NCBI GenBank assembly: GCA_042569365.1
Contig: JBHPHK010000003.1
Location: 3,047 to 67,046, forward strand
DNA: 64,000 bases
Direction: 5' to 3'
From: Patescibacteria group bacterium
GTDB lineage: Bacteria > Patescibacteriota > JAUYIX01 > JBHPHK01
Shown: in pieces, positions 1 to 64,000 of the stretch
How positions within the stretch are numbered: position 1 is the first letter of the stretch
Layout: every line of letters begins with the position of its first letter
Position numbers and translations under genes: made by a program
The notes under the pieces: model-generated
What the model was told of the DNA's origin: nothing
Seen by the model: the letters and a program-made list of their open reading frames with translations, nothing else
The model's database searches: none

Positions 1-219
1 AATAACGAAATTGAGCGCCTTGTCTTTGACTGGAATCGAGAAGTTTCCACGGAATGGGAACATCGGGTCCAGATTTATCCGGCGGTGACCGAAGCGATCA
101 GCTACAATTATTTCTTATTGATTCCACTGGCGGCTATTGGAGGCTTATTGATCGGACTGTTATTGCTGGCGGCCTTTCCAGTCAGACTTGATATATTAAG
201 TGAACTAGACCTTGTATGA
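1..219 (+). CDS. C-terminal fragment (72 codons) of a CDS starting upstream of the window; ends in a hydrophobic helix; function unknown
   Basis: Frame 1 is open from base 1 to TGA 217-219 (...NYFLLIPLAAIGGLLIGLLLLAAFPVRLDILSELDLV*). The stop overlaps the next ATG (ATGA). Absent from the ORF track because it has no start in the window. Confidence 0.4.
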   Translation, partial: NNEIERLVFDWNREVSTEWEHRVQIYPAVTEAISYNYFLLIPLAAIGGLLIGLLLLAAFPVRLDILSELDLV

Positions 220-1367
220 TAATCGGGATTGATGCACGCGCGCTCCAAGAACCAGTTCGGACCGGAGTCCCGACATATTTAGAACAAATCCTAAAAAGAA
301 TTATTCCGAAAGCCCCTAAGCATGAGTTTAGGCTTTTTGTGAATGCCCATGATCCGAGCAAAGGTGCGTGGCGCAAATCGCTAGACTTTCCTAATGTAAA
401 AATAATCGAAACGCGCTGGCCGCATAAACTTTTGCACGCAAGCATGCTTGTTTTTCACTGGCCCAAGCTTGAAAAATACCTGGGACAAGTAGATGTTTTG
501 TTTATCCCGACAATTTTTTTCACTAGCTTTAGGAAGAACACTAAAATTGTTCAGACTTTTCATGATTTGTCTTTTGAACGCTATGGTCAGGAGCTTTCTT
601 TCTTCGGAAATCTTTGGCATCGCGTCCTGCGTCCGAAAAAAGTAGCCATGCGCGCCGATCATATTTTGTCAGTTTCCGAGTCCACCAAGCAAGAGCTGAA
701 AAATCTATACAACATTAATCCGGCGAAAATAACGGTTACACACCTGGACGGGCATTCAGACGTCAGTACAATACAAGCCAAGAAGTCGCGCGAGCTGGCT
801 TGGCTCGAAGATGAGACACCTTTCTTTTTATCTGTAGGGACGCAGGAACCTCGCAAAAATATTCCAGCCTTGATCGAGGCCTTCGACCTTTATAAGCAGC
901 AAACTGATTCAAAAGCGCAATTAATCATTGCTGGCGGCAGTGGCTATAGTCCAGATGAATATATTGATGAAGTTGTCGCCAAGTCGCCTTATCGCAAAGA
1001 GATTTATCAGCTCGGCTACGTTTCTGATGAAGAGAAAAAATGGCTCTACGAAAATGCCACTGGCCTCGTTTTCACGTCTTTGTATGAAGGATTTGGTCTA
1101 CCACTTCTGGAGGCATTTTCTGCAGATATTCCTGTGCTTACATCATCAGTTTCTTCGTTGCCCGAAGTAGCACAAGAGGCTGCGTTGGTTGTGGATCCGT
1201 GGCGCGTAGACCAGATAGCGGAAGGGCTGGAGGGATTAGCAAATATGGCTGGCAAGCTGCGCGAACGTGGCCAGCAACAGAGGCAATTGTTCAGCTGGGA
1301 TAAGGCTGCTGATCAAACATTAGAAGTATTAATTAATCTTGGGGAAAATGGCGCACATCGGAATTGA
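216..1367 (+). CDS. Glycosyltransferase family 4 (GT-B, retaining type)
   Basis: 383 aa. MIIGIDAR N-terminus and a C-terminal YEGFGLPLLEAF motif typical of GT4. Confidence 0.8.
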   Translation: MIIGIDARALQEPVRTGVPTYLEQILKRIIPKAPKHEFRLFVNAHDPSKGAWRKSLDFPNVKIIETRWPHKLLHASMLVFHWPKLEKYLGQVDVLFIPTIFFTSFRKNTKIVQTFHDLSFERYGQELSFFGNLWHRVLRPKKVAMRADHILSVSESTKQELKNLYNINPAKITVTHLDGHSDVSTIQAKKSRELAWLEDETPFFLSVGTQEPRKNIPALIEAFDLYKQQTDSKAQLIIAGGSGYSPDEYIDEVVAKSPYRKEIYQLGYVSDEEKKWLYENATGLVFTSLYEGFGLPLLEAFSADIPVLTSSVSSLPEVAQEAALVVDPWRVDQIAEGLEGLANMAGKLRERGQQQRQLFSWDKAADQTLEVLINLGENGAHRN

Positions 1368-2481
1368 TGCACGTGAATACGGAACAGAAAAATGGAGCGG
1401 CATTGGGCGCTATGTTTCTTATCTCGTCAAAGAGATTTTAGAAAGCGAGAGTGAACATGATTTCACGATCTTTCTACCTGATCCGTACTATTCCAAACTT
1501 CTAAAAAAATACTCAGGCAGCAGCAAAGTCAACTTCAAAAAAGTTCCGGCATCGTACTACTCTTGGCGAGAGCAACTGATTCTGCCGTTCTATTTAAATG
1601 ACAAGACAATCGATCTCTATCATTTCCCGCATTTCAATGTGCCACTTTTTTTTAATAAACCTTTCGTGGCAACGATCCATGATGTAACGCCGCTAATATA
1701 TCCGGGACATAAAGATAAGCGCTACTTTAGGCAGCTGGCTTATAAGATTCTTATGAGCCGCGTAGTCAAAAAGTCTAAAGGTCTGATTATGATCTCGGAT
1801 TTCACTCGCCAAGAAACAGAGAAACATTTCCCGGGCGCAAAAGATAAGAACACAGTGATCCATGAAGCGATCGACCAGGCACAGTTTGCTCCGGTGCCGG
1901 ACACTGCTGAGCGCCAAGCGACTTTAAAGAAATACAATATCACCAAGCCGTTTCTTCTGTATGTCGGTGTCTGGCGCTATCATAAAAATCTAGTGCGTCT
2001 GATCAAGGCTTTCGAAAATATTAAAACAAAACTTCCCGAAGACTACCAACTGGTCTTAGGCGGTAAATCTGATCCAAAATATCCGAATGTCCAGGCCGCG
2101 ATAGATAAATCAAGCGTGAAGGAAGCGATCATTACCCCTGGCTTTATTGATGAAAAAGACTTGGCAGCTCTATATTCAGCAACAGCGCTGTTTGTTTTCC
2201 CGTCTTTATATGAGGGCGCCGGCTTACCGCCGCTTGAAGCATTGGCCTGCAAGGCAGTTGTAGCGGCCTCCTACGTAACCGCAACTCCGGAAACTATACA
2301 CAGGCAAGCGGTATTCTTCGATCCGCAGGATCTTGGTAGTATAGAGGAAGCCCTCCAAAGGGGATTAACTGATAAAAATCTACGTCTAAAGCTGCAAAAT
2401 GAGGGTTTTGCAGTGGCGCGTGAGCGTACCTGGAAAGACGTAGCCAATGACACCTTAAGTTATTATTCCCGCCTTTTATAA
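1348..2481 (+). CDS. Glycosyltransferase family 4
   Basis: YEGAGLPPLEALA motif. The ORF-track start 1339 is TTG; ATG 1348 gives MAHIGIDAREY, matching the N-terminus of the upstream paralog. Confidence 0.8.
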   Translation: MAHIGIDAREYGTEKWSGIGRYVSYLVKEILESESEHDFTIFLPDPYYSKLLKKYSGSSKVNFKKVPASYYSWREQLILPFYLNDKTIDLYHFPHFNVPLFFNKPFVATIHDVTPLIYPGHKDKRYFRQLAYKILMSRVVKKSKGLIMISDFTRQETEKHFPGAKDKNTVIHEAIDQAQFAPVPDTAERQATLKKYNITKPFLLYVGVWRYHKNLVRLIKAFENIKTKLPEDYQLVLGGKSDPKYPNVQAAIDKSSVKEAIITPGFIDEKDLAALYSATALFVFPSLYEGAGLPPLEALACKAVVAASYVTATPETIHRQAVFFDPQDLGSIEEALQRGLTDKNLRLKLQNEGFAVARERTWKDVANDTLSYYSRLL

Positions 2482-2504
2482 AGCAGAAATAATTTTGTAG
2501 GCGA

Positions 2505-4982
2505 ATGGATAGCGTCAGAGCGCGAAAGCCGAAATTAAAACTAAAAGAAAAGAGACAAACAAAAAAGCCCGCGGTGAAGGCTTCGATTTCGGGTGTCTCC
2601 AAAAAACAGCCTGTCCAAAAAGCATCAGTTCAAAAAGCGCCAGCAAAACGTGTCGCTAAAAATCTGCAAGTACCTGCAGTGCCAGTGCCTGCGGCTTTAG
2701 CTTTTGATGAAAGGGCGATCTTGGCGCACGCCGAAAAAGATTTGCAAGTAGACAGTCTGCAACGCTCCCTTAAAGAACGGGAGATCGAAAAAGTGCGTTA
2801 TGAAAGAAGTTTCCAACGAGAATTTGAAAAACGTCATCAACTGGAAGACTATGTCAAACAGTTGGAGCAACAGCTCGTTAAATATTTGAATCGCATCTCA
2901 GGTAAGAGTTTACGTTTAGTACCGGGCCTTTCTAAACCTAATGAAACCAAGCCTGAGTATAAAAAGGTTTCCAAAATGTGGCGTCAAAAAGTTACGCCCG
3001 CCAAAAAAGCACTTATTATTTTTATAATGATAGCGTTAAGCTTTGTGGGACTTGTGAGCGGCGCAGCATATTATCAAAAGGGTCGTATCACGAGTGATCT
3101 TGCGCTTGATTCTGCTAAAGAAGCCGTCGCTGGTCTTTTTACGGCTTTCGAAGCTTTATCAGAGGGGCAGTACGAAGAAGCAGATCTTGCGCTAAACGAT
3201 GCGAAAGATGATTTTATTCAGGCGCAAAATGATATTTCGTCGCTAGGAGATCTCCTGGTCGGCTTTGTGTCTCAGTTGCCGGGAGCGCGCGAACTTAAAG
3301 ACGGCCGCAATCTTCTAAAAGCGGGGGAGATCATTACAACTTCTGGGGAGCAAGCCTTAGAATATTGGCAACGTCTCCAAAGCGTAAAATTCCAAACAAA
3401 CTTTTTGAACACGCAAACAGCCGAGCAGCTTACTCTAGGTGAGGGAGAAGAGGACATGCAGAGTTTCTTGAATGATGTTGGCGCGGAGTGGCCGGCGATT
3501 GTTGCTGATTTAAGTGAAGCACTGGCATTAGTTTCCGATATTAAGATTGATTCGATTCCAACTGAATACCAACAGCAGTTTTACTTGCTGCAAAAGGCGT
3601 TGCCAGAACTGCGCCACAGAATCGAGACCTATCAGAATTTACCGAAAGTGTTGCAGACATTTTTTGCCCTTGAAGGAGAACCACAGAAGTATTTATTATT
3701 GTTCCAGAACTCAGCAGAGCTACGAGCAACTGGTGGTTTTATCGGAACGTATGGAGTCATGGACATGAAAGAAGGGGAGATCACTCAGCTTGACGTCAAC
3801 GGCATCTATGATCCTGATGGACTATTAGAGAGGCGGATTGTCGCGCCGGAAGGATTGTCGCGCATGATCGACCGACTCTTTATACGTGATGCCAACTGGT
3901 GGCCGGATTTCCCGACCTCTGCCCAGAAGGTTAAAGAACTATTCCAGGAAGTAAATTCAGCTCCTCTCGACGGAGTCATTGCGTTTACTCCGGCTATTAT
4001 TCAGGGCATGCTGAAGCTGGTCGGAGAACTTGAAGTGCCGGGCTATGATGTTGTGCTGACGGCGGATAATTTTATGCTGGAGACGCAGGTTCAGGTAGAC
4101 AAAGAGTACGACCGTGAGCTAAATAAGCCCAAGCAATTTTTGGCAGACGCGCTACCGCTGCTTCTTCAAGAAGTATTTGAACAAGAAGACAGCTTTGCCA
4201 AGTTGGCAGGGATTTTCGGAAAAGCGTTAGCGGAAAAAGACCTGCAGATATATTCAGAACATAAAGCGCTTAGTGATTTTGCGCGTACGCAAAACTGGGA
4301 CGGCGCTCTCAATCAAACATCCGATGACATTTTGATGATTGTTAATACTAATATCGAGAGCCAAAAGTCGGATCAGTTTATAAAACAAGCGGTCGAGCAT
4401 AAGGTAATGATTGACGAAAGCGGCGATGTTACCGAGTCAGTTAAGCTAACACGGCAACATACCGGAACAGATGAGTGGCCATCAGGAGACAATCACAGTT
4501 ATGCGCGCTTTGTTGTGCCGGCGGGCAGTCGTTTGATATCTGCTACGGGATTTGCAGACGAGCGTTTTGAATACACGAACCCTTGCGGAGAATGTGAACA
4601 GGATCCATTGATCACCAAAATGGAGGATGCTATGACGATTCATGAAGAGTCAGGAACGCATATTACTTCTTTCATGGACAGAAGCATCTTTGCCAATTGG
4701 ATCAGCGTCAAGCCGCAGTCGAGTGTAGAGGCTGAACTAGTGTATGAGCCTGATATTTCCGTGAAGCCAGCTAGTGTCTATGCGACTGGGCAGGGTTACA
4801 CTCTCGTTTTACAAAAACAGGCAGGCGCCAGTTCGATAGACTATGACTTGCTGATAGAATTTCCGGAAAGCTGGCAGGTTTCTTGGAATGTCGGCACGCA
4901 GCTTGAAGTTGAAGGAAATATCCTGCACTGGCGGGGGGATCTGACAAAAGATGAAATATTTGGTATTCTGTTTGCTCACTAA
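2505..4982 (+). CDS. DUF4012 domain membrane protein with a long Lys-rich and coiled-coil cytoplasmic N-terminal extension
   Basis: 825 aa. One TM helix (ALIIFIMIALSFVGLVSGAAYY) and the signature FQNSAELRATGGFIGTYG typical of DUF4012. Confidence 0.75.
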   Translation: MDSVRARKPKLKLKEKRQTKKPAVKASISGVSKKQPVQKASVQKAPAKRVAKNLQVPAVPVPAALAFDERAILAHAEKDLQVDSLQRSLKEREIEKVRYERSFQREFEKRHQLEDYVKQLEQQLVKYLNRISGKSLRLVPGLSKPNETKPEYKKVSKMWRQKVTPAKKALIIFIMIALSFVGLVSGAAYYQKGRITSDLALDSAKEAVAGLFTAFEALSEGQYEEADLALNDAKDDFIQAQNDISSLGDLLVGFVSQLPGARELKDGRNLLKAGEIITTSGEQALEYWQRLQSVKFQTNFLNTQTAEQLTLGEGEEDMQSFLNDVGAEWPAIVADLSEALALVSDIKIDSIPTEYQQQFYLLQKALPELRHRIETYQNLPKVLQTFFALEGEPQKYLLLFQNSAELRATGGFIGTYGVMDMKEGEITQLDVNGIYDPDGLLERRIVAPEGLSRMIDRLFIRDANWWPDFPTSAQKVKELFQEVNSAPLDGVIAFTPAIIQGMLKLVGELEVPGYDVVLTADNFMLETQVQVDKEYDRELNKPKQFLADALPLLLQEVFEQEDSFAKLAGIFGKALAEKDLQIYSEHKALSDFARTQNWDGALNQTSDDILMIVNTNIESQKSDQFIKQAVEHKVMIDESGDVTESVKLTRQHTGTDEWPSGDNHSYARFVVPAGSRLISATGFADERFEYTNPCGECEQDPLITKMEDAMTIHEESGTHITSFMDRSIFANWISVKPQSSVEAELVYEPDISVKPASVYATGQGYTLVLQKQAGASSIDYDLLIEFPESWQVSWNVGTQLEVEGNILHWRGDLTKDEIFGILFAH

Positions 4983-4990
4983 AGAAATTC

Positions 4991-6595
4991 ATGAAAATCC
5001 TGGCACGTGCCCAAAAAACTATTCTATCAGCGGCTGTAATCATCGGTGTTTCCTCACTGGCAAGTCGTCTTTTAGGACTAGTACGTGACCGCATACTCGC
5101 GGACAGTTTTGGCGCAGGGCAGCTTCTTGACGCCTATTATGCCGCTTTTCGTATCCCGGACTTTGTTTTCAATATTTTAGTGGCGGGAACCATCGCAGCC
5201 GCTTTTATCCCGGTTTTTTCTAAGCTTTATAATAAGGTCAATCGCGATAAGGCCTGGCAGCTGACAAACTCAGTCCTGACGGTAATCGGAATATGTTTGA
5301 TGGGTCTCGGTGTCGCGCTTTATTTCGTGGCGCCGTACGTTGCCCGATATATCACGCCGGGCTTTGATCCGGAGACGATCAATATGATGATCTGGATGAC
5401 GAGGATTATGCTGCTTTCGCCAGTGATATTTGGAATCAGCAGCATCATCGGCTCGGTCCTAAACGCGCTGCAACGTTTTGTGGCGTATGCGATAGCGCCC
5501 ATATTTTACAATCTCGGTATCATCGTTGGTGCGTTATGGTTTGTGCCGCTGTGGGGACCGCTTGGCTTGGCATACGGTGTTGTACTAGGTGCAATTCTCC
5601 ACCTGCTTATTCAGATTCCGAGCATGGCCGGTACTGGGTGGCGCTTTAAATTCCAGCTTGGACGTGATCTTCCTGAGACGAAGAAAGTGGCAAAGCTCAT
5701 GCTGCCGCGCATTATTGGCGGCGCCGCGACTCAGATCAACTTGATCGTGTCGACCGGAGTTGCCTCAACGCTTGTAATCGGAAGTGTAGCCGTCTTCAAC
5801 TTCGCCAACAATCTCCAAAGTTTCCCGCTTGGCATCTTCGGCATTTCTTTTTCTGTAGCCGCTTTTCCGGCAATGGCCCATGCCGTAGCCAGGGCGCGCA
5901 ACAGCGAATTTGTCGAAAAATTATCTAAGACATTCCGCCAAGTTCTGTATTTGATTGTTCCGGCTAGTATTTTCATTATCCTGCTGCGCGCACAAATCGT
6001 GCGTCTGATCCTGGGAACTGGTGCTTTCGACTGGGAGGACACGGTTTTGACCGCAGCCACATTAGGCTTTTTTGCAGTTTCATTATTTGCTCAGAGTACA
6101 ATTCCGCTTCTGGCCAAGGCTTTCTATGCATTGCATGACACGAGGACGCCGGTGATAGTCAGCATTTTTAGTATGGTCCTCAACGTCATTTTGACTGTTG
6201 TCCTCGGAAAAACTATGGGAGTTGAGGGTATCGCTCTTGCGTTTTCTATCGCTGCCGGCCTAAATATGCTTTTTCTCTTGGGTCTTCTTCGCATGCGCGC
6301 GGGGGACATGCAGGACAAGCAAATAATCATCTCTGCTTTCAAGACTTTAATTATTTCACTCGTGGCCGGCATAGCGCTTTACGGCTCGCTATATTTCTTC
6401 GATATATTTGTCGATACGCACACCTATACCGGACTGCTTCTGCAAACATTAGGCGCAGGCTTAGTCGGTATCGCCATCTACTGGCTCGGCAGTTTTATAT
6501 TTAAAAATGAAGAGGTACCGATCGGACAGTTTATTCGTACGTTAGTCAACAAGCGTCGCAATGGAAAAAATATAAACATAAATGACCAGCCATAA
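4991..6595 (+). CDS. murJ: Lipid II flippase MurJ (MviN)
   Basis: 534 aa, polytopic. N-terminal SRLLGLVRDRILADSFGAG..DAYYAAFRIPDF motif characteristic of MurJ. Confidence 0.85.
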   Translation: MKILARAQKTILSAAVIIGVSSLASRLLGLVRDRILADSFGAGQLLDAYYAAFRIPDFVFNILVAGTIAAAFIPVFSKLYNKVNRDKAWQLTNSVLTVIGICLMGLGVALYFVAPYVARYITPGFDPETINMMIWMTRIMLLSPVIFGISSIIGSVLNALQRFVAYAIAPIFYNLGIIVGALWFVPLWGPLGLAYGVVLGAILHLLIQIPSMAGTGWRFKFQLGRDLPETKKVAKLMLPRIIGGAATQINLIVSTGVASTLVIGSVAVFNFANNLQSFPLGIFGISFSVAAFPAMAHAVARARNSEFVEKLSKTFRQVLYLIVPASIFIILLRAQIVRLILGTGAFDWEDTVLTAATLGFFAVSLFAQSTIPLLAKAFYALHDTRTPVIVSIFSMVLNVILTVVLGKTMGVEGIALAFSIAAGLNMLFLLGLLRMRAGDMQDKQIIISAFKTLIISLVAGIALYGSLYFFDIFVDTHTYTGLLLQTLGAGLVGIAIYWLGSFIFKNEEVPIGQFIRTLVNKRRNGKNININDQP

Positions 6596-8393
6596 CAATA
6601 AACAAAACCAGATTCGCAACGTAGCCTTGATTGCGCATATTGACCATGGTAAATCCACTTTGGCCGATCGTTTGATCGAAAAGACTGGCGCCGTCGCGGC
6701 AAGGGAAATGAAAGAACAGCTGCTGGACCAGATGGATCTTGAGCGCGAACGGGGGATCACGATCAAATTGCAGCCGGTACAGCTCGAGTATTCTTCATCA
6801 AAGGGAGGAAACAAGAAGTATATTTTAAATGTTATTGATACGCCGGGACATGTCGACTTTTCATATGAAGTTTCGCGGACGTTGGCGGCGGTTGAGGGCG
6901 CGATCCTAATTGTGGATGCGGCGCAGGGTATTCAGGCCCAAACGCTTGCTCATCTTTATGTGGCGCTTGAAAGAAACCTAACCATCATTCCGGTACTCAA
7001 TAAAATAGATCTGCCGGCAGCCGACCCGGATCGTGTTGCCAATGAAATCGTTAATATTATCGGAGGAAGTGCCGAAGATATTATTCGTGTTTCTGCAAAG
7101 ACCGGAGAGAATGTCGAAGAGTTACTTGAAGCGATTGTCGCGCGCGTACCGGCTCCCGGAGGAGATCCAGACAAGCCCTTGAGGGCGCTTGTGTTTGACT
7201 CTGCCTACAATACATATCAGGGCGTGATTGCGTATGTACGCGTCATAGACGGTGCTTTAGGCAAAAACGATAGCTTAACGCTTATGCAGAGCGGTATGAC
7301 GACTGAAGCGCATCAGGTTGGCGTCCTTAAACCTAAAATGCTAGAAAAACCTCAGTTAGCAACAGGGCAAACGGGATATATTGTGACGGGATTAAAAGAC
7401 GTGCGTGAAGCACGTGTCGGTGAAACGGTTTCTCACACAAAAAATCTTGCCGCAAAAGCACTGCCGGGATACCAGCAAATCCAGCCCAATGTTTTTGCAG
7501 GAATCTTTACAGACAATCCAGATGACTACCCTGAGCTGACCGAGGCGTTAGCCAAGCTTCAGCTCAATGATGCTTCGCTTTCATATGAAGGAATCTCTTC
7601 TCCAACAGGAGGCGCCGGCTATCGCATAGGAGCCTTGGGCCTGCTGCATCTCGACATCATCCAGGAGCGCCTCAAGCGAGAGTTTGACTTAGAACTTATC
7701 ACAACCTCACCGAGCGTAACTTACCAGGTCATCACGACTACTAACGAAAAAATCACAGCCCGCATCCCATCGGAGCTCCCAGACCCTACTGTAATCCAGG
7801 AGATCCAAGAGCCGTGGGTAGCGCTCGAAGTCATTACGCCCTCAGACTATTTGGGAAACATAATGCAGATCCTGCAAGATCGCCGTGCTATCCAGACTGG
7901 CACAGAGTCTATCGATGACCGTCGCTTGATCGTTCACTATGAAATCCCGCTCGCCGAAATCATCGGGGGACTGTACGACACTCTCAAAAGTGCATCGCGT
8001 GGCTTTGCTTCCATGAACTACAGTTTTAAAGAATATCGCATGGGGGATCTAGTTAAGCTTGATGTGCTGGTGGCTGGAGATCCCATCGAAGCTTTTGCAC
8101 GCATCGTACCGCGCATCCAAACACAAAGAATAGGAAGGCAAATCGTCGAAAGACTAGCAGAGCTCATCCCGCCGCAAATGTTTGCGGTGCCAGTCCAGGC
8201 AGCAGTCGGCGGAAAGATTATTGCCCGTGCCAATATTAAAGCGCAGCGCAAAGACGTTACCGCCAAGCTCTACGGTGGAGACGTAACTCGCAAAAGAAAG
8301 CTCCTCGAAAAACAAAAAGCTGGTAAGAAAAAGATGCGCGAAAAAGCCGGTGGCATTAATATACCATCAGATGTTTATCGTAAGATGCTTTAG
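6582..8393 (+). CDS. lepA: Translation elongation factor 4 (LepA)
   Basis: 603 aa. GTPase motifs AHIDHGKST, DTPGHVDF and NKID, plus the LepA C-terminal region. Overlaps the murJ stop by 14 nt. Confidence 0.95.
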   Translation: MTSHNNKQNQIRNVALIAHIDHGKSTLADRLIEKTGAVAAREMKEQLLDQMDLERERGITIKLQPVQLEYSSSKGGNKKYILNVIDTPGHVDFSYEVSRTLAAVEGAILIVDAAQGIQAQTLAHLYVALERNLTIIPVLNKIDLPAADPDRVANEIVNIIGGSAEDIIRVSAKTGENVEELLEAIVARVPAPGGDPDKPLRALVFDSAYNTYQGVIAYVRVIDGALGKNDSLTLMQSGMTTEAHQVGVLKPKMLEKPQLATGQTGYIVTGLKDVREARVGETVSHTKNLAAKALPGYQQIQPNVFAGIFTDNPDDYPELTEALAKLQLNDASLSYEGISSPTGGAGYRIGALGLLHLDIIQERLKREFDLELITTSPSVTYQVITTTNEKITARIPSELPDPTVIQEIQEPWVALEVITPSDYLGNIMQILQDRRAIQTGTESIDDRRLIVHYEIPLAEIIGGLYDTLKSASRGFASMNYSFKEYRMGDLVKLDVLVAGDPIEAFARIVPRIQTQRIGRQIVERLAELIPPQMFAVPVQAAVGGKIIARANIKAQRKDVTAKLYGGDVTRKRKLLEKQKAGKKKMREKAGGINIPSDVYRKML

Positions 8394-8405
8394 CGCGCTA
8401 TTTTC

Positions 8406-8513
8406 TTAATATAGCAAAACCGGCAGCAGAAATGTTACAATTACACCAAGTGCGACTAGCCCCACAAAAACAGTCAGAGCAATTCGTCTTTTATCCCAAT
8501 ATTTTTTTGCCAT
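8406..8513 (-). CDS. Candidate small membrane protein (35 aa)
   Basis: ATG...TAA ORF below the track cutoff: MAKKYWDKRRIALTVFVGLVALGVIVTFLLPVLLY (basic N-terminus plus one TM helix). It fills an otherwise empty 124-nt gap. No SD. Confidence 0.25.
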   Translation of the reverse strand: MAKKYWDKRRIALTVFVGLVALGVIVTFLLPVLLY

Positions 8514-8517
8514 AAGA

Positions 8518-9126
8518 ATGTCCAGTTACTTTACTCAAAATTTACAGGAAGATGAGATCGTTGTAAAGATGATCCGCAAACATCCGATCGGCAGCCTCAA
8601 GTGGTTCATCATCGGATTAGTGCTTATTGTCCTGCCGTTCGCGCTTATAAAGTATCTACTCGCCTCAGGCTGGGGGACGCTTATTTTCGTTGCGCTGATC
8701 ATACTCGCTCTGCTATACGCATTCCTGGCTTTCTTGCGCTGGTATTTTGACTCGGTGATTATTACTGATCGCCGCGTCATCAATATTGACCAAAAAGGAA
8801 TTTTTCAACGCGAAGTCAGGGAGATCGCCTATGACAAAATCGGGGACGTCGGTTATGGTGTGAAGGGCGTCTTAGCCACATCGCTTAATTTTGGTTCGCT
8901 TACCTTAACGCTCACAGACGAAAAAATTATACTAGAAAAGCTTCCAAAACCCGGCCAGCTCGCAGAAACTCTCAAAAACCTGATCACGCATTACCATAAA
9001 GAGCACGGCAAAGGAGAGATGACAGCCACCGATCTGGTTAAAATTATACAAAAAGCATCGGGAGAAAAAGAGGACGAAGACACAGAATCTCACTCAGAAG
9101 ACGAAACAGAAGAAAACGAAGAATAG
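8518..9126 (+). CDS. Membrane protein with a bacterial PH (YdbS/YdbT-like, DUF304) domain and an acidic tail
   Basis: 202 aa. Two TM helices followed by IITDRRVINIDQKGIFQREV..FGSLTL, the pattern of bPH_2 domains. Confidence 0.6.
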   Translation: MSSYFTQNLQEDEIVVKMIRKHPIGSLKWFIIGLVLIVLPFALIKYLLASGWGTLIFVALIILALLYAFLAFLRWYFDSVIITDRRVINIDQKGIFQREVREIAYDKIGDVGYGVKGVLATSLNFGSLTLTLTDEKIILEKLPKPGQLAETLKNLITHYHKEHGKGEMTATDLVKIIQKASGEKEDEDTESHSEDETEENEE

Positions 9127-9131
9127 GAATT

Positions 9132-9166
9132 AAAAAACCCTCGCATGATGCAAGGGTTTTCTTTTA
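9132..9166. terminator. Bidirectional intrinsic terminator between convergent genes
   Basis: AAAAAACCCTCGCATGATGCAAGGGTTTTCTTTT: an imperfect hairpin flanked by an A-run and a T-run. Confidence 0.55.
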
Positions 9167-9172
9167 GAACAT

Positions 9173-9502
9173 TTAAGTTGTCTCAGGTCTGTTTGCGAGA
9201 AATGTCTGATAGAGAACAGTCAGCACATCGATGACTAACAGAATGACGAGCGTTATGATGCCATAGCCGCATGTCAGTATGTTACGATGTCCGGCGGAAA
9301 TAAAATCAGGCAATAAATTCGCAGAGAGCAGAATCTGTCCAACGGCAAGTAGCGTAACTCCGAAAAGAAACCAAAATTCATAGGCACGCACATACTCTTT
9401 TCTAAGAGCTCTTGAAAAACAGATTAAGCAAGTAAGGATTATTAGAATATCCAAAGCCATGAACTGCCCACTGGTGAGTATTGGTAGATCAAACACGTAC
9501 AT
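9173..9502 (-). CDS. Hypothetical 4-TM membrane protein
   Basis: The ORF-track start is 9565. The internal ATG 9502 is preceded by GGAGGTG 5 nt upstream (minus strand: accagaGGAGGTGttATG). Confidence 0.5.
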   Translation of the reverse strand: MYVFDLPILTSGQFMALDILIILTCLICFSRALRKEYVRAYEFWFLFGVTLLAVGQILLSANLLPDFISAGHRNILTCGYGIITLVILLVIDVLTVLYQTFLANRPETT

Positions 9503-9603
9503 AACACCTCCTCTGGTTGAAGCTATTGCAGATAGGTTAAAGAACAACTTTACAGCATACCGCATCTATATATTATGTAAAGAGAAAGGCGTAAATATAT
9601 TTC

Positions 9604-9632
9604 TTGAATAAAAATACGCATTACGTTAAACT
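9604..9632 (+). promoter_or_regulatory. Sigma70-type promoter for the ftsB-like gene
   Basis: TTGAAT-N17-TAAACT. The -10 ends 11 nt before ATG 9644. Confidence 0.45.
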
Positions 9633-9643
9633 GACTTAAGTAT

Positions 9644-10066
9644 ATGCGTATAACATCTAAGGCCCGTCTTGAAAACGGGCAAAAAAACACCTCTAGCAAA
9701 AGATCATTTTTCGCATCGCGTTGGTTTATTATTACTGGCGTGCTAGTGTTGATGTTCGTGGTTGTCGCGTTCTCTCGCGAACTATACCGCAAAACTCAGC
9801 TCACTAACGAAATCGATCGGATTGCCGGAGAAATTGATGACTTACGCATTGGCAATGAGGAGCTTTCTGCTCTGATTGATTATTATCAAACGGAAAGCTA
9901 TCAGGAACTGAGTGCTCGTGAACACTTAGGGTTAACGACACGCGGCGAAGTAGTCATCTCGATCCCAAACGATCAGAACACTGAGGCGGTAGAAGCGGAA
10001 GAGGTGGACTACGCCAACGATCCTGAAACTTCTAATATCGATAAATGGTGGAACTATTTCTTTTAG
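9644..10066 (+). CDS. Septum formation initiator family protein (FtsB/DivIC-like)
   Basis: 140 aa. N-terminal TM helix, then a coiled coil, then ..AREHLGLTTRGEVVI, typical of DivIC/FtsB. Confidence 0.6.
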   Translation: MRITSKARLENGQKNTSSKRSFFASRWFIITGVLVLMFVVVAFSRELYRKTQLTNEIDRIAGEIDDLRIGNEELSALIDYYQTESYQELSAREHLGLTTRGEVVISIPNDQNTEAVEAEEVDYANDPETSNIDKWWNYFF

Positions 10067-10091
10067 TCACCAACATTAACTAACTAATCTT

Positions 10092-11174
10092 ATGTTTGCT
10101 TGGAAAAGCTTAAAAAGTAAAGGCAAGAAAAAAACTGACAAGAAAGGCCGCGGTAAATTTTATGGTTTACTGTCTGCCGGAGTTGTTGTCGGAATTTTGG
10201 TTGTCTTCGGCGTAGTTATTTATGCAACTGGCGCTACAAATACATTTGTCCGCGGCGTTACTAAAGTATTGCCTTACCCAACGATTTTTGTGAACGGTGT
10301 GCCTAGTACGTACAATTCTTTTGCGTATTCGGTAGCATCTCTGGAAGAGGCTTTCGAAAAACAGGAGGGGATCAACTTTTCTGATCCTTCCCAGGAGTCT
10401 TTCAAGACAGAAGTGCGCGAAAGCGTTTTGACTCACTTGGTTGAAGATCGCTTGGTGCGTCAGCTCGCAGCACAATACGGTGCGGTAGTTACACAGGAAA
10501 AAATTGATACTGTCATGCAGACGATTACCGGTGCTGACAACGAAAATCTCGAAGCTGTCGAGACCGAACTGGACGAGAAATACGGCTGGACCCTCGATGA
10601 TTATGTCAGTGAGGTTGTAATCCCGTCTTTATATCGTGAAGAGCTGCAGAAAATGGTTGTTACAGATGAAGAACTCAACAGCGAAGCTTACGCTAAGGCA
10701 CTAGAGGTTCTAGAGAAAGTCCAAGTTCCCGGCAGTGATTTTGGTGCAATCGCGAAAGAGTATAGCGAAGGTCCATCAGCAGAAAACGGGGGAGACCTTG
10801 GAACAACTGAGCCCGGCGCTTTCGTGCCAGAGTTCGAGGAAGCTGCTCGCGCATTAGAGCCGAGTGGAATATCTGGAATCGTGAAGACTCAGTATGGTTT
10901 TCATATTATCAAAGTGGTAGATAGGGATGGCGACTCTATGCACACTCGCCATATCTTGATCCAGGGCTTAGATTTTGAGAACTGGTTTTATGAGAAGCTT
11001 CAAAACGCCGTTATCTGGCTGCCGCTGTTTGGTTACAGCTGGGAACCAGAGCTCGGCATAGTCCAGGCGCGTGAAAAAGACACCGGACTTGAAGAGGGCG
11101 ACTGGATCACTGGAGACACAGAGACGACGGAAGCAGTTGATGCTACAGAAACAGCCGAAGACTCAGCAGAATAA
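10092..11174 (+). CDS. Membrane-anchored parvulin-type peptidyl-prolyl isomerase (PrsA/SurA-like)
   Basis: 360 aa. N-terminal TM helix and a PpiC domain motif GGDLG..FVPEFEEAA..G.SGIVKTQYGFHIIKV. Confidence 0.8.
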   Translation: MFAWKSLKSKGKKKTDKKGRGKFYGLLSAGVVVGILVVFGVVIYATGATNTFVRGVTKVLPYPTIFVNGVPSTYNSFAYSVASLEEAFEKQEGINFSDPSQESFKTEVRESVLTHLVEDRLVRQLAAQYGAVVTQEKIDTVMQTITGADNENLEAVETELDEKYGWTLDDYVSEVVIPSLYREELQKMVVTDEELNSEAYAKALEVLEKVQVPGSDFGAIAKEYSEGPSAENGGDLGTTEPGAFVPEFEEAARALEPSGISGIVKTQYGFHIIKVVDRDGDSMHTRHILIQGLDFENWFYEKLQNAVIWLPLFGYSWEPELGIVQAREKDTGLEEGDWITGDTETTEAVDATETAEDSAE

Positions 11175-11191
11175 TTTAATAAAACAAGAAG

Positions 11192-11218
11192 CACCCTCTC
11201 ACGCGAGGGTGTTTTTTG
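11192..11218 (+). terminator. Intrinsic terminator after the PPIase gene
   Basis: CACCCTC-tcacgc-GAGGGTG followed by TTTTTT. Confidence 0.8.
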
Positions 11219-11219
11219 T

Positions 11220-11294
11220 TGGAGCCGACGGTGAGATTCGAACTCACGACCTACACGTTACGAATGTGTTGCTCTACCCCTGAGCTACGTCGGC
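11220..11294 (-). tRNA. tRNA-Thr (anticodon CGT), CCA encoded
   Basis: The reverse complement reads GCCGACGTAGCTCAGGGGTAGAGCAACACATTCGTAACGTGTAGGTCGTGAGTTCGAATCTCACCGTCGGCTCCA. Acceptor stem GCCGACG/CGTCGGC, T-loop GTTCGAATC, anticodon loop TTCGTAA. Confidence 0.9.
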
Positions 11295-11319
11295 CGATTA
11301 AATATTATGACTCTAGATC

Positions 11320-11347
11320 ATTGTACTGCAATAAGTATATTTTTCAA
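11320..11347 (-). promoter_or_regulatory. Promoter for tRNA-Thr (minus strand)
   Basis: The minus strand reads TTGAAA-N16-TACAAT, about 25 nt upstream of the mature tRNA 5' end. It sits back-to-back with the plus-strand promoter at 11351. Confidence 0.55.
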
Positions 11348-11350
11348 CTC

Positions 11351-11359
11351 TGTTATACT
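11351..11359 (+). promoter_or_regulatory. Extended -10 element (TGtTATACT) ending 9 nt before ATG 11369
   Basis: TG at 11351-11352, TATACT at 11354-11359. No SD between the -10 and the ATG. Confidence 0.45.
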
Positions 11360-11368
11360 TAAAGAGTT

Positions 11369-11671
11369 ATGGCAACTAAATTTGCTCAAAAAGTTTATAG
11401 GGCGCTTGCTAAGGTTCCAAAAGGGAAAGTGACAACTTATGGAAAGTTGGCGCGGATAGCTGGGAGTCCAGGTGCAGCGCGTGCTGTAGGCAGTTTAATG
11501 CGCAATAATCAGCATCCTGAAATTTATCCGTGCTATAAAGTGGTCTTAAGCGATGGGCGCGTCGGGTCTTACAGTGGGCCAGGCGGTCAGGCTAAAAAAA
11601 TAAAATTACTGCGGCGTGATGGAATAGTAATCGAATCCGGCCGGATAAATAAGCTAGACCAGTTTGTATAA
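11369..11671 (+). CDS. MGMT-family protein (methylated-DNA-protein-cysteine methyltransferase DNA-binding/active-site domain only)
   Basis: 100 aa. VPKGKVTTYGKLA...AVG.....N...I.YPCYKVV..DG..G.Y matches the Ogt/Ada C-terminal domain, but the PCHR motif reads PCYK. Confidence 0.7.
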   Translation: MATKFAQKVYRALAKVPKGKVTTYGKLARIAGSPGAARAVGSLMRNNQHPEIYPCYKVVLSDGRVGSYSGPGGQAKKIKLLRRDGIVIESGRINKLDQFV

Positions 11672-11699
11672 AACAACCTTTTTATTTATCATTTGAAAA

Positions 11700-11708
11700 T
11701 GGTATAAT
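11700..11708 (+). promoter_or_regulatory. Extended -10 promoter (TGgTATAAT) for the PIN / zinc-ribbon / prfB unit
   Basis: Perfect TATAAT at 11703-11708 with TGn immediately upstream. Weak -35. Confidence 0.5.
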
Positions 11709-11733
11709 ACTTGATGAACGAGGCGTTTTTCTT

Positions 11734-12171
11734 ATGGCTGCTTTACGCATAATTATCGATACGAATATACTAATTGGCTCTGCTATGGATGAGGATAGTG
11801 CCGAGGCGCGTCTTATTCGTCTAGTTTTAGCGGGCTATTTGAAGCCTCTGATCACCAATAGAATTCGCCGTGAAAATACGAAAATAATCAGGCGTAAATT
11901 CCGCAATGAAGATCCGGAAGCACGCAAAACTTTAGAACGCGTCTTCCTGGAAGCAGAAGAGGTCCAGCAAAAGTCCAATTTGCGAGGTATTACCGAAGAC
12001 CGCGATGATGATAAGTTTATAGAAGCGGCAGTTGACGGAGACGCAGACTATATCATCACCAACGATCATCATCTCTTAGATCTGCATAATATTGAAGGCA
12101 CCGAAATTCTGACAGCACGAGATTTCCTGCAAGCATATTTCGATATTAACCCTAACTTAAAAAACATTTAA
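11734..12171 (+). CDS. PIN-domain protein (putative toxin-antitoxin-type PIN nuclease family)
   Basis: 145 aa. IIDTNILI at the N-terminus, and DDKFIEAAVDGDADYIITNDHHLL typical of the stand-alone PIN family. Confidence 0.7.
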   Translation: MAALRIIIDTNILIGSAMDEDSAEARLIRLVLAGYLKPLITNRIRRENTKIIRRKFRNEDPEARKTLERVFLEAEEVQQKSNLRGITEDRDDDKFIEAAVDGDADYIITNDHHLLDLHNIEGTEILTARDFLQAYFDINPNLKNI

Positions 12172-12179
12172 TCTCCCAT

Positions 12180-12719
12180 ATGGCATTCTTCAACTTTTCA
12201 CCTAAACGTAAAAATATTAAAGCCGACAGTAGTAATGAACGGCGCTTGAAAATCAACGAGCCGGTCACGGCCGCACCCGGATCTAATCTGTATTGCCCTG
12301 GTTGTCATTCAGTTTATTATAAAAAAGCCTGGCATAACAATCCGCAGCTGTTTGAAGAGGTGTCGCAGGATTCAAATAACGCTCAGCAATGTCCCGCCTG
12401 CCAACGCATCAAGGATAACACTCCGCTGGGCATTTTGACTTTAGAAAATATCGAAGATGCAGAGCATCGCCAAATGCTGATCAATACCATTGAAAACATT
12501 GGAGAACGAGCCCAGGCGCGTGACTCTCAGGAACGTATTATGAAGATAGAAGAAACTGGCAATAAGTTGGAGGTTTACACGACCGAAAACCAACTTGCGG
12601 CCGGCATCGGACGCCAGATTAAAAAAGCGTTTGGTGGCAAGCTTCAGATAGACTTTTCACAACAGCGCCATCATGACAGTCTGGCACGTGTTACCTGGAA
12701 ACACACCCCCAAAAATTAA
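12180..12719 (+). CDS. Hypothetical zinc-ribbon protein (CPGC...CPAC); resembles NMD3-related bacterial proteins from memory only
   Basis: 179 aa. Two CxxC pairs 36 residues apart. The stop overlaps the prfB ATG (TAATG). Confidence 0.4.
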   Translation: MAFFNFSPKRKNIKADSSNERRLKINEPVTAAPGSNLYCPGCHSVYYKKAWHNNPQLFEEVSQDSNNAQQCPACQRIKDNTPLGILTLENIEDAEHRQMLINTIENIGERAQARDSQERIMKIEETGNKLEVYTTENQLAAGIGRQIKKAFGGKLQIDFSQQRHHDSLARVTWKHTPKN

Positions 12720-13823
12720 TGGCGACTTTAGCTAAACAAATCGAAGAATTGCTTGCGCGGATTAAGTCCACGCGAGACTGTCTTTGACCTAAGTCAGCAA
12801 AAGCAAAAACTTCTAGAACTGCAAGAGCAGATGACCGCTGCTGGCTTTTGGGATGATCAGAAAAAAGCGCAAACAGTAAGTCGCGAAGCAGCACGCTTAG
12901 AGGAAACATTGCAGCTCTGGGAAGGACTAGAGAAACAGAGTCAGGACTTGCAAGATATATCTAAACTGGCCGAAGGGGAAAAAGATGCTGAACTTACAAA
13001 GGAGGCGGAAGAAAAGCTAAAGGAGCTTAAAAAAATGTTTGAAGAGAAAGAGGTTGAAGCTCTCTTAAATGAGCCATATGATCAAAACAATGCTATCGTT
13101 GCGCTGCACGCTGGGACAGGCGGCACCGACGCGCAGGATTGGGCTGAAATGCTGATGCGCATGTACTTACGTTTTGCAGATAAAGAAAAGCTGAAAATTA
13201 GCGTAGCCGAAGTATCCAGTGGTGAAGAAGCGGGGATTAAGAGCGCAGTTTTACATGTCAAAGGAGATTTGGCGTACGGCAAACTGAAAGCTGAGAATGG
13301 AGTGCACCGGCTCGTGCGTCTCTCGCCATTTAACGCGGACCAATTGCGCCAAACTTCATTTGCGCTTGTAGAAGTTTTACCAGAGATAGGGGACGTCGCC
13401 GAAATCGAAATCCAGCCTGATGAACTGCGGGTTGATACTTATAGAGCAAGCGGTAAGGGAGGACAGCATCTCAATAAAACCGACTCAGCGGTTCGGATTA
13501 CCCATATGCCGACCGGTCTGGTGGCGGCGAGCCAAAGCGAGCGCAGCCAAGCTCAAAACAAAGAACAAGCCCTTACGATTTTGCGTTCCAAGCTACACCA
13601 GAAATATGAACAAGAAAAACAGCAGGAAAAACAAAAAATTCGCGGTGAATATACAGAGGCTGTTTGGGGCAATCAGATCCGATCCTACGTCTTACATCCG
13701 TATAAAATGGTTAAAGACCACCGTACAAAGTATGAGACAGCGAACGCTGAGAATGTTCTGGACGGGGACTTAGGCAAATTTATTGAAGCCTATCTACGCT
13801 GGAGGGCTAAATGCGCAATTTAG
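12719..13823 (+). CDS. prfB: Peptide chain release factor 2, made by a programmed +1 ribosomal frameshift
   Basis: Frame 0 reads ATG 12719...TGT CTT TGA (stop 12785-12787). The +1 frame continues GAC CTA AGT... to 13823. The product carries SPF (RLSPFN) and GGQ (SGKGGQHLN) motifs. The ORF-track start 12753 is an artefact of the shift. Confidence 0.9.
12782..12788 (+). promoter_or_regulatory. prfB +1 frameshift site CTT TGA C
   Basis: Identical to the canonical autoregulatory RF2 slippery site (CUU UGA C). Confidence 0.9.
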
Positions 13824-13892
13824 GCCAGAAAACACTAGTGAAGTTCTAGAAGACCGGTTATAATGTATAAACACGCTAAAATATAAAAATTC

Positions 13893-14573
13893 GTGATTAA
13901 ACTCGAAAAGGTTACAAAAAAATACGGCGACGATGCGCCCGCGCTAGACAGTCTGGATCTAACTATTGAGTCAGGCGAATTTTTGTCTATTGTTGGGCAG
14001 AGCGGAGCAGGGAAGTCTACTCTTGTACGCTTATTGATAGCGGAGGAACGACCAACGGACGGTACGATTGTAATAGACGACTGGCAGGTCGATAGTATCT
14101 TGCCAAATAACATTCCATTTTTTAGGCGGCAGATAGGTGTTGTCTTCCAAGATTTCAAATTATTGCCCAATAAAACTGTATCCGAAAACACCTCATTTGC
14201 TCTCGAGGTTCAAGGTATGCCCGATAATAAAATAACTATAGAAGTCGAACGAGTCCTAGAGATGGTTGGTCTATCAGGAAAAGCGTTGGCTTTCCCAGAG
14301 CAACTGTCTGGCGGAGAACAACAGCGTGTCGCGATTGCGCGCGCACTCGTACACCAGCCAAAGATTCTTATCGCAGATGAGCCAACTGGTAATCTTGACT
14401 TACTAAATTCCTGGGAGATCATGCAGCTGCTTTTGCGGATTAACGAGATCGGCACAACGGTGATTATGGTGACCCACAACGCGGATGTCGTAAACGAGCT
14501 GCGCAAGCGAGTGGTCACATTGGATCAGGGTAAAATAGTCCGCAACCAAAAAGTGGGCCGCTACAAACTTTAA
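13893..14573 (+). CDS. ftsE: Cell division ATP-binding protein FtsE
   Basis: 226 aa, GTG start. Walker A GQSGAGKST, ABC signature LSGGEQQRVAIARAL, Walker B ILIADEPTGNLD. Located immediately upstream of ftsX. Confidence 0.9.
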   Translation: MIKLEKVTKKYGDDAPALDSLDLTIESGEFLSIVGQSGAGKSTLVRLLIAEERPTDGTIVIDDWQVDSILPNNIPFFRRQIGVVFQDFKLLPNKTVSENTSFALEVQGMPDNKITIEVERVLEMVGLSGKALAFPEQLSGGEQQRVAIARALVHQPKILIADEPTGNLDLLNSWEIMQLLLRINEIGTTVIMVTHNADVVNELRKRVVTLDQGKIVRNQKVGRYKL

Positions 14574-14578
14574 ATATT

Positions 14579-15508
14579 ATGTCTAACTACCGCGTACAAG
14601 TACCAAGATTGTTCCGCTATGGACTCCAGAACTTCTGGCGCAATATTGGCCTATCGATTGCCACAACATTTGTGATGGTCTTGACGCTCTTGATGATCGG
14701 CACGCTGGTTTCCTTGAATCTCGTAGCCAATGACGCGATCTCTTCAGTTGAAGAGCGCATCGACATTACAGTGTATTTGGATCCGGTCTTAACGGAGGTG
14801 CAGGTTATTGAGCTGCAGGCTGAGATCGAGCAGTTCACAGAAGTCAGCAGCGTTAAATACATCACCAAGGAAGCCGCGCTCGATATTTTCACAGAAGCAC
14901 ACGTCGGCAATGAAATCATCAGTGCTTCACTTGAAGAGCTTTCCGATAATCCTCTCGAGGCATCGCTGGTCGTTAATGCGACTCGCACGGACTCATATGA
15001 AGAGCTGAGCAAGAGGTTGGAGAATCATGCTCTGGCGAGCTTTTTTACCAGAATAACTTATGAGGATAACCGCGATATTATCCAGCGCTTAGAGAAGACG
15101 ACTAGCTGGGCAAGGATTGCCGGTATTACCATTAGCGGAATCTTTGCCGTGATTGCTCTACTTGTGATTTACAATACTGTGCGCCTGACGATATTTTCGC
15201 GTCGTGAAGAGATATCGATCATGAAGCTTGTGGGCGCGACCAATAGTTTTATTCGTGCTCCGTTTTTGATCGAAGGAACGTTGTACGGCTTGGTAGCTGC
15301 CTTGATTTCATTTATTGTACTGTATCCGTTTTTGCGGGGACTCTCTCCGAAAATCACAGAGTTTATCGGCGCACAAAGCGAGATGAGCTTCACCTTCTTT
15401 GCGAGTAACTTTATATTGTTGCTCGGTTTGATGCTGGTGATTGGTATGGTGATCGGAATTATTAGCAGTGCCGTGGCGATCAAGCGTTATTTGCGTAAAA
15501 TTTCCTAG
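14579..15508 (+). CDS. ftsX: Cell division permease-like protein FtsX
   Basis: 309 aa. TM1, a large extracytoplasmic loop and three C-terminal TM helices, with the EISIMKLVGAT motif. Confidence 0.85.
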   Translation: MSNYRVQVPRLFRYGLQNFWRNIGLSIATTFVMVLTLLMIGTLVSLNLVANDAISSVEERIDITVYLDPVLTEVQVIELQAEIEQFTEVSSVKYITKEAALDIFTEAHVGNEIISASLEELSDNPLEASLVVNATRTDSYEELSKRLENHALASFFTRITYEDNRDIIQRLEKTTSWARIAGITISGIFAVIALLVIYNTVRLTIFSRREEISIMKLVGATNSFIRAPFLIEGTLYGLVAALISFIVLYPFLRGLSPKITEFIGAQSEMSFTFFASNFILLLGLMLVIGMVIGIISSAVAIKRYLRKIS

Positions 15509-15509
15509 C

Positions 15510-15538
15510 TTGAAAAGTTTACTTATTTGCGCTAAGGT
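15510..15538 (+). promoter_or_regulatory. Promoter for tRNA-Gln
   Basis: TTGAAA-N17-TAAGGT, about 25 nt upstream of the tRNA. Confidence 0.55.
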
Positions 15539-15563
15539 ATTGCAAGCGCAGAATTATTTACAT

Positions 15564-15637
15564 TGGGGCGTAGCCAAGCGGTAAGGCACCGGGTTCTGGT
15601 CCCGTGATCGTAGGTTCGAATCCTACCGCCCCAGCCA
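15564..15637 (+). tRNA. tRNA-Gln (anticodon CTG), CCA encoded
   Basis: TGGGGCGTAGCCAAGCGGTAAGGCACCGGGTTCTGGTCCCGTGATCGTAGGTTCGAATCCTACCGCCCCAGCCA. Acceptor stem TGGGGCG/CGCCCCA, anticodon loop TTCTGGT, T-loop GGTTCGAATCC. Confidence 0.9.
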
Positions 15638-15659
15638 ATTTTGTAACGAATAGTAAAAC

Positions 15660-16250
15660 ATGCAGCCACCCGCAAACACACTAGTTATTGACGTTGAGAC
15701 ACAAAAAAGTTTTCAAGAAGTCGGCGGACAACGGTTTCCAGAGAAACTGATGATTTCTGTTGCAGGAGTTTATTCTTATAGCAGAGATGAGTACCGAGTC
15801 TTTGAAGAATCGGAAATGCCCCTGCTCGAGAAATGGATCAAGGAGGCAGACCTAATAGTCGGTTTTAATATTATTCATTTTGATCTGCCGGTCATGGCAC
15901 CGTATTTTGAGATCGATACAACAAAACTTCCGACCCTAGATATTATGGCAGAGATAGTAGATAAGCTCGGGCACCGTGTTACGCTTGCTAGCGTAGCCCA
16001 GGCTACGCTTCATGAAGGTAAAACCGGAGACGGCCTGGAAGCAATTAAGCAGTTCAAAGAAGGGCGAATAGACGAGCTTAAAAAATACTGTGAAAATGAT
16101 GTGCGGATCACTAAGGGATTATTTGACTATGGCTTGAAGGAAAAGCATCTCAAGATAACCAATCTTTCCAAGGCCACGGACGACATTGTAGAGTTTAATT
16201 GGTTGCAGGAAGAAGAGAAGGACCAAACAGAGCAGATCTCATTGCTTTAG
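15660..16250 (+). CDS. RNase H-like / DnaQ-fold 3'-5' exonuclease domain protein
   Basis: 196 aa. Acidic motifs LVIDVETQ, GFNIIHFDLPV and KKYCENDV in DEDD-like order. Confidence 0.55.
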   Translation: MQPPANTLVIDVETQKSFQEVGGQRFPEKLMISVAGVYSYSRDEYRVFEESEMPLLEKWIKEADLIVGFNIIHFDLPVMAPYFEIDTTKLPTLDIMAEIVDKLGHRVTLASVAQATLHEGKTGDGLEAIKQFKEGRIDELKKYCENDVRITKGLFDYGLKEKHLKITNLSKATDDIVEFNWLQEEEKDQTEQISLL

Positions 16251-16298
16251 GTATCAGTGCAATAATAAATATTATTGATGTTAAGGATTGAATTTATC

Positions 16299-16327
16299 TT
16301 GACAGAGAGAATTTATTGTGATAGAGT
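16299..16327 (+). promoter_or_regulatory. Promoter for the lipoprotein gene at 16443
   Basis: TTGACA-N17-TAGAGT with TGa immediately upstream of the -10. Leaves a leader of about 110 nt ending in ccaAAAGGAGGtaagtcaaATG. Confidence 0.55.
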
Positions 16328-16442
16328 ATGCTGTTGTCAGCTCTAAGTAAATGCATTTAAGAGCATATCGTGGAACTGATAATATGCAAATTAACAAACA
16401 CAACTGATTTGACCTAATCCAAGCCAAAAGGAGGTAAGTCAA

Positions 16443-17327
16443 ATGAAACTCAGATTATTATTTCTCTTTGTGGTTGCTTTTTTAAGTCTGGCGTTGCTTT
16501 CTGGCTGCATAAGAGCTGGAAAAAACACAGTAACGGGCCCCTCTGATTTTATTGGAGGACAAGTAATTGATACACCCGGAAAGATCACCGCAGGATCTCA
16601 TGCTGGAATGAGCACTATCGCTTTGTGGGTTGAAGAAGAAAGTGCTACACGCTTTTCTGAACTCATATTTGAAGGAGCTCCCGGATCAGAGGATTGTATC
16701 GGCAGTTATAGAATTAGTGGGGGGATTAGCGACGAACCAATCCAGGATGGTCTTTGGCTAGTAAGCTTCAATACTACCAATCTTTTAGATCTCCATTCTG
16801 ACACTCGCTGGCGACACACCTTTATCGATCCTTTGACACATGATCGACTGGGAACCGCACTAATTACATTACCGTCCGCATACACTGTCTATGATGAGAG
16901 TACCTTTGCTTTGAGATATTCTTATGAAAGATATCAGCAAGGCCTTGGTATACTTTGTCCTCCTGAAAACTTAAGTGTATTCACGGTGGACGGCGGCAGC
17001 AGTTATGATGTAACGCAGTTCAGTTTGATGGTCGAAACTGGCGATGAATTCAAGTATACAACAGTACGATTAATGGATCCGACCGGAATTCTGCCACCGT
17101 ACGACATACCAGTGCAATACAACAATACGACGCCCAAAGACTTTCAAACAGGCTGGTGGTATATGGCATTCAGAGCGTTGCCCGACGCTGAAATCGACAG
17201 GCGTTGGCAGTTTGACTTTCTGGATGGCATGGGCGAGATACTAAACCCATCACGACTAGAGATCAGAACAACCGATATGGTCACTATTGTAGATGGTCAC
17301 TTCGCCCTTGTAGAGCATGTGCCCTAA
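16443..17327 (+). CDS. Lipoprotein with two tandem beta-sandwich-like repeats (distant member of the RWxFxF family at 26751 and 27737)
   Basis: 294 aa. Signal peptide with lipobox LLSG|C and a strong SD. Repeat motifs GLWLVSFN..DTRWRHTFIDP and GWWYMAFRALPDAEIDRRWQFDFLD..HFALVEH. Confidence 0.6.
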   Translation: MKLRLLFLFVVAFLSLALLSGCIRAGKNTVTGPSDFIGGQVIDTPGKITAGSHAGMSTIALWVEEESATRFSELIFEGAPGSEDCIGSYRISGGISDEPIQDGLWLVSFNTTNLLDLHSDTRWRHTFIDPLTHDRLGTALITLPSAYTVYDESTFALRYSYERYQQGLGILCPPENLSVFTVDGGSSYDVTQFSLMVETGDEFKYTTVRLMDPTGILPPYDIPVQYNNTTPKDFQTGWWYMAFRALPDAEIDRRWQFDFLDGMGEILNPSRLEIRTTDMVTIVDGHFALVEHVP

Positions 17328-17334
17328 ATATAAC

Positions 17335-17390
17335 AAACGGTTCTCGTAATTATTCTATGTAATATAGAAGAATACGAGAACCGTTTTTTA
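17335..17390 (+). terminator. Strong intrinsic terminator
   Basis: AAACGGTTCTCGTAATTATTCT...AGAAGAATACGAGAACCGTTTTTT, a long near-perfect hairpin plus a T-run. Confidence 0.85.
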
Positions 17391-17401
17391 ATTGTCTTAA
17401 T

Positions 17402-17430
17402 TTGAGGCAAGTAGCATTATCGACTATAAT
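17402..17430 (+). promoter_or_regulatory. Promoter for the 17457 / 17644 / lgt unit
   Basis: TTGAGG-N17-TATAAT. Confidence 0.55.
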
Positions 17431-17456
17431 AGAGTTAAGGCTATTAAATAATACGC

Positions 17457-17654
17457 ATGAAAAACACGATTCAATTCGCCTGGGTCTCCGTACTGGCGGG
17501 TATCTGGCTTATAATTGCACCATTTATCTTAAGCTATTCTGATAGAGGCGCGACAACAAATGACATCATTATTGGTGCTGTGATCATCGTAATTGGTCTA
17601 GTGACGTTATCCGGAGAACGATATATTGAAGGCAAACAAGACGATGACAAATAA
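17457..17654 (+). CDS. Small two-TM membrane protein (SPW-repeat-like)
   Basis: 65 aa: WVSVLAGIWLIIAPFIL...NDIIIGAVIIVIGLVTL. Confidence 0.4.
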   Translation: MKNTIQFAWVSVLAGIWLIIAPFILSYSDRGATTNDIIIGAVIIVIGLVTLSGERYIEGKQDDDK

Positions 17655-18030
17655 ACCTTCTGACCAGAAATTTGCATTTCCCTCTTGGTTGAAGGTGGTT
17701 TTTACTATTGCTCTAATAGTCTTTCTGGGAACATTAATAATGTGGCCACTCGTAAGGATGGCAAAAGAGGGGATTGTCCGGTCCCAGGAAACTGACTCAG
17801 ATCTCGTCAATGAACTGCGGGAAGCAAGGCCTCTAGGTGTTGATGAGAATGATCTATCAGCACAAGTGAATTCTACTGATACAGAAGAGTGGAGCGATCA
17901 AGATGAAGACGGGCTCTCAGATCAGGAAGAGGAAACGATCGGCACAGACCCACAAAACCCAGACACAGATGATGACGGCTACAGTGATTTGGTAGAAGTA
18001 AATAGCGGCAATAATCCGCTCCAACTCTAA
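17644..18030 (+). CDS. Membrane-anchored acidic protein with thrombospondin type-3-like Ca-binding repeats
   Basis: One TM helix, then DQDEDGLSDQEEETIGTDPQNPDTDDDGYSDLVE (DxDxDG repeats). ATG 17644 is preferred over 17626; either start is possible. Confidence 0.5.
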   Translation: MTNKPSDQKFAFPSWLKVVFTIALIVFLGTLIMWPLVRMAKEGIVRSQETDSDLVNELREARPLGVDENDLSAQVNSTDTEEWSDQDEDGLSDQEEETIGTDPQNPDTDDDGYSDLVEVNSGNNPLQL

Positions 18031-18827
18031 TGCCAGGAACTTCAGCGCTTCAGCTTGGCAGTTTGGAATTTAGTTATTACGGGATCATGATCGCGCTCGG
18101 CATTTTGGTCGCATATCTCATCGCACTTTATCGTGCACAGTTTTTCCCAAAGATCAATATGCGCCAAATCGAGACCGCATTTTTAATTGCGCTGCCGCTC
18201 GCGTTTATTGGTGCCAGGCTTTATTACGTCATATTTGAGTGGAGTTACTATTCAGCTCACTTAGGCAAGATATTTGCTATCTGGGAGGGTGGACTAGCGA
18301 TCCATGGGGGACTTATCGGAGGCTTAGCTGGTCTGGCGATCTATACCGCTGTTAAAAAGATCAAGCTAGCCAGGGTATTAGACTTTGCAGTGCCATCTAT
18401 AGTCTTAGCTCAAGCGATCGGTCGATGGGGGAACTTCTTTAATCAAGAGGCGTTTGGTGGGCCATCGGATCTGCCCTGGGCAATCCCGATCGAGCTCCAA
18501 AATCGCCCAGCAGAATTCATCTCTGCGGCGACGTTTCACCCCACCTTTCTCTATGAATCGATCTGGAATCTCTTAGTCTTCGCGCTTCTGTTTTGGCTGG
18601 CCTTTCGGGCGCGGGACCGCAAATGGCGCGTGGGAGTCATCGCGGCTGTTTATCTGATCGCATATTCTACTGGTCGTTTCTTTATCGAAGGCTTGCGAAC
18701 AGACAGTCTTTATCTGGGCAGTCTGCGTGTAGCGCAGCTCGTCAGTCTACTATTGATCATAGGTGGAGTTATTTTCCTGTATTGGCCTCAGATTAAGAAT
18801 AAACTCAAGAACAAGAAGAATATTTGA
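18030..18827 (+). CDS. lgt: Prolipoprotein diacylglyceryl transferase
   Basis: 265 aa. Motifs IWEGGLAIHGGLIGG and GRWGNFFNQEAFG characteristic of Lgt. Confidence 0.9.
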   Translation: MPGTSALQLGSLEFSYYGIMIALGILVAYLIALYRAQFFPKINMRQIETAFLIALPLAFIGARLYYVIFEWSYYSAHLGKIFAIWEGGLAIHGGLIGGLAGLAIYTAVKKIKLARVLDFAVPSIVLAQAIGRWGNFFNQEAFGGPSDLPWAIPIELQNRPAEFISAATFHPTFLYESIWNLLVFALLFWLAFRARDRKWRVGVIAAVYLIAYSTGRFFIEGLRTDSLYLGSLRVAQLVSLLLIIGGVIFLYWPQIKNKLKNKKNI

Positions 18828-18881
18828 CGAGAGTCTTCCTAAACGGCAAAATTAAAAGAACTAAATATTTAACAATAAATC

Positions 18882-19121
18882 ATGGCTGATAAAACAATTA
18901 CTATCTACACAAGTCCCACATGCGCTTACTGCCAGCAGGCGAAAGCTTATTTTGATGAAAAGGGCATATCCTATGAAGATAAAGATGTTACAGAGGACAC
19001 TAAATTTGCGGATGAATCAGTCGAGAAAAGCGGTCAGTTTGGCGTGCCGGTAATCGAAATTAACGACGAGATAATCGTTGGCTTTGATAAAGAAGCACTG
19101 GAAAAGAAATTAGCCGAATAA
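18882..19121 (+). CDS. Glutaredoxin-like (NrdH/YruB-type) thiol-disulfide oxidoreductase
   Basis: 79 aa. IYTSPTCAYCQQAK CxxC motif and the GVPVI..ND..IVGFD glutaredoxin-fold pattern. Confidence 0.75.
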   Translation: MADKTITIYTSPTCAYCQQAKAYFDEKGISYEDKDVTEDTKFADESVEKSGQFGVPVIEINDEIIVGFDKEALEKKLAE

Positions 19122-19129
19122 ATATCAAA

Positions 19130-19522
19130 ATGCCACGCATAGAACACGAGCCTAAAGCCATCGCCATTATCGGCGCATCCAGAGATAGAACCAAAGCCGG
19201 CAATAAAGCCGTGCGCGGTTTTCATCGGCGAATGTGGAATGTGTATCCGGTCAATCCCCAGGCACTCTCGGTGGAGGGGATTAAGGCATATCCCGACATT
19301 GATTCAATACCGGGCGAGGTTGATATTACGGCGGTCTATGTAGGGCCGGAAGTCAGTCTTTTGCTGCTGGAGGAAATGGCCGCCAAGGGTGTCAAGAAAA
19401 TATATTTCAGCCCCGGTGCGGAGCACGAGGCTGTCTTTGAAAAAGCGCACGAGCTTGACATGATTCCAATTTCTGCTTGCCCGTTGCAGCTGATCGGCGA
19501 GAATATTAATAATATAGAGTAA
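19130..19522 (+). CDS. CoA-binding domain protein (YccU/YneT-like)
   Basis: 130 aa. IAIIGASRDRTKAGNKAV...YPVNP...V.G.KAY N-terminal Rossmann pattern of CoA_binding_2. Confidence 0.7.
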   Translation: MPRIEHEPKAIAIIGASRDRTKAGNKAVRGFHRRMWNVYPVNPQALSVEGIKAYPDIDSIPGEVDITAVYVGPEVSLLLLEEMAAKGVKKIYFSPGAEHEAVFEKAHELDMIPISACPLQLIGENINNIE

Positions 19523-19965
19523 TGCTCATAAGTCACAAGCCCCTTGAATTTGACGCTGATTTGCCGCACATCCTAGGCAACGCTTTTTATAATCTTGAAG
19601 AAGTCCCAGATTTAAAATCATACGATAAAATTGTTCTCGAATTCTGGCGCCTGGGGTGCCGCAAGTGCCATCAAAGCCTGGAAGAGTTTCAGCGCTTGAG
19701 TGAGCGATCGACTGAAAAGATATTGTTCTTAACAGTGCATTATCCCGAAATGCCATTTGAGAAAAGTCCGCAATTACTGGAAGATTTCATAAAGGAAAAC
19801 AATATTCATGTGCCGATCTTAGTAGATCAGGACGGCTGCACCGCAAGAAACTTCGGCGTCAATATTCATCCGACAAGAATAGTGCTAGAGCGCGATAAAG
19901 GCTACAAATTAGCCTCCTGGGGGAGTAAGTTGTATGGGGAAATAGCAGGATTAATAGAGTCATAA
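19522..19965 (+). CDS. Thioredoxin-fold redoxin (TlpA/AhpC-TSA-like)
   Basis: 147 aa. VLEFWRLGCRKCHQ CxxC motif and ..PILVDQDG....FGV...PTRIVLE typical of TlpA-like proteins. Confidence 0.65.
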   Translation: MLISHKPLEFDADLPHILGNAFYNLEEVPDLKSYDKIVLEFWRLGCRKCHQSLEEFQRLSERSTEKILFLTVHYPEMPFEKSPQLLEDFIKENNIHVPILVDQDGCTARNFGVNIHPTRIVLERDKGYKLASWGSKLYGEIAGLIES

Positions 19966-20003
19966 AACTGACAAAAAACATTATATAGCGCCAGAAGACG
20001 AAC

Positions 20004-20032
20004 TTGACAGTTCAGACGGTTTATGATACGAT
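20004..20032 (+). promoter_or_regulatory. Promoter for the GT4 gene at 20094
   Basis: TTGACA-N17-TACGAT with TGa upstream of the -10. The TTG used as the ORF-track start (20004) is the first part of this -35 box. Confidence 0.55.
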
Positions 20033-20093
20033 TCAATGTCATTTTGAAGTACATATTTCGAATGGCGCACCTAAGCCAAATTCATCTATTTAT

Positions 20094-21248
20094 ATGCGTA
20101 TCGCATTTATAGGACAAAAAGGCATCCCTGTCACGCAAGGTGGCGTGGAGCGACATACAGAAGAGTTGGCAATCCGCATGGCTAAACGAGGCCATGAGGT
20201 ACGAGTTTACACACGCCCTAGTTATACAGATCCCAAACTAAAGGAGTATAAAGGAGTGAAACTAGTAAGCTTGCCATCGATTAACACCAAGAACTTGGAT
20301 GCGATTTCACACACTTTCAATTCTATTGTTCACCTGATTTTCCATCCAACAGATGCGGTGGTCTTCCAGGCGATCGGCCCAAACTCTCTAAACTGGCTAG
20401 TGCGTATTTTCCGCCCATCGATTCGTGTCTTAGGCATGTTCCATTGTCAGGACTATTTCCACGAGAAGTGGGGACGTCTGGCTCGTATGACGCTGCGTAT
20501 CGGAGAATGGAGTTTAAACAAATTTAGTCACGTTATCTTTGTGACTAGCAAGATTCTACAAAATCGTGTCTTAAATCTACACGGACGCAAAGCAGTGCAT
20601 TTGCCAAATGGCGTGCCCCGTCCGGCTCAGATAGATCCAAAGATCGAAAAAGAAACGCTGGCTAAGTTTGACTTAACGCCTGATGAATATCTGGTAGTCG
20701 TTACGCGCCTAATCGCGCATAAAGGCGTCCACTATATTCTCGAGGCTTTTAAAGATATTAAAACTGACAAGAAGTTAGTTATTGTTGGAGGCACATCCTT
20801 TACTGACGATTACGTCAAAAGACTGCAAGACTTCGCTAAAGAAGATCCACGCGTTGTATTTACAGACTTCCTCACTGGCGATGCTTTGCAGGCTGTCTTC
20901 CGCAATGCCTACCTCTTTGTACACTCAAGTGATGCCGAAGGTCTTCCAATTAACGTTTTGGAGGCGATGAGTTTTGGCATGGCGCCAATCTTGTCAGATA
21001 TTCCAGAGCACCTGGAAACTTCCGGCGGGCACGCCTTTTTCCATAAACAAGGAGATGTTGCTGATCTGCGCAATATGATCGAGCATCTCTTAAAGCCTGA
21101 AAACAAAAAAGAGCTCGACTCTGTTGGCCAAAAAGCCCAAGAGTACGTGGTTAAAAACCATGACTGGGAAAACCTGACAGATCGAGTAATCGAAAATATT
21201 GTGTTGCCTGGACAACATTCTGTAGCGGCACAAGAAAAAACAATTTAA
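20094..21248 (+). CDS. Glycosyltransferase family 4
   Basis: The ATG 20094 product starts MRIAFIGQKGIPVTQGGVERHTEELA (a typical GT4 N-terminus) and has SSDAEGLPINVLEAM near the C-terminus. Confidence 0.8.
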   Translation: MRIAFIGQKGIPVTQGGVERHTEELAIRMAKRGHEVRVYTRPSYTDPKLKEYKGVKLVSLPSINTKNLDAISHTFNSIVHLIFHPTDAVVFQAIGPNSLNWLVRIFRPSIRVLGMFHCQDYFHEKWGRLARMTLRIGEWSLNKFSHVIFVTSKILQNRVLNLHGRKAVHLPNGVPRPAQIDPKIEKETLAKFDLTPDEYLVVVTRLIAHKGVHYILEAFKDIKTDKKLVIVGGTSFTDDYVKRLQDFAKEDPRVVFTDFLTGDALQAVFRNAYLFVHSSDAEGLPINVLEAMSFGMAPILSDIPEHLETSGGHAFFHKQGDVADLRNMIEHLLKPENKKELDSVGQKAQEYVVKNHDWENLTDRVIENIVLPGQHSVAAQEKTI

Positions 21249-21296
21249 TCATGCCTCCTTATGTCGGGCACCACAATGGTGTGCCTGGTTCGGACA

Positions 21297-21346
21297 AGCC
21301 CCGCGATCTTCAATCTTTATTGAACGCGGGGCTCTTTATTTGTGCA
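21297..21346 (+). terminator. Intrinsic terminator
   Basis: AGCCCCGCG-(19 nt)-CGCGGGGCT followed by CTTTATTTG. Confidence 0.65.
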
Positions 21347-21418
21347 GTAAATTAAAACTTGACGAAATGTAAATTTTGTGTTATTCTACAACGTTTCCTA
21401 TAATAGATATAGAACAAT

Positions 21419-22768
21419 ATGACTAAAGACAAATACAGCCTCAAAGGACTATTCAAATCGGAGCAGAAGTGCTACCGCGTTTTTGGTGTCACGATCTGTG
21501 AGGGTAGGCTAATGATCCTGGGATTATTTGCTTTAGCATTGATTATACTCATATCTGTAGCACCTTTCGGGCAGCGCTATCTAGCCTCTATCCGCGAAAC
21601 AGTCGTCGAGACGCAAACAGAACCCAGCACTCAGGAGGAGTGGTATTTTTCAGCATTAACAGCGCCACAGCAATTTGAACACGCAAGGCACTGGGTTGCG
21701 TACTTCGTAGGTCCTCACCAGGGGACTCCTGTCGAAGCTACACTTTCACAATTTGACGTAGGTTGTTTTGGATGGCATGAAGGATCAATCGGCAACCCTT
21801 TGACCTGTAAATATGTATCTACCAACTTGGCTCAAACCTGGATGCCAAACTATGCATCTGAAATCCAGCCGATTATTAATGCTGGCGGCACGATCGGTTC
21901 TGATCAGGTTTTCGGCGGTTATGTTATGAATCCTGGCAACCAAGCTTGGCAGAACTATGTTTTAGACACTTTAATCCCGTGGGTCATAATCAACGGCACT
22001 GACGGTCTCTTCCTGGACACATTTGGTTTCTTCGACATACCGGAATATTACGGATACCGCAATGCGGCGATCCAATTCCTAGGGCGTATTCACAACCGCT
22101 TCCCTCAATATTTCCTAATCATGAACGAGGGCGACTATCTATTTCCTGAGGCTGCTGGATACTTAGACGGATTTGTATTCCAAAATTTCCGCTTAAACAC
22201 GCAAGGCCATCAGTGGAATCCGTTTCCATATCCTGGCCAAACGGAAGCTGTCCAGCGCGTTGCTGGAACAGATGTTAAATTGCTCACTCTGGAAGCGACT
22301 TATCCTACCAATCAAGCCAACGAACAGCTGGCTTATGATACCGCCTGCACACTTGGGATGCTGCCGGCCTTTGAGTCCATATTAGATGCAAACTATGTAT
22401 CAACGCTGCCATTAAATTCTCTGTGTTCTGTTAGTCTGCTCAATGTCGGAGATGTTATCCGTCCGCCGCGAGATCTAGGTAACGGCGTTACGATTCTGAG
22501 AGACATTCTTGGCGTCGATCCAAATCTTTTTGCATTCGATGATGACGAGGTAGTAAATGACGATAATCCAAACACAAATACAGAAACAACTGAAGAGGAG
22601 GGGAATGTAGAAACAGTCCCGGCACGCAAGGTCGTTCTGCCGCTGGAAAATACAAACGTATTCAAATTTTCTGAAAGTCTGCGTACGCATATCCTAAAAT
22701 ATCTAACCGGCCCGCTAGCGCGCTACAAATGGCCGCGAATTATCCTGGAAACAGAACACGCTTTTTAA
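21419..22768 (+). CDS. Membrane-anchored hypothetical protein; possible TIM-barrel glycoside hydrolase (GH114/TM1410-like)
   Basis: 449 aa. N-terminal TM helix. NPGNQAWQNYVLDTLIPWVIINGTDGLFLDTFG and FLIMNEGDYL..YLDGFVFQNF resemble the GH114-type pattern. Pattern-level match only. Confidence 0.4.
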   Translation: MTKDKYSLKGLFKSEQKCYRVFGVTICEGRLMILGLFALALIILISVAPFGQRYLASIRETVVETQTEPSTQEEWYFSALTAPQQFEHARHWVAYFVGPHQGTPVEATLSQFDVGCFGWHEGSIGNPLTCKYVSTNLAQTWMPNYASEIQPIINAGGTIGSDQVFGGYVMNPGNQAWQNYVLDTLIPWVIINGTDGLFLDTFGFFDIPEYYGYRNAAIQFLGRIHNRFPQYFLIMNEGDYLFPEAAGYLDGFVFQNFRLNTQGHQWNPFPYPGQTEAVQRVAGTDVKLLTLEATYPTNQANEQLAYDTACTLGMLPAFESILDANYVSTLPLNSLCSVSLLNVGDVIRPPRDLGNGVTILRDILGVDPNLFAFDDDEVVNDDNPNTNTETTEEEGNVETVPARKVVLPLENTNVFKFSESLRTHILKYLTGPLARYKWPRIILETEHAF

Positions 22769-22792
22769 TCACTTTTGTTTAGTCTCTAGATT

Positions 22793-22801
22793 TGCTAAAC
22801 T
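22793..22801 (+). promoter_or_regulatory. Extended -10 element (TGcTAAACT) ending 9 nt before ATG 22811
   Basis: TG at 22793-22794, TAAACT at 22796-22801. No SD. Confidence 0.45.
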
Positions 22802-22810
22802 GCACTCACT

Positions 22811-23551
22811 ATGCGCCAAATTTTAAAGAAATACATTCAATTTTGGGAAGTTTCCCTGATTATTATATTGCTAGTGACAGCGGGTACTTTTTTTGTGAGC
22901 ATTGTTTTGCCGTCTGAGTATCAAAGCGAGTCAACCGTCTTGATTGTCCAAAAGCAGTCCAGCCTAGATCTTTTTAACGCAGCCAAGGCGTCGGAATACG
23001 TTTCAACAATTTTAGGAGAAGTTGTATATACCGACCAATTTATAACTGAGGTCATCAAGAACGACACAACTTTAAGTAATAACTTGCCACCCGACATCGA
23101 GCAGCGCAGTCGTGCCTGGGATAATTATTTGAGCTTAGCGCAGGTTGAAGGCGCCGGTATCTTACATTTTTCTTTCTCCTCATCTGATCCTGCTTTAGCG
23201 CAGCGTTATATGCAAGGCGTTGTTAATACTTTGCTTACGAACGCTGCACAATATCATGGTCGTGGTGCAGAAGTCGAGTTGCATGTCATCGACAATCCGA
23301 CTTTGGATGTGCAGCCTGTGCGTCCGCGTGTCTTTATGAATACGCTTGTCGGCTTTATTTCCTCATTGATTCTGGTCGGCATCCTATTTTATCTGGAAGA
23401 TATTTATAATATCCAACTTTTCCGCTGGAGCAAAAGGCGCGAAGAAGAATACTATGCGCCAGAAGAACAAACAGCTCTTGAAGCTCCCGATGTTGTCGAA
23501 GAACAGCAGGCGATCGAAGATTGGCTTAAAAGTGGCGAAAAAAAGCAGTAG
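22811..23551 (+). CDS. Wzz-like polysaccharide chain-length determinant / co-polymerase protein
   Basis: 246 aa. TM helix near the N-terminus followed by PSEYQSESTVLIVQ, and a second TM helix near the C-terminus (PCP topology). Confidence 0.5.
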   Translation: MRQILKKYIQFWEVSLIIILLVTAGTFFVSIVLPSEYQSESTVLIVQKQSSLDLFNAAKASEYVSTILGEVVYTDQFITEVIKNDTTLSNNLPPDIEQRSRAWDNYLSLAQVEGAGILHFSFSSSDPALAQRYMQGVVNTLLTNAAQYHGRGAEVELHVIDNPTLDVQPVRPRVFMNTLVGFISSLILVGILFYLEDIYNIQLFRWSKRREEEYYAPEEQTALEAPDVVEEQQAIEDWLKSGEKKQ

Positions 23552-23596
23552 AGGGCAGTAAAAACTGTCAGCTTAATAACAGAAGAGATCCGTTTG

Positions 23597-23623
23597 AACC
23601 CCTTGACAAAAAAGGGGTTTTAT
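23597..23623 (+). terminator. Terminator hairpin that overlaps the next -35 box
   Basis: AACCCCTT-gacaaaa-AAGGGGTT followed by TTAT. The TTGACA of the next promoter spans the stem-loop junction. Confidence 0.55.
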
Positions 23624-23631
23624 GCTAAGTT
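23603..23631 (+). promoter_or_regulatory. Promoter for the 23821-25967 operon
   Basis: TTGACA-N17-TAAGTT with TGc upstream. Leaves a leader of about 185 nt and AAGGAGG 8 nt before ATG 23821. Confidence 0.55.
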
Positions 23632-23820
23632 GGAATATCCTAAAAGGGATAGCCGTGCTCGTGTTCGCCGCTAGAGCCTATCTGAAATAAATAGTTTTTA
23701 GCGGAGGGTACGAAACGTTTAACGAAACCGTGTTCATTCACATCGTAATCAAATTAACCTAACCAATGTCTGCTTTGCGGCAGGCAGCGTGTCAAAAGTC
23801 AATATAAGGAGGACACTGAC

Positions 23821-24723
23821 ATGAAACGTATTACTGCTTTTCTTTTCGTTCTGCTTATCGCGCTTTGCGCGGGAAGCTTCACCGTTACCGTTGTTCAGGC
23901 CGATGAGATCAAACCGCGTGCTGACAACAGCCACACGGAATTCATCGATCTGCGCTACATCGAGGAAGGTTACAAAGAAGGTGACCTTGACCAGATGGGG
24001 CGAGTCGATCTGGACGCATTGTATGTGTCCTTATCGAACACCAGCAACGGGTACGACTACCAGGAAGTCCGCGCCGGATACATTAAAGGATTCGGCAACT
24101 GGGGCCTCGGTCTCAGTGGACGCTACACCAACCCCGAAGACAGCGATTTTCAGGAAGCTCAGATCGGCTTCATGGTGACTTACTTAAAGCGCTTTGAAAC
24201 CGGCTGGTTCCAGTTCATCACCGACAACTACGTCGGAGTGGACGGAGGCTCGGGATTCCAACATTCCGAAAACCTCCTGCTGTTCGGTAAATGGTTCGGT
24301 CTTGAAGAGAATGCCGTACGTTTTGGCATTAACGGCCAGGCGTACTACATCCTCGATCCCAACAACGAAGGGGAATTCCCCGGAGGAAATTGGGAATCCG
24401 AATCCGTTACAACCGGCGGGCGCCTTGAAGGGCTCGTAAACTTCAACCAGGCTCTCTGGGATGCACTCGTGTACTGTGAGTATGTGAATGTGCAGACCGA
24501 CGGCGAGTCCACCATGGACACTGGCGAAGTTTATCCCTTCGATGAAACTCAGACGTACTTTCGGTACGGCCTGGGATTCAGATATTGGTGGTACGGCAAA
24601 CGCAATGCCACCTGGTTCAAAGTTACTGCTGGCCCTGAAACCGTAACCGACAAAGGTCCCCTCGGGGACTCCTCCGGAATCCATGCCGAACTCGGTATTG
24701 GCGTGATTTGGGGAGGAAAGTGA
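23821..24723 (+). CDS. Secreted aromatic-rich, beta-strand-rich protein (beta-barrel/porin-like pattern); function unknown
   Basis: 300 aa. Signal peptide with VQA|DE cleavage. About 10 amphipathic alternating segments (IGFMVTYL, WFQFITDNYVGV, VRFGINGQAYYIL, TYFRYGLGFRYWW, HAELGIGVIW). Confidence 0.55.
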   Translation: MKRITAFLFVLLIALCAGSFTVTVVQADEIKPRADNSHTEFIDLRYIEEGYKEGDLDQMGRVDLDALYVSLSNTSNGYDYQEVRAGYIKGFGNWGLGLSGRYTNPEDSDFQEAQIGFMVTYLKRFETGWFQFITDNYVGVDGGSGFQHSENLLLFGKWFGLEENAVRFGINGQAYYILDPNNEGEFPGGNWESESVTTGGRLEGLVNFNQALWDALVYCEYVNVQTDGESTMDTGEVYPFDETQTYFRYGLGFRYWWYGKRNATWFKVTAGPETVTDKGPLGDSSGIHAELGIGVIWGGK

Positions 24724-24740
24724 CAAAGGAGGTCACACTT

Positions 24741-25967
24741 ATGAAGAAACTTCTCAAAGTGACCTCAGTGGTCACAATCGTCCTGCTTCTCATTCCGGCC
24801 ATCGCTATCGCCGTCACTTACGATGACGAAGCGATTACACAGTACCGGGAAGAGCTGAGGAATGGTGGAGAAATCCACTTGGTTCAGTTTGATAGCTTCT
24901 GTACGTTCGTCAGAGATGGCGATCTGAAAGATGTTATCGACAGGGCCATGGCCATTCTTCAGGAACTGCATGCCCGTAAAAAGGCGGCAGCGAAAGGTCT
25001 GATCTCGAAAGAAGACGCCATCCTCATACTTGTAGGGTGGGCGGACACGAATCAGGTCACTGCTTCGAAGAGTTCAAGGCACGCGAATCTTACGGATGAG
25101 AAATTTCCGTACAATTCGCGGGTGTATGAGCGTGTTGGCGAGACGGTAGACAACAACAACGAGTTGTCCTATCTGAGAGTCATGCGCGCATATAGCATCA
25201 TGAGAGTAGTCGGCATCGAAGATGACGACCTCAGATTGATTGCTGCGAAACCCGGCGGGGAGACCGACAAATTCTCCAAAAGCGATCTGGCCAAAAACCG
25301 GACCGTGACCGCCACCTTCGTAACGCCGAAGTGCCAGGATTTCGATGACGATCAGGACGGGCCTTGCTTCCGCGAGATCCCCATTCCTGACGAAGTCATG
25401 AAACCGACTGACGACGGCGAGTCGATCAAGGTAACCAACCTTGCTCCTGGACCCGGTGCTGAAAATCTGACGCCCGATGTGCCGAAAGGCTACACGGCTC
25501 AGGACTCAGGCTGGCTCTATGAGCTCTACATCAACGGCAACACCGTGGTGTACGAGATCAAGCTCGACTCGTCCTACACTGGCAAACCCGGGCCGCTTCC
25601 TGAGTATCATGCGGTGGATCGTATCTGTTGGTACGGCACCCCTGATTGCAGGATGAAGCTTTGGTACAAGGATGCTCTCAGTACTGAGAAAAGGACGGAT
25701 GGCTACAAGGCTGTCTTTCCGATGCCTCCTTCAAAACGGTTGCAGATTCAGCACTACTTCAACGTGTTCAGCAGAGATGCTAAGCACAAGAAAGTAGAGA
25801 TCTGGTACGGTATCGGATCTGAAAACCTGGATGTGAAACCCGGTCTCACGGTTATCGAGCACTGGTACTACCGATCTGGTCGCGACATGGGAGCTTGCTT
25901 CGCAGTCGTCGATCTTATCCAGCGCCACGAACTCGACAGCCTGAACTGTGTCAGACAAAAACGTTAA
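24741..25967 (+). CDS. Secreted protein with an OmpA/MotB-like peptidoglycan-binding domain plus a Cys-containing C-terminal module
   Basis: ATG 24741 is preceded by AAGGAGG (the track start 24708 is TTG inside the upstream gene). VQFDSF..., ILILVGWADTNQ, NNELSYLRVMRAYSIM and AKNRTVTATFV follow OmpA_C motif order. Confidence 0.55.
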   Translation: MKKLLKVTSVVTIVLLLIPAIAIAVTYDDEAITQYREELRNGGEIHLVQFDSFCTFVRDGDLKDVIDRAMAILQELHARKKAAAKGLISKEDAILILVGWADTNQVTASKSSRHANLTDEKFPYNSRVYERVGETVDNNNELSYLRVMRAYSIMRVVGIEDDDLRLIAAKPGGETDKFSKSDLAKNRTVTATFVTPKCQDFDDDQDGPCFREIPIPDEVMKPTDDGESIKVTNLAPGPGAENLTPDVPKGYTAQDSGWLYELYINGNTVVYEIKLDSSYTGKPGPLPEYHAVDRICWYGTPDCRMKLWYKDALSTEKRTDGYKAVFPMPPSKRLQIQHYFNVFSRDAKHKKVEIWYGIGSENLDVKPGLTVIEHWYYRSGRDMGACFAVVDLIQRHELDSLNCVRQKR

Positions 25968-25998
25968 TTTACCCTCAAAAAAATCCTCATAGAGGTAA

Positions 25999-26029
25999 GG
26001 GCCGTTCATCATAGAGCGGCCCTTTTTTC
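25999..26029 (+). terminator. Intrinsic terminator
   Basis: GGGCCG-ttcatcatagag-CGGCCC followed by TTTTTT. Confidence 0.75.
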
Positions 26030-26040
26030 TTACCTACGAA

Positions 26041-26069
26041 TTGACGCTCTAAATGCCAGATGGTAATAT
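26041..26069 (+). promoter_or_regulatory. Promoter for the lipoprotein gene at 26126
   Basis: TTGACG-N17-TAATAT with TGg upstream. AGGAGG lies 5 nt before the ATG. Confidence 0.6.
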
Positions 26070-26125
26070 GTAAGACCGATTTCAAGAACTATTAACGTAA
26101 CTTACAAACTATCTAGGAGGTTGCT

Positions 26126-26662
26126 ATGCGCAATCGTGTGTATTATGGGTTTCTGATCCTGTTTGTCTGTGTGTTGTTTTCGGGCTGCAGCTTTCATAAT
26201 TTGAAAGCACGCGGTTCCGCAAATACGACAGACACAGTGCGGCAGAGAACAGAATTCAGCAGGGAAACACCTGTCGAAAAGCAGGAGATCGTTGACTCCA
26301 TTGTCATCGATGACGACGGTTGGATTTGGTACGGCGGTTATGAGTACTTTGACCAGGTCAAAGCGTTCGTTCTGCCAGGCGTAAGAAAACCGGTCAAGAC
26401 CATTTCTTGCGAGCTCATCGAGAAGCAAGATGACTGGTATATTATGCGCTTCAAGCTTCCAAAAGATCGTCAGTACTGTTGTTTCAACTTCTACAATTCC
26501 AAGACAGGAAATTGGCAGGGGCTAAACCCGGAAGGAGAAACCAACAAAACCCTGGGCGACATCTTCATGATTAAACAATGGTTTAATCGTGGTGGTAAAG
26601 ACATGGGCAGTTGCTACTCAGTACAATCTCGCTTTGAAAAAGGCAGACTTGCAGATTATTAA
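26126..26662 (+). CDS. Lipoprotein sharing its C-terminal module with the 24741 protein
   Basis: 178 aa. Signal peptide plus LFSG|C. C-terminus IKQWFNRGGKDMGSCYSV versus IEHWYYRSGRDMGACFAV in the upstream protein. Confidence 0.55.
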   Translation: MRNRVYYGFLILFVCVLFSGCSFHNLKARGSANTTDTVRQRTEFSRETPVEKQEIVDSIVIDDDGWIWYGGYEYFDQVKAFVLPGVRKPVKTISCELIEKQDDWYIMRFKLPKDRQYCCFNFYNSKTGNWQGLNPEGETNKTLGDIFMIKQWFNRGGKDMGSCYSVQSRFEKGRLADY

Positions 26663-26681
26663 ATCTGCGAAAAAGAATCAA

Positions 26682-26713
26682 AAAAGACCGGTTGAACCCA
26701 ACCGGTCTTTTTC
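26682..26713. terminator. Intrinsic terminator (symmetric A/T flanks)
   Basis: AAAAAGACCGGTTG-aacc-CAACCGGTCTTTTT. Confidence 0.8.
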
Positions 26714-26750
26714 AATTGTCCCAATCCATACAATCCGCTAAACTATATCT

Positions 26751-27602
26751 ATGTACTGGAATTCATCAAAAACACTCGGAGTCTCTATATTCACATTTTT
26801 ATTATTGCTGATTTTGGCGATCCTTTTGTACTGGCGCCAAGATCTCTGGCTAAACGTCCTCTCTCCATCGAGTGGGGGAGTTCAGTTGGAAGGAATTATT
26901 TCGGGGAATACGGCAAATCTGGAATTAAGGATAGAGTCAGGCTCTGAACCCCAATTTACGCAAGTAATATTTTATGGACCTCAGGATTCCTGCATAGAAG
27001 CGTACACATTGAAGGCAGACGAAACAAAACAATTAGCAGCCGACCAGCCTGGTTGGTGGCGCATTATTTTTGACATACCTAAGGATGCTGCCGTCTCAGA
27101 TCGCTGGCGTTTTGGTTTTGTGAATCCAGATTCGGGAGAGTGGATTGATGAGGAATCTATTGACGTAGATAGCGCAGCGATGGAAGTTTATGAAGGCGCT
27201 TTTGCGTTTACAGAATATATTGGCTCTCCGGGCCTACCCTGTGCTGTCGTGCAAATCGATGAGTCTTTAGAAGGGACAACTGAAAAGCTAACTGTAGTTA
27301 TCCAGGCAGAATCCCAAACGGAAGCTAAGTACACGCAGGCGAAATTCTTTGCGCCGGGGTCTCTTGATCTGATTACGAAGGATGTTTTTGCCAGCGAAGC
27401 GAAGCTCTCTGAAGATAAGAAGACCTGGACTATTACTTTTGACCTGCCGGAAAATCTCAATGTGGAAGAGCGCTGGGCTTTCGGATTTTCAAATCCAAAT
27501 ACAGGCCTATGGCTCTGGCCTGATCGTTTGGAGATCGAAACGGATGACGTAGTCTTATATAACAATAATTTCGCGTTCACAGAGTATTGTGAGTGCCAAT
27601 AA
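26751..27602 (+). CDS. Membrane-anchored/secreted protein with two tandem beta-sandwich-like repeats (RWxFxF family)
   Basis: 283 aa. N-terminal hydrophobic anchor. Repeats end ..WWRIIFDIPKDAAVSDRWRFGFVNPDSGEW...GAFAFTEYIG and ..WTITFDLPENLNVEERWAFGFSNPNTGLW...NNFAFTEYCECQ. Confidence 0.55.
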   Translation: MYWNSSKTLGVSIFTFLLLLILAILLYWRQDLWLNVLSPSSGGVQLEGIISGNTANLELRIESGSEPQFTQVIFYGPQDSCIEAYTLKADETKQLAADQPGWWRIIFDIPKDAAVSDRWRFGFVNPDSGEWIDEESIDVDSAAMEVYEGAFAFTEYIGSPGLPCAVVQIDESLEGTTEKLTVVIQAESQTEAKYTQAKFFAPGSLDLITKDVFASEAKLSEDKKTWTITFDLPENLNVEERWAFGFSNPNTGLWLWPDRLEIETDDVVLYNNNFAFTEYCECQ

Positions 27603-27624
27603 GGCGTTATATTAAACTTTCAAA

Positions 27625-27650
27625 ACAGCCTTGACAACGGGCTGTTTTTA
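27625..27650 (+). terminator. Terminator hairpin whose loop carries the next -35 box
   Basis: ACAGCC-ttgacaacg-GGCTGT followed by TTTT. Confidence 0.6.
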
Positions 27651-27659
27651 TGATAGGTT
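27631..27659 (+). promoter_or_regulatory. Promoter for the lipoprotein gene at 27737
   Basis: TTGACA-N17-TAGGTT with TGa upstream. The leader ends aaccaAAAGGAGGataatcctcATG. Confidence 0.5.
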
Positions 27660-27736
27660 TACCTATTCGACATCGAGCTAGATGATGGCGAATACGCACT
27701 ATTACAAACGAAAAAACCAAAAGGAGGATAATCCTC

Positions 27737-28546
27737 ATGAAAAACGTTCTGATTATCTGTCTGATCGTGCTCACTTCCGTTGTACTCATCGGCTGTAGTG
27801 GAGGAAGTTCCTCCACAGATCCTGGCGGCGGTGGCGATGGTACGGACCTCGGCACAATCACAGAGCTCTATGGCGACAGCGTTCAGCTTCGCCTGGATAT
27901 TGAGCCCTATGCCGAGACCGTATTTACAGTACTGCATCTCTTCGGGTTGAACAGTTGTTCGGCTCCTCTGGAAATTGAAGCTACCTCGCAGACTCCATTC
28001 TCCGATGGCGGATGGACGATGATCTTCGATATTCCTGCCGGGGTTGACCTGTCAGACCTCTGGCGTTTCAACTTCACGGATAATTCCGGCACTCTCTGGC
28101 TGAACGAAGGACTCTGCACCATCCATGCTACTGGCGTGGAAAGTTGGGGAAGTGCTTTTGCTTTCTCAGCCTACGTCGGCAACGAGGGTGATTGCTACAA
28201 CCTTCAGATTGAGGTTTCAGGAACTCCCACCAGAGTCGTCCTGAATCTCGATAACGGAGAGCTGGTCAATCCCATGTATACTCAGATTAACCTCTGGGTA
28301 CCGGGAGCCAGGCTGGAAGTGTTCAGCATGCAGGCTACAAGTCTCGTTAACCTCGGCGACGGAAAATGGGAGATCGTATTTGATCTGCCTACCGAAGCCG
28401 ATGTGGTGCAACGCTGGATGTTCGGATTTGAAGATCCGGGATCCGGTGCCTGGCTGCCGATCAGTGATGATGTCGTAACTTCCGGCTCCATCGTGATCTA
28501 CGGCGGCAATTTCGTCTTCCGCGAGTACTGCGGTTGCGTTCCTTAA
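27737..28546 (+). CDS. Lipoprotein with two tandem beta-sandwich-like repeats (RWxFxF family)
   Basis: 269 aa. Lipobox LIG|C followed by a Gly/Ser linker. Repeats ..GWTMIFDIPAGVDLSDLWRFNFTDNSGTLW...SAFAFSAYVG and ..KWEIVFDLPTEADVVQRWMFGFEDPGSGAW...GNFVFREYCGCVP. Confidence 0.6.
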   Translation: MKNVLIICLIVLTSVVLIGCSGGSSSTDPGGGGDGTDLGTITELYGDSVQLRLDIEPYAETVFTVLHLFGLNSCSAPLEIEATSQTPFSDGGWTMIFDIPAGVDLSDLWRFNFTDNSGTLWLNEGLCTIHATGVESWGSAFAFSAYVGNEGDCYNLQIEVSGTPTRVVLNLDNGELVNPMYTQINLWVPGARLEVFSMQATSLVNLGDGKWEIVFDLPTEADVVQRWMFGFEDPGSGAWLPISDDVVTSGSIVIYGGNFVFREYCGCVP

Positions 28547-28583
28547 GACTTTCTGCCCCCATCCCTCCCTTCCGTTCCCCAAA

Positions 28584-28626
28584 AGCCCCCATCGTTCTAA
28601 ACAGAACTGTGGGGGCTCTTTTCTTC
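28584..28626 (+). terminator. Intrinsic terminator
   Basis: AGCCCCCA-(18 nt)-TGGGGGCT followed by CTTTTCTT. Confidence 0.7.
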
Positions 28627-28659
28627 CTATTTCATGTTATTATATATAAAACAAACACG

Positions 28660-30120
28660 ATGAAACTCAGTAAACAGACAACAGCAACGATTTTTGTGAC
28701 GATTTTGATCGGCATTTTTACGTTGCTTTTTTTCTGGATAAATCCGCCGATTTACCTGTATTTGCTGTTTTTTGCGATAGCATTTTTATTTATCGCGCGT
28801 TATCCGCTCAGTGGACTTTTAGCGGCAATCTTTTTAACACTTGTTTTTGGTCAGCAATTCGCCCTGCAGCCGTTAGTGACGGAAACCGGCAACTACTTAC
28901 TTTATCCTTTAGATATTTTACTGATCTTAACTGCACTTGCAGCTGTCTTGCAGCGCCGCAAATGGTGGCCTAAAGCCAAGAAGGAATGGCGCTGGCTGAC
29001 ACCGCTTATCAACATTTTCATTATCGTTATCACAGCTAATATGCTTTGGTCGTTTTATGCTGGTACCGATACGATCCTAGCGCTTAGTGCTTTCAAAAAC
29101 TATGCAGTCTACGGTCTGTTGTTTTTCCTGGGCGTAGTCTTGCTACGCAGCTGGAAAGATATATCCAAACTATTGCGCACGATCTTGATGTCAGGATTGG
29201 CAGCCGGCATTATCCTGCTGATCAACCTGGTGCGAGGCGTAGGCTTCTTGGTAGAGTACAATCCTATCACGACCAGTGGCACACGTTATCTAGCCGGTAT
29301 TCATGCGTGGGCTTTGGTGCTCGCGCTTATCATCAGCCTGGCCTACTTAGCCTACCGAATGAAAGTCTGGCGCCATTTCCAAATCCCAATCGTTCTCGGG
29401 CAAATCGTCGGGCTTGGTATTTCGTTGTTCCGTCATCTCTGGCTAGTCATAGCATTTATTGGCGCAACGCTTATCGCCTGGATGCCTCTAGACATCAAAC
29501 GCCGCTTCATTAATTTTGCGGGACGCTTTCTAGTACTAATTGCTATTGGAGGCCTTTTTACTTTTTATATCAGTGCCTTTATTCCAAACTGGAACTTAAA
29601 CCTGGCTACCGAAGATTACTTACAGCCATTCGTGGAGCGCGTTACAACAATCAACTTGAATCCTGAAGAAGAAAGTGCCCAATTCCGTCTCAAGTCGTGG
29701 GAATCAGCCTGGAATGCCTTCCTGGAAAATCCTATTTTAGGAAACGGACTAGACGCAAAATTAGGGATCGAGATAAATGATTTCAAACAAACGATTGAAG
29801 CGCGCGATGTTCACAATTCCTTTTTGACAATACTCGTAGAGACAGGATTGATAGGCTTACTACCGCTACTCGCGTTGATTATATTGTTGCTCACCAGAGG
29901 CCGCAGAGCATTAAAGCAGGCGACTAAGCATCAAGGCACGATCATGGCTTTATTGCTTTGTCTAATCGCATTTGTCTTGGGAGCTAACTTTGGTGTGTAT
30001 TTCGAAACCAATATGACTGGTATCTTTTTCTGGATCTTAGCTGCGGGCCTTTTTGCAGCTGTTCAGCTGAGTGATAAAGCGCCAGCAGAAAGCCAAGCTA
30101 ACGAACAATCAAGCCAATGA
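28660..30120 (+). CDS. O-antigen ligase / Wzy_C-family polytopic membrane protein
   Basis: ATG 28660 lies downstream of the terminator; the track start 28534 spans that terminator. About 11 TM helices with a large loop (..RLKSWESAWNAFLENPILGNGLD..HNSFLTILVETG) typical of the O-antigen ligase family. Confidence 0.7.
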   Translation: MKLSKQTTATIFVTILIGIFTLLFFWINPPIYLYLLFFAIAFLFIARYPLSGLLAAIFLTLVFGQQFALQPLVTETGNYLLYPLDILLILTALAAVLQRRKWWPKAKKEWRWLTPLINIFIIVITANMLWSFYAGTDTILALSAFKNYAVYGLLFFLGVVLLRSWKDISKLLRTILMSGLAAGIILLINLVRGVGFLVEYNPITTSGTRYLAGIHAWALVLALIISLAYLAYRMKVWRHFQIPIVLGQIVGLGISLFRHLWLVIAFIGATLIAWMPLDIKRRFINFAGRFLVLIAIGGLFTFYISAFIPNWNLNLATEDYLQPFVERVTTINLNPEEESAQFRLKSWESAWNAFLENPILGNGLDAKLGIEINDFKQTIEARDVHNSFLTILVETGLIGLLPLLALIILLLTRGRRALKQATKHQGTIMALLLCLIAFVLGANFGVYFETNMTGIFFWILAAGLFAAVQLSDKAPAESQANEQSSQ

Positions 30121-31706
30121 AAGTAAGCGTATTAATAGTTAACTATAATTCACGAGAATATCTAGCACAAAACCTGGTAGAGTTATTTGCTTCAAAAAAG
30201 CCAGCGTATCTTGATACCGAAGTAATTGTCGTTGATAACAATTCGAGCGATGGAAGCGTTGACTATCTACGGCAGCAATTTCCTGAAGCACAAGTTGTGT
30301 CGCAGACGACAAACACAGGATTCGGCGCGGGCATAAATCGTGCTGCCCAGGAAGCGACGGGCGCGTATTATTATCTTCTGAATCCGGACGCTAAAACTAC
30401 CTGGCAGGAGATCGGAAAAGTGGTGAAATATCTAAAAGATGATCGAGAGGTCGGCATTGTCGGCAGTAAAATCCTAGGGTTCGTCGGGGAAAATCAGGGA
30501 TCCTTCGGAGATTTTCCCAGTGTTGGAACTGAAATTATGGAGAGCTTCAATTTTTCAAAAATAGGAGGCGGGCATCTGATCTGGCCACGCGTTTACAACA
30601 GAAAACTTTTCAATACTACCCGGACAGTTGATTGGGTTGGGGGAGCGGGTCTTGCGATTCGTTCCAAGCTGTTTGATCGCCTGAACGGATTCGATGAAGA
30701 CTTTTTCCTCTACTTTGAAGACATTGATTTATGTAAACGCATGTGGGAGATAGGCTACAAAGTGGTTTATTATCCTAAAAGCGTGGTGAGGCATATTCAG
30801 GGCGCCAGCGGCGCAAACAATTCCAATGTCTATCGCAATGGGCGTTCTCAATATATTCAGAAGCATTTCAAGGGCGCAAGCAGGGCGATTGGTAAGTGGC
30901 TTTGGCCCGCTTCCACTAAAGATAAATCTTCGCAGACATCAAAACAAAAGCCGGAATTGGCATACACGCGCTATAGGTTTGAGCCAGGTGCGATGAGCCG
31001 CCTTAATTATTTTTTGAAGGAGATTGGGAAAAACAAGAAGCATATCCTAGAGATCGGAGCAGGGTCGGGCAATATCACCTTGCCGCTGGTAAGGATAGGG
31101 CATACAGTGACCGCTTTAGAGCCCCATGAACCTACTGCCTCAAAGCTAAAAATCTATGAGCGTATCTTTTCATTAAAAGTAGTTACAGAAACAATAGAAA
31201 ACTTTGCACAGAGCCACGAGGCGCAGTACGACTATATTATTGTCAGTGAGGTGTTAGAGCATCTGGAGGATCCCACTGAAGTAGTGAAGCAAATGAAGAA
31301 GCTGTTAAAGCCTGATGGTAAGATCTTAGGGTCAGTGCCGGCGCGCAATTCTCTAGATGAGATTGGTCGCTGGTTTTTGGTGAAAAATCCTTTAGGACGC
31401 GCGCTCAAAACGCCGCTCAAGACATATATCCTAGAGCGCGGAGTACAGTCAGCTGCCGAAAGTCCGCACATTCAATTTTTCTCACTCAGCAGATTGAAAA
31501 AATTGTTTACAGACAACAATCTAAAGATAGTAGATCTTCAGACTAGCTCAGTCTTTTTTAGAGAGGCGTACTATGTCTTTGGAAGGTTTTTCATGCGCCG
31601 GGGAGGTCGAATATTTATGATGAAGGACAGATTGGACCGCAGACTTAGCAGAAGCTGGCCTAATTTATTTGGCGCTGGATGGATGTTTACTATAAATAAG
31701 AAATAA
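30117..31706 (+). CDS. Fusion protein: GT2 glycosyltransferase (N-terminal) plus class I SAM-dependent methyltransferase (C-terminal)
   Basis: 529 aa. VLIVNYNSREYL..VVDNNSSDGS..NTGFGAGIN..FLYFEDIDLC (GT2), then ILEIGAGSGNITLPL...YIIVSEVLEHLEDP (methyltransferase motifs I and post-II). Confidence 0.8.
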   Translation: MKVSVLIVNYNSREYLAQNLVELFASKKPAYLDTEVIVVDNNSSDGSVDYLRQQFPEAQVVSQTTNTGFGAGINRAAQEATGAYYYLLNPDAKTTWQEIGKVVKYLKDDREVGIVGSKILGFVGENQGSFGDFPSVGTEIMESFNFSKIGGGHLIWPRVYNRKLFNTTRTVDWVGGAGLAIRSKLFDRLNGFDEDFFLYFEDIDLCKRMWEIGYKVVYYPKSVVRHIQGASGANNSNVYRNGRSQYIQKHFKGASRAIGKWLWPASTKDKSSQTSKQKPELAYTRYRFEPGAMSRLNYFLKEIGKNKKHILEIGAGSGNITLPLVRIGHTVTALEPHEPTASKLKIYERIFSLKVVTETIENFAQSHEAQYDYIIVSEVLEHLEDPTEVVKQMKKLLKPDGKILGSVPARNSLDEIGRWFLVKNPLGRALKTPLKTYILERGVQSAAESPHIQFFSLSRLKKLFTDNNLKIVDLQTSSVFFREAYYVFGRFFMRRGGRIFMMKDRLDRRLSRSWPNLFGAGWMFTINKK

Positions 31707-31708
31707 TC

Positions 31709-32950
31709 ATGCGTATACTTCAGATCAACAAATTTTATTTTCGTGGAGGGATTAGTGGGGGAGTCGGAACATATCTCTTTGAGCTTAATGCTCTGCTGGA
31801 AAAACAAGGGCACGAGATTATCCCTTTTGCGATGGAGCATCCCGACAATGTGGAAACGCCGTACGCAAAATACTTTGTGTCGCAGAAGGATTTTTCGCGT
31901 CCGCGTCTTTCTTTGTCGACGGCGCTGCGCGCGCTTTATTCTCGCGAAGCGGTGCGTAAAATAACAGCCCTAGTCAAGGAAACTAAGCCGGATATTGCGC
32001 ATGTGCATATTATCTATCATCAGATTTCACCTTCGATCTTGAAGGCGCTGAAGCGCTTAGGTGTCCCGATCGTGATGACCATGCACGACTACAAAACTTT
32101 TTTCCCAACTCCTGCTCCCATGGCCGACTCTCAGTCAGTTGCAAACCCTGACAACTATTCGCCGTGGCGGTTTATCTGGGGACGTGCTATTAAAAATTCC
32201 ATTCTTGCGAGTGGTTTTGCTGTTTTTGAAACATGGCTGCATAAAGCCATGGGTCTTTATCGCAAAACTGTTGATACTTATATTGCGCCGAGTCATTTCG
32301 TAGAGGATCAGATAATTGCCTTGGGTGCACCAGCAGAACGCGTCACGTATTTGCCGCATTTTATTCGTTGTACTGAGGGGCAATCGTCAGAATCCAGTGA
32401 GGATCCTTATTATGTGAACATCGGACGTCTTTCTCCAGAAAAAGACATAATGACATTAATCAGGGCGCATCAAGTTAGCCAAACTAAACTGACTCTTCGT
32501 ATTGCAGGGACGGGCTCAGAGGAAGAGCGACTTCATAAATTTGTTGCTGAGAATAATATCAAGGGCGTAGAATTTGTGGGCGAGCAGGATCGTGTGGGCG
32601 TAGAAAAGTTGTTTCGGAACGCCCGTTTTGCCGTGGTGTCCTCGAAGTATCATGAAACATTTGGCTTAACAGTCCTGGAAGCATATTGTCAGGAAGTGCC
32701 TGTGATTGCTTCGCGAGTGGGAGGCTTGCCGGAACTAATTGAGTCAGGGAAAACAGGTTTATTGTATGACGTAGGCGACGTTGCAACACTTGCAGATAAT
32801 ATTAAACGCCTCTCAGGCGATGCTATTCTCGCGCAGCAGTGGGGAATAGCCGGTCGTAAACTTGTAGCACAGTACGCTCCAGAACGCCACATAGCGTCTC
32901 TAGAGAACGTTTATCGCGCAGCACAACATAACACAACGCCAGACAATTAA
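31709..32950 (+). CDS. Glycosyltransferase family 4
   Basis: 413 aa. MRILQINKFYF..GG N-terminus and ETFGLTVLEAYCQEVPVIASRVGGLPELI C-terminal motif. Confidence 0.8.
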   Translation: MRILQINKFYFRGGISGGVGTYLFELNALLEKQGHEIIPFAMEHPDNVETPYAKYFVSQKDFSRPRLSLSTALRALYSREAVRKITALVKETKPDIAHVHIIYHQISPSILKALKRLGVPIVMTMHDYKTFFPTPAPMADSQSVANPDNYSPWRFIWGRAIKNSILASGFAVFETWLHKAMGLYRKTVDTYIAPSHFVEDQIIALGAPAERVTYLPHFIRCTEGQSSESSEDPYYVNIGRLSPEKDIMTLIRAHQVSQTKLTLRIAGTGSEEERLHKFVAENNIKGVEFVGEQDRVGVEKLFRNARFAVVSSKYHETFGLTVLEAYCQEVPVIASRVGGLPELIESGKTGLLYDVGDVATLADNIKRLSGDAILAQQWGIAGRKLVAQYAPERHIASLENVYRAAQHNTTPDN

Positions 32951-33037
32951 AGGTTACATACCAGAAAATCACTTGGGTAAACTTGAATATCTCTATAAAA
33001 AATTAGTTAAAACAGAACAGTTGCAGTCCTAACAATT

Positions 33038-33046
33038 TGCTATAAT
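33038..33046 (+). promoter_or_regulatory. Extended -10 promoter (TGcTATAAT) upstream of 33086
   Basis: Perfect TATAAT at 33041-33046 with TGn upstream. No good -35. Confidence 0.5.
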
Positions 33047-33085
33047 ATAACTGTTACATAACTAACATATTAATTATTCACCAAT

Positions 33086-34255
33086 ATGCCAGGACCTGAA
33101 GGGCCACCTATTCCAGATAAAGAACGTCAAGACTTGACGGGTGTTGATAATGAGGAAGAAGCAGATGCCGCCTTAGATGCTCTGGAAGATGAATTCGAAA
33201 GAGACATGTTGGAATATATGAAAAAAAGTGCAAGTGGAGAGGCATCACCTGAAGAGAGACAATCTTTAAAAAATCAAATGAAAAAGAAATTTGTGGACGG
33301 CATACGAGAACAAATACAGGCTGAGGCGAGTGAAGAATCAGAAGCGACAGAAGTTATAAAAGCTGCCGAAATTACCGAAGAAAAGGGAGAGAGTACAGAG
33401 GGTGGAGAGGCTGAAGCTGCAGTTACGAGGAAGGACCAAAAACGCATGGTTAAGGAATATGGTCGTCATTCAGATTCTTTCATGGAAAAGTTCAATGAAC
33501 TTGATAATGCGCGTGATATAGATACGTTTGAATCGGCTCTGATGGATCTACGTTTAAACAATGAGCTTATTACTGAACATAGATTTGATGGTGAAACCGG
33601 CGAGGAGCTTGATCCTGGCTGGGAAGTTAAACTACAACTTGCTCAAGCTAGGGATCGGGGAATACTAAGTGAAGAAGAATACACTAGTGATTTACAGGAT
33701 ATTCAAGACGATATCGACAGACAGTTGCGAGAAGGGAAGATTAAAGATAAAATTGAGCAGACTGAACAATTAGAGAAAAATGAAGTTTTATCTTCGGAAC
33801 AACTGGAAGCGCTTGTAGAAAAGTTTGATAAGAGAGTAGCAAAGGCTTGGGGGGATGTGTTATTTGAGAGAAATAATGCGCTACAGGAAATAATACGCGG
33901 TAAAGATTCCCGGGGTGAATTTGAACATCGTACTAATATCTTTAGCGACGGTGAATATATATATGAAGCATTTGCGGAAACATATAGTGATGATCGACAA
34001 GATGAATGGCGAGTAATCAGAACTAAGCGAGAGGATTTGATAAATCCACCGCGCGAGAAAATATTAGCAGTGCACATTTACGAGAGCGGAACTAGCGCCA
34101 CTGTACAATCTGACACACAGCGATTAAGCGGGAGCGAATCACGCAAAATAATTGAAGCTTATGATGCGAGTATGCAGGATAGTTCTATAACGATGGAGCA
34201 GGGCATTAAAGATACAGCAGAAAAGTTTAATCGGTCATGGGAACAGAGTCAGTAA
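33086..34255 (+). CDS. Hypothetical highly acidic, coiled-coil-rich cytoplasmic protein
   Basis: 389 aa. No signal peptide. Glu/Asp/Lys-rich with no motif I recognise. Confidence 0.45.
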   Translation: MPGPEGPPIPDKERQDLTGVDNEEEADAALDALEDEFERDMLEYMKKSASGEASPEERQSLKNQMKKKFVDGIREQIQAEASEESEATEVIKAAEITEEKGESTEGGEAEAAVTRKDQKRMVKEYGRHSDSFMEKFNELDNARDIDTFESALMDLRLNNELITEHRFDGETGEELDPGWEVKLQLAQARDRGILSEEEYTSDLQDIQDDIDRQLREGKIKDKIEQTEQLEKNEVLSSEQLEALVEKFDKRVAKAWGDVLFERNNALQEIIRGKDSRGEFEHRTNIFSDGEYIYEAFAETYSDDRQDEWRVIRTKREDLINPPREKILAVHIYESGTSATVQSDTQRLSGSESRKIIEAYDASMQDSSITMEQGIKDTAEKFNRSWEQSQ

Positions 34256-34379
34256 TAGACTTGATTTTATCAGTATTTTGTTGTGGAAAAGGTGCCAGTG
34301 GTAAAAAAACACGCTTTTTGTTACGTTTAAGTAAACTATCAAAAAGGAAAATATTGAATTATTGAATTAAGACATACAA

Positions 34380-36176
34380 ATGCGCAAATTTTTCATATTA
34401 TTTGTCGGTGTTGCTGTGGTAATGCAATTCACATGGATTGGCTATGTGGCGGCTGCGGGCACTGTATCAGATAGCGATTGGACCGGCAAGATCGGTACTG
34501 ATCTTGAAGAGACAGACAAGCTCAAATTGGATCTTGAAGACACAGCCTCTGAGAAGTTGGCTTCTTTTGCGATCGGTGATGCCTTAGATACTAATGAAGT
34601 AACTGGGGGAGCAAGCGCGAGACTTAGTACGGGTAAAATTGCGCGAGCCTGGGCGCTTAGCGCAGCAGATGCTGTGAAGATGCGCGTTCACAATGGTGCA
34701 ACTAGCATTTTAGATACAGAGGTTTTAGATTTTGATGTTTTAACTCCGATTGGTGGAGCAAGCTGCGCAGTTGCATTAAGTAATGTCACAGTAGCACCGC
34801 GTAATGATGGAGGTTATGTCGTGGTTACAGATTACTATGAAAGCGGAAGGTCAACACCAACGGTCACTTGTGGCGGCATTGGTAATAGAGACACTTTTAC
34901 TGTTGCTGCGATTTATGATGGCAATTTTGATCCGATCGATGAAGTAATTGATGTTAACTCTGCTGTCTGCACTGAAACTTTGGATTCGAAGTCGTGTAAA
35001 GTGAATAACAACGGAGGCAATATTGGTGTCTTCAGCGACAATAGCTTTGTGATCGTGTGGGTTGATACGAAAGATACTAGCGGTACACAGGTTTATGCTC
35101 AGCATTATGGAGCTAATGGTCATGCTATCGGAAGTCCAATTGGTATCGATGAAGATCTGGGTGCCGGCGAAGATGAAGAGTATCCGACAGTGCAAGTTTT
35201 AAATAACGATAATTATGTTGTGGCCTGGGATTCGTATACAGATCGTGGTGATGTATATTTTCAGATGATGGAGAGCGATGGCGATAAGATTGGCAGCAAT
35301 GTTAATGTTACAAATGTAACCTCGGCAGGCGAGTATGGCTATTATCCTGATCTGGCCCTGCAAAGCGATGGTGATTTTATCTTGAGTTACGCTTATGGTG
35401 CAGGTTCTGATTGGCCCGCACTCGTTGAGATTTATAGTGAAGCAGGAGTATTAAAAGAAGGCCCAGTCGCTGTCGATGGCACGAGTGGTGAGGATCAATG
35501 GAACATAGACGTTGCAGTCGGCGAGAATGATGAGTTTGTGGTAGCCTACCATGATTATAAATACTCTGGCACAGATTACGACATTGCGATATCACGCTTT
35601 GATGCTGATGCTAATCAATTAGACACGCCAGTGCGAGCGGTTAGTGACTACGATGACTCTAATGGTTACCCCTCGCTTGCGTACGGTGGCAATGACGACT
35701 ATTGGCTTACTTGGTGGGCAGCGTCAGACAATAATGCTTACACACTTAAATGGGGTCGTGACTACTTGCCGAGTGGTGAATATGTGTCTGATACGTTTAC
35801 GATTCCTGAGGGCAATGCCTGGACCAGCGCAGACTGGACAGCGGATGTTCCTGTAGGTACAACATTCACAGTCGAGGTTGATACAAACGGCGACGGCACA
35901 TATGAAGAGGTAACCAATGGTGAGGATCTCTATGGCTCATCTCTTGATACCGAGCCAAAAGAGAGTACTGAGCTAACATACCGTTTAGCCTTTGCGACTA
36001 CGGACGGCGATGCAACTCCGGAGCTAAGTTTGATCAGCTTTGGCTATGAAGATCTGCTTGTACTCGTTGGTTCTAAGTCTTCGCTGCCGTTATCTCTCGC
36101 GTTTATCTCAGGTCTGCTGATAACTGGCCTCTGGTATTCCCGGAAGGACATATTGGCCAGAGTGAAGACTAAATAA
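34380..36176 (+). CDS. Secreted repeat protein (beta-propeller-like FVVxW repeats) with a C-terminal hydrophobic anchor
   Basis: 598 aa. Signal peptide. Recurring blocks SFVIVWVDT, NYVVAWDSY, DFILSYAYG, EFVVAYHDY and DYWLTWWAA about 45-60 aa apart. C-terminus SSLPLSLAFISGLLITGLWYSRKD. Confidence 0.5.
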   Translation: MRKFFILFVGVAVVMQFTWIGYVAAAGTVSDSDWTGKIGTDLEETDKLKLDLEDTASEKLASFAIGDALDTNEVTGGASARLSTGKIARAWALSAADAVKMRVHNGATSILDTEVLDFDVLTPIGGASCAVALSNVTVAPRNDGGYVVVTDYYESGRSTPTVTCGGIGNRDTFTVAAIYDGNFDPIDEVIDVNSAVCTETLDSKSCKVNNNGGNIGVFSDNSFVIVWVDTKDTSGTQVYAQHYGANGHAIGSPIGIDEDLGAGEDEEYPTVQVLNNDNYVVAWDSYTDRGDVYFQMMESDGDKIGSNVNVTNVTSAGEYGYYPDLALQSDGDFILSYAYGAGSDWPALVEIYSEAGVLKEGPVAVDGTSGEDQWNIDVAVGENDEFVVAYHDYKYSGTDYDIAISRFDADANQLDTPVRAVSDYDDSNGYPSLAYGGNDDYWLTWWAASDNNAYTLKWGRDYLPSGEYVSDTFTIPEGNAWTSADWTADVPVGTTFTVEVDTNGDGTYEEVTNGEDLYGSSLDTEPKESTELTYRLAFATTDGDATPELSLISFGYEDLLVLVGSKSSLPLSLAFISGLLITGLWYSRKDILARVKTK

Positions 36177-36193
36177 ATCTTTCAAATGAAAAG

Positions 36194-36223
36194 AAAACAG
36201 AGGACTAGACCCTCTGTTTTTTG
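36194..36223. terminator. Bidirectional terminator between convergent genes
   Basis: AAAACAGAGG-actagac-CCTCTGTTTTTT. Confidence 0.75.
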
Positions 36224-36233
36224 TTCTGCCGAC

Positions 36234-37193
36234 TTATAAAATACTGCCGATAATCTCTGGATGACCACATAAGAATTCGCCGGCGGACATACTGGATTTG
36301 CCCTCGAGCTTGAGCTGGGAAATTGCGATGCGTCCATCGGCTGTGCCTACTGCGAGAGTGTTGTTTTCCTCGGCAGCTACTTCACCGGACTGTAGAGTTC
36401 CACCGGGATGTACATGCATACCTTCGATCACGAGCCGTTTATTGTTATAAAATGTATGCATGCCCGGCCAGGGTTGATAGGCGCGAAATTTACGCTCGAT
36501 GGTCTCGGCATTTTCTTGCCAATCAACAATACTTTCACGCTTTTTGATCTGTTTGGCTACAGTTGCGCCATCTTCTGGCTGAGGCACGGCTTTTAATTCA
36601 CCTTCTAGAATATTAGGAAGCTTAGTATTTAAAAGATTTGAGCCAAGCTGGGAAAGAGTCTTGAAAAGCTCGGGACTTGTTTCGGTTCCATTCAATTTGA
36701 CTATGGATTGCGCAAAAATTGGCCCAGTATCTAAACTTGGTTCTATTTGCATTAGGGTAACGCCCGTCTCTGTGTCTCCTGCAGTTATCGCTGCTTGGAT
36801 AGGCGCTGCGCCACGCCAGCGAGGCAGAAGCGAGGCATGAACATTTAAAAAGCCTAGGCGCGGGACATCTAGGATCTCTGCTGGCAAGATGTTTCCGTAG
36901 GCGACTACAATTGCGATGTCTAGATCTAAGGATTCAAGATACTTCTTTTCTTCTTTTAGATTGCCGGAAAACTTTTCCGGCTGGCGAATGTTGTTCGGAG
37001 AAATGCCAAGTCGAAGAGCTGCTTCCTTGACGGGAGAGGGGAGTAGCTCGCTAGAACGACCACGGGATTTATCAGGATTAGTATAAACGGCCGCGATGTC
37101 ATAACCGGCTTTAACTAGTCCTTCCAAAGCGGGTACAGCAAAATCTGGCGTGCCCAAGAAAGCGAGTTTGTATTTTTTAAAATCGAATGCCAT
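36234..37193 (-). CDS. fmt: Methionyl-tRNA formyltransferase
   Basis: 319 aa. FLGTPDFAVP N-terminus and NVHASLLPRWRGAAPIQ motif. Located downstream of def. Confidence 0.9.
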   Translation of the reverse strand: MAFDFKKYKLAFLGTPDFAVPALEGLVKAGYDIAAVYTNPDKSRGRSSELLPSPVKEAALRLGISPNNIRQPEKFSGNLKEEKKYLESLDLDIAIVVAYGNILPAEILDVPRLGFLNVHASLLPRWRGAAPIQAAITAGDTETGVTLMQIEPSLDTGPIFAQSIVKLNGTETSPELFKTLSQLGSNLLNTKLPNILEGELKAVPQPEDGATVAKQIKKRESIVDWQENAETIERKFRAYQPWPGMHTFYNNKRLVIEGMHVHPGGTLQSGEVAAEENNTLAVGTADGRIAISQLKLEGKSSMSAGEFLCGHPEIIGSIL

Positions 37194-37637
37194 TTATTTA
37201 TCAAAATAATCGATGCACAGGATGCCGTTGAGATGGTCGATCTCGTGCTGTAGGATGCGCGCTTCCAGTCCTTCCGCCTCTATTTCAATTGGCTGACCAG
37301 TGCGGTCAAGAGCGTGTACTTTGACGTGTGCAGCGCGGTCTACCTTACCTTGCAGTCCAGGGGCTGAAAGGCAGCCTTCATCATCTAAAATTTTATCTTC
37401 AGACTTTTCGATAATTTCTGGGTTGATCAGGGCAATATCCTCTTCATGAAGATGAGCGATCGCAATACTTTCGGTGCGCCCTATTTGGGTCGCCGCCAGT
37501 CCGATGCCTTGGTTTTTGTGCATCGTTTCGATCATATCGTCGATCAGCTGCTGGATCTCCGGTAGCGTCGGGTCGGCCACTTTTTCTGTTTTAATGCGAA
37601 CACGAGGGTCGCCTTCAAATACGATTGGTCTTTGCAT
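37194..37637 (-). CDS. def: Peptide deformylase
   Basis: 147 aa. The three PDF motifs GIGLAATQIG, EGCLS and HEIDHLNG. Confidence 0.9.
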   Translation of the reverse strand: MQRPIVFEGDPRVRIKTEKVADPTLPEIQQLIDDMIETMHKNQGIGLAATQIGRTESIAIAHLHEEDIALINPEIIEKSEDKILDDEGCLSAPGLQGKVDRAAHVKVHALDRTGQPIEIEAEGLEARILQHEIDHLNGILCIDYFDK

Positions 37638-37662
37638 AGAAGTTAGTGCTAGTAGTCTAGTA

Positions 37663-39636
37663 TTATAGCGTAGATACGGGGTCTACATCAATTTTCCAGG
37701 TATTGGGCACTGAATGGAAAAGTGCACGTAAATCTTTTTCAGTTCCGTTCAGTAAGATCTGCCAGATATATTTACCGCGCAGGCGCGGAATAAAGCCGGA
37801 CGTTGGTCCTAAAATCTGGGTCGTTTTACTGTTGTTTTTCTCCAGTTGCTCTATCAGTTTTTGGGAAAGTTCCAGAGCTTTCTGCTCACCGTCGGAATCT
37901 GACTTGGTCATTAAGGTTAGCAAGGCCAGCTTGGTGAAGGGGGGATATTTCATTTCCCGCCGTTCTTTGATCTCTTTATCGTAGAAAAGCTCGAAGTCGT
38001 GCTGGGCAGCGGCCTGGATGGCAAAATTTTCGGGTTGATAAGTCTGTACGATGACTTGGCCCGGACTATCACCGCGACCGGCTCGCCCCGCCACTTGAGT
38101 GAGAAGCTGGAAGGCGCGTTCCTGGCTGCGGTAGTCTGGAAAGGTAAGTGCAGTATCTGCGAGGACTACGCCAACTAAATCAACTTGCGGGATGTCCCAG
38201 CCCTTTGTAATCATCTGGGTGCCTATCAGAATATCGATCTCTCCTTTTTTAAGTGCTGAAAAAAGCTTGTGGTGTGCGTCTTTGTTTTGCATGGTATCGC
38301 TGTCCATGCGCGCGATGTGCACTCCTGGGAAAGCATTGACCAGTGTTTTCTCTACAGTCTGTGTCCCGAGGCCTAATTTTTTGATCTCAGTGTTTTGGCA
38401 TTCAGGGCAACGACTTGGCAAGTGTTCATTTTGGCCGCAGTGATGGCAGCGTAACGATTCGCCTCCGTAGCTCTGGTGATAGGTGAGTGGAAGTAGACAT
38501 TTATCACAACTAAACACAAAACCGCATTTGGTGCAGATAATACTTGAGGCGGCGCCACGTCTATTTAGGAACAGCAGGATTTGTTTGTTGGCATCGAGCG
38601 TATCAGCGATAGCTGACTGCAGGTGCTCGGAAAATATCCCGCGCGTCCCTGTACGTTCCACTTGCCGAAGGTCTATCACAGTCACTGGCGGTAGGGGACG
38701 CTGTTCGATTCGTTCACTCAGAGTCAACAACTCAAAATCTTCGGTATCTTTTGCGCGATAATAGCTAGTAATATTTGGAGTGGCGCTACCCATGATCAAG
38801 GTAGCCGGCCAAAAATCTGCCAGCTTCTCTGCCACAAGTCGTGCATCATAAAGCGGAGTAAGGTCATACTGCTTATAGCTATCATCATGCTCTTCGTCGA
38901 CAACGATCAGGCCCAAATCGTGAAAAGGCAAGAGCGAAGCAGAACGGGGACCAACGATTACACATGGCTCACCAGCGCCGATCTTTTGCCAGATATTAAA
39001 ACGCTCACTAGCCGACATTCCGCTATGCCAAAAATATACTTGCTCAGGGAAGCGGGCGCTGATTCGGTCGTGTTCCTGGGCGGTCAGGGCAATCTCAGGC
39101 AATAAAAACAAAACCTGCTTGTCAGCATTCAAGGCATTTTCAATAGCGTTAAAGTATATCTCCGTTTTACCACTGCCAGTAATGCCATGCAATAAGAACT
39201 TGCCAGAATTTTTCTTCAAATTGGTTTCAATCTTATCCCACGCCTTCTTCTGGTCTGTGGTCAAGAGATGAGGCTTTTCCGGCGGGTCCAGCTTGATGTC
39301 GCTAGTGTCTTGGCGCGGTCGTTTTAGTTCACGCGGAAGCATCGCGGCTAAGACCTGGCCGTAAGAGCCTTGATAATAGTCTGCGATCCACTTAAGAAGG
39401 TCACGTGTAGGTTTTTCAAAAGTCGGCGCCTCGACAGCTTCAATAATTTCTTTCAACTTTGACTTCGGTGTCTTAGTGTCCTCCTCTTCATCCCAGACAA
39501 GGCCGCGTAAATTTCGTTTACCAAAAGGAATCCGCACCAAAGTGCCCGGCTTGATCTGTTTAGTCGACAAATAGGAAAAAACCTGGGTATTGCCCAGCTG
39601 CGTTTTGGTTTCTGGAATAACTCCGAGGCGGTACAT
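37663..39636 (-). CDS. priA: Primosomal protein N' (replication restart helicase PriA)
   Basis: 657 aa. Walker A GITGSGKTE, DEEHD box, Cys-rich zinc insertion (CTKCG..CDKC..CHHCG..CPEC), helicase C-terminal motifs. Confidence 0.9.
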   Translation of the reverse strand: MYRLGVIPETKTQLGNTQVFSYLSTKQIKPGTLVRIPFGKRNLRGLVWDEEEDTKTPKSKLKEIIEAVEAPTFEKPTRDLLKWIADYYQGSYGQVLAAMLPRELKRPRQDTSDIKLDPPEKPHLLTTDQKKAWDKIETNLKKNSGKFLLHGITGSGKTEIYFNAIENALNADKQVLFLLPEIALTAQEHDRISARFPEQVYFWHSGMSASERFNIWQKIGAGEPCVIVGPRSASLLPFHDLGLIVVDEEHDDSYKQYDLTPLYDARLVAEKLADFWPATLIMGSATPNITSYYRAKDTEDFELLTLSERIEQRPLPPVTVIDLRQVERTGTRGIFSEHLQSAIADTLDANKQILLFLNRRGAASSIICTKCGFVFSCDKCLLPLTYHQSYGGESLRCHHCGQNEHLPSRCPECQNTEIKKLGLGTQTVEKTLVNAFPGVHIARMDSDTMQNKDAHHKLFSALKKGEIDILIGTQMITKGWDIPQVDLVGVVLADTALTFPDYRSQERAFQLLTQVAGRAGRGDSPGQVIVQTYQPENFAIQAAAQHDFELFYDKEIKERREMKYPPFTKLALLTLMTKSDSDGEQKALELSQKLIEQLEKNNSKTTQILGPTSGFIPRLRGKYIWQILLNGTEKDLRALFHSVPNTWKIDVDPVSTL

Positions 39637-39645
39637 ACGACGCGC

Positions 39646-40461
39646 CTATTTATGAGGCGACAAATCTACTGTCAGATAACCCGTACCAAAAGGCGACTCG
39701 TAGCTCAAGAGATGAGGCTTAATATCAGGATCAGAAACTTTAGCAGCCGCCCACGCAACACAAAGCGCGCGTAGTCCAGTCTCACCGATCTTCTTAGCCC
39801 AAGTGGAATCTAGATTTCTAATCGCGGCTGGGTTGTTGTCACGCAAAGCCTCAATAATAGTAATATCAAAATGTTCAGACTGTTCCAGGTACTCAGCTGA
39901 GGCAGCCGGCATCTTGTTGGCCAGGTCAGTCGATGCGATCAGGGCGATCTTCTCGGGACGCGCATGCAGGGTGTGGCCGAGCATCTCGCCCGCTAGCCAG
40001 TGTTCCGAAAAATTATTTTCGGAATGCTCCATCATTATGATCTGAGGCAAATCATCAGTCTTCTGGCAACAGCCAATGATCATCAGCGTAATAAACGTGA
40101 AGGGACTGATGGAAGTTTCGTGCTGCGTAGTCGTTGGGATACCCAGACTCTTAGCGTTGCGGCGGATTTCCTCTACTAGATCCTGATGATTATGGAAAAC
40201 TAAAGCGGTCTCTTCATCTCCAAACGCGGCGAGATTACCTGAAAGCTGGTCAGAGTTCGCAAAAACCAGCGTATCGAGATTATGGTTCTCGGGACGCGGT
40301 GGCTGGACAACAGCAACAATCTCAGGCTTAATTGCCTGAATTTTAGCTCTTAGGCTATCAAGTGATTGCCTGGTAATATCAGTTTTCAGTTTGTGGTCTT
40401 CTGAAGCGCTTGGCAAAAGTTCAGGAGCATGGGGCGCAACAGCAATAAAATCTAAACTCAT
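39646..40461 (-). CDS. Hypothetical protein; possibly class III extradiol dioxygenase (LigB)/MEMO-like fold
   Basis: 271 aa. N-terminal IAVAPHAPELL pattern and length resemble the LigB superfamily. Weak assignment. Confidence 0.35.
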   Translation of the reverse strand: MSLDFIAVAPHAPELLPSASEDHKLKTDITRQSLDSLRAKIQAIKPEIVAVVQPPRPENHNLDTLVFANSDQLSGNLAAFGDEETALVFHNHQDLVEEIRRNAKSLGIPTTTQHETSISPFTFITLMIIGCCQKTDDLPQIIMMEHSENNFSEHWLAGEMLGHTLHARPEKIALIASTDLANKMPAASAEYLEQSEHFDITIIEALRDNNPAAIRNLDSTWAKKIGETGLRALCVAWAAAKVSDPDIKPHLLSYESPFGTGYLTVDLSPHK

Positions 40462-40470
40462 AGTGTTTAT

Positions 40471-40479
40471 ACTATAGCA
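40471..40479 (-). promoter_or_regulatory. Extended -10 element (minus strand TGcTATAGT) ending 9 nt before ATG 40461
   Basis: The minus strand reads cgTGcTATAGTataaacactATG. No SD. Confidence 0.5.
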
Positions 40480-40517
40480 CGATAAATCCGGTTTTTAACA
40501 GTGCTTTTCCCTATATG

Positions 40518-40526
40518 TGTTAAGAT
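40518..40526 (+). promoter_or_regulatory. Extended -10 promoter (TGtTAAGAT) for thpR
   Basis: TG at 40518-40519, TAAGAT at 40521-40526, 18 nt before ATG 40545. Confidence 0.45.
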
Positions 40527-40544
40527 TTAAGAAACGCAAAAACT

Positions 40545-41129
40545 ATGCCCTCAAATAAAAAACAAGAGAAAAAAAGAATATTCGTAGCTGTGCAGATTCC
40601 CGCAGTTGTCAAAAAAGAGGTCAAAGAACTAATAGGCCAGGAATTACTAAAAAATAAGGACATCAAGCTAGTTCGTCCTGAAAACTGGCATCTAACTCTA
40701 CAGTTTTTAGGGGATCTTTCTGATAAAGAAGTGAAGGGTGCCAAAAAAGCCTTGAAGGCGCTTGCCGAGAGCTATAAATTATTTAATCTTTATGTGGAAA
40801 GCTTGGAGCTTTATCCGCGTGAGAATATGCCGCGCGTGGTGGCTTTGCAGCTAAAAGACCATTCTGCCTTGATGGATGTCCAGGCGGCGGTAGCTAAAGC
40901 TCTAGAGAAATGGACCAGTCCAGAAGCTGCCAAGCAGCAATTTCGTCCGCATATTTCGATTCTGCGCCTCAAGCCGGACGTAGATATAGCCGAGGTGCAA
41001 GAACTTCTAGCCGAACCCTACGAGCGGCGCTTTGAGGTGCCAGATATTGTCTTGTATTCTTCTGTCTTGGAGGAAACAGGAGCGGTACACACTGAGGAAG
41101 CTCGCTTTGAGCTCTTGCCGGACGAATAA
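40545..41129 (+). CDS. thpR: RNA 2',3'-cyclic phosphodiesterase (2H family, LigT/ThpR)
   Basis: 194 aa. Two HxT/S motifs: WHLTLQFLG and PHISILR. Confidence 0.8.
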   Translation: MPSNKKQEKKRIFVAVQIPAVVKKEVKELIGQELLKNKDIKLVRPENWHLTLQFLGDLSDKEVKGAKKALKALAESYKLFNLYVESLELYPRENMPRVVALQLKDHSALMDVQAAVAKALEKWTSPEAAKQQFRPHISILRLKPDVDIAEVQELLAEPYERRFEVPDIVLYSSVLEETGAVHTEEARFELLPDE

Positions 41130-41385
41130 TATTTATTGAAAATCATGAAGAGGTCCGAATAAATAAGATATGACTCGAAAATTACCCGTCTGCAATGTAT
41201 TCTGATGTTCCGGTCTTTCGAGGAGTAGCTTATTTATGAGGATTGAAGAGTTGCTCGATTTCTTCTCAAAAAACATCTTCTGCGAATCTTGTTGGCTATC
41301 AAACAGGTTAACAGCATTCTTGAGGATGTTTTTTGAGAGACAAGGTTTTTAAGAAATACCATCCGTAATGAGAAATCAGGTAGTG

Positions 41386-41418
41386 AAAAAGCCGCCAGTT
41401 AGACCAGCGGCTTTTTTT
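41386..41418. terminator. Bidirectional terminator
   Basis: AAAAAGCCGC-cagttagacca-GCGGCTTTTTTT. Confidence 0.6.
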
Positions 41419-41428
41419 GGATTCGATA

Positions 41429-41683
41429 TTAATCATGAGGACCGTACGTTCGCGATGAAAGCTGCGAGAACGTATTCTTGGCTCCCAGATTAAGTTGTTT
41501 GAGGAGGTTGGGATTATTATCCCAGACCTGATTGATTCGACGCCTGGCTTCTTTCTCGTCAGCGCATTCCCTGAACATTCTCATCGAGAAGTCAAAGAAT
41601 GCCTGCGGGCCTGAGATTTTCGGCTTGGCATCATTGTCTTCTCGTTCCTCTGACGAGGACTTAAAGAGTGAGCGTTGGATCAT
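41429..41683 (-). CDS. Hypothetical 84-aa protein
   Basis: AGGAG lies 6 nt upstream of the ATG (minus strand aaaAGGAGacgtacATG). Located 12 nt downstream of the transglycosylase gene. Confidence 0.4.
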   Translation of the reverse strand: MIQRSLFKSSSEEREDNDAKPKISGPQAFFDFSMRMFRECADEKEARRRINQVWDNNPNLLKQLNLGAKNTFSQLSSRTYGPHD

Positions 41684-41695
41684 GTACGTCTCCTT

Positions 41696-42565
41696 TTAAG
41701 AAGGCATGTATTTTCCAGGCTTGCCGGAGATTTTTTCAGCTTTATGGCAAATATGCCAGGCGTAGTTTTCGCCTTCGCCGTAGTAATGCAAGGCCCACCA
41801 CAAGGTTCCGTGTTTTTTCTGCAAGATAGACACGTAGTTTGCGGTGGAATGGATCGCATCAGCTAGTTCGAAGGGGTTTCTTTTTCCGTCATGATTGCCG
41901 TCTACTGCGTAGTGCAGCCACCACGTTGGTTTGAATTGAGTCAGGCCAATTGCTCCAGAAGAGGAGCTTTTGACTTGATTGATATCCAGACCGTTTTCAT
42001 GGCAGATCTTGCGAAGAGATCTGAGATGACCGGGCGCATTTGCAAGTTCAATTACCGCTAAATGCTTGCCGAGCTTTTTCCCTTCATCCGTTTCCTGTTT
42101 GAAAAGCGCTTTCAGGATGTCTTCCGGAACGCCAAACTTTCTTGAGGCGCTCTTGAAGATCTGATCACGCGTCGGCTGTTTCAGATCTCGGATGGTTGTG
42201 TAGTACAACCGTTCGTCATCTGATACCACCTTCTTTTTTGGCTGAGATTTCGGCTTTTTGGCCGGCTTCTCAGTAGGTTTCTCGGGCTCAGGGATCACTG
42301 TTCTGGCCGGTGTCTTCTTATCCAGCTGGTATTGCTGGTAAGCGTCGATGGCCTCCATGCCGTGGAGAAACGTCCTGTAGCTGATGCCACTGATGACAAC
42401 AAACGCGAGACAGAGAACGAAAGCGGCGAATGCTAATCGCAGATACCGTTTCCGGAGCGAGTATACAAGATGCGCACCCAGAACGGCGGCACAGGCTGCT
42501 GTAATTATGGAAATCACAACAGGCACTGTTAGGCAGAAAAATAAATCCGAATTAGTTAAAGACAT
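41696..42565 (-). CDS. Membrane-anchored lytic murein transglycosylase (MltB/SLT_2-like)
   Basis: ATG 42565 is preceded by GGAGG (minus strand aaaaaGGAGGacatcATG); the track start 42655 is an unsupported N-terminal extension that overlaps the gltX ORF-track extension (42617). Motifs SGAIGLTQFKPTWW and DGNHDGKRNPFELADAIHSTANYV. Confidence 0.75.
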   Translation of the reverse strand: MSLTNSDLFFCLTVPVVISIITAACAAVLGAHLVYSLRKRYLRLAFAAFVLCLAFVVISGISYRTFLHGMEAIDAYQQYQLDKKTPARTVIPEPEKPTEKPAKKPKSQPKKKVVSDDERLYYTTIRDLKQPTRDQIFKSASRKFGVPEDILKALFKQETDEGKKLGKHLAVIELANAPGHLRSLRKICHENGLDINQVKSSSSGAIGLTQFKPTWWLHYAVDGNHDGKRNPFELADAIHSTANYVSILQKKHGTLWWALHYYGEGENYAWHICHKAEKISGKPGKYMPS

Positions 42566-42664
42566 GATGTCCTCCTTTTTGTAAAGTTGCACGCATTTAG
42601 CTGCCCCATGCACTAAATGACTCAAAATAATAGCATAAAATGCACTTCTCGTCAACTTAAGATG

Positions 42665-42673
42665 TGTTACAAT
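42665..42673 (+). promoter_or_regulatory. Extended -10 element (TGtTACAAT) ending 9 nt before gltX ATG 42683
   Basis: TG at 42665-42666, TACAAT at 42668-42673. No SD. Confidence 0.5.
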
Positions 42674-42682
42674 ACTGACAGT

Positions 42683-44050
42683 ATGAAAAAGCCCTCAAAA
42701 CAAGTTAGAACGCGTATTGCACCGTCTCCGACGGGATTGCTGCATTTTGGTACTTTGCGTACCGCGCTGTTTAATTATCTCTTTGCCAAGAACAATGGGG
42801 GAGAGTTTATTGTGCGCATTGAGGATACAGATAAGGAACGTTCTAACGCCGCTTTCGAAAAAAACATTTTGGACGGGATTGCCTGGGCGGGTCTTGAGTG
42901 GGATGAGGGTCCGGATAATCCTGGCAAGTTCGGACCGTATCGCCAGTCAGAGCGGGGGAGTGTCTATGAAAAATATTTCAAGATTTTGCAGGATTCCGGG
43001 CAGGCTTATGAAAAAGAGGGCGCGCTTCATCTGAAATTGCCGGAAGACATCAAGGAACTGACTATAAAAGACTTGATCAGGGGAGAGGTAACTTTCGATA
43101 TTACTCAGTTAAACGACATTGTCATCCGAAAGTCAGACGGTACGCCGACGTTTATGTTTGCGAATGCCTTAGATGACGCACTGATGGAGATCTCGCATGT
43201 GATCCGTGGAGAGGATCATCTTTCCAATACGCCCAAGCAGGTGATCATTTACCGGGCGTTAGGATTTGAGCCACCCGAGTTTGCGCACCTGCCACTGATC
43301 TTAAATCCAGATCGCAGCAAGATGAGTAAGCGCGCCGGTGACGTCGATGTAGACGCCTATATCCAGAAAGGCTATCTCCCGGAAGCTTTAATCAACTTTA
43401 TGGTTTTCCTGGGCTGGAATCCTAAGACGACTGAGGAGATCTTTTCACTTGCCGAGCTAGAAAAACGTTTTGATATCGCACAAGTCAACAAAGCGGGCGC
43501 CGTTTTTGACATCAAAAGACTAAACTACTTGAACAACAAATATGTCAATGAACTTTCCGAGGATGATTTCGTTACTTATTGTAAAAATCCTTTGCTAAAA
43601 GCTGGTTTGGTCGAAGAGAACGATTTCACAAACAAAAAAGACCGCGAGTATCTGGGGAAAATCTTAGATGTCATCAAAGACCGCACGGAAAATAACGAAG
43701 AGATCGCAGAGCAGGTCCAATTTTTCTTCAAGCCGGCAGAAGATTACGACGCCTCCAAAGTCATCTGGAAAAAGAGTGACAAGGATGAGACGATCAAAGC
43801 TTTGGCGGCAGCCGCGGAAGAGTTAGAGAAATTATCTGCAGCACAATACACCCACGAAAATATCGAGAAAGCTTGGCGGGCAAGATTAGAAAAAGAGGGG
43901 ATCGAAGCAGGTTCGTTTTTATGGCCGGTGCGCTATGCGCTTTCCCATGAAGATCGTTCTCCCGGCGCTTTCGAAATGGCGGCAGTTTTAGGAAAAAAAG
44001 AGTCCATGCAGAGAATCAAGGAAACGATTTCTAAGTTGGAGAAGAGTTAA
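42683..44050 (+). CDS. gltX: Glutamate--tRNA ligase
   Basis: MKKPSKQVRTRIAPSPTGLLHFGTLRTAL (HIGH-type motif), KMSKR, class I GluRS length. The track start 42617 extends the ORF upstream across the extended -10 element (42665-42673). Confidence 0.9.
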   Translation: MKKPSKQVRTRIAPSPTGLLHFGTLRTALFNYLFAKNNGGEFIVRIEDTDKERSNAAFEKNILDGIAWAGLEWDEGPDNPGKFGPYRQSERGSVYEKYFKILQDSGQAYEKEGALHLKLPEDIKELTIKDLIRGEVTFDITQLNDIVIRKSDGTPTFMFANALDDALMEISHVIRGEDHLSNTPKQVIIYRALGFEPPEFAHLPLILNPDRSKMSKRAGDVDVDAYIQKGYLPEALINFMVFLGWNPKTTEEIFSLAELEKRFDIAQVNKAGAVFDIKRLNYLNNKYVNELSEDDFVTYCKNPLLKAGLVEENDFTNKKDREYLGKILDVIKDRTENNEEIAEQVQFFFKPAEDYDASKVIWKKSDKDETIKALAAAAEELEKLSAAQYTHENIEKAWRARLEKEGIEAGSFLWPVRYALSHEDRSPGAFEMAAVLGKKESMQRIKETISKLEKS

Positions 44051-44180
44051 AGAAAAGGCGCTTTACTGATCACATTTTTTGTGGTACGATATGTCACTGA
44101 AAAGAGGCTAATTTTGCGTCCAAATATGATTAGGACCTGATTTAAGCCCCTTTGAGAAGCCCTATAATCGCTTATAACCC

Positions 44181-45521
44181 GTGTTTCTCATCAAGATGAG
44201 ACAAAGAGACGATATACAGAAAACTAGCCTTAAAAAGGCGCCTATTTTGTTTGGTAAAAAACGGAATTTTTACACATTTATAGCCGTTGCTGGCTTGGCG
44301 ATCATGCTGGTTGTCGGCGGTTTTGTGACGGCTCCCAGATTGCAGGCCTCATCGATAAACGACCTCACTAACGATATTAATTCGCTGACTGATGATGTGT
44401 CGGCACTGGAAGCAGAAATTGCGGCGTTGCAGGCTAATATCGCTGGCAAGCAAATGGAGATCAGGACTCTTGCCAACGAGATTTCAATATTAGACCAAAC
44501 TATTGGCCGTTTGCGCCTACAGATCCAGGCCACGGAGAAAAAAATCGAGCTAACAACAGCAGAGATCGACCGTCTCAAGCTTGAGATTCGTTCAACTGAA
44601 GAAGAGCTTGCCCAACAGCAAGAGAGTTTGATTGAGTTTATCCGCGAGCTTTATGTGCTGGATCAAGTGTCACCGCTCCAGGCTCTACTGGCCAATCAAA
44701 GTTTATCGGAATTTCTAGACCAATCCCAGCAGCTTCAATCGATTCAGGCAAGAGTGCGCGAAGTTCTGGAACAAATAAAAGAGAAACGCTTAGCACTTGA
44801 GACAAAGCGCAGAAGCGAGATTGCCAAACAAGATGATTTAACCAAGCTAAAAGGAGACCTAGATCTCCAACGCCATAACGAAGAAAACTCACGCAAAGCT
44901 AAGAACGATCTTCTAGCAAGAACTAAAGGTGAGGAGAATCAATACCAGACGCTTCTGGCTGCATCTCAAAGAAAACAAGACGAGATATATTCTACAATTG
45001 GCGCCCTTGAAGATGAGCTGCGCCAACAGCAGGCACTGTTAAATATTGATCTAAATGCGCCGAATCCGATCCCGGGCCTGCTGGATTGGCCTTCGGGGGG
45101 GATTATTACGCAGGAATACGGTTGGACGCCTTTTGCGCAAAGTGGTGCCTATGGAGGCAATCCGCACAACGGAATGGACATTTCAGCCGGATACGGATCT
45201 TCGATCAAATCAGCGGCTAATGGAGAGGTGGTAGCACGAGGTAGCAACGGCAACTACGCCTACGGAAACTGGGTGGCTATCCGCCATACATTTGCAAACA
45301 ACTTCAGCCTCGTAACGCTCTATGCCCACATGATCTCATATAGAGAGGTGAACGTTGGTCAGCACGTCAGCCAGGGCCAGACAATCGGCCATGAAGGCTC
45401 GACCGGTTATTCAACAGGGCCTCACTTGCACTTCGGAGTTTACACACAATTTGCGACGAGCAGTCAGTCGTATGGTCTCTTGCCGTACGGCATCACAGTC
45501 AATCCAAGAAACTATCTTTAG
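44181..45521 (+). CDS. M23 family metallopeptidase with an N-terminal coiled coil (EnvC-like peptidoglycan endopeptidase)
   Basis: 446 aa. TM helix, about 250 aa of heptad-rich sequence, then HNGMDISA...GNWVAIRH...HLHFGV M23 motifs. The start could be GTG 44181 or ATG 44196. Confidence 0.8.
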   Translation: MFLIKMRQRDDIQKTSLKKAPILFGKKRNFYTFIAVAGLAIMLVVGGFVTAPRLQASSINDLTNDINSLTDDVSALEAEIAALQANIAGKQMEIRTLANEISILDQTIGRLRLQIQATEKKIELTTAEIDRLKLEIRSTEEELAQQQESLIEFIRELYVLDQVSPLQALLANQSLSEFLDQSQQLQSIQARVREVLEQIKEKRLALETKRRSEIAKQDDLTKLKGDLDLQRHNEENSRKAKNDLLARTKGEENQYQTLLAASQRKQDEIYSTIGALEDELRQQQALLNIDLNAPNPIPGLLDWPSGGIITQEYGWTPFAQSGAYGGNPHNGMDISAGYGSSIKSAANGEVVARGSNGNYAYGNWVAIRHTFANNFSLVTLYAHMISYREVNVGQHVSQGQTIGHEGSTGYSTGPHLHFGVYTQFATSSQSYGLLPYGITVNPRNYL

Positions 45522-45631
45522 TGTTTGTTTAGTAAAAATAACTTAATAAAGCTAATTTTGCTGGTTTGGTGAACAGTATAGTTGTTCATGATATTGGTAT
45601 TTTCTAGAAAATAATTCACAGTGGAAAACGC

Positions 45632-45660
45632 TTGACAAATTCTTCCAAATAGGTTATACA
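45632..45660 (+). promoter_or_regulatory. Candidate promoter for the DUF11 gene
   Basis: cTTGACAAA -35 box with a weak -10 (TATACA) at 17-nt spacing. Confidence 0.35.
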
Positions 45661-45777
45661 TAGAACATCCCTTAAAGGGGCGGGCATGAGGAGTTATTTA
45701 AGTAGCGCTGCAATATTCCCGTTACCTAAATTGCTAATTCCTCAGCGCTCGAGAAAATTAATCTAACGTAAAACAAT

Positions 45778-46845
45778 ATGATAAAATCGCTAATAAAAAG
45801 TAGGGGACTAGTAGCGGCACTTGTGATCGCACTAAGTGCAGCACTACTTCCTCTAGCTGCGGCTCGCGCTGATGCGCCAGCTTTCTCGGCACAAACAGCT
45901 AATCCAATGCCTGGTGATACTTACACTTACGTCGTTGACTATACAAACGATACTGGTGAAGCACTCTTGGCATTCGATGTCGACGTTACTGTAAATACTG
46001 CTGGGTGGACACTTATTAGTGCCACACAGGGTACCTCTCCTGGTACATTGACACCATTAGTTAGTGGAAACACTTTGAAGTTCCGTGGTGGAGCTTTAGC
46101 TATTGCTGCCACTGACAGTATGAGCTTTACAGTTCGTGTTAACGATCCAGTTCTTGATGGAACCAACTTAACCTTTGGTGAAATTTTGACTTCTGCTTTG
46201 ACAGAAAGCTTCAATACCGTTGAAACATACGGCTCAGGAGTTTCTATGCAGATTCATCTGGCTGCTTTGGTTGTAGGTCTCACAGCAGATGACGCTACAC
46301 TCGATGCTGGTCTGACGACTCGTTACCGCTTAAGCGTTGAAAACGTAGGTTCACGAGATGCTTCAAGTTTGGTTTATACAGCAAACCTTTCTAGTCGCCT
46401 GTCTTATGTCCCTGGTTCAGCACAATGGAATGGCGCTCCTTTTGGAGATCCAACAATTGTTGGTAGCCAATTAACCTGGAATGCAGCAAGTCTTGCCGCT
46501 TTCTCAGGTCCACAGGAATTGTCATTCTCAGTACTTGTTTCCGATGCAACACTAGACACTGAAACATTGCAAAATGTTACTGCTGGTGTGATCGGTAATC
46601 AGGGTGTTATCCCTGTAGCAATCTTAGCTGACATGTCAGCTTACGTGGCTGCAGACACAGATCCAACCGACGCGGTTGGTCGCGACCTGACAATTCGCCC
46701 GTTGGCAATTGATGTCACAGGTGGTGGTACTGGAACAGATGACGGTACCTTGCTCGAAACTGGTGTTCCAGCCTTCGCTGCTCTTGCATTCTCTTTGATG
46801 ACTGCAGGTGCTGCCGCTGGTTACGCATTAAGGCGACGCAACTAA
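45778..46845 (+). CDS. Surface protein with DUF11-type repeats and a C-terminal sortase-like sorting signal (LLETG)
   Basis: 355 aa. Signal peptide (..AAARA|DA). PGDTYTYVVDYTNDTGEAL..DVDV.. and RYRLSVENVGSRDAS fit DUF11 repeats. C-terminus LLETG plus a hydrophobic stretch plus RRRN. Confidence 0.65.
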   Translation: MIKSLIKSRGLVAALVIALSAALLPLAAARADAPAFSAQTANPMPGDTYTYVVDYTNDTGEALLAFDVDVTVNTAGWTLISATQGTSPGTLTPLVSGNTLKFRGGALAIAATDSMSFTVRVNDPVLDGTNLTFGEILTSALTESFNTVETYGSGVSMQIHLAALVVGLTADDATLDAGLTTRYRLSVENVGSRDASSLVYTANLSSRLSYVPGSAQWNGAPFGDPTIVGSQLTWNAASLAAFSGPQELSFSVLVSDATLDTETLQNVTAGVIGNQGVIPVAILADMSAYVAADTDPTDAVGRDLTIRPLAIDVTGGGTGTDDGTLLETGVPAFAALAFSLMTAGAAAGYALRRRN

Positions 46846-46895
46846 GTGCTCGACACTTTTGAGTAAACGCAGTTAGACAATTTTAATGTCTAGTG

Positions 46896-46924
46896 AAAAA
46901 TCCCTTGTTTGAGGGGTTTTTTAT
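46896..46924 (+). terminator. Weak intrinsic terminator
   Basis: TCCCT-tgtttg-AGGGG followed by TTTTTT. Confidence 0.45.
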
Positions 46925-46948
46925 TATTTCCAAAAAAGGCAAAAAGAC

Positions 46949-46977
46949 TTGACAAAAACGCAAAATAATGCTAAAAA
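46949..46977 (+). promoter_or_regulatory. Promoter for beta-helix gene 1
   Basis: cTTGACAAAA-N-TGcTAAAAA. Near-identical in layout and sequence to the promoter at 49260. Confidence 0.5.
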
Positions 46978-47073
46978 GTAATGTACTCTTTGACACGGTG
47001 TCTTAGTGTACTATGGAAAAAACAGCTATTTGACAATCCCTATAAACAATCCCTACACACGGAGGACGAAACA

Positions 47074-49101
47074 ATGAAGAAAACTCTGGTTTTTCTCGCA
47101 ACCCTGGCAATTTTGGTGCTGGTGGGACCCACAATGGTGTGGAGCCAACAGCTTCAGAAACATGACCTGAACAGTGAATTTACCGCGAATCGTGCGGAGT
47201 ATGTCCTGGCACAAAGGGGAGTCACGTCTGCTTTTTTTAACCTCTTCGGAAGTCTTGATGAGCGGCAGACGATCCTGGCCGGGAAAATCTGTTTGGAATT
47301 CGAAAATGCCCAAATCGACAGTTTCCTGCAAGCACAGAGAGACGGTTTGATTCCGGCACATGCAGTAATTCCAATGCCGAAAATGCTTTCGGTGCAAATC
47401 ATCGATACGGCCGTGGCTATCAAAGCTGCTGGTCGTGACACACCCAATCCTGATTTGCAGGCGGCCGGCGGTGCTGATAAGCAACTGGCAGGTAGCTTTA
47501 CTCGTCTGGTACTTGCCAGCGGTGAAACTGCCGTAACGGTTGAATACCCGAACGACTGTCCAGGTCTAACATTCCAAGAATGTATGGACGCAAACGAGCC
47601 TGTAGCGGAAGCAGCGGATCAGGATCTTGTAATCATTATTACAGAGCCTAATCCCTTTACCGCTACTACCAAGAGCAGCTACAAGCTCGGCGCCTATGGC
47701 GGCACGATTATCCGTGCCATCAACGGCGGAACTGGAATCAAGTGGACTTACCTTAAATTCCAGTTTGACCATCAGGCGATTTTTGCCAAGTACGGCAAGG
47801 ATTACTCTGGTGCGGTCATCGATCCCGAAGTTAACGGGGCCACGTTCTGCATCGCCGCAGATCTGGGTGCGAACATTATAGTTGAAAACGTCATGCAGGC
47901 CAATGTTGGTGCGACCTCGGCATCCCAGTTTCGGTTCAACAACGTGATTTTCACGAATGTGAACTATGAAACGCAGGATGTGCGAGCCATCGATATTCCG
48001 CAGTTAGCTGCGGGGCAGGTGATTGACTTTACTAACGTCACTGTTAGCGGAGTCAACGCCGGTGACGGTATCGCAATCTACGATGCTACTAACGACGGGA
48101 CGTTTGTTGGTGATAATGTAAGAGTATCCGGAGCCTTTAACCAAGGTTTCTATGCGACTTGCAGTACTTACCTTACGAAGTCTCGTTTCGGCGGAAATTC
48201 TCCAGGCGTGTTTGTTGCAGGAGACTGTAGCGACGCATCGCTGGTGAAATTCTATACTAGCAATAGCATCTTCGATGGCAACGGCCACGGCATACTCTTG
48301 TTTAGTGTCTCAAATGATCCGACAGTTGGCATTTCAATGCCGACGGGTGATAGAGCCTCAATCGAGAATTGTCGCATCCGTTCCAATGGAACGGATGGAA
48401 TCCACACAGACTACTGTGCGAATGTCAATCTCTACGGCAATAACATTGCCCAGAACTTGAATGGTATCTCGTACAATAGCTCGTCTGGGATGATTCATCG
48501 CAACATTTTTACGCAGAACACGTATAATGTCGCGGTAGGATCGTCTCTGGCCGACACCTGCGTTGATTACGGCGTTCCAAATCTCGGTGACGTCACTTTC
48601 TGCGGTTGGAATAGCATCACCAGTAGCCCGGGATCAACTACGCCTACAGTCGATGGCGGATTGATCTGGCTCGATCCAACGGGCGGCGCTACGCTTACTG
48701 CTCACGCAAACTGGTGGGGCGCGTCTGCACGTGACGATCTCGCGACGTATTTCCATCTTGGAGCAGGCTCAAGTGTTGAACTTGATCCGGCGACAACCGG
48801 GAACGTCGAAGTCGGCAAAGGACTTGTTAGTCCTTTAATGTCTGGCGCGGTTGGCGAGCTGGAACTTACCAAAAACGTCGACGGTCTCAATATCGACATT
48901 GTCGATCTGAACTGGACCGATCCACCCACTACAGCCTACGTACGGTGGGGGAATGATCCGTCAACTGTTCGTGCCTCAGGCACGCTGGATCCTATGACCA
49001 ATGGTTTCCTGCAGCAGTTGATTGACGGAGTAGAGACTCTCTACTACGTACGCGTGGATACAGAGCCTTACATCAATCCTGATGAGGCAACTTGTCCGTA
49101 A
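47074..49101 (+). CDS. Large secreted right-handed parallel beta-helix protein (paralog 1)
   Basis: ATG 47074 is preceded by GGAGGA; the track start 46981 lacks support. Signal peptide. Beta-helix repeat stretch NCRIRSNGTDGIHTDYCANVNLYGNNIAQNLNGISYN..., and the LTAHANWWG motif common in NosD-like beta-helix proteins. Confidence 0.65.
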   Translation: MKKTLVFLATLAILVLVGPTMVWSQQLQKHDLNSEFTANRAEYVLAQRGVTSAFFNLFGSLDERQTILAGKICLEFENAQIDSFLQAQRDGLIPAHAVIPMPKMLSVQIIDTAVAIKAAGRDTPNPDLQAAGGADKQLAGSFTRLVLASGETAVTVEYPNDCPGLTFQECMDANEPVAEAADQDLVIIITEPNPFTATTKSSYKLGAYGGTIIRAINGGTGIKWTYLKFQFDHQAIFAKYGKDYSGAVIDPEVNGATFCIAADLGANIIVENVMQANVGATSASQFRFNNVIFTNVNYETQDVRAIDIPQLAAGQVIDFTNVTVSGVNAGDGIAIYDATNDGTFVGDNVRVSGAFNQGFYATCSTYLTKSRFGGNSPGVFVAGDCSDASLVKFYTSNSIFDGNGHGILLFSVSNDPTVGISMPTGDRASIENCRIRSNGTDGIHTDYCANVNLYGNNIAQNLNGISYNSSSGMIHRNIFTQNTYNVAVGSSLADTCVDYGVPNLGDVTFCGWNSITSSPGSTTPTVDGGLIWLDPTGGATLTAHANWWGASARDDLATYFHLGAGSSVELDPATTGNVEVGKGLVSPLMSGAVGELELTKNVDGLNIDIVDLNWTDPPTTAYVRWGNDPSTVRASGTLDPMTNGFLQQLIDGVETLYYVRVDTEPYINPDEATCP

Positions 49102-49158
49102 CGCTTCTTCATCTCCAAAAATGAGCATATTACGTGCTCCTACGTAGGGAATCCTATA

Positions 49159-49203
49159 GGGGGTAAGAACTTCATATGAAGCTCTCTTGCCCCCTATTTT
49201 TTT
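49159..49203 (+). terminator. Intrinsic terminator
   Basis: GGGGGTAAGAACTTCATATGAAGCTCTCTTGCCCCC followed by TATTTTTTT. Confidence 0.75.
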
Positions 49204-49259
49204 ATCCAAATATTTTCTCTTCCACTTAAATTTCGCGCGAATTATTAAGATAAATAACC

Positions 49260-49289
49260 TTGACAAAAGATCAAAAATAGTGTAAAAAT
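49260..49289 (+). promoter_or_regulatory. Promoter for beta-helix gene 2
   Basis: cTTGACAAAA-N-TGtAAAAAT. The leader ends caccaAAAAGGAGGacgattATG. Confidence 0.5.
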
Positions 49290-49392
49290 AAACATCAATC
49301 TCCTGCGCCTGTTTTCAGGTATAATGGGGTTGAGAAAACAGTTGAAATGATCTTTTAGAACTAAATACCAAACACCAAAAAGGAGGACGATT

Positions 49393-51957
49393 ATGAAAAC
49401 GTCTATTCTTCTCAAAGCAGTGCTCATGGCACTGATACTGGTGGTTATGGCACCTATTTTCTGGTGTCTAGACACTGCCAGTGATGACTGTACTCTCGAC
49501 GACTCGATTCGGGCACAAGAAATTCTGTGTGACAGGGGAGTAAAAGACGCTTTCTATGACCTCTTTGGAGGTCTCAATGAGCGCCAAACGCTTCATGCTG
49601 CGCAGATCTGCCTGGACTTCGAACAGGAACAGCGAATACGTTCTGAAGCCGCTTTCAAAGCTGGCTTAATTACGCAAATTCCTACGCCTGTTGCACTCAA
49701 CATGCAAATCATCGACACAGCCGCTGCAATTAAAGCTACTGGTTCTGGAAATCCGAATGTGGAACTTCAGAATACCAATAGCAGCAAAGACAAATGGCTG
49801 GCCGGCATTTTTATCCGATTATTACTTGATGGTGGCGAAACCGCTATCGTCAGGCACTACCCGGGTGACTATGTGAGTGGCGGAACCAAAGTGGCCTATC
49901 TACCATTCCAACAAGCAATCGATGCACTCGAACTCGAAGGTGAAGCAGAGGACAAGGATGTGGTTTTGATTGTAACGGAAGCGAACCCATTTACAGCCAC
50001 TGCTAAAATAGCCTGTGAACCGGGCGCCCACGAGGGCGTGGTGATCAGAACCGTCAACGGCGCAACTGGAATCAAATGGTTTGATCTTCGGTTCGAGTAT
50101 GACCAGGCAGCAAACATTGCCAAGTACGGTAAAACGTTTATGCCCATCATCGACGCCTCGGTCAATGCCGCGACATTCTGTATCACAACAGACTTGAACT
50201 GCAATGTCCGAGTCTCCGGCGTGGATCTTGTCAACGAAGGTGATACGTCTGCAGTGCAATTTCGCTTCTGCAACGTGTACCTGGATGACATTACCAGTTC
50301 GGCGCAGCTCACAACCTTTATTGATATTCCGGACCTCCTAGCGGGGCAGGTTATTGACTTTAAGGATGTGAGGATCAATGGAGTAGCGTCTGGAAGAGGA
50401 ATTCACATTTATGATTCCGATCTAGATGGAACATTCATTGGTGAAGGACTGAACATTAGCGGCACGTTTTCACTGCCGATCCACACGTGGTGCAATACTA
50501 GTATTACCAACTCTAACGTGAGTGGTAATAATGGTGGAGGCATCCGCGTAGATGGATACAGCATGAGCTGTGCTAATACCAATGTCGCTGTGAATCTCGA
50601 TAATGTAGTTATCGATGGCAACAGTTCAGTTGCGCTGATGCTTAGTTTTGTGCAAGACGATGCTGGACTTGGAGAAACCATGCCTAGTGGCGCTAGCGCA
50701 ACTGTTGCGAACTGCAGAATCAGGAGTAACGGTGGCGGTGCCGGTGCAATGATCGACGGCTGTGGCCCCATAAACTTCTGGCGAAACAACATTGGTAAAA
50801 ACAATGTTGGTATCGTCATGGAAGAAACGGCGGGTGACTTCGCACAGAACATTATCACGCAAAATGATAAGGGAATAGTCACGAATACGATTTCGGATGC
50901 CGTGTGGTGTTCACAAGGCCTTGACACGCCGGTTCCCAATTTGGGAGACGACACCTGGTGCGGAGTGAATATCATTGCCGATACGACCAGCCGGCTCATC
51001 GACAACAATTTGAACACCATGCTGACGGCCCACGGCAACTGGTATGGTGATAGTGCTCTGCCTAACCCGAGTGTTTACATGGAAGGCAACGTGGATCTGG
51101 GTACTTCGCTTCCTAATCCGCCTAAAGCAGGCGCGGTAGGGGAGATCGAACTGTCTTTCAATCCTGACGGCGTTAATATCGACATTGTCGATATTAATTG
51201 GGCAGATCCACCGCCTGGCAGTGCCGAAGTCTACTATGGCACCGACCCCTCTCAGGTCAGTGCTTACACTACAGCATTTGGTGTAATGGTAGACGGGCTA
51301 TATCAGTATCCGGTGGACGATGGTAACGTGACGACTTTCTTCAAACGGAAGGAAATCGAGCCTTACTTCGACCCGGACACCGACCCGTGTCCAGGTGACA
51401 CCCAGAGTATTGGAACGCTTCAATACATCGATGGCGTCAAGTCATATGATCCGGATGGTGAAGTCTGGTATATCCAGTGGAAATTCAGCAGTGCTGATGA
51501 TCAAGCTCTCTACGCTGATGGTCCTGCCCGTGCCGGGTACGCCTATTGGTTTGGGGCATTGGAAGAAAAGGGGCAGGCTGTGTTTCCGCTGACGGACATA
51601 AGTCCAGGTGTAGAAATTGAGTTCTGGGATCAGTTGGACCCAAGCAATCCAGTCTATCTGACAGGAAACGTTGTGGTGAAAACTGGCAATCTCAATCTTC
51701 CCTTTAATGGTGTTTACCATTGCGGGGAGTGGGATGGACTGACTCGAACAGAGTGTGAAAGCTTTGTTCCCATCAGTCTGACCGGAAGCACTGAAGTACC
51801 GCTTAACAATCAGCATTCCTTCTTCTTAAATGAAGGAAATCTGCCCTCCTTAGATGGTGACTATGTTATCATCGAGTTGGCAGATGGCATGCTTTTCAGT
51901 GAGCCAATGATTAACTGGACAAGTTCAGGGGTCATGCACATCAACGTGACATTCTGA
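49393..51957 (+). CDS. Large secreted right-handed parallel beta-helix protein (paralog 2, with an extra C-terminal domain of about 180 aa)
   Basis: 854 aa. Colinear with the 47074 protein (shared blocks NPFTAT, GIKW, AKYGK, LAAGQVIDF, NCRIRSNG, VPNLGD, LTAHGNWYG, AGAVGEIEL, NIDIVDINWADPP, EPYFDPD). Confidence 0.65.
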   Translation: MKTSILLKAVLMALILVVMAPIFWCLDTASDDCTLDDSIRAQEILCDRGVKDAFYDLFGGLNERQTLHAAQICLDFEQEQRIRSEAAFKAGLITQIPTPVALNMQIIDTAAAIKATGSGNPNVELQNTNSSKDKWLAGIFIRLLLDGGETAIVRHYPGDYVSGGTKVAYLPFQQAIDALELEGEAEDKDVVLIVTEANPFTATAKIACEPGAHEGVVIRTVNGATGIKWFDLRFEYDQAANIAKYGKTFMPIIDASVNAATFCITTDLNCNVRVSGVDLVNEGDTSAVQFRFCNVYLDDITSSAQLTTFIDIPDLLAGQVIDFKDVRINGVASGRGIHIYDSDLDGTFIGEGLNISGTFSLPIHTWCNTSITNSNVSGNNGGGIRVDGYSMSCANTNVAVNLDNVVIDGNSSVALMLSFVQDDAGLGETMPSGASATVANCRIRSNGGGAGAMIDGCGPINFWRNNIGKNNVGIVMEETAGDFAQNIITQNDKGIVTNTISDAVWCSQGLDTPVPNLGDDTWCGVNIIADTTSRLIDNNLNTMLTAHGNWYGDSALPNPSVYMEGNVDLGTSLPNPPKAGAVGEIELSFNPDGVNIDIVDINWADPPPGSAEVYYGTDPSQVSAYTTAFGVMVDGLYQYPVDDGNVTTFFKRKEIEPYFDPDTDPCPGDTQSIGTLQYIDGVKSYDPDGEVWYIQWKFSSADDQALYADGPARAGYAYWFGALEEKGQAVFPLTDISPGVEIEFWDQLDPSNPVYLTGNVVVKTGNLNLPFNGVYHCGEWDGLTRTECESFVPISLTGSTEVPLNNQHSFFLNEGNLPSLDGDYVIIELADGMLFSEPMINWTSSGVMHINVTF

Positions 51958-52022
51958 CGTCTTCTCCTGAATTGGGGAGTAATCTTACTTCTCAATTCTA
52001 CTTACTAACCCAGGGGGTTGGA

Positions 52023-52064
52023 ACTTCTTTCGAAGTTTCAACCCCCTTTTTCTTTTACATAATT
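52023..52064 (+). terminator. Strong intrinsic terminator
   Basis: GGGGGTTGGAACTTC-ttt-cGAAGTTTCAACCCCC followed by TTTTTCTTTT. Confidence 0.85.
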
Positions 52065-52233
52065 TATGCTTAGATGAAGCAAGAGGGGAGTCACAGTATT
52101 TTGCCTCCTTCTGATGCTCCCTTCTAAGCGTTGCATTCTCTGATTTCGTAAGGCATGGCAGTGCCTTACTCCTCCTTCACCTCCTAGAATCAGTTAATGC
52201 TTTCGCTTGTTCACGCCTATCCCGAGGTGGAGT

Positions 52234-52272
52234 TTCATCCGAGACTCCACCTCCTTTTATATGGGTTAATAA
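52234..52272 (+). terminator. Terminator-like hairpin inside the gene-free region (or an SD-sequestering hairpin if read on the minus strand)
   Basis: GAGGTGGAGT-ttcatccgag-ACTCCACCTC followed by CTTTTATAT on the plus strand. Confidence 0.4.
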
Positions 52273-52449
52273 ACAATTTACGCGTCAAAGAAACACTCTA
52301 AGATACACCAAACTCAGATAAATCATATATAGAGCTTCGCATAAGGTACATTGTGCGACACAACATATATAGTTTCTGGGGCGTATTCTCCTACGTCCCC
52401 CGCCGAATAGGTATGTCGAGTTTGTTTATTTGTAATTACTCCATAACAA

Positions 52450-53136
52450 CTAGAGATTTATCTTAGGAGGTAGAGAATCTTGGGTATCCTGATATCTCTT
52501 CGGGTCATCAATAGTGTGAAAAGGACCATCGTATACATAGGCGTAAACAAGTTTTTTGGCAGCAAGTGAGGGGAATACATCAACTTCCAACGAACTTTTT
52601 GTGTTTTCGGGTATATGGGCGAATATGTCAGGTTCACACATGTATGGTCCCCCAACAGACACCCAGCCAGGTTCTGACCCAACTTTCTCTGTAAATTTAG
52701 TAACGCACATCGAATCCTCTGAAAACTCAACAAATCCATAGTCAGTAGAATCTTTCAGGTACTTCACTGGAAAAGTGACGACCCCTCCCCTCTCCAAGTG
52801 AAATTTTTTAAGAGCGTCCATGTCGATCCGCTTAATCTCATCAGCATTGGACACGCAAAATGTCTCGCTAATCTCATCACGCATAAGATCCAATGCTCCA
52901 CCCGTTCCGCGTTGCTCGGACTCCCCTATTATCGTGAAGTCATACTGAGTTTGTAGGGGCTCATATTGTTCAACAAAAACATTTTTCGTAATAACTATAA
53001 CGTCGTGCCCGCTGAGCTGTTCCAATAAATACGAAATCACCGGCCTACCGTTGATCGGCATCATCGGCTTGGAAATGGTTTTAGTGAGCGACTTGAGGCG
53101 TTCGCCCGATCCGCCTGCGAGAAGAATGACTTTCAT
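52450..53136 (-). CDS. Sugar-phosphate nucleotidyltransferase (NTP_transferase family)
   Basis: 228 aa. MKVILLAGGSGERLKSLTKTISKPMMPINGRPVI, the G-x-G-x-R-L signature of sugar-1-P nucleotidylyltransferases. Confidence 0.75.
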   Translation of the reverse strand: MKVILLAGGSGERLKSLTKTISKPMMPINGRPVISYLLEQLSGHDVIVITKNVFVEQYEPLQTQYDFTIIGESEQRGTGGALDLMRDEISETFCVSNADEIKRIDMDALKKFHLERGGVVTFPVKYLKDSTDYGFVEFSEDSMCVTKFTEKVGSEPGWVSVGGPYMCEPDIFAHIPENTKSSLEVDVFPSLAAKKLVYAYVYDGPFHTIDDPKRYQDTQDSLPPKINL

Positions 53137-53144
53137 TACTCACA

Positions 53145-53153
53145 ATTATAGCA
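53145..53153 (-). promoter_or_regulatory. Extended -10 element (minus strand TGcTATAAT) ending 8 nt before ATG 53136
   Basis: The minus strand reads ggtcTGcTATAATtgtgagtaATG. No SD. Confidence 0.5.
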
Positions 53154-53167
53154 GACCAAATCATCAT

Positions 53168-53208
53168 AAAGAAAAGAAACGAGCCCGGCGGTTAATGCCA
53201 CCGGGCTC
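53168..53208 (-). terminator. Intrinsic terminator for the 53336-53980 gene
   Basis: The minus strand reads GAGCCCGG-(12 nt)-CCGGGCTC followed by GTTTCTTTTCTTT. Confidence 0.7.
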
Positions 53209-53335
53209 TATTGCTAACGTGTACGAACTTGCCCATTGCAGGCTTGGAGGAGGATGTAAGCTTAGCAAGAGTAATGGGGAGAGAGAAGGGTTATCGCTCT
53301 TACTATTCTGTAGCTTACTTATATTATACAAAATA

Positions 53336-53980
53336 CTACTCAAAACAGCTAGACGGTTCTCGGCCCGTGCTTTCTGCCTCCTCTCTACTATCAAAATAGA
53401 CACGGTTTTCTTCTTTGATGCGATCTGCGAAAGAGCAATTCTCAACGGGATGATAGAGCTTACTGTTTTTACTGGCTACAAAACCTTTAGAGGATGAAGG
53501 ATTTATAGCAGACGCACATTCAGCATCTGTCGGTTCAGGAATGATTTGACTGGGCGTAAACAAAAAACGATAGACTAGCTTGTCAGACCGAAGCGCAAAC
53601 TTAAAGAGTCCATCCTCAAGCTCCACGGCATTCGCTTGAAAAGTATCGCTCTCAATATCTAGAACGCGTGAATCTGAATAATACAGCGCAGCTTCTCCTA
53701 GGAGTGTTCCGGATATTTCTTGAGAGTCCATATCATAATTTAAAACCACCTCTATCTCTTCAGGCACATCTTCTGCAAAGTTAGAGACAGTCTCAGGAGG
53801 CTTCAGGAAAAATAATATTAACAAAAGCGCAAATAAAACAATGATCAGAGCTCCCAGAGTCAGGCCCAGAAAAAACACGTTTTTGCGAGTGTACAAAAAT
53901 TCCGAGATACCATTCCCCTTTTTAGGTTTCTGATTTACCTTCAGGGACTTGCTAATTTTCCCAAAATATGTTTTCATCAT
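53336..53980 (-). CDS. Membrane-anchored hypothetical protein with a C-terminal sunset/Ada-metal-binding-like motif
   Basis: 214 aa. One TM helix. C-terminus SKLYHPVENCSFADRIKEENRVYFDSREEAESTGREPSSC resembles the YHxxxC...N..F.S..EA motif. Confidence 0.45.
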   Translation of the reverse strand: MMKTYFGKISKSLKVNQKPKKGNGISEFLYTRKNVFFLGLTLGALIIVLFALLLILFFLKPPETVSNFAEDVPEEIEVVLNYDMDSQEISGTLLGEAALYYSDSRVLDIESDTFQANAVELEDGLFKFALRSDKLVYRFLFTPSQIIPEPTDAECASAINPSSSKGFVASKNSKLYHPVENCSFADRIKEENRVYFDSREEAESTGREPSSCFE

Positions 53981-54016
53981 ATGATACTATTTAACCTGAT
54001 CACACATTAAATAATT

Positions 54017-55333
54017 ATGAAAAAGGCAACGCTAGCTTACGGATTCGTTTTTGGCCGTTCTCCCCTGCTTTCACTGGCAGAGTTGGAGAATTTTTTGGCG
54101 CGTGAAAATATGGACGTGGAATGGCTAGCGGCTAGCAAGCAGGGCGCTTTGGTTAGAAATATTGCTATGAACGATCCACAAGCTCTTCTAGACAAACTAG
54201 GAGGCTCTGTGCGCGTCGTAGAGGTGTTAGATCGGATATCACTACCCGATCTTAAGAATTTCAACATACCGCTCACAGAAGCGCTGCAGGCCGATATCAT
54301 GACTCGTGATTATCTCGGTGAAACTGACAAAAATAAGATCACTTTTGGTTTCTCAACATTCTATATGGACGAGACTCCTAAGAACCTGCAACGTGATGTG
54401 ACCGCTTTTTTGCGCCAGCGCGCTCGCAAGATCAAGCAGGATTTGAAGAGCCGCAAGCGTTCTAGTCGTTTCGTACAGACGGTCAAGATGGATGCCAGTC
54501 TTTCCAGTGTGCAGCTTAGAAAGCAAGGTATTTTTAATAAAAATGGTCTCGAGTGGTGTGTGTTTTTCTCTGGCGAACAGGCTTATATCGGTCGCACGAT
54601 CGCGGTCCAGGATTTTGAAAGCTACGGCAAACGCGACTATGAGCGTCCGTATCGAAATCCAAAAGTAGGAATGCTTCCTCCAAAGATTGCGCAGATGATG
54701 CTCAATATGACAGGCAAACCAGAGGGCGCGAAGATCCTCGATCCATACTGCGGTCTTGGAACAGTTATTCAGGAAGGATTAATGATGGGATATTCAGTGT
54801 CGGGCTCAGATATTGATGGCAAGCTAGTCGAGCAGTCCAAGGCTAATCTGGACTGGCTGAAAGAAAATTACGCGGATAAAGTTGTTACAGAATACGGCGT
54901 AGCTAAGGGCGATGCTCGTAAAGTCAGCGCCAAGCTCAAAAAAGAAAGCATCGATGCGATTGTAACCGAGTCCTTCCTTGGGCCGGCTTATTCTGTTCTC
55001 CCCTCTTCTGAAAACATCGACGATAATTTCAGGAAAATAAATCGCCTGCACGCACAGGTGTTGACCAGCATCCGGCAAGTCTTAAAAACAGATGGCGTGG
55101 TCGTGTTGATCCTTCCTTTCTACAGAAATCCCCGAAACCCGCAGGAAACAGCTGTTTTCCCCTATCTTGACAATATTTTAGAAGTTGGGTATAGTGTACG
55201 TCAGCCTATCAGTAAGGCACTTCAAGGGGTTTCAGGTATCACAATTCCTGAGCGCGGAACTTTGTTTTATGCACGTCCGCAGCAGATTGTGGGCCGCGAG
55301 ATCGTTATCTTGGAACGCAAGGAAAGAAACTAA
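54017..55333 (+). CDS. Putative SAM-dependent RNA methyltransferase (UPF0020/Trm11-like catalytic domain)
   Basis: 438 aa. ILDPYCGLGTVIQEG (motif I) and ..DAIVTESFLGP in place of the usual DPPY motif IV. Confidence 0.55.
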   Translation: MKKATLAYGFVFGRSPLLSLAELENFLARENMDVEWLAASKQGALVRNIAMNDPQALLDKLGGSVRVVEVLDRISLPDLKNFNIPLTEALQADIMTRDYLGETDKNKITFGFSTFYMDETPKNLQRDVTAFLRQRARKIKQDLKSRKRSSRFVQTVKMDASLSSVQLRKQGIFNKNGLEWCVFFSGEQAYIGRTIAVQDFESYGKRDYERPYRNPKVGMLPPKIAQMMLNMTGKPEGAKILDPYCGLGTVIQEGLMMGYSVSGSDIDGKLVEQSKANLDWLKENYADKVVTEYGVAKGDARKVSAKLKKESIDAIVTESFLGPAYSVLPSSENIDDNFRKINRLHAQVLTSIRQVLKTDGVVVLILPFYRNPRNPQETAVFPYLDNILEVGYSVRQPISKALQGVSGITIPERGTLFYARPQQIVGREIVILERKERN

Positions 55334-55348
55334 TCTATTTAAACACAT

Positions 55349-55633
55349 ATGTCACACGTTAAAGCTGGTGGTTCAACACAAAATATTAAGGATTCCCAAG
55401 GTCAGCGCCTAGGTGTCAAAGTTTACGGCGGCCAGAAAGTAAAGGCCGGCGGTATCATTGTACGTCAGCGCGGTACAAAGTTTCGTGCCGGTGAGAATGT
55501 CCGTATGGGTAAAGACGATACCCTTTGGGCGAAGACTGACGGGGTTGTAAAATTCTTCCGTAAAAAGGTAAAGAAATTTAACGGCAACCTGAAGACAGCT
55601 AAGTTTGTTACAGTCGAACCCGCTAAAAAATAA
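55349..55633 (+). CDS. rpmA: 50S ribosomal protein L27
   Basis: 94 aa. [46 protein letters not shown] is the canonical L27 sequence. Confidence 0.95.
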
Positions 55634-55645
55634 TTTAAATAAATG

Positions 55646-55672
55646 AAAACCGCCTGCAGGGGCGGTTTTTTA
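55646..55672 (+). terminator. Intrinsic terminator after rpmA
   Basis: AAAACCGCC-tgcagg-GGCGGTTTTTT. Confidence 0.8.
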
Positions 55673-55674
55673 GA

Positions 55675-55703
55675 TTGTCAGTTTAGTATTCTGGTGCTAG
55701 AAT
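55675..55703 (+). promoter_or_regulatory. Promoter for the membrane-protein gene at 55784
   Basis: TTGTCA-N17-TAGAAT with TGc upstream. Confidence 0.55.
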
Positions 55704-55783
55704 ATAATACTTCGATTATATCTATATTCGGAGCAAACTCTTTAAAAAAACTATCAGACATACGAATATAAGGAGGTATGTTT

Positions 55784-56107
55784 ATGATCCGGAGATCAGA
55801 AAAACTAAAAATGATCAGACTGTTTAAAGCTATTACCTTTTTAATAGCTACGGGCTCGATTGGAATTGTGATAGCTGCATGCATTTTTTCGGTGGCGATT
55901 ACCAGCAAAACATTAACGCTCCAAAATATGGTTATTCTTTATGGATCATCCATTTTGGTGTATTTATCAGTTGGTCTGGTGGCAATCGGCTGGGTTGTAA
56001 AATCATATATGGCACTTCTCCCATATGGTGATTTAGTCTTTGAGCAGGAATCAGAGAAATCGCCTGGCCATCCGATAAGTCAGGAAGCGCCCGAACCTTC
56101 TTGTTAA
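55784..56107 (+). CDS. Hypothetical 3-TM membrane protein
   Basis: AAGGAGG at 55770-55776 is only 1 nt from the track ATG 55778 but 7 nt from ATG 55784, so the second ATG is preferred. Confidence 0.45.
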   Translation: MIRRSEKLKMIRLFKAITFLIATGSIGIVIAACIFSVAITSKTLTLQNMVILYGSSILVYLSVGLVAIGWVVKSYMALLPYGDLVFEQESEKSPGHPISQEAPEPSC

Positions 56108-56124
56108 TTCCAGCATTTTTAATC

Positions 56125-56156
56125 AAGAGCGTACCATTACGGTGCGCTCTTTTCAT
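56125..56156 (+). terminator. Intrinsic terminator
   Basis: AAGAGCGTACC-attac-GGTGCGCTCTT followed by TTCATTTT. Confidence 0.65.
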
Positions 56157-56186
56157 TTTAAAAACTTAAATGAGCGTTTTTATGGA

Positions 56187-56215
56187 TTGACAAAAGCCCT
56201 CTTATCTGCTAAGGT
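56187..56215 (+). promoter_or_regulatory. Promoter for the SWEET-like gene
   Basis: TTGACA-N17-TAAGGT with TGc upstream. The 85-nt leader ends aaccaAAAAGGAGGtttacggccATG. Confidence 0.6.
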
Positions 56216-56299
56216 AAACCATCCTGCTTAGGATAGGATAAGTTCTTTAAAAACCCCGCAACAGTAACCCGCTCAAAACCAAAAAGGAGGTTTACGGCC

Positions 56300-56965
56300 A
56301 TGGAGTTTGCAGAATTTCAGAACTTCGGATGGAATACGCTCACGTTCAGTTTCCTGGCCACCATCCTCTTTGGTGTCTTGGGAGCTTTGGGGTTGGTGGA
56401 TCAGATCAAGAAAATCTGGAGAAATCGCTCAGGAGAATCGGCGTCTGTGACGTTTGCGATTATCTTCGTAGCTTTTTTTATCGCATCCTTCATCTACGGC
56501 ATTGACAAGCACAGCCTTGCTCTTATTTTACAGGGGAGCATTTTTCGAACCGTTTTCTTTCCGCCCATTTTATATGGTTTGTGGAGATTCAAGGGCTATA
56601 CTTTGTTTGAAAAAATAGTAGCCTTTCTGTGTTCGTCTGCGATTGTTTATATGCTTACTTTGGATGACTTGAAAATCAAAGGCTATATTTTCCTGGGACT
56701 GGGTTTACTTGGTGTTTTAGCAACACTCAAACAAGCTTGGGAAATATGGAAAACTAAAAGCTCCGGAGTTGTTTCAATCAAGCTCATGTTGATCATACAT
56801 GCCAGCTCCGATTTTTGGCTGATTTATGGGATAGCACTACGTGATCACATGATTAAGTACATGTCGCTCGGCTATTTCATTGCCAATACCCTGGTTATCG
56901 TGTTTTGGTTTAAATATCGGACAAAATCTCCGGTAGCTACCATACCAAACAACATTTCATTGTAA
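56300..56965 (+). CDS. 7-TM membrane protein with two PQ-loop/SemiSWEET-like repeats (SWEET-like 3+1+3 architecture)
   Basis: 221 aa. Repeat 1 is GLVDQIKKIWRNRSGESASVTFAIIFVAFFIASFIYGI. Repeat 2 is ATLKQAWEIWKTKSSGVVSIKLMLIIHASSDFWLIYGI. Seven hydrophobic segments. Confidence 0.5.
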   Translation: MEFAEFQNFGWNTLTFSFLATILFGVLGALGLVDQIKKIWRNRSGESASVTFAIIFVAFFIASFIYGIDKHSLALILQGSIFRTVFFPPILYGLWRFKGYTLFEKIVAFLCSSAIVYMLTLDDLKIKGYIFLGLGLLGVLATLKQAWEIWKTKSSGVVSIKLMLIIHASSDFWLIYGIALRDHMIKYMSLGYFIANTLVIVFWFKYRTKSPVATIPNNISL

Positions 56966-56998
56966 AAAACCGCACTCTCTCATGGGCGCGGTTTTTTC
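56966..56998. terminator. Bidirectional terminator between convergent genes
   Basis: AAAAAACCGCAC-tctctcat-GGGCGCGGTTTTTT. Confidence 0.7.
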
Positions 56999-57010
56999 AT
57001 ACCTTCAAAA

Positions 57011-58213
57011 CTATTTCAAAAGTTCGATTGCTTTAGCGAGCTGCGGATCGCGGCCGGCATTGTAGTCTTCTTCAGTTAGAATGACTTCTACATCTGGCAC
57101 GACACCTTTCTTATCAATAAGCTCTCCACCAGGCGTCAGCCATTGGGCTACCGTATATCGCAGGAGAGATCCGCTATTGCCAACAGATTGGATATTCTGG
57201 ACAGAGCCCTTGCCAAATGTTGTGACACCCACTAATGCTTTCGAACGATTATTGTCGCGCAAGGCGCCCGCCAAAATCTCAGCAGCTGAGGCGCTGCCCT
57301 CATCGATTAAGACCACGACTGGAATGTCATGGAGAGAGTTGTTTCCGTTGGAGCGGTATTCTTTCTGTTCGCCTGTACCAAAACGTTGAGTAGTCACCAG
57401 GCTGTTTTCCGGCAAGAACGCCGAGGCTACGTCCACGGATGCATCCAAGAATCCTCCTGGATTGCCGCGCAAGTCTAGGACTAGTTTCTGCATACCCGCT
57501 TTCTCAAGATCGCGCACGGCTTTATTGAAATCACCGGGCGTGTCTTCTCCAAAACGAGTCAGATTGATAACAGCTATGCCATCATCAAGCATTTCAGTTT
57601 GGACGCTGTCCACCTCGATCTTGGTCCGCTCAATCTCGATACTCACCGCTTCTTCTGAGGCAGTGTGCATCACAGTTAGTTTAACAACAGTCCCCTTCTT
57701 TCCGCGAATCAGATCAACTGCGTCATAGACCGACATGCCGGCAGTAGAGGTATCATCAATTCCTAAAATAATATCTCCGGTGCGGATGCCCGCTTTCTCA
57801 GCTGGCGAGTCTGGCAGCGGCGAAATAACAGTCAAAACATCATCGCGGATGCCAATCTCGATGCCGACCCCTTCGAACTCTCCGTCCAGTTCAGATTCAA
57901 ATAAACTTGCCTCTTCAGGTGTAAAAAAGCTGGAGTTCAGGTCTCCCAGGGACGCTACAAGGCCTTTAATTGCTCCGTAGAGCGCGTCTGAGGCGCCAAT
58001 AGGTTGATCTATGTACTCTTTATCCAAAACGTCGTAAACCTCCCAGAAAAGGTTGAAATCTGTGTCAGTGCTCGTGCGCCTGATCAAAGGCTGGCCGGTT
58101 TCTTGTGCTATCGAATAGCGGGACCATAGGTAGCCGCCGGTAAACGATATGATAACGATGATAATTACAAAATAGACTGATTTTGCATTCTTCCACTTCA
58201 GATTCGGGGACAT
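57011..58213 (-). CDS. S41 family C-terminal processing peptidase (CtpA/Prc-like) with a PDZ domain
   Basis: 400 aa. N-terminal TM helix, PDZ (SPAEKAGIRTGDIILGID), catalytic region LDLRGNPGG...DEGSASAAEILAGAL...FGKGSVQ. Confidence 0.85.
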   Translation of the reverse strand: MSPNLKWKNAKSVYFVIIIVIISFTGGYLWSRYSIAQETGQPLIRRTSTDTDFNLFWEVYDVLDKEYIDQPIGASDALYGAIKGLVASLGDLNSSFFTPEEASLFESELDGEFEGVGIEIGIRDDVLTVISPLPDSPAEKAGIRTGDIILGIDDTSTAGMSVYDAVDLIRGKKGTVVKLTVMHTASEEAVSIEIERTKIEVDSVQTEMLDDGIAVINLTRFGEDTPGDFNKAVRDLEKAGMQKLVLDLRGNPGGFLDASVDVASAFLPENSLVTTQRFGTGEQKEYRSNGNNSLHDIPVVVLIDEGSASAAEILAGALRDNNRSKALVGVTTFGKGSVQNIQSVGNSGSLLRYTVAQWLTPGGELIDKKGVVPDVEVILTEEDYNAGRDPQLAKAIELLK

Positions 58214-58220
58214 ATTTTAT

Positions 58221-60158
58221 TTAAGGATTAACTGTAAGATTAAAGTTGCGACGCAAGATAGAATCCATTATAAAATGAGATCCGGACCATTCGCCGTCTG
58301 AGTTTGTGCTGCCAAGTGCTTTGCCTTTTTCAGGCAGCTCAATATTTAAAGATATGCCGGCTTCGGGCAGACCTAATTGCTTCTCCCATAATAATTGATA
58401 GTTACCAGCTTGATAAGTCTGTGCCACAAACGGTGGAAGCAAATAGTTGATGGAGACTGTTTTCGATTTGTTACGGGCGACATTTACAAATCCGCCAACG
58501 ATCGTGTGGTATTCGCCATACTCGACAGTCGGCTCTGAGTCAAAATTAGTGGCTACCACCTTTTGAATATCGCGCGGAAGATAGACTCGCAGGTAGGTAT
58601 GATAGTCCGAAATAAATAAAGGATTACCGCCCGGGTTGGTATAAGTAATTTCTAGCTCAGAGAATAAATCGTCTGTAGCTGTCACGGTTACGCTATAGTC
58701 ATAGTCGCGCTTTAAGACGGAGTCAGTTTTATAGGCGGCGAGGTTGGCGTCCACTATCTGGATGAAATCTTGGTTGACACCGATCTCTAGTTTACCGGCC
58801 CATCCCAAGTCTTCAGTGCTGTACTGTAGTGCGGGGTTGCCTGGGAAGGCAAATAAGAAATGACCCTCTTCGATCGCAGAGCTAAAGGCTTGTGCAAGGG
58901 TTAGGTAGTTTTCGGGCTTGACTGATAAGATTCGTTCGAGAATAAGCTGGTAAAGCTCGTTGATGATTGCTTTGCGATCCTCTTTAAGAATGCCGTGTTT
59001 TTCATAATCGATCTCTACGAACTGCTCGATTGCCATTGTGATATTGCTTGCAGTGAGGGTTCCGATTGGTTCTAAGGTAACAGAACCAATCACCTCCATT
59101 AACTTCTCTACAAAAGTTGGCGTAAACGACATCATTCCCTGATAAGGCAACGCATCCTCATCAAGAGCCTGCTGATAAAGAGACATAGCAAGTGCTGCTG
59201 TCACCGGAAAGTCAGGATTCCAGCTGATATCACGCAGGTGCCACTGCGGGTCGCCGAAAGCATCAGCGATAGGCTGCGGTGCGGGAGGCGTGCTCTCTAT
59301 TCTGGCATCTACATTGAAAACGTCTTCCGATACAAATTTCTTCAAGTGACCGCCCTCGATAGTCAGGTTGCCAATATTGCCGATGAAGCCGCCAGTCGGC
59401 CGCAGTTCATAATTATTTTGGATAAGTACAAGGTACTGGAGGGGCACTTCAACTTCTCCATAGAAGGCCGGGCTCAGTTGCCCCAGGCCCGCTAAGAGCT
59501 TCATGAGCGGAACGAGCTTGTCGAATTGTTCTAGGACAGTATCGCGGGCGTCTGCCACGAAATCCATAGGCTCGCGGTAGCGGATTGTGTCGATTTGCTT
59601 CTCAATTGCCTCTAACTTATTATAGACTTCCTCTAACTCATCTTTATTATCAAAAAGAATCTTAAGAGCTGCATCTTGTTGAAGATCTGTGGAGTTAGAA
59701 TTTAAAATAGGCGCTCCCAGGTCGATGAATCTCTTGGCGATGACCAGAAGTCTGCTTCCCTGCTCTGTTAAGATGTTGGCATTATCAAAAGTATTACCCA
59801 GACCAGGGATGGCACCGATCCAGCTGATTAATCCCAGTCCTTGCTGGGTTTTTAGGAGATCGACCTCAACTTCAGTTAGCTGTGTTTGGAGAGCATTGAT
59901 GTTGTCCAGATTTTCGATATCTGATCCCAGGGTTGAGAGTTTAGCTTGCGCGCCGGAAAGGCCGTTGTAGATAAAAAGACCGCTGATGCCGAGATAGCCC
60001 AGGAAAATCAGAATTACCAGCAATATACCGCCAAAAATCCACCATTTACGTCCACGAGACTTTTCTTGGTAAGAAAAATCATTGGAATAGTTATATCCCA
60101 CTCCGTTTTGCGGTTGGTTTTCAGTATTATAATAATTAGGTGTTTCTAGGGTATCCAC
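58221..60158 (-). CDS. DUF4012 domain membrane protein (second paralog)
   Basis: 645 aa. One TM helix and the signature IQNNYELRPTGGFIGNIG. Confidence 0.75.
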   Translation of the reverse strand: MDTLETPNYYNTENQPQNGVGYNYSNDFSYQEKSRGRKWWIFGGILLVILIFLGYLGISGLFIYNGLSGAQAKLSTLGSDIENLDNINALQTQLTEVEVDLLKTQQGLGLISWIGAIPGLGNTFDNANILTEQGSRLLVIAKRFIDLGAPILNSNSTDLQQDAALKILFDNKDELEEVYNKLEAIEKQIDTIRYREPMDFVADARDTVLEQFDKLVPLMKLLAGLGQLSPAFYGEVEVPLQYLVLIQNNYELRPTGGFIGNIGNLTIEGGHLKKFVSEDVFNVDARIESTPPAPQPIADAFGDPQWHLRDISWNPDFPVTAALAMSLYQQALDEDALPYQGMMSFTPTFVEKLMEVIGSVTLEPIGTLTASNITMAIEQFVEIDYEKHGILKEDRKAIINELYQLILERILSVKPENYLTLAQAFSSAIEEGHFLFAFPGNPALQYSTEDLGWAGKLEIGVNQDFIQIVDANLAAYKTDSVLKRDYDYSVTVTATDDLFSELEITYTNPGGNPLFISDYHTYLRVYLPRDIQKVVATNFDSEPTVEYGEYHTIVGGFVNVARNKSKTVSINYLLPPFVAQTYQAGNYQLLWEKQLGLPEAGISLNIELPEKGKALGSTNSDGEWSGSHFIMDSILRRNFNLTVNP

Positions 60159-60210
60159 AAAACATATTATAACCTATTTTTCCAGACTTTATTAGGGAAT
60201 AATCAACAAA

Positions 60211-60258
60211 TAAAAAACAGCATCGATGAGGATTAGAACCTACAATGAATGCTGTTTT
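60211..60258 (-). terminator. Candidate terminator for the 60292-60537 gene
   Basis: The minus strand reads AACAGCAT-(25 nt)-ATGCTGTT followed by TTTTTATTTG. The loop is large. Confidence 0.4.
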
Positions 60259-60291
60259 GGTGTTTTTGAGAGTTTTGCTTAGCTGAACAAG

Positions 60292-60537
60292 TCAGCAGTT
60301 CACATAGAAGAGTACAATGAGTAAGATGATCACAAGTGACCAGCCAATAACCGGAGGGCCTATTGGATGACGAAGATGGTCATCGTATTTGGGAACTCCG
60401 GGCTCTTTGGGCTCTTCAGAACGCGGCCTTAAGGGTTCATTGGGATTTTTCCCGCAGTGGCAGCAGACCAGTGTTTGCTCTTCTGTTTCCGACATTTTGA
60501 TCATTTTTTTGCAGTGCGGACAGAAAAAAGAAATCAT
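60292..60537 (-). CDS. Small zinc-ribbon protein with a C-terminal TM helix
   Basis: 81 aa. CPHC...CCHCG, then a Pro-rich linker, then WSLVIILLIVLFYV. Confidence 0.4.
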   Translation of the reverse strand: MISFFCPHCKKMIKMSETEEQTLVCCHCGKNPNEPLRPRSEEPKEPGVPKYDDHLRHPIGPPVIGWSLVIILLIVLFYVNC

Positions 60538-60627
60538 CGTGTGCCTCCCTTGGAAAGGATGATTGGTTTTAAAAGAACTGGGAAGTATAGCTTAAAAAAA
60601 TGCATCTGTCAATGCATTTTTATTATA

Positions 60628-61425
60628 TTAATAATCGTTGCGTACTTTACGCGACGGACTTCCTAGATATTTCATGAAGTACTTCCCACCGCTTTTGAGG
60701 TGGATCCAGGCCAGTTTGCGGTTCTTGCGGCTTTCGCGGCGGTGATGGTGTGCCACAGTTACGTGCGGATAGTAGTGTACTCGCCAGCCAGCGCGCCAGA
60801 AACGGCGGCACCAGTCCATATCTTCCATATACATAAAATAGCGTTCATCCATTTCACCGACCTGTTCAATGGCGCGGCGGCGAACCAGAATACAGCCTCC
60901 CACGACCCAGTCAACGTTTTGGGATTGGTCAAGATCTTGATCTTTCATTAGAAAACGATTGACGCGTTTTTGGCCCAAGCCCGTTTTACCAAGCGGGGTT
61001 CTCTGCAGAACCACATCTAGAGGTCGCTGGAATCGTCTTGCAGAATCCTGAGGCGTGCCGTCAGGATGCACCAAGCGCGGCGCAATCAAGGCGATGTCAT
61101 TATTCTCTGGGCGTTCCAGCTCTTCAATAAGCTTGTGTAAGACGCCTGAATTGATGACGATGTCGGGGTTTATGAAAAGAAGATTATCATTTTTTGCATT
61201 GGTAATACCCATATTAACGCCGCGACCAAAGCCGGCATTGATTGGCGACGCAACGAGTTTGATCTGCGAGAACTCCTTCTTAAGCATGGCGACAGAATCG
61301 TCGGGCGAATTATTATCAACCACAATAATATCATCCACTTCTGGATGTGTTTTTGCGATAGACTCTAAGCACTGTCTAAGTAAATCGCGAGTATTATAAT
61401 TAATGATAACGATTGAGATGTTCAT
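60628..61425 (-). CDS. Glycosyltransferase family 2
   Basis: 265 aa. ISIVIINYNTRDLL..VVDNNSPDDS..NAGFGRGVN..FMYMEDMDWC. Confidence 0.8.
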   Translation of the reverse strand: MNISIVIINYNTRDLLRQCLESIAKTHPEVDDIIVVDNNSPDDSVAMLKKEFSQIKLVASPINAGFGRGVNMGITNAKNDNLLFINPDIVINSGVLHKLIEELERPENNDIALIAPRLVHPDGTPQDSARRFQRPLDVVLQRTPLGKTGLGQKRVNRFLMKDQDLDQSQNVDWVVGGCILVRRRAIEQVGEMDERYFMYMEDMDWCRRFWRAGWRVHYYPHVTVAHHHRRESRKNRKLAWIHLKSGGKYFMKYLGSPSRKVRNDY

Positions 61426-61429
61426 AGTA

Positions 61430-62482
61430 TTAATAGAATCGTTTGCTGCTTGAGAAAAGCTGGGCTATTTCTTTCCAGTCAGCTTTTCTGGTCTCCATGA
61501 TTTTGCGGCGCTTTGTGAGTATTATGCCTGTTTTTGCGAGGGCTGAAAACAAGCTCAGGAAGGCCTTGGGTTCAAAAAAGATTTGATAGGCAATCAGTAG
61601 TTTTTCACGCACGACGAGGTAAATGAAATCCTTCCAAAAATGCGGGCAGCGTTCGTTTTTCCAGAAGAGCCAATAGTGGTTGCGGGTGGACATGCGTCGC
61701 AAGAATAAAGATTGCTGTTGGCGGTTTTCTCGAAAGCCTGCAAAACCTGACTTGGTTTTACCTTTAAGGTGGCGTTCGTGTCCAGCGACTGCCTCAGGGA
61801 CAAAGCGTGACTTCCAACCGCGGTGTTGGAGGCGCCAGGCAAGGTCAATATCTTCTAAATATGCAAAAAAATCATTATCGAAGTATTCGCCGTGGTTTTC
61901 ATAGACGTCTTGCAAGGCAGCGGTCCGATATATCGGCACGGCACCAGAAGGTCCCAGAATATCCAGCTTATCGTCGTACTGGCCCTGGTCTTGTTCTCCC
62001 TGTCCCCTGTCTCGATAGCGCCGGGAGCGGAAAATTTCTATACCCGTGCTGTCGAAGCGATCTGTAAAGCGGTTTTCTTTAAAATCGTAGGTATACAGTT
62101 TACAGGCGGCAGAGCCAAGCTCGGGATTAGCCTCCATGACAGCTACTAGCTTGTCGATGAAATCCGGTTTTAAAACAATATCAAAGTTCAGTAGAACAAC
62201 ATACTCTCCTCTGGTTTGTGCCAGTCCAACATTGTGGCCGCCGGCATAGCCGAGGTTCTCGTCATTTTTTAGGTAACGAAATTCAGGATATTTCTCTTGC
62301 GCATATTCATAGGAACCATCATCAGAGGCATTATCGATAAACAAAACATCTAAATTGGGATAGGTTTGCGCCTTAATCGAGCCCAAAATAGAATCCACAT
62401 ATTTGCGATAATTCCAGTTTAAGAGATGAATCGAAACGAGAGGCTTGTTATTTGCGAGGGATTTCTCCATATTTTTGAACAA
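61430..62482 (-). CDS. Glycosyltransferase family 2
   Basis: 350 aa. VSIHLLNWNYRKY..FIDNASDDGS..NLGYAGGHN..FAYLEDIDLAWR. Confidence 0.8.
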   Translation of the reverse strand: MFKNMEKSLANNKPLVSIHLLNWNYRKYVDSILGSIKAQTYPNLDVLFIDNASDDGSYEYAQEKYPEFRYLKNDENLGYAGGHNVGLAQTRGEYVVLLNFDIVLKPDFIDKLVAVMEANPELGSAACKLYTYDFKENRFTDRFDSTGIEIFRSRRYRDRGQGEQDQGQYDDKLDILGPSGAVPIYRTAALQDVYENHGEYFDNDFFAYLEDIDLAWRLQHRGWKSRFVPEAVAGHERHLKGKTKSGFAGFRENRQQQSLFLRRMSTRNHYWLFWKNERCPHFWKDFIYLVVREKLLIAYQIFFEPKAFLSLFSALAKTGIILTKRRKIMETRKADWKEIAQLFSSSKRFY

Positions 62483-62633
62483 TAATGTTGTTCCAAACTT
62501 CTCGAAGTATATCTGATATATAGATTAAAATCAAGCCTTTTTAGTGACTTTAGGGGTTTTTGAATACTGCTAATAATAGGCTTAATAGAGCTATTATAGA
62601 CGCGTCTACGAAAGCAATATTTACCAAAAACTC

Positions 62634-62662
62634 TTGACAAAATATGACTTTTCGAGTACAAT
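62634..62662 (+). promoter_or_regulatory. Promoter for the amidase gene
   Basis: TTGACA-N17-TACAAT. Confidence 0.6.
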
Positions 62663-62718
62663 ACTCCGATTTTTCAAAGAGTTTGGAAATCAACCTAAAT
62701 CCTTAATTCTAGTCAAAT

Positions 62719-64000
62719 ATGACTTCCCTGGTAAAACAACTGAAGAAAGTCACAGAAAGCGTATCCGCTCGTAAGTTTATTGTGGCCGGAATTGTCATTG
62801 TGCTGGCGATTGCGCTGATCCAACCTAATGGTGATTGGTCCAATACTAGCTTGGGTAGTTTGATCAGTTTCCTGCGCGGCAAGTCTGAATTAAACATTCA
62901 GGATATTAGCGTTCAGCTCAGCGATTTGCAGGCGGTAAAGTCTGATGTGCAAAAGCGTTCTAAGGTTTTCAATCTCAAGGAAAGTTTCACTACTTTGATT
63001 ATCGAAGGTCAGTGGCAGACAGATGAAACCGGTCTAGAGCTTCGTTATCAGGACGCAGAGGGCGTCTGGTCTAAAGTTTATGCGCTGCAATTGGCGGATG
63101 GCGATGAAGGAATCGACGGCGTGCAGACTGCGCAATATACAGAGCCGTTCATCGTAAGCTCGGCGACCGCTTTTGAGTTGATCTGGGACACGACTGTTAA
63201 ACAAGCAGATAAGCTCAATATTCAGACAGTTGACCTAAGTGAAGGTCCGCAAATAAGCGCGCTTGATGCCAAATCTGTATCCGGTGTTATTACCCGTGAA
63301 CAATGGGGCGCGGATCCAGCCTGGATGACTTGGACTCCGCAATATTCAAATATTAAACTGGCGATTATTCATCATACGGCAGGTTCTGCAGATGCTGATC
63401 CGGCAGTGACAATGCGTAGTATTTATTTCTACCATGCTGTTACTCGCGGCTGGGGCGACATCGGATACAATTATGTAGTCGATCCGCAGGGACGCATCTA
63501 TGAAGGTCGCGATGGCGGCGACAATGTGATCGGCGCGCATGCGCTCGGTTTTAACACAGGTTCCCTGGGTATTTCCCTCATGGGTAATTATGAAAATGAT
63601 TCTGTAACGTCGGCAGCTACCAGTGCCATTGCAAATATCATCGGACAACGTTTTGGTCAGGAAAATATCGATCCGCGTGCGCGCATAAGCTTCAACGGAA
63701 AAACTCTTTATACGATTAGCGGCCACCGCGATACCAAAGCGACTGCCTGCCCTGGCGCCAACCTCTATGCGCAGTTGCCAAATATCCGTCATAAAGCGGC
63801 TTTGCTTGTTTCTGGTGCACTGCCGTATGCTGACGGTTCGTTCATCCGTGGTTCTGGTCCAACGGTCTATTACATCCAGAACGGAATTAAGCGCGCTTTC
63901 ACACACCCGGACACGTTTAAGTCTTGGAATCCAACAGGCATCATCAGCGCGCAGGATTATGAAATCGCGCTGTACCCTAGCGGCGTAAAAATGGGATTTG
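62719..64000 (+). CDS. N-acetylmuramoyl-L-alanine amidase (amidase_2/PGRP domain), 5' partial: runs off the window
   Basis: Open from ATG 62719 to the window end (427 codons); not in the ORF track because it has no stop in the window. TM anchor, then REQWGADPAW, IIHHTAG, RGWGDIGYNYVVDPQGRIYEGR, GAHALGFNTGSLGI and SGHRDTKATACPG. Confidence 0.8.
   Translation, partial: MTSLVKQLKKVTESVSARKFIVAGIVIVLAIALIQPNGDWSNTSLGSLISFLRGKSELNIQDISVQLSDLQAVKSDVQKRSKVFNLKESFTTLIIEGQWQTDETGLELRYQDAEGVWSKVYALQLADGDEGIDGVQTAQYTEPFIVSSATAFELIWDTTVKQADKLNIQTVDLSEGPQISALDAKSVSGVITREQWGADPAWMTWTPQYSNIKLAIIHHTAGSADADPAVTMRSIYFYHAVTRGWGDIGYNYVVDPQGRIYEGRDGGDNVIGAHALGFNTGSLGISLMGNYENDSVTSAATSAIANIIGQRFGQENIDPRARISFNGKTLYTISGHRDTKATACPGANLYAQLPNIRHKAALLVSGALPYADGSFIRGSGPTVYYIQNGIKRAFTHPDTFKSWNPTGIISAQDYEIALYPSGVKMGF

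Follow-up and report, generated by a model that had tools for sequence, protein, structure and literature searches.

A single-chain seven-helix SWEET/SemiSWEET (MtN3) protein from a Patescibacteria bacterium, a probable carrier of a small solute

Introduction

Patescibacteria have few recognisable nutrient importers, yet they rely on metabolites from other cells. SWEETs are said to have a conserved proline tetrad at TM1, TM2, TM5 and TM6, as described by Tao et al. in 2015. In EcSemiSWEET, the P21A exchange nearly abolishes sucrose uptake; the proline is essential and the glutamine dispensable (PMC4309421).

Bacterial SWEETs with six or seven transmembrane helices were reported by Jia et al. 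in 2017, for example UniProt A0Y0J1 of Alteromonadales TW-7 (PMC5742349). PnuC (4qtn), termed a 'full-length SWEET homolog', is a bacterial 7/8-TM protein with a 3+1+3-like, parallel and pseudo-symmetric arrangement and another helix connectivity (PMC7162841).

Here, we describe a gene from a Patescibacteria group bacterium (assembly GCA_042569365.1), located in a 64,000-nucleotide stretch of contig JBHPHK010000003.1 that was analyzed as a whole and is called the window. We consider it quite probable that its product, encoded by a transcription unit of its own, is a 7-TM protein of the SWEET/SemiSWEET (MtN3) superfamily in one chain and acts as a uniporter of a small solute, most likely a sugar or a derivative of one.

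Results and discussion

The gene and its transcription unit

The gene and its flanking signals are as follows.

56187..56215, plus strand: putative promoter, with the -35 element TTGACA at 56187-56192, a 17-nt spacer and the extended -10 element TGcTAAGGT at 56207-56215 (read in the sequence)
56222..56299, plus strand: 5' leader of about 78 nt, its start placed from the promoter position
56284-56291, plus strand: Shine-Dalgarno sequence AAGGAGGT, 8 nt ahead of the ATG
56300..56965, plus strand: CDS of 221 aa, a 7-TM protein of the SWEET fold and putative transporter (ORF, Pfam, AF2, Foldseek and homologues)
56961..56999: hairpin flanked by an A-run and a T-run, intrinsic terminator (RNA folding)

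The gene is a stand-alone transcription unit and monocistronic in the window. It is set apart upstream by a terminator at 56125-56151. The hairpin at its 3' end has a folding energy of -17.5 kcal/mol (z -5.67), which none of 200 shuffles equalled, and is common to this gene and a convergent peptidase gene (57011-58213, minus strand).

An earlier note on this DNA had pointed out the promoter TTGACA-N17-TGcTAAGGT and the Shine-Dalgarno sequence, and both are present at the positions listed above. A generic promoter scanner did not call the promoter at 56187-56215, because its -10 hexamer matches TATAAT at only three of six positions. The window contains nine copies of the pattern TTGACA-N16-18-TAnnnT where 1.75 are expected, a number reached by 0 of 100 shuffles. 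Several copies carry a TGnTA extended -10 element and most lie just upstream of ORFs. Given this excess, the common TGnTA and the placing before ORFs, the promoter looks genuine for the source organism, its function being presumed from sequence.

The 78-nt leader was also considered as a riboswitch. This was ruled out, since Rfam gave no family match, with best scores far below the gathering scores, and the leader folded no better than its shuffles (z-score +1.04, no unusual structure).

Seven helices in a 3+1+3 arrangement

The AF2 model, built on an alignment of 83 homologues, reached a pLDDT of 94.1 and a pTM of 0.88 and contains seven helices; the single sequence gave a pLDDT of only 52. 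The helices span residues 13-42, 50-70 and 73-97, then 102-120, and then 124-152, 160-179 and 183-205. The hydropathy profile likewise shows seven segments as 3+1+3. The earlier description of a 221-aa protein with seven hydrophobic segments in this order was thus borne out. The segments map to the DNA as follows.

56336..56590, plus strand: triple-helix bundle 1, TM1-3, residues 13-97 (AF2 helices and N-half profile)
56603..56659, plus strand: linker helix TM4, residues 102-120 (AF2 and full-length superposition on 7-TM SWEETs over about 208 columns)
56669..56914, plus strand: triple-helix bundle 2, TM5-7, residues 124-205 (Pfam MtN3_slv at residues 137-208, and AF2)

In a Foldseek comparison with the PDB, the top match was AtSWEET13 (5xpd, E 8.9e-6), followed by OsSWEET2b (5ctg/5cth, TM 0.67-0.71), with TM values of 0.64-0.71 to these two over about 208 of the 221 residues. 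SemiSWEETs superposed on one half each (TMt 0.84-0.90, rmsd 1.2-1.5 Å). Cystinosin and the KDEL receptor ranked below the SWEETs, the latter with a TM of about 0.6. Recovery of the triple-helix-bundle fold had been set beforehand as a test, and the fold was recovered both in the model and in its superposition on SWEETs and SemiSWEETs. The superposition scores further suggest the 1-3-2 helix order and a central cavity. By charge distribution, the Lys/Arg-rich loops fall on one side, which fits N-out/C-in; the N-terminus is accordingly predicted to lie outside and the C-terminus inside under the positive-inside rule.

Two homologous halves

The two internal repeats that had been proposed, residues 31-68 (GLVDQIKK...FIYGI) and 141-178 (ATLKQAWE...LIYGI), are present exactly in the ORF, and BLASTP aligned these same stretches (38 aa, 29% identical, E 0.014). 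That the halves are homologous was established by profile-profile comparison, in which hhalign related the N-half to the C-half with a probability of 97% (E 4e-12). Both halves are also homologous to SemiSWEETs: the N-half profile matches EcSemiSWEET (4x5m, E 1.9e-7), and the SemiSWEET 4rng is matched by the profile of the C-half (E 7.1e-11).

Profile searches against the MtN3/SWEET and PQ-loop families had been proposed as a check. Pfam MtN3_slv (PF03083) matched residues 137-208 with 36.7 bits (cut-off 23.7), which agrees with the proposed family for the C-terminal unit only; the N-terminal unit requires the family profile to be seen. Pfam PQ-loop (PF04193) reached 17.4 bits, short of its cut-off of 22, and the protein contains no PQ dipeptide. 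NCBIfam SemiSWEET_2 (NF037968) aligned in two stretches, with 45.9 of the 80 bits that its cut-off requires. The protein is named 'SemiSWEET family transporter [Patescibacteria group bacterium]' at NCBI.

Family size and distribution

The protein belongs to a large bacterial family. An exhaustive HMMER scan returned 433 homologous representatives at E<=1e-3, of which 265 also passed E<=1e-10, corresponding to at least 265 clusters at 50% identity of full-length homologues of about 210 aa. Nearly all of the 150 homologues listed are full length (200-225 aa). So many full-length homologues imply purifying selection and therefore a real gene. Pfam MtN3_slv is matched by 75 of the 83 aligned members, and 21 of the 83 also match Pfam PQ-loop.

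The family surfaced only in the HMMER scan. In a word-indexed search, the single protein retrieved only itself and the 83-sequence profile retrieved six proteins, because the index saturates on hydrophobic words. Homologues with an organism label are mostly from Patescibacteria. Loci with a homologue (four genome and nine metagenome loci) were collected through one peptide pattern of a 10-sequence alignment, so that the taxonomic range is thinly sampled; three of the four GTDB loci belong to Patescibacteria lineages. All 10 homologues looked up in clusters were metagenomic singletons. A half-HMM search of the six-frame translation found neither a paralogue nor a stand-alone SemiSWEET elsewhere in the window.

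The literature on Patescibacteria, CPR or Saccharibacteria was searched for SemiSWEET, and none of the papers listed mentions it. The fused 7-TM form had been called rare in prokaryotes, which was overstated in view of the bacterial reports of 2017 and the at least 265 clusters found here. Fused bacterial SWEETs as such are already known; the present family of them is sizeable and undescribed.

Gene neighbourhoods

All-against-all BLASTP across the loci revealed no conserved gene neighbourhood, and Pfam annotation of the neighbours in 13 loci revealed no recurring partner and no sugar-catabolic partner genes. One homologue adjoins a nicotinate phosphoribosyltransferase gene and another a thymidylate synthase gene; neither arrangement recurs.

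Three loci contain genes of glycan synthesis. In a Saccharibacteria MAG (locus L003), the homologue is embedded, in the same orientation, in a cluster for nucleotide-sugar modification that comprises genes for a DegT aminotransferase, a Polysacc_synt_2 dehydratase, an SDR, a methyltransferase and an epimerase/dehydratase. In a second locus (L007), genes for a GT2 glycosyltransferase and a polysaccharide deacetylase come after the homologue and share its strand. The present gene of the window has two GT2 genes, DUF4012 and a sugar nucleotidyltransferase at a distance of 3-6 kb.

These three arrangements would fit a role in cell-envelope glycan assembly, in which the protein moves a sugar precursor or flips a lipid-linked sugar for the neighbouring glycosyltransferases. 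We regard this role as quite improbable. The association was observed in only about three of the 14 loci examined, with unrelated neighbours in the others, and two convergent genes lie between the monocistronic gene of the window and the GT2 genes. To our knowledge, no SWEET-fold protein is known to flip lipid-linked sugars.

Conserved, shifted and lost residues

Residues were mapped and columns counted in the 83-member family alignment, and pocket positions were placed by sequence alignment. The residues ahead of the two glutamines are D34 in bundle 1 and K144 in bundle 2, so the earlier note was right that the proline of the PQ motif is replaced by D and K. At the canonical site, none of the 83 members has proline in bundle 1 and two have it in bundle 2. 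The glutamine of the motif is kept (Q35 in 100% of members, Q145 in 90%). At the position following Q145, 59 of the 83 members (71%) have proline, and the window protein has A146. No proline occurs in TM1, TM2, TM5 or TM6 of the window protein.

The predicted pocket positions of the window protein are S63 and Q78 in bundle 1 and W173 and S189 in bundle 2. W173 is kept in 99% of members and aligns with the pocket tryptophan of 4rng and 4qnc (W48, 4qnc numbering), and its bundle-1 equivalent, S63, is variable in the family. The canonical asparagine pair corresponds to Q78/S189, with the bundle-1 register uncertain by one residue, and both asparagines are kept in 16 of 83 members; Asn 189 of the family profile falls on N64 in the 4qnc alignment. 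The pocket Trp/Asn of each unit (W50/N66 of EcSemiSWEET) are therefore only partly kept. The gate tyrosines Y66 and Y176 are kept in 95-96% of members and D182 in 61%. Y66/Y176, W173 and D182 align with Y51, W48 and D57 of LbSemiSWEET.

A further conserved element precedes the first helix.

56312..56335, plus strand: family-specific N-terminal motif E5-x4-G10-W11-N12, immediately before TM1 (family conservation)

In this motif, E5 is kept in 79 of 83 members and G10 and N12 in 78 of 83 each. The AF2 model has a short helix at residues 4-7 within this region. From the positive-inside charge distribution, the E-x4-G-W-N motif is predicted to be extracellular.

The loss of the hinge proline might indicate a SWEET-fold protein without transport, such as a receptor or regulator like the KDEL receptor, which has the same fold at the TM value given above; the proline that is essential in EcSemiSWEET is missing here. 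This explanation has a very slight chance of being correct in our estimation. W173 and both gate tyrosines are strongly conserved and the gate aspartate D182 is present in 61% of members, the best structural matches are transporters, and no soluble domains have been added. The proline beside Q145 in 71% of members may also serve as a hinge.

Likely function and cargo

By homology to SWEETs and SemiSWEETs, we infer transport activity and the uniport mode. The TM1-3 and TM5-7 bundles, joined by TM4 as an inversion linker, would both lie parallel in the membrane, and one polypeptide would form a pore equivalent to that of a SemiSWEET homodimer. The protein would then be an energy-independent uniporter, whose central pocket between the bundles opens alternately to either side and lets a small neutral solute move down its gradient; the likeliest solute is a sugar or a derivative of one. 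Metabolite scavenging by a Patescibacteria cell of reduced genome would fit such a carrier, and sugar import from a host is plausible.

Fusion in one chain may have let the pocket turn asymmetric, with a tryptophan only in bundle 2 and Gln/Ser in place of the asparagine pair. Because of this asymmetric pocket and the absent hinge proline, substrate and gating details probably differ from those of characterised SemiSWEETs.

Four observations speak against this reading: the missing hinge proline, the unconserved pocket Trp/Asn, the SemiSWEET_2 score below its cut-off, and the variable neighbourhoods without sugar-catabolic partners, which give no independent pointer to a sugar.

A SWEET-fold carrier could also move another small, non-sugar metabolite that the cell is unable to synthesise, for instance a nucleoside, a vitamin, an amino acid or an organic acid. 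The superfamily has such carriers in other branches, with cystinosin and PQLC2 for amino acids and PnuC for nicotinamide riboside. Most of the canonical sugar-pocket residues are exchanged and vary across the family, the structural matches to cystinosin and the KDEL receptor are significant as well, the PQ-loop family is matched by a quarter of the aligned members (21/83), and the two homologues beside nicotinate phosphoribosyltransferase or thymidylate synthase would fit this cargo, although neither arrangement recurs. However, sequence and structure are nearest to SWEETs and SemiSWEETs rather than to cystinosin or PnuC, and the window protein itself stays below the PQ-loop cut-off. None of the 83 members matches the PnuC family, no PnuC is among the 50 Foldseek matches listed, and W173 and the gate tyrosines are retained. 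A non-sugar cargo is thus unlikely, and a sugar or sugar derivative remains our preferred cargo.

Origin of the fusion and its meaning

In a comparison that covered one plant SWEET (AtSWEET13) and four SemiSWEETs, the half-HMMs scored 28-46 bits against the bacterial SemiSWEETs and 12-30 bits against the AtSWEET13 halves. Since the halves are nearer to bacterial SemiSWEETs, a bacterial fusion is favoured over eukaryotic transfer, and the scores argue for a fusion that would have arisen independently in bacteria. As to whether the halves stem from an internal duplication or from the fusion of two different SemiSWEETs, the score of each half is higher with SemiSWEETs than with the partner half, a pattern that fast divergence after duplication would equally produce.

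A bolder reading, possible but doubtful, is that the family is an independent and specialised 3+1+3 invention that dropped the proline, kept the glutamine, made the pocket asymmetric, added the E-x4-GWN motif and acquired modified gating and a non-canonical cargo. Such a cargo could be a deoxy-sugar, an amino-sugar or some other metabolite taken from the host. If true, the family would provide a natural prokaryotic model for the rise of SWEETs from SemiSWEETs.

Under the preferred reading as a probable sugar uniporter, a widespread energy-independent SWEET-type carrier would be a concrete candidate for part of the uptake of Patescibacteria. The family would represent the second or third bacterial fusion of SemiSWEETs to a 7-TM protein, apparently independent of the eukaryotic event, and would be useful for asking what a fusion makes possible, for example an asymmetric pocket or a lost hinge proline. 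Its practical value is modest while the substrate is deduced from homology.

Comparison with known systems

PnuC was considered as a possible family and was ruled out by the Pfam families of the 83 members and by the listed Foldseek matches. The family of the PnuC / Pnu transporters is absent among the 11 Pfam families matched by any member (E<=0.01), and the 50 Foldseek matches listed include no PnuC chain.

A0Y0J1 of Alteromonadales TW-7 likewise has two SemiSWEET-like units in one bacterial chain, of about 204 aa. Membership in the same family was rejected at an hhalign probability of 2.3%, obtained with a query from an OCR'd supplement in which one letter was corrected. A0Y0J1 and the window family belong to separate families, which probably arose by fusions independent of each other.

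Another bacterial family of fused, two-unit 7-TM proteins (P0151-P0153, 209 aa, metagenomic) aligns with the window family over both halves, with an hhalign probability of 94.8% (E 4.9e-8). Unlike the window family, P0151-P0153 have the canonical Pro-Gln in both units and match both Pfam PQ-loop and MtN3_slv. Their genomic context, with FUR, ZnuA and acyl-CoA dehydrogenase, also differs from that of the window family.

The eukaryotic SWEETs OsSWEET2b and AtSWEET13 have the same 7-TM 3+1+3 architecture, with parallel bundles joined by TM4, and a similar size. In contrast, sequence identity of the window protein to them is only 14-19%, Pfam finds one MtN3_slv repeat in it rather than two, and it is without their pocket Trp/Asn pairs.

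Bacterial SemiSWEETs (4rng, 4qnc, 4x5m and 9kax), which have three TM helices and are homodimeric, are homologous to each half of the window protein. They share with the family the PQ glutamine, the gate Tyr-Gly and, in bundle 2 only, the pocket tryptophan. The family differs from them in that a linker helix joins two units in one chain, the pocket is asymmetric, the hinge proline is absent or shifted to the position after the glutamine, and the conserved N-terminal E-x4-GWN motif is additional.

Two-bundle fold of the transporter

The transporter gene of the window encodes a single chain in which two homologous bundles (TM1-3 and TM5-7) are joined by a linker helix (TM4), and there is little doubt that the product is a SWEET-fold transporter. 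The gene is the following feature.

56300-56965, + strand, ORF, transporter CDS, 221 aa

Hydropathy and the final structure model placed seven helices at residues 13-42, 50-70, 73-97, 102-120, 124-152, 160-179, and 183-205, bearing out the 3+1+3 order of hydrophobic segments described in the earlier note. The internal repeats quoted there are residues 31-68 and 141-178, and BLASTP of the N-half against the C-half aligned exactly these two stretches (29% identity, E 0.014). The profiles of the two halves matched each other with 97% probability and E 4e-12, so the halves are homologous as had been proposed. Lys and Arg were concentrated in the loops following TM1, TM3, TM5, and TM7, a pattern that fits an N-out/C-in topology, the usual SWEET orientation.

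AlphaFold2 gave a pLDDT of 52 from the single sequence, and a pLDDT of 94.1 with a pTM of 0.88 from an alignment of 83 family members. In a Foldseek search of the PDB, this model ranked AtSWEET13 first (5xpd, E 8.9e-6), followed by OsSWEET2b (5ctg/5cth, TM 0.67-0.71 across ~208 columns), with cystinosin and the KDEL receptor below the SWEETs. Bacterial SemiSWEETs each spanned one half of the model (TMt 0.84-0.90, rmsd 1.2-1.5 A). The family profile of the C-half matched SemiSWEET 4rng (E 7.1e-11) and that of the N-half matched E. coli SemiSWEET 4x5m (E 1.9e-7). The expected triple-helix-bundle fold was thus recovered. No second family copy or stand-alone SemiSWEET was found in the rest of the window.

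Family membership

Pfam MtN3_slv matched residues 137-208 at 36.7 bits (curated cut-off 23.7). The Pfam PQ-loop score was sub-threshold, the N-terminal half by itself had no significant Pfam match, and the NCBIfam SemiSWEET_2 score of 45.9 was below the cut-off of 80. SemiSWEET 4rng (E 0.003) was the sole PDB sequence match in a single-sequence search, and a word-indexed protein search returned only the transporter itself. Its NCBI record, on an 83-kb contig, reads 'SemiSWEET family transporter [Patescibacteria group bacterium]'.

An exhaustive HMMER scan covering 1.84 billion representatives identified 433 relatives with E<=1e-3, of which 265 had E<=1e-10. Among the 150 relatives listed, almost every one was 200-225 aa long and aligned end to end; therefore, the transporter belongs to a real full-length 7-TM family. 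The ten family representatives looked up were metagenomic singletons.

Distribution and gene neighbourhoods

A collection of species-representative genomes, probed with the single usable peptide pattern, yielded four loci, in Magasanikiibacteriota, Patescibacteria, and Saccharibacteria MAGs and in a MAG labelled uncultured Gammaproteobacteria. The last of these (L004, CAZAOV010000001.1, 5561-7584) carries three tandem head-to-tail paralogues of 254, 215, and 212 aa; therefore, the family is not strictly Patescibacteria-only, if the label is right. These paralogues adjoin a 7TM-PAS histidine kinase with its response regulator, and an IS200-like transposase.

Glycan-related neighbours were present at three loci. 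In a Saccharibacteria MAG (L003, CAZNNT010000001.1, 2349-8977), the homologue at 6001-6660 runs in the same direction as the nucleotide-sugar modification genes that surround it, a cluster of DegT aminotransferase, Polysacc_synt_2 dehydratase, SDR, methyltransferase, and epimerase/dehydratase genes. At L007, genes for a GT2 glycosyltransferase and a polysaccharide deacetylase come after the homologue. The window has a pair of GT2 genes, a DUF4012 gene, and a sugar nucleotidyltransferase gene within 3-6 kb of the transporter. Such neighbours would suit a role in envelope glycan synthesis, a minor alternative, but they are too thin a basis for assignment, and no neighbourhood was conserved across the family loci examined.

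Cell-envelope genes lie on either side of the transporter, at 57011-62482 (-) and 52450-53136 (-), and comprise a PDZ-domain S41 C-terminal processing peptidase, a 645-aa DUF4012 protein, two GT2 genes, and the sugar nucleotidyltransferase.

Transcription unit and promoter

Judged by its flanking signals, the transporter gene is a transcription unit of its own.

56125-56151, upstream intrinsic terminator
56187-56215, + strand, promoter: -35 TTGACA at 56187-56192, 17-nt spacer, TGcTAAGGT at 56207-56215
56284-56291, + strand, Shine-Dalgarno AAGGAGGT, 8 nt 5' of the transporter ATG
56961-56999, strong hairpin and T-run, dG -17.5, z -5.7, common to the transporter gene and the convergent S41 peptidase gene

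A generic promoter scanner did not call the promoter because its -10 agrees at only 3/6 positions. TTGACA-N16-18-TAnnnT occurred 9 times in the window (1.75 expected), several copies carried a TGnTA extension, and the majority lay upstream of ORFs; the promoter proposed previously is therefore reasonable. The form recurs on the + strand at 16299-16327, 20004-20032, 23603-23631, 27631-27659, and 56187-56215, and the organism appears to use a promoter of TTGACA, 17 nt, and an extended -10 TGnTA(A/G)nnT. A promoter-like TTGACA-N16-TATTTT inside the CDS (56502-56529, +) is probably a chance match.

The transporter leader matched no Rfam family and its RNA structure was not unusual. Across the whole window, only two tRNA genes, at 11223-11294 (-) and 15564-15634 (+), matched Rfam above the gathering score. 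A 109-aa hydrophobic ORF (55778-56107, +), which had no Pfam match, sits between the L27 and transporter genes and precedes the terminator.

Proposed mechanism

As a SWEET-fold transporter, the single chain would form a pore equivalent to that of the SemiSWEET dimer, and may be a uniporter that uses alternating access and is driven by the gradient of its solute. That solute would be small and neutral, with a sugar or sugar derivative the likeliest candidate; the chances that it is a sugar are about even. Uptake of sugars from a host, as suggested in the earlier note, might be its role.

Comparison with known SWEETs and SemiSWEETs

Column statistics on the PQ, pocket, gate, and N-terminal residues were taken from the 83 family members. 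All members have the PQ-motif Gln of bundle 1 (Q35) and 90% have that of bundle 2 (Q145), whereas the preceding Pro occurs in 0/83 and 2/83 members, respectively. Pro directly follows Q145 in 59/83 members; at this position the window protein has Ala, and its TM1, TM2, TM5, and TM6 contain no Pro. The P21A mutant of E. coli SemiSWEET lost nearly all sucrose uptake, and the effect of Q22A was mild (PMC4309421), so the Pro/Gln conservation in this family is the reverse of those mutant effects.

Alignment to 4qnc, 4rng, and 4x5m placed the pocket Trp at W173 (99% conserved), whereas its bundle-1 counterpart is variable (S63 in the window protein). The pocket Asn aligned to position 189 in bundle 2, where 29% of members have Asn and the window protein has Ser, and to position ~78 in bundle 1, with a register of +/- one residue, where 48% have Asn and the window protein has Gln; both Asn were retained in 16/83 members and in none of the ten closest relatives. 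Gate Tyr-Gly residues (Y66-G67 and Y176) were 95-96% conserved, and D182 61%. The predicted location of a family-specific motif before TM1, E5 (95%), G10, W11, and N12 (94%), is the outer face. Given the asymmetric, variable pocket and the absent hinge Pro, SemiSWEET substrate and gating details are not simply transferable.

Scores of the half-HMMs were 28-46 bits against four bacterial SemiSWEETs, 12-30 bits against the halves of one plant SWEET (AtSWEET13), and 20-23 bits (medians) against partner halves; internal duplication and fusion of two different SemiSWEETs are both compatible with these values. Because the SemiSWEETs outscored the AtSWEET13 halves, this sequence comparison argues that the family is no recent import of a eukaryotic SWEET.

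The rarity of the fused 7-TM form in prokaryotes, as put in the earlier note, was overstated, since Jia et al. 2017 described bacterial 6/7-TMH SWEET homologues and concluded that prokaryotes, too, can undergo such fusion (PMC5742349). Their example A0Y0J1 had no relation to the present family detectable at profile level. A third bacterial 7-TM family, the metagenomic proteins P0151-P0153, is distant kin across both halves (hhalign 94.8%). These proteins have 209 aa and two units, each with a canonical PQ motif, and match Pfam PQ-loop and MtN3_slv; a gene of this family (L008, 6001-6630) adjoins FUR, ZnuA/ABC, and acyl-CoA dehydrogenase genes. The classical 'full-length SWEET homolog' of bacteria, PnuC (PMC7162841), was ruled out as the parent family, with no sequence match and no fold match among the Foldseek matches listed.

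The transporter is a candidate for nutrient import in CPR bacteria, and its 7-TM family should be useful as a bacterial model of SWEET evolution. The kind of transporter is known; what is new here is a sizeable, mostly Patescibacteria family.
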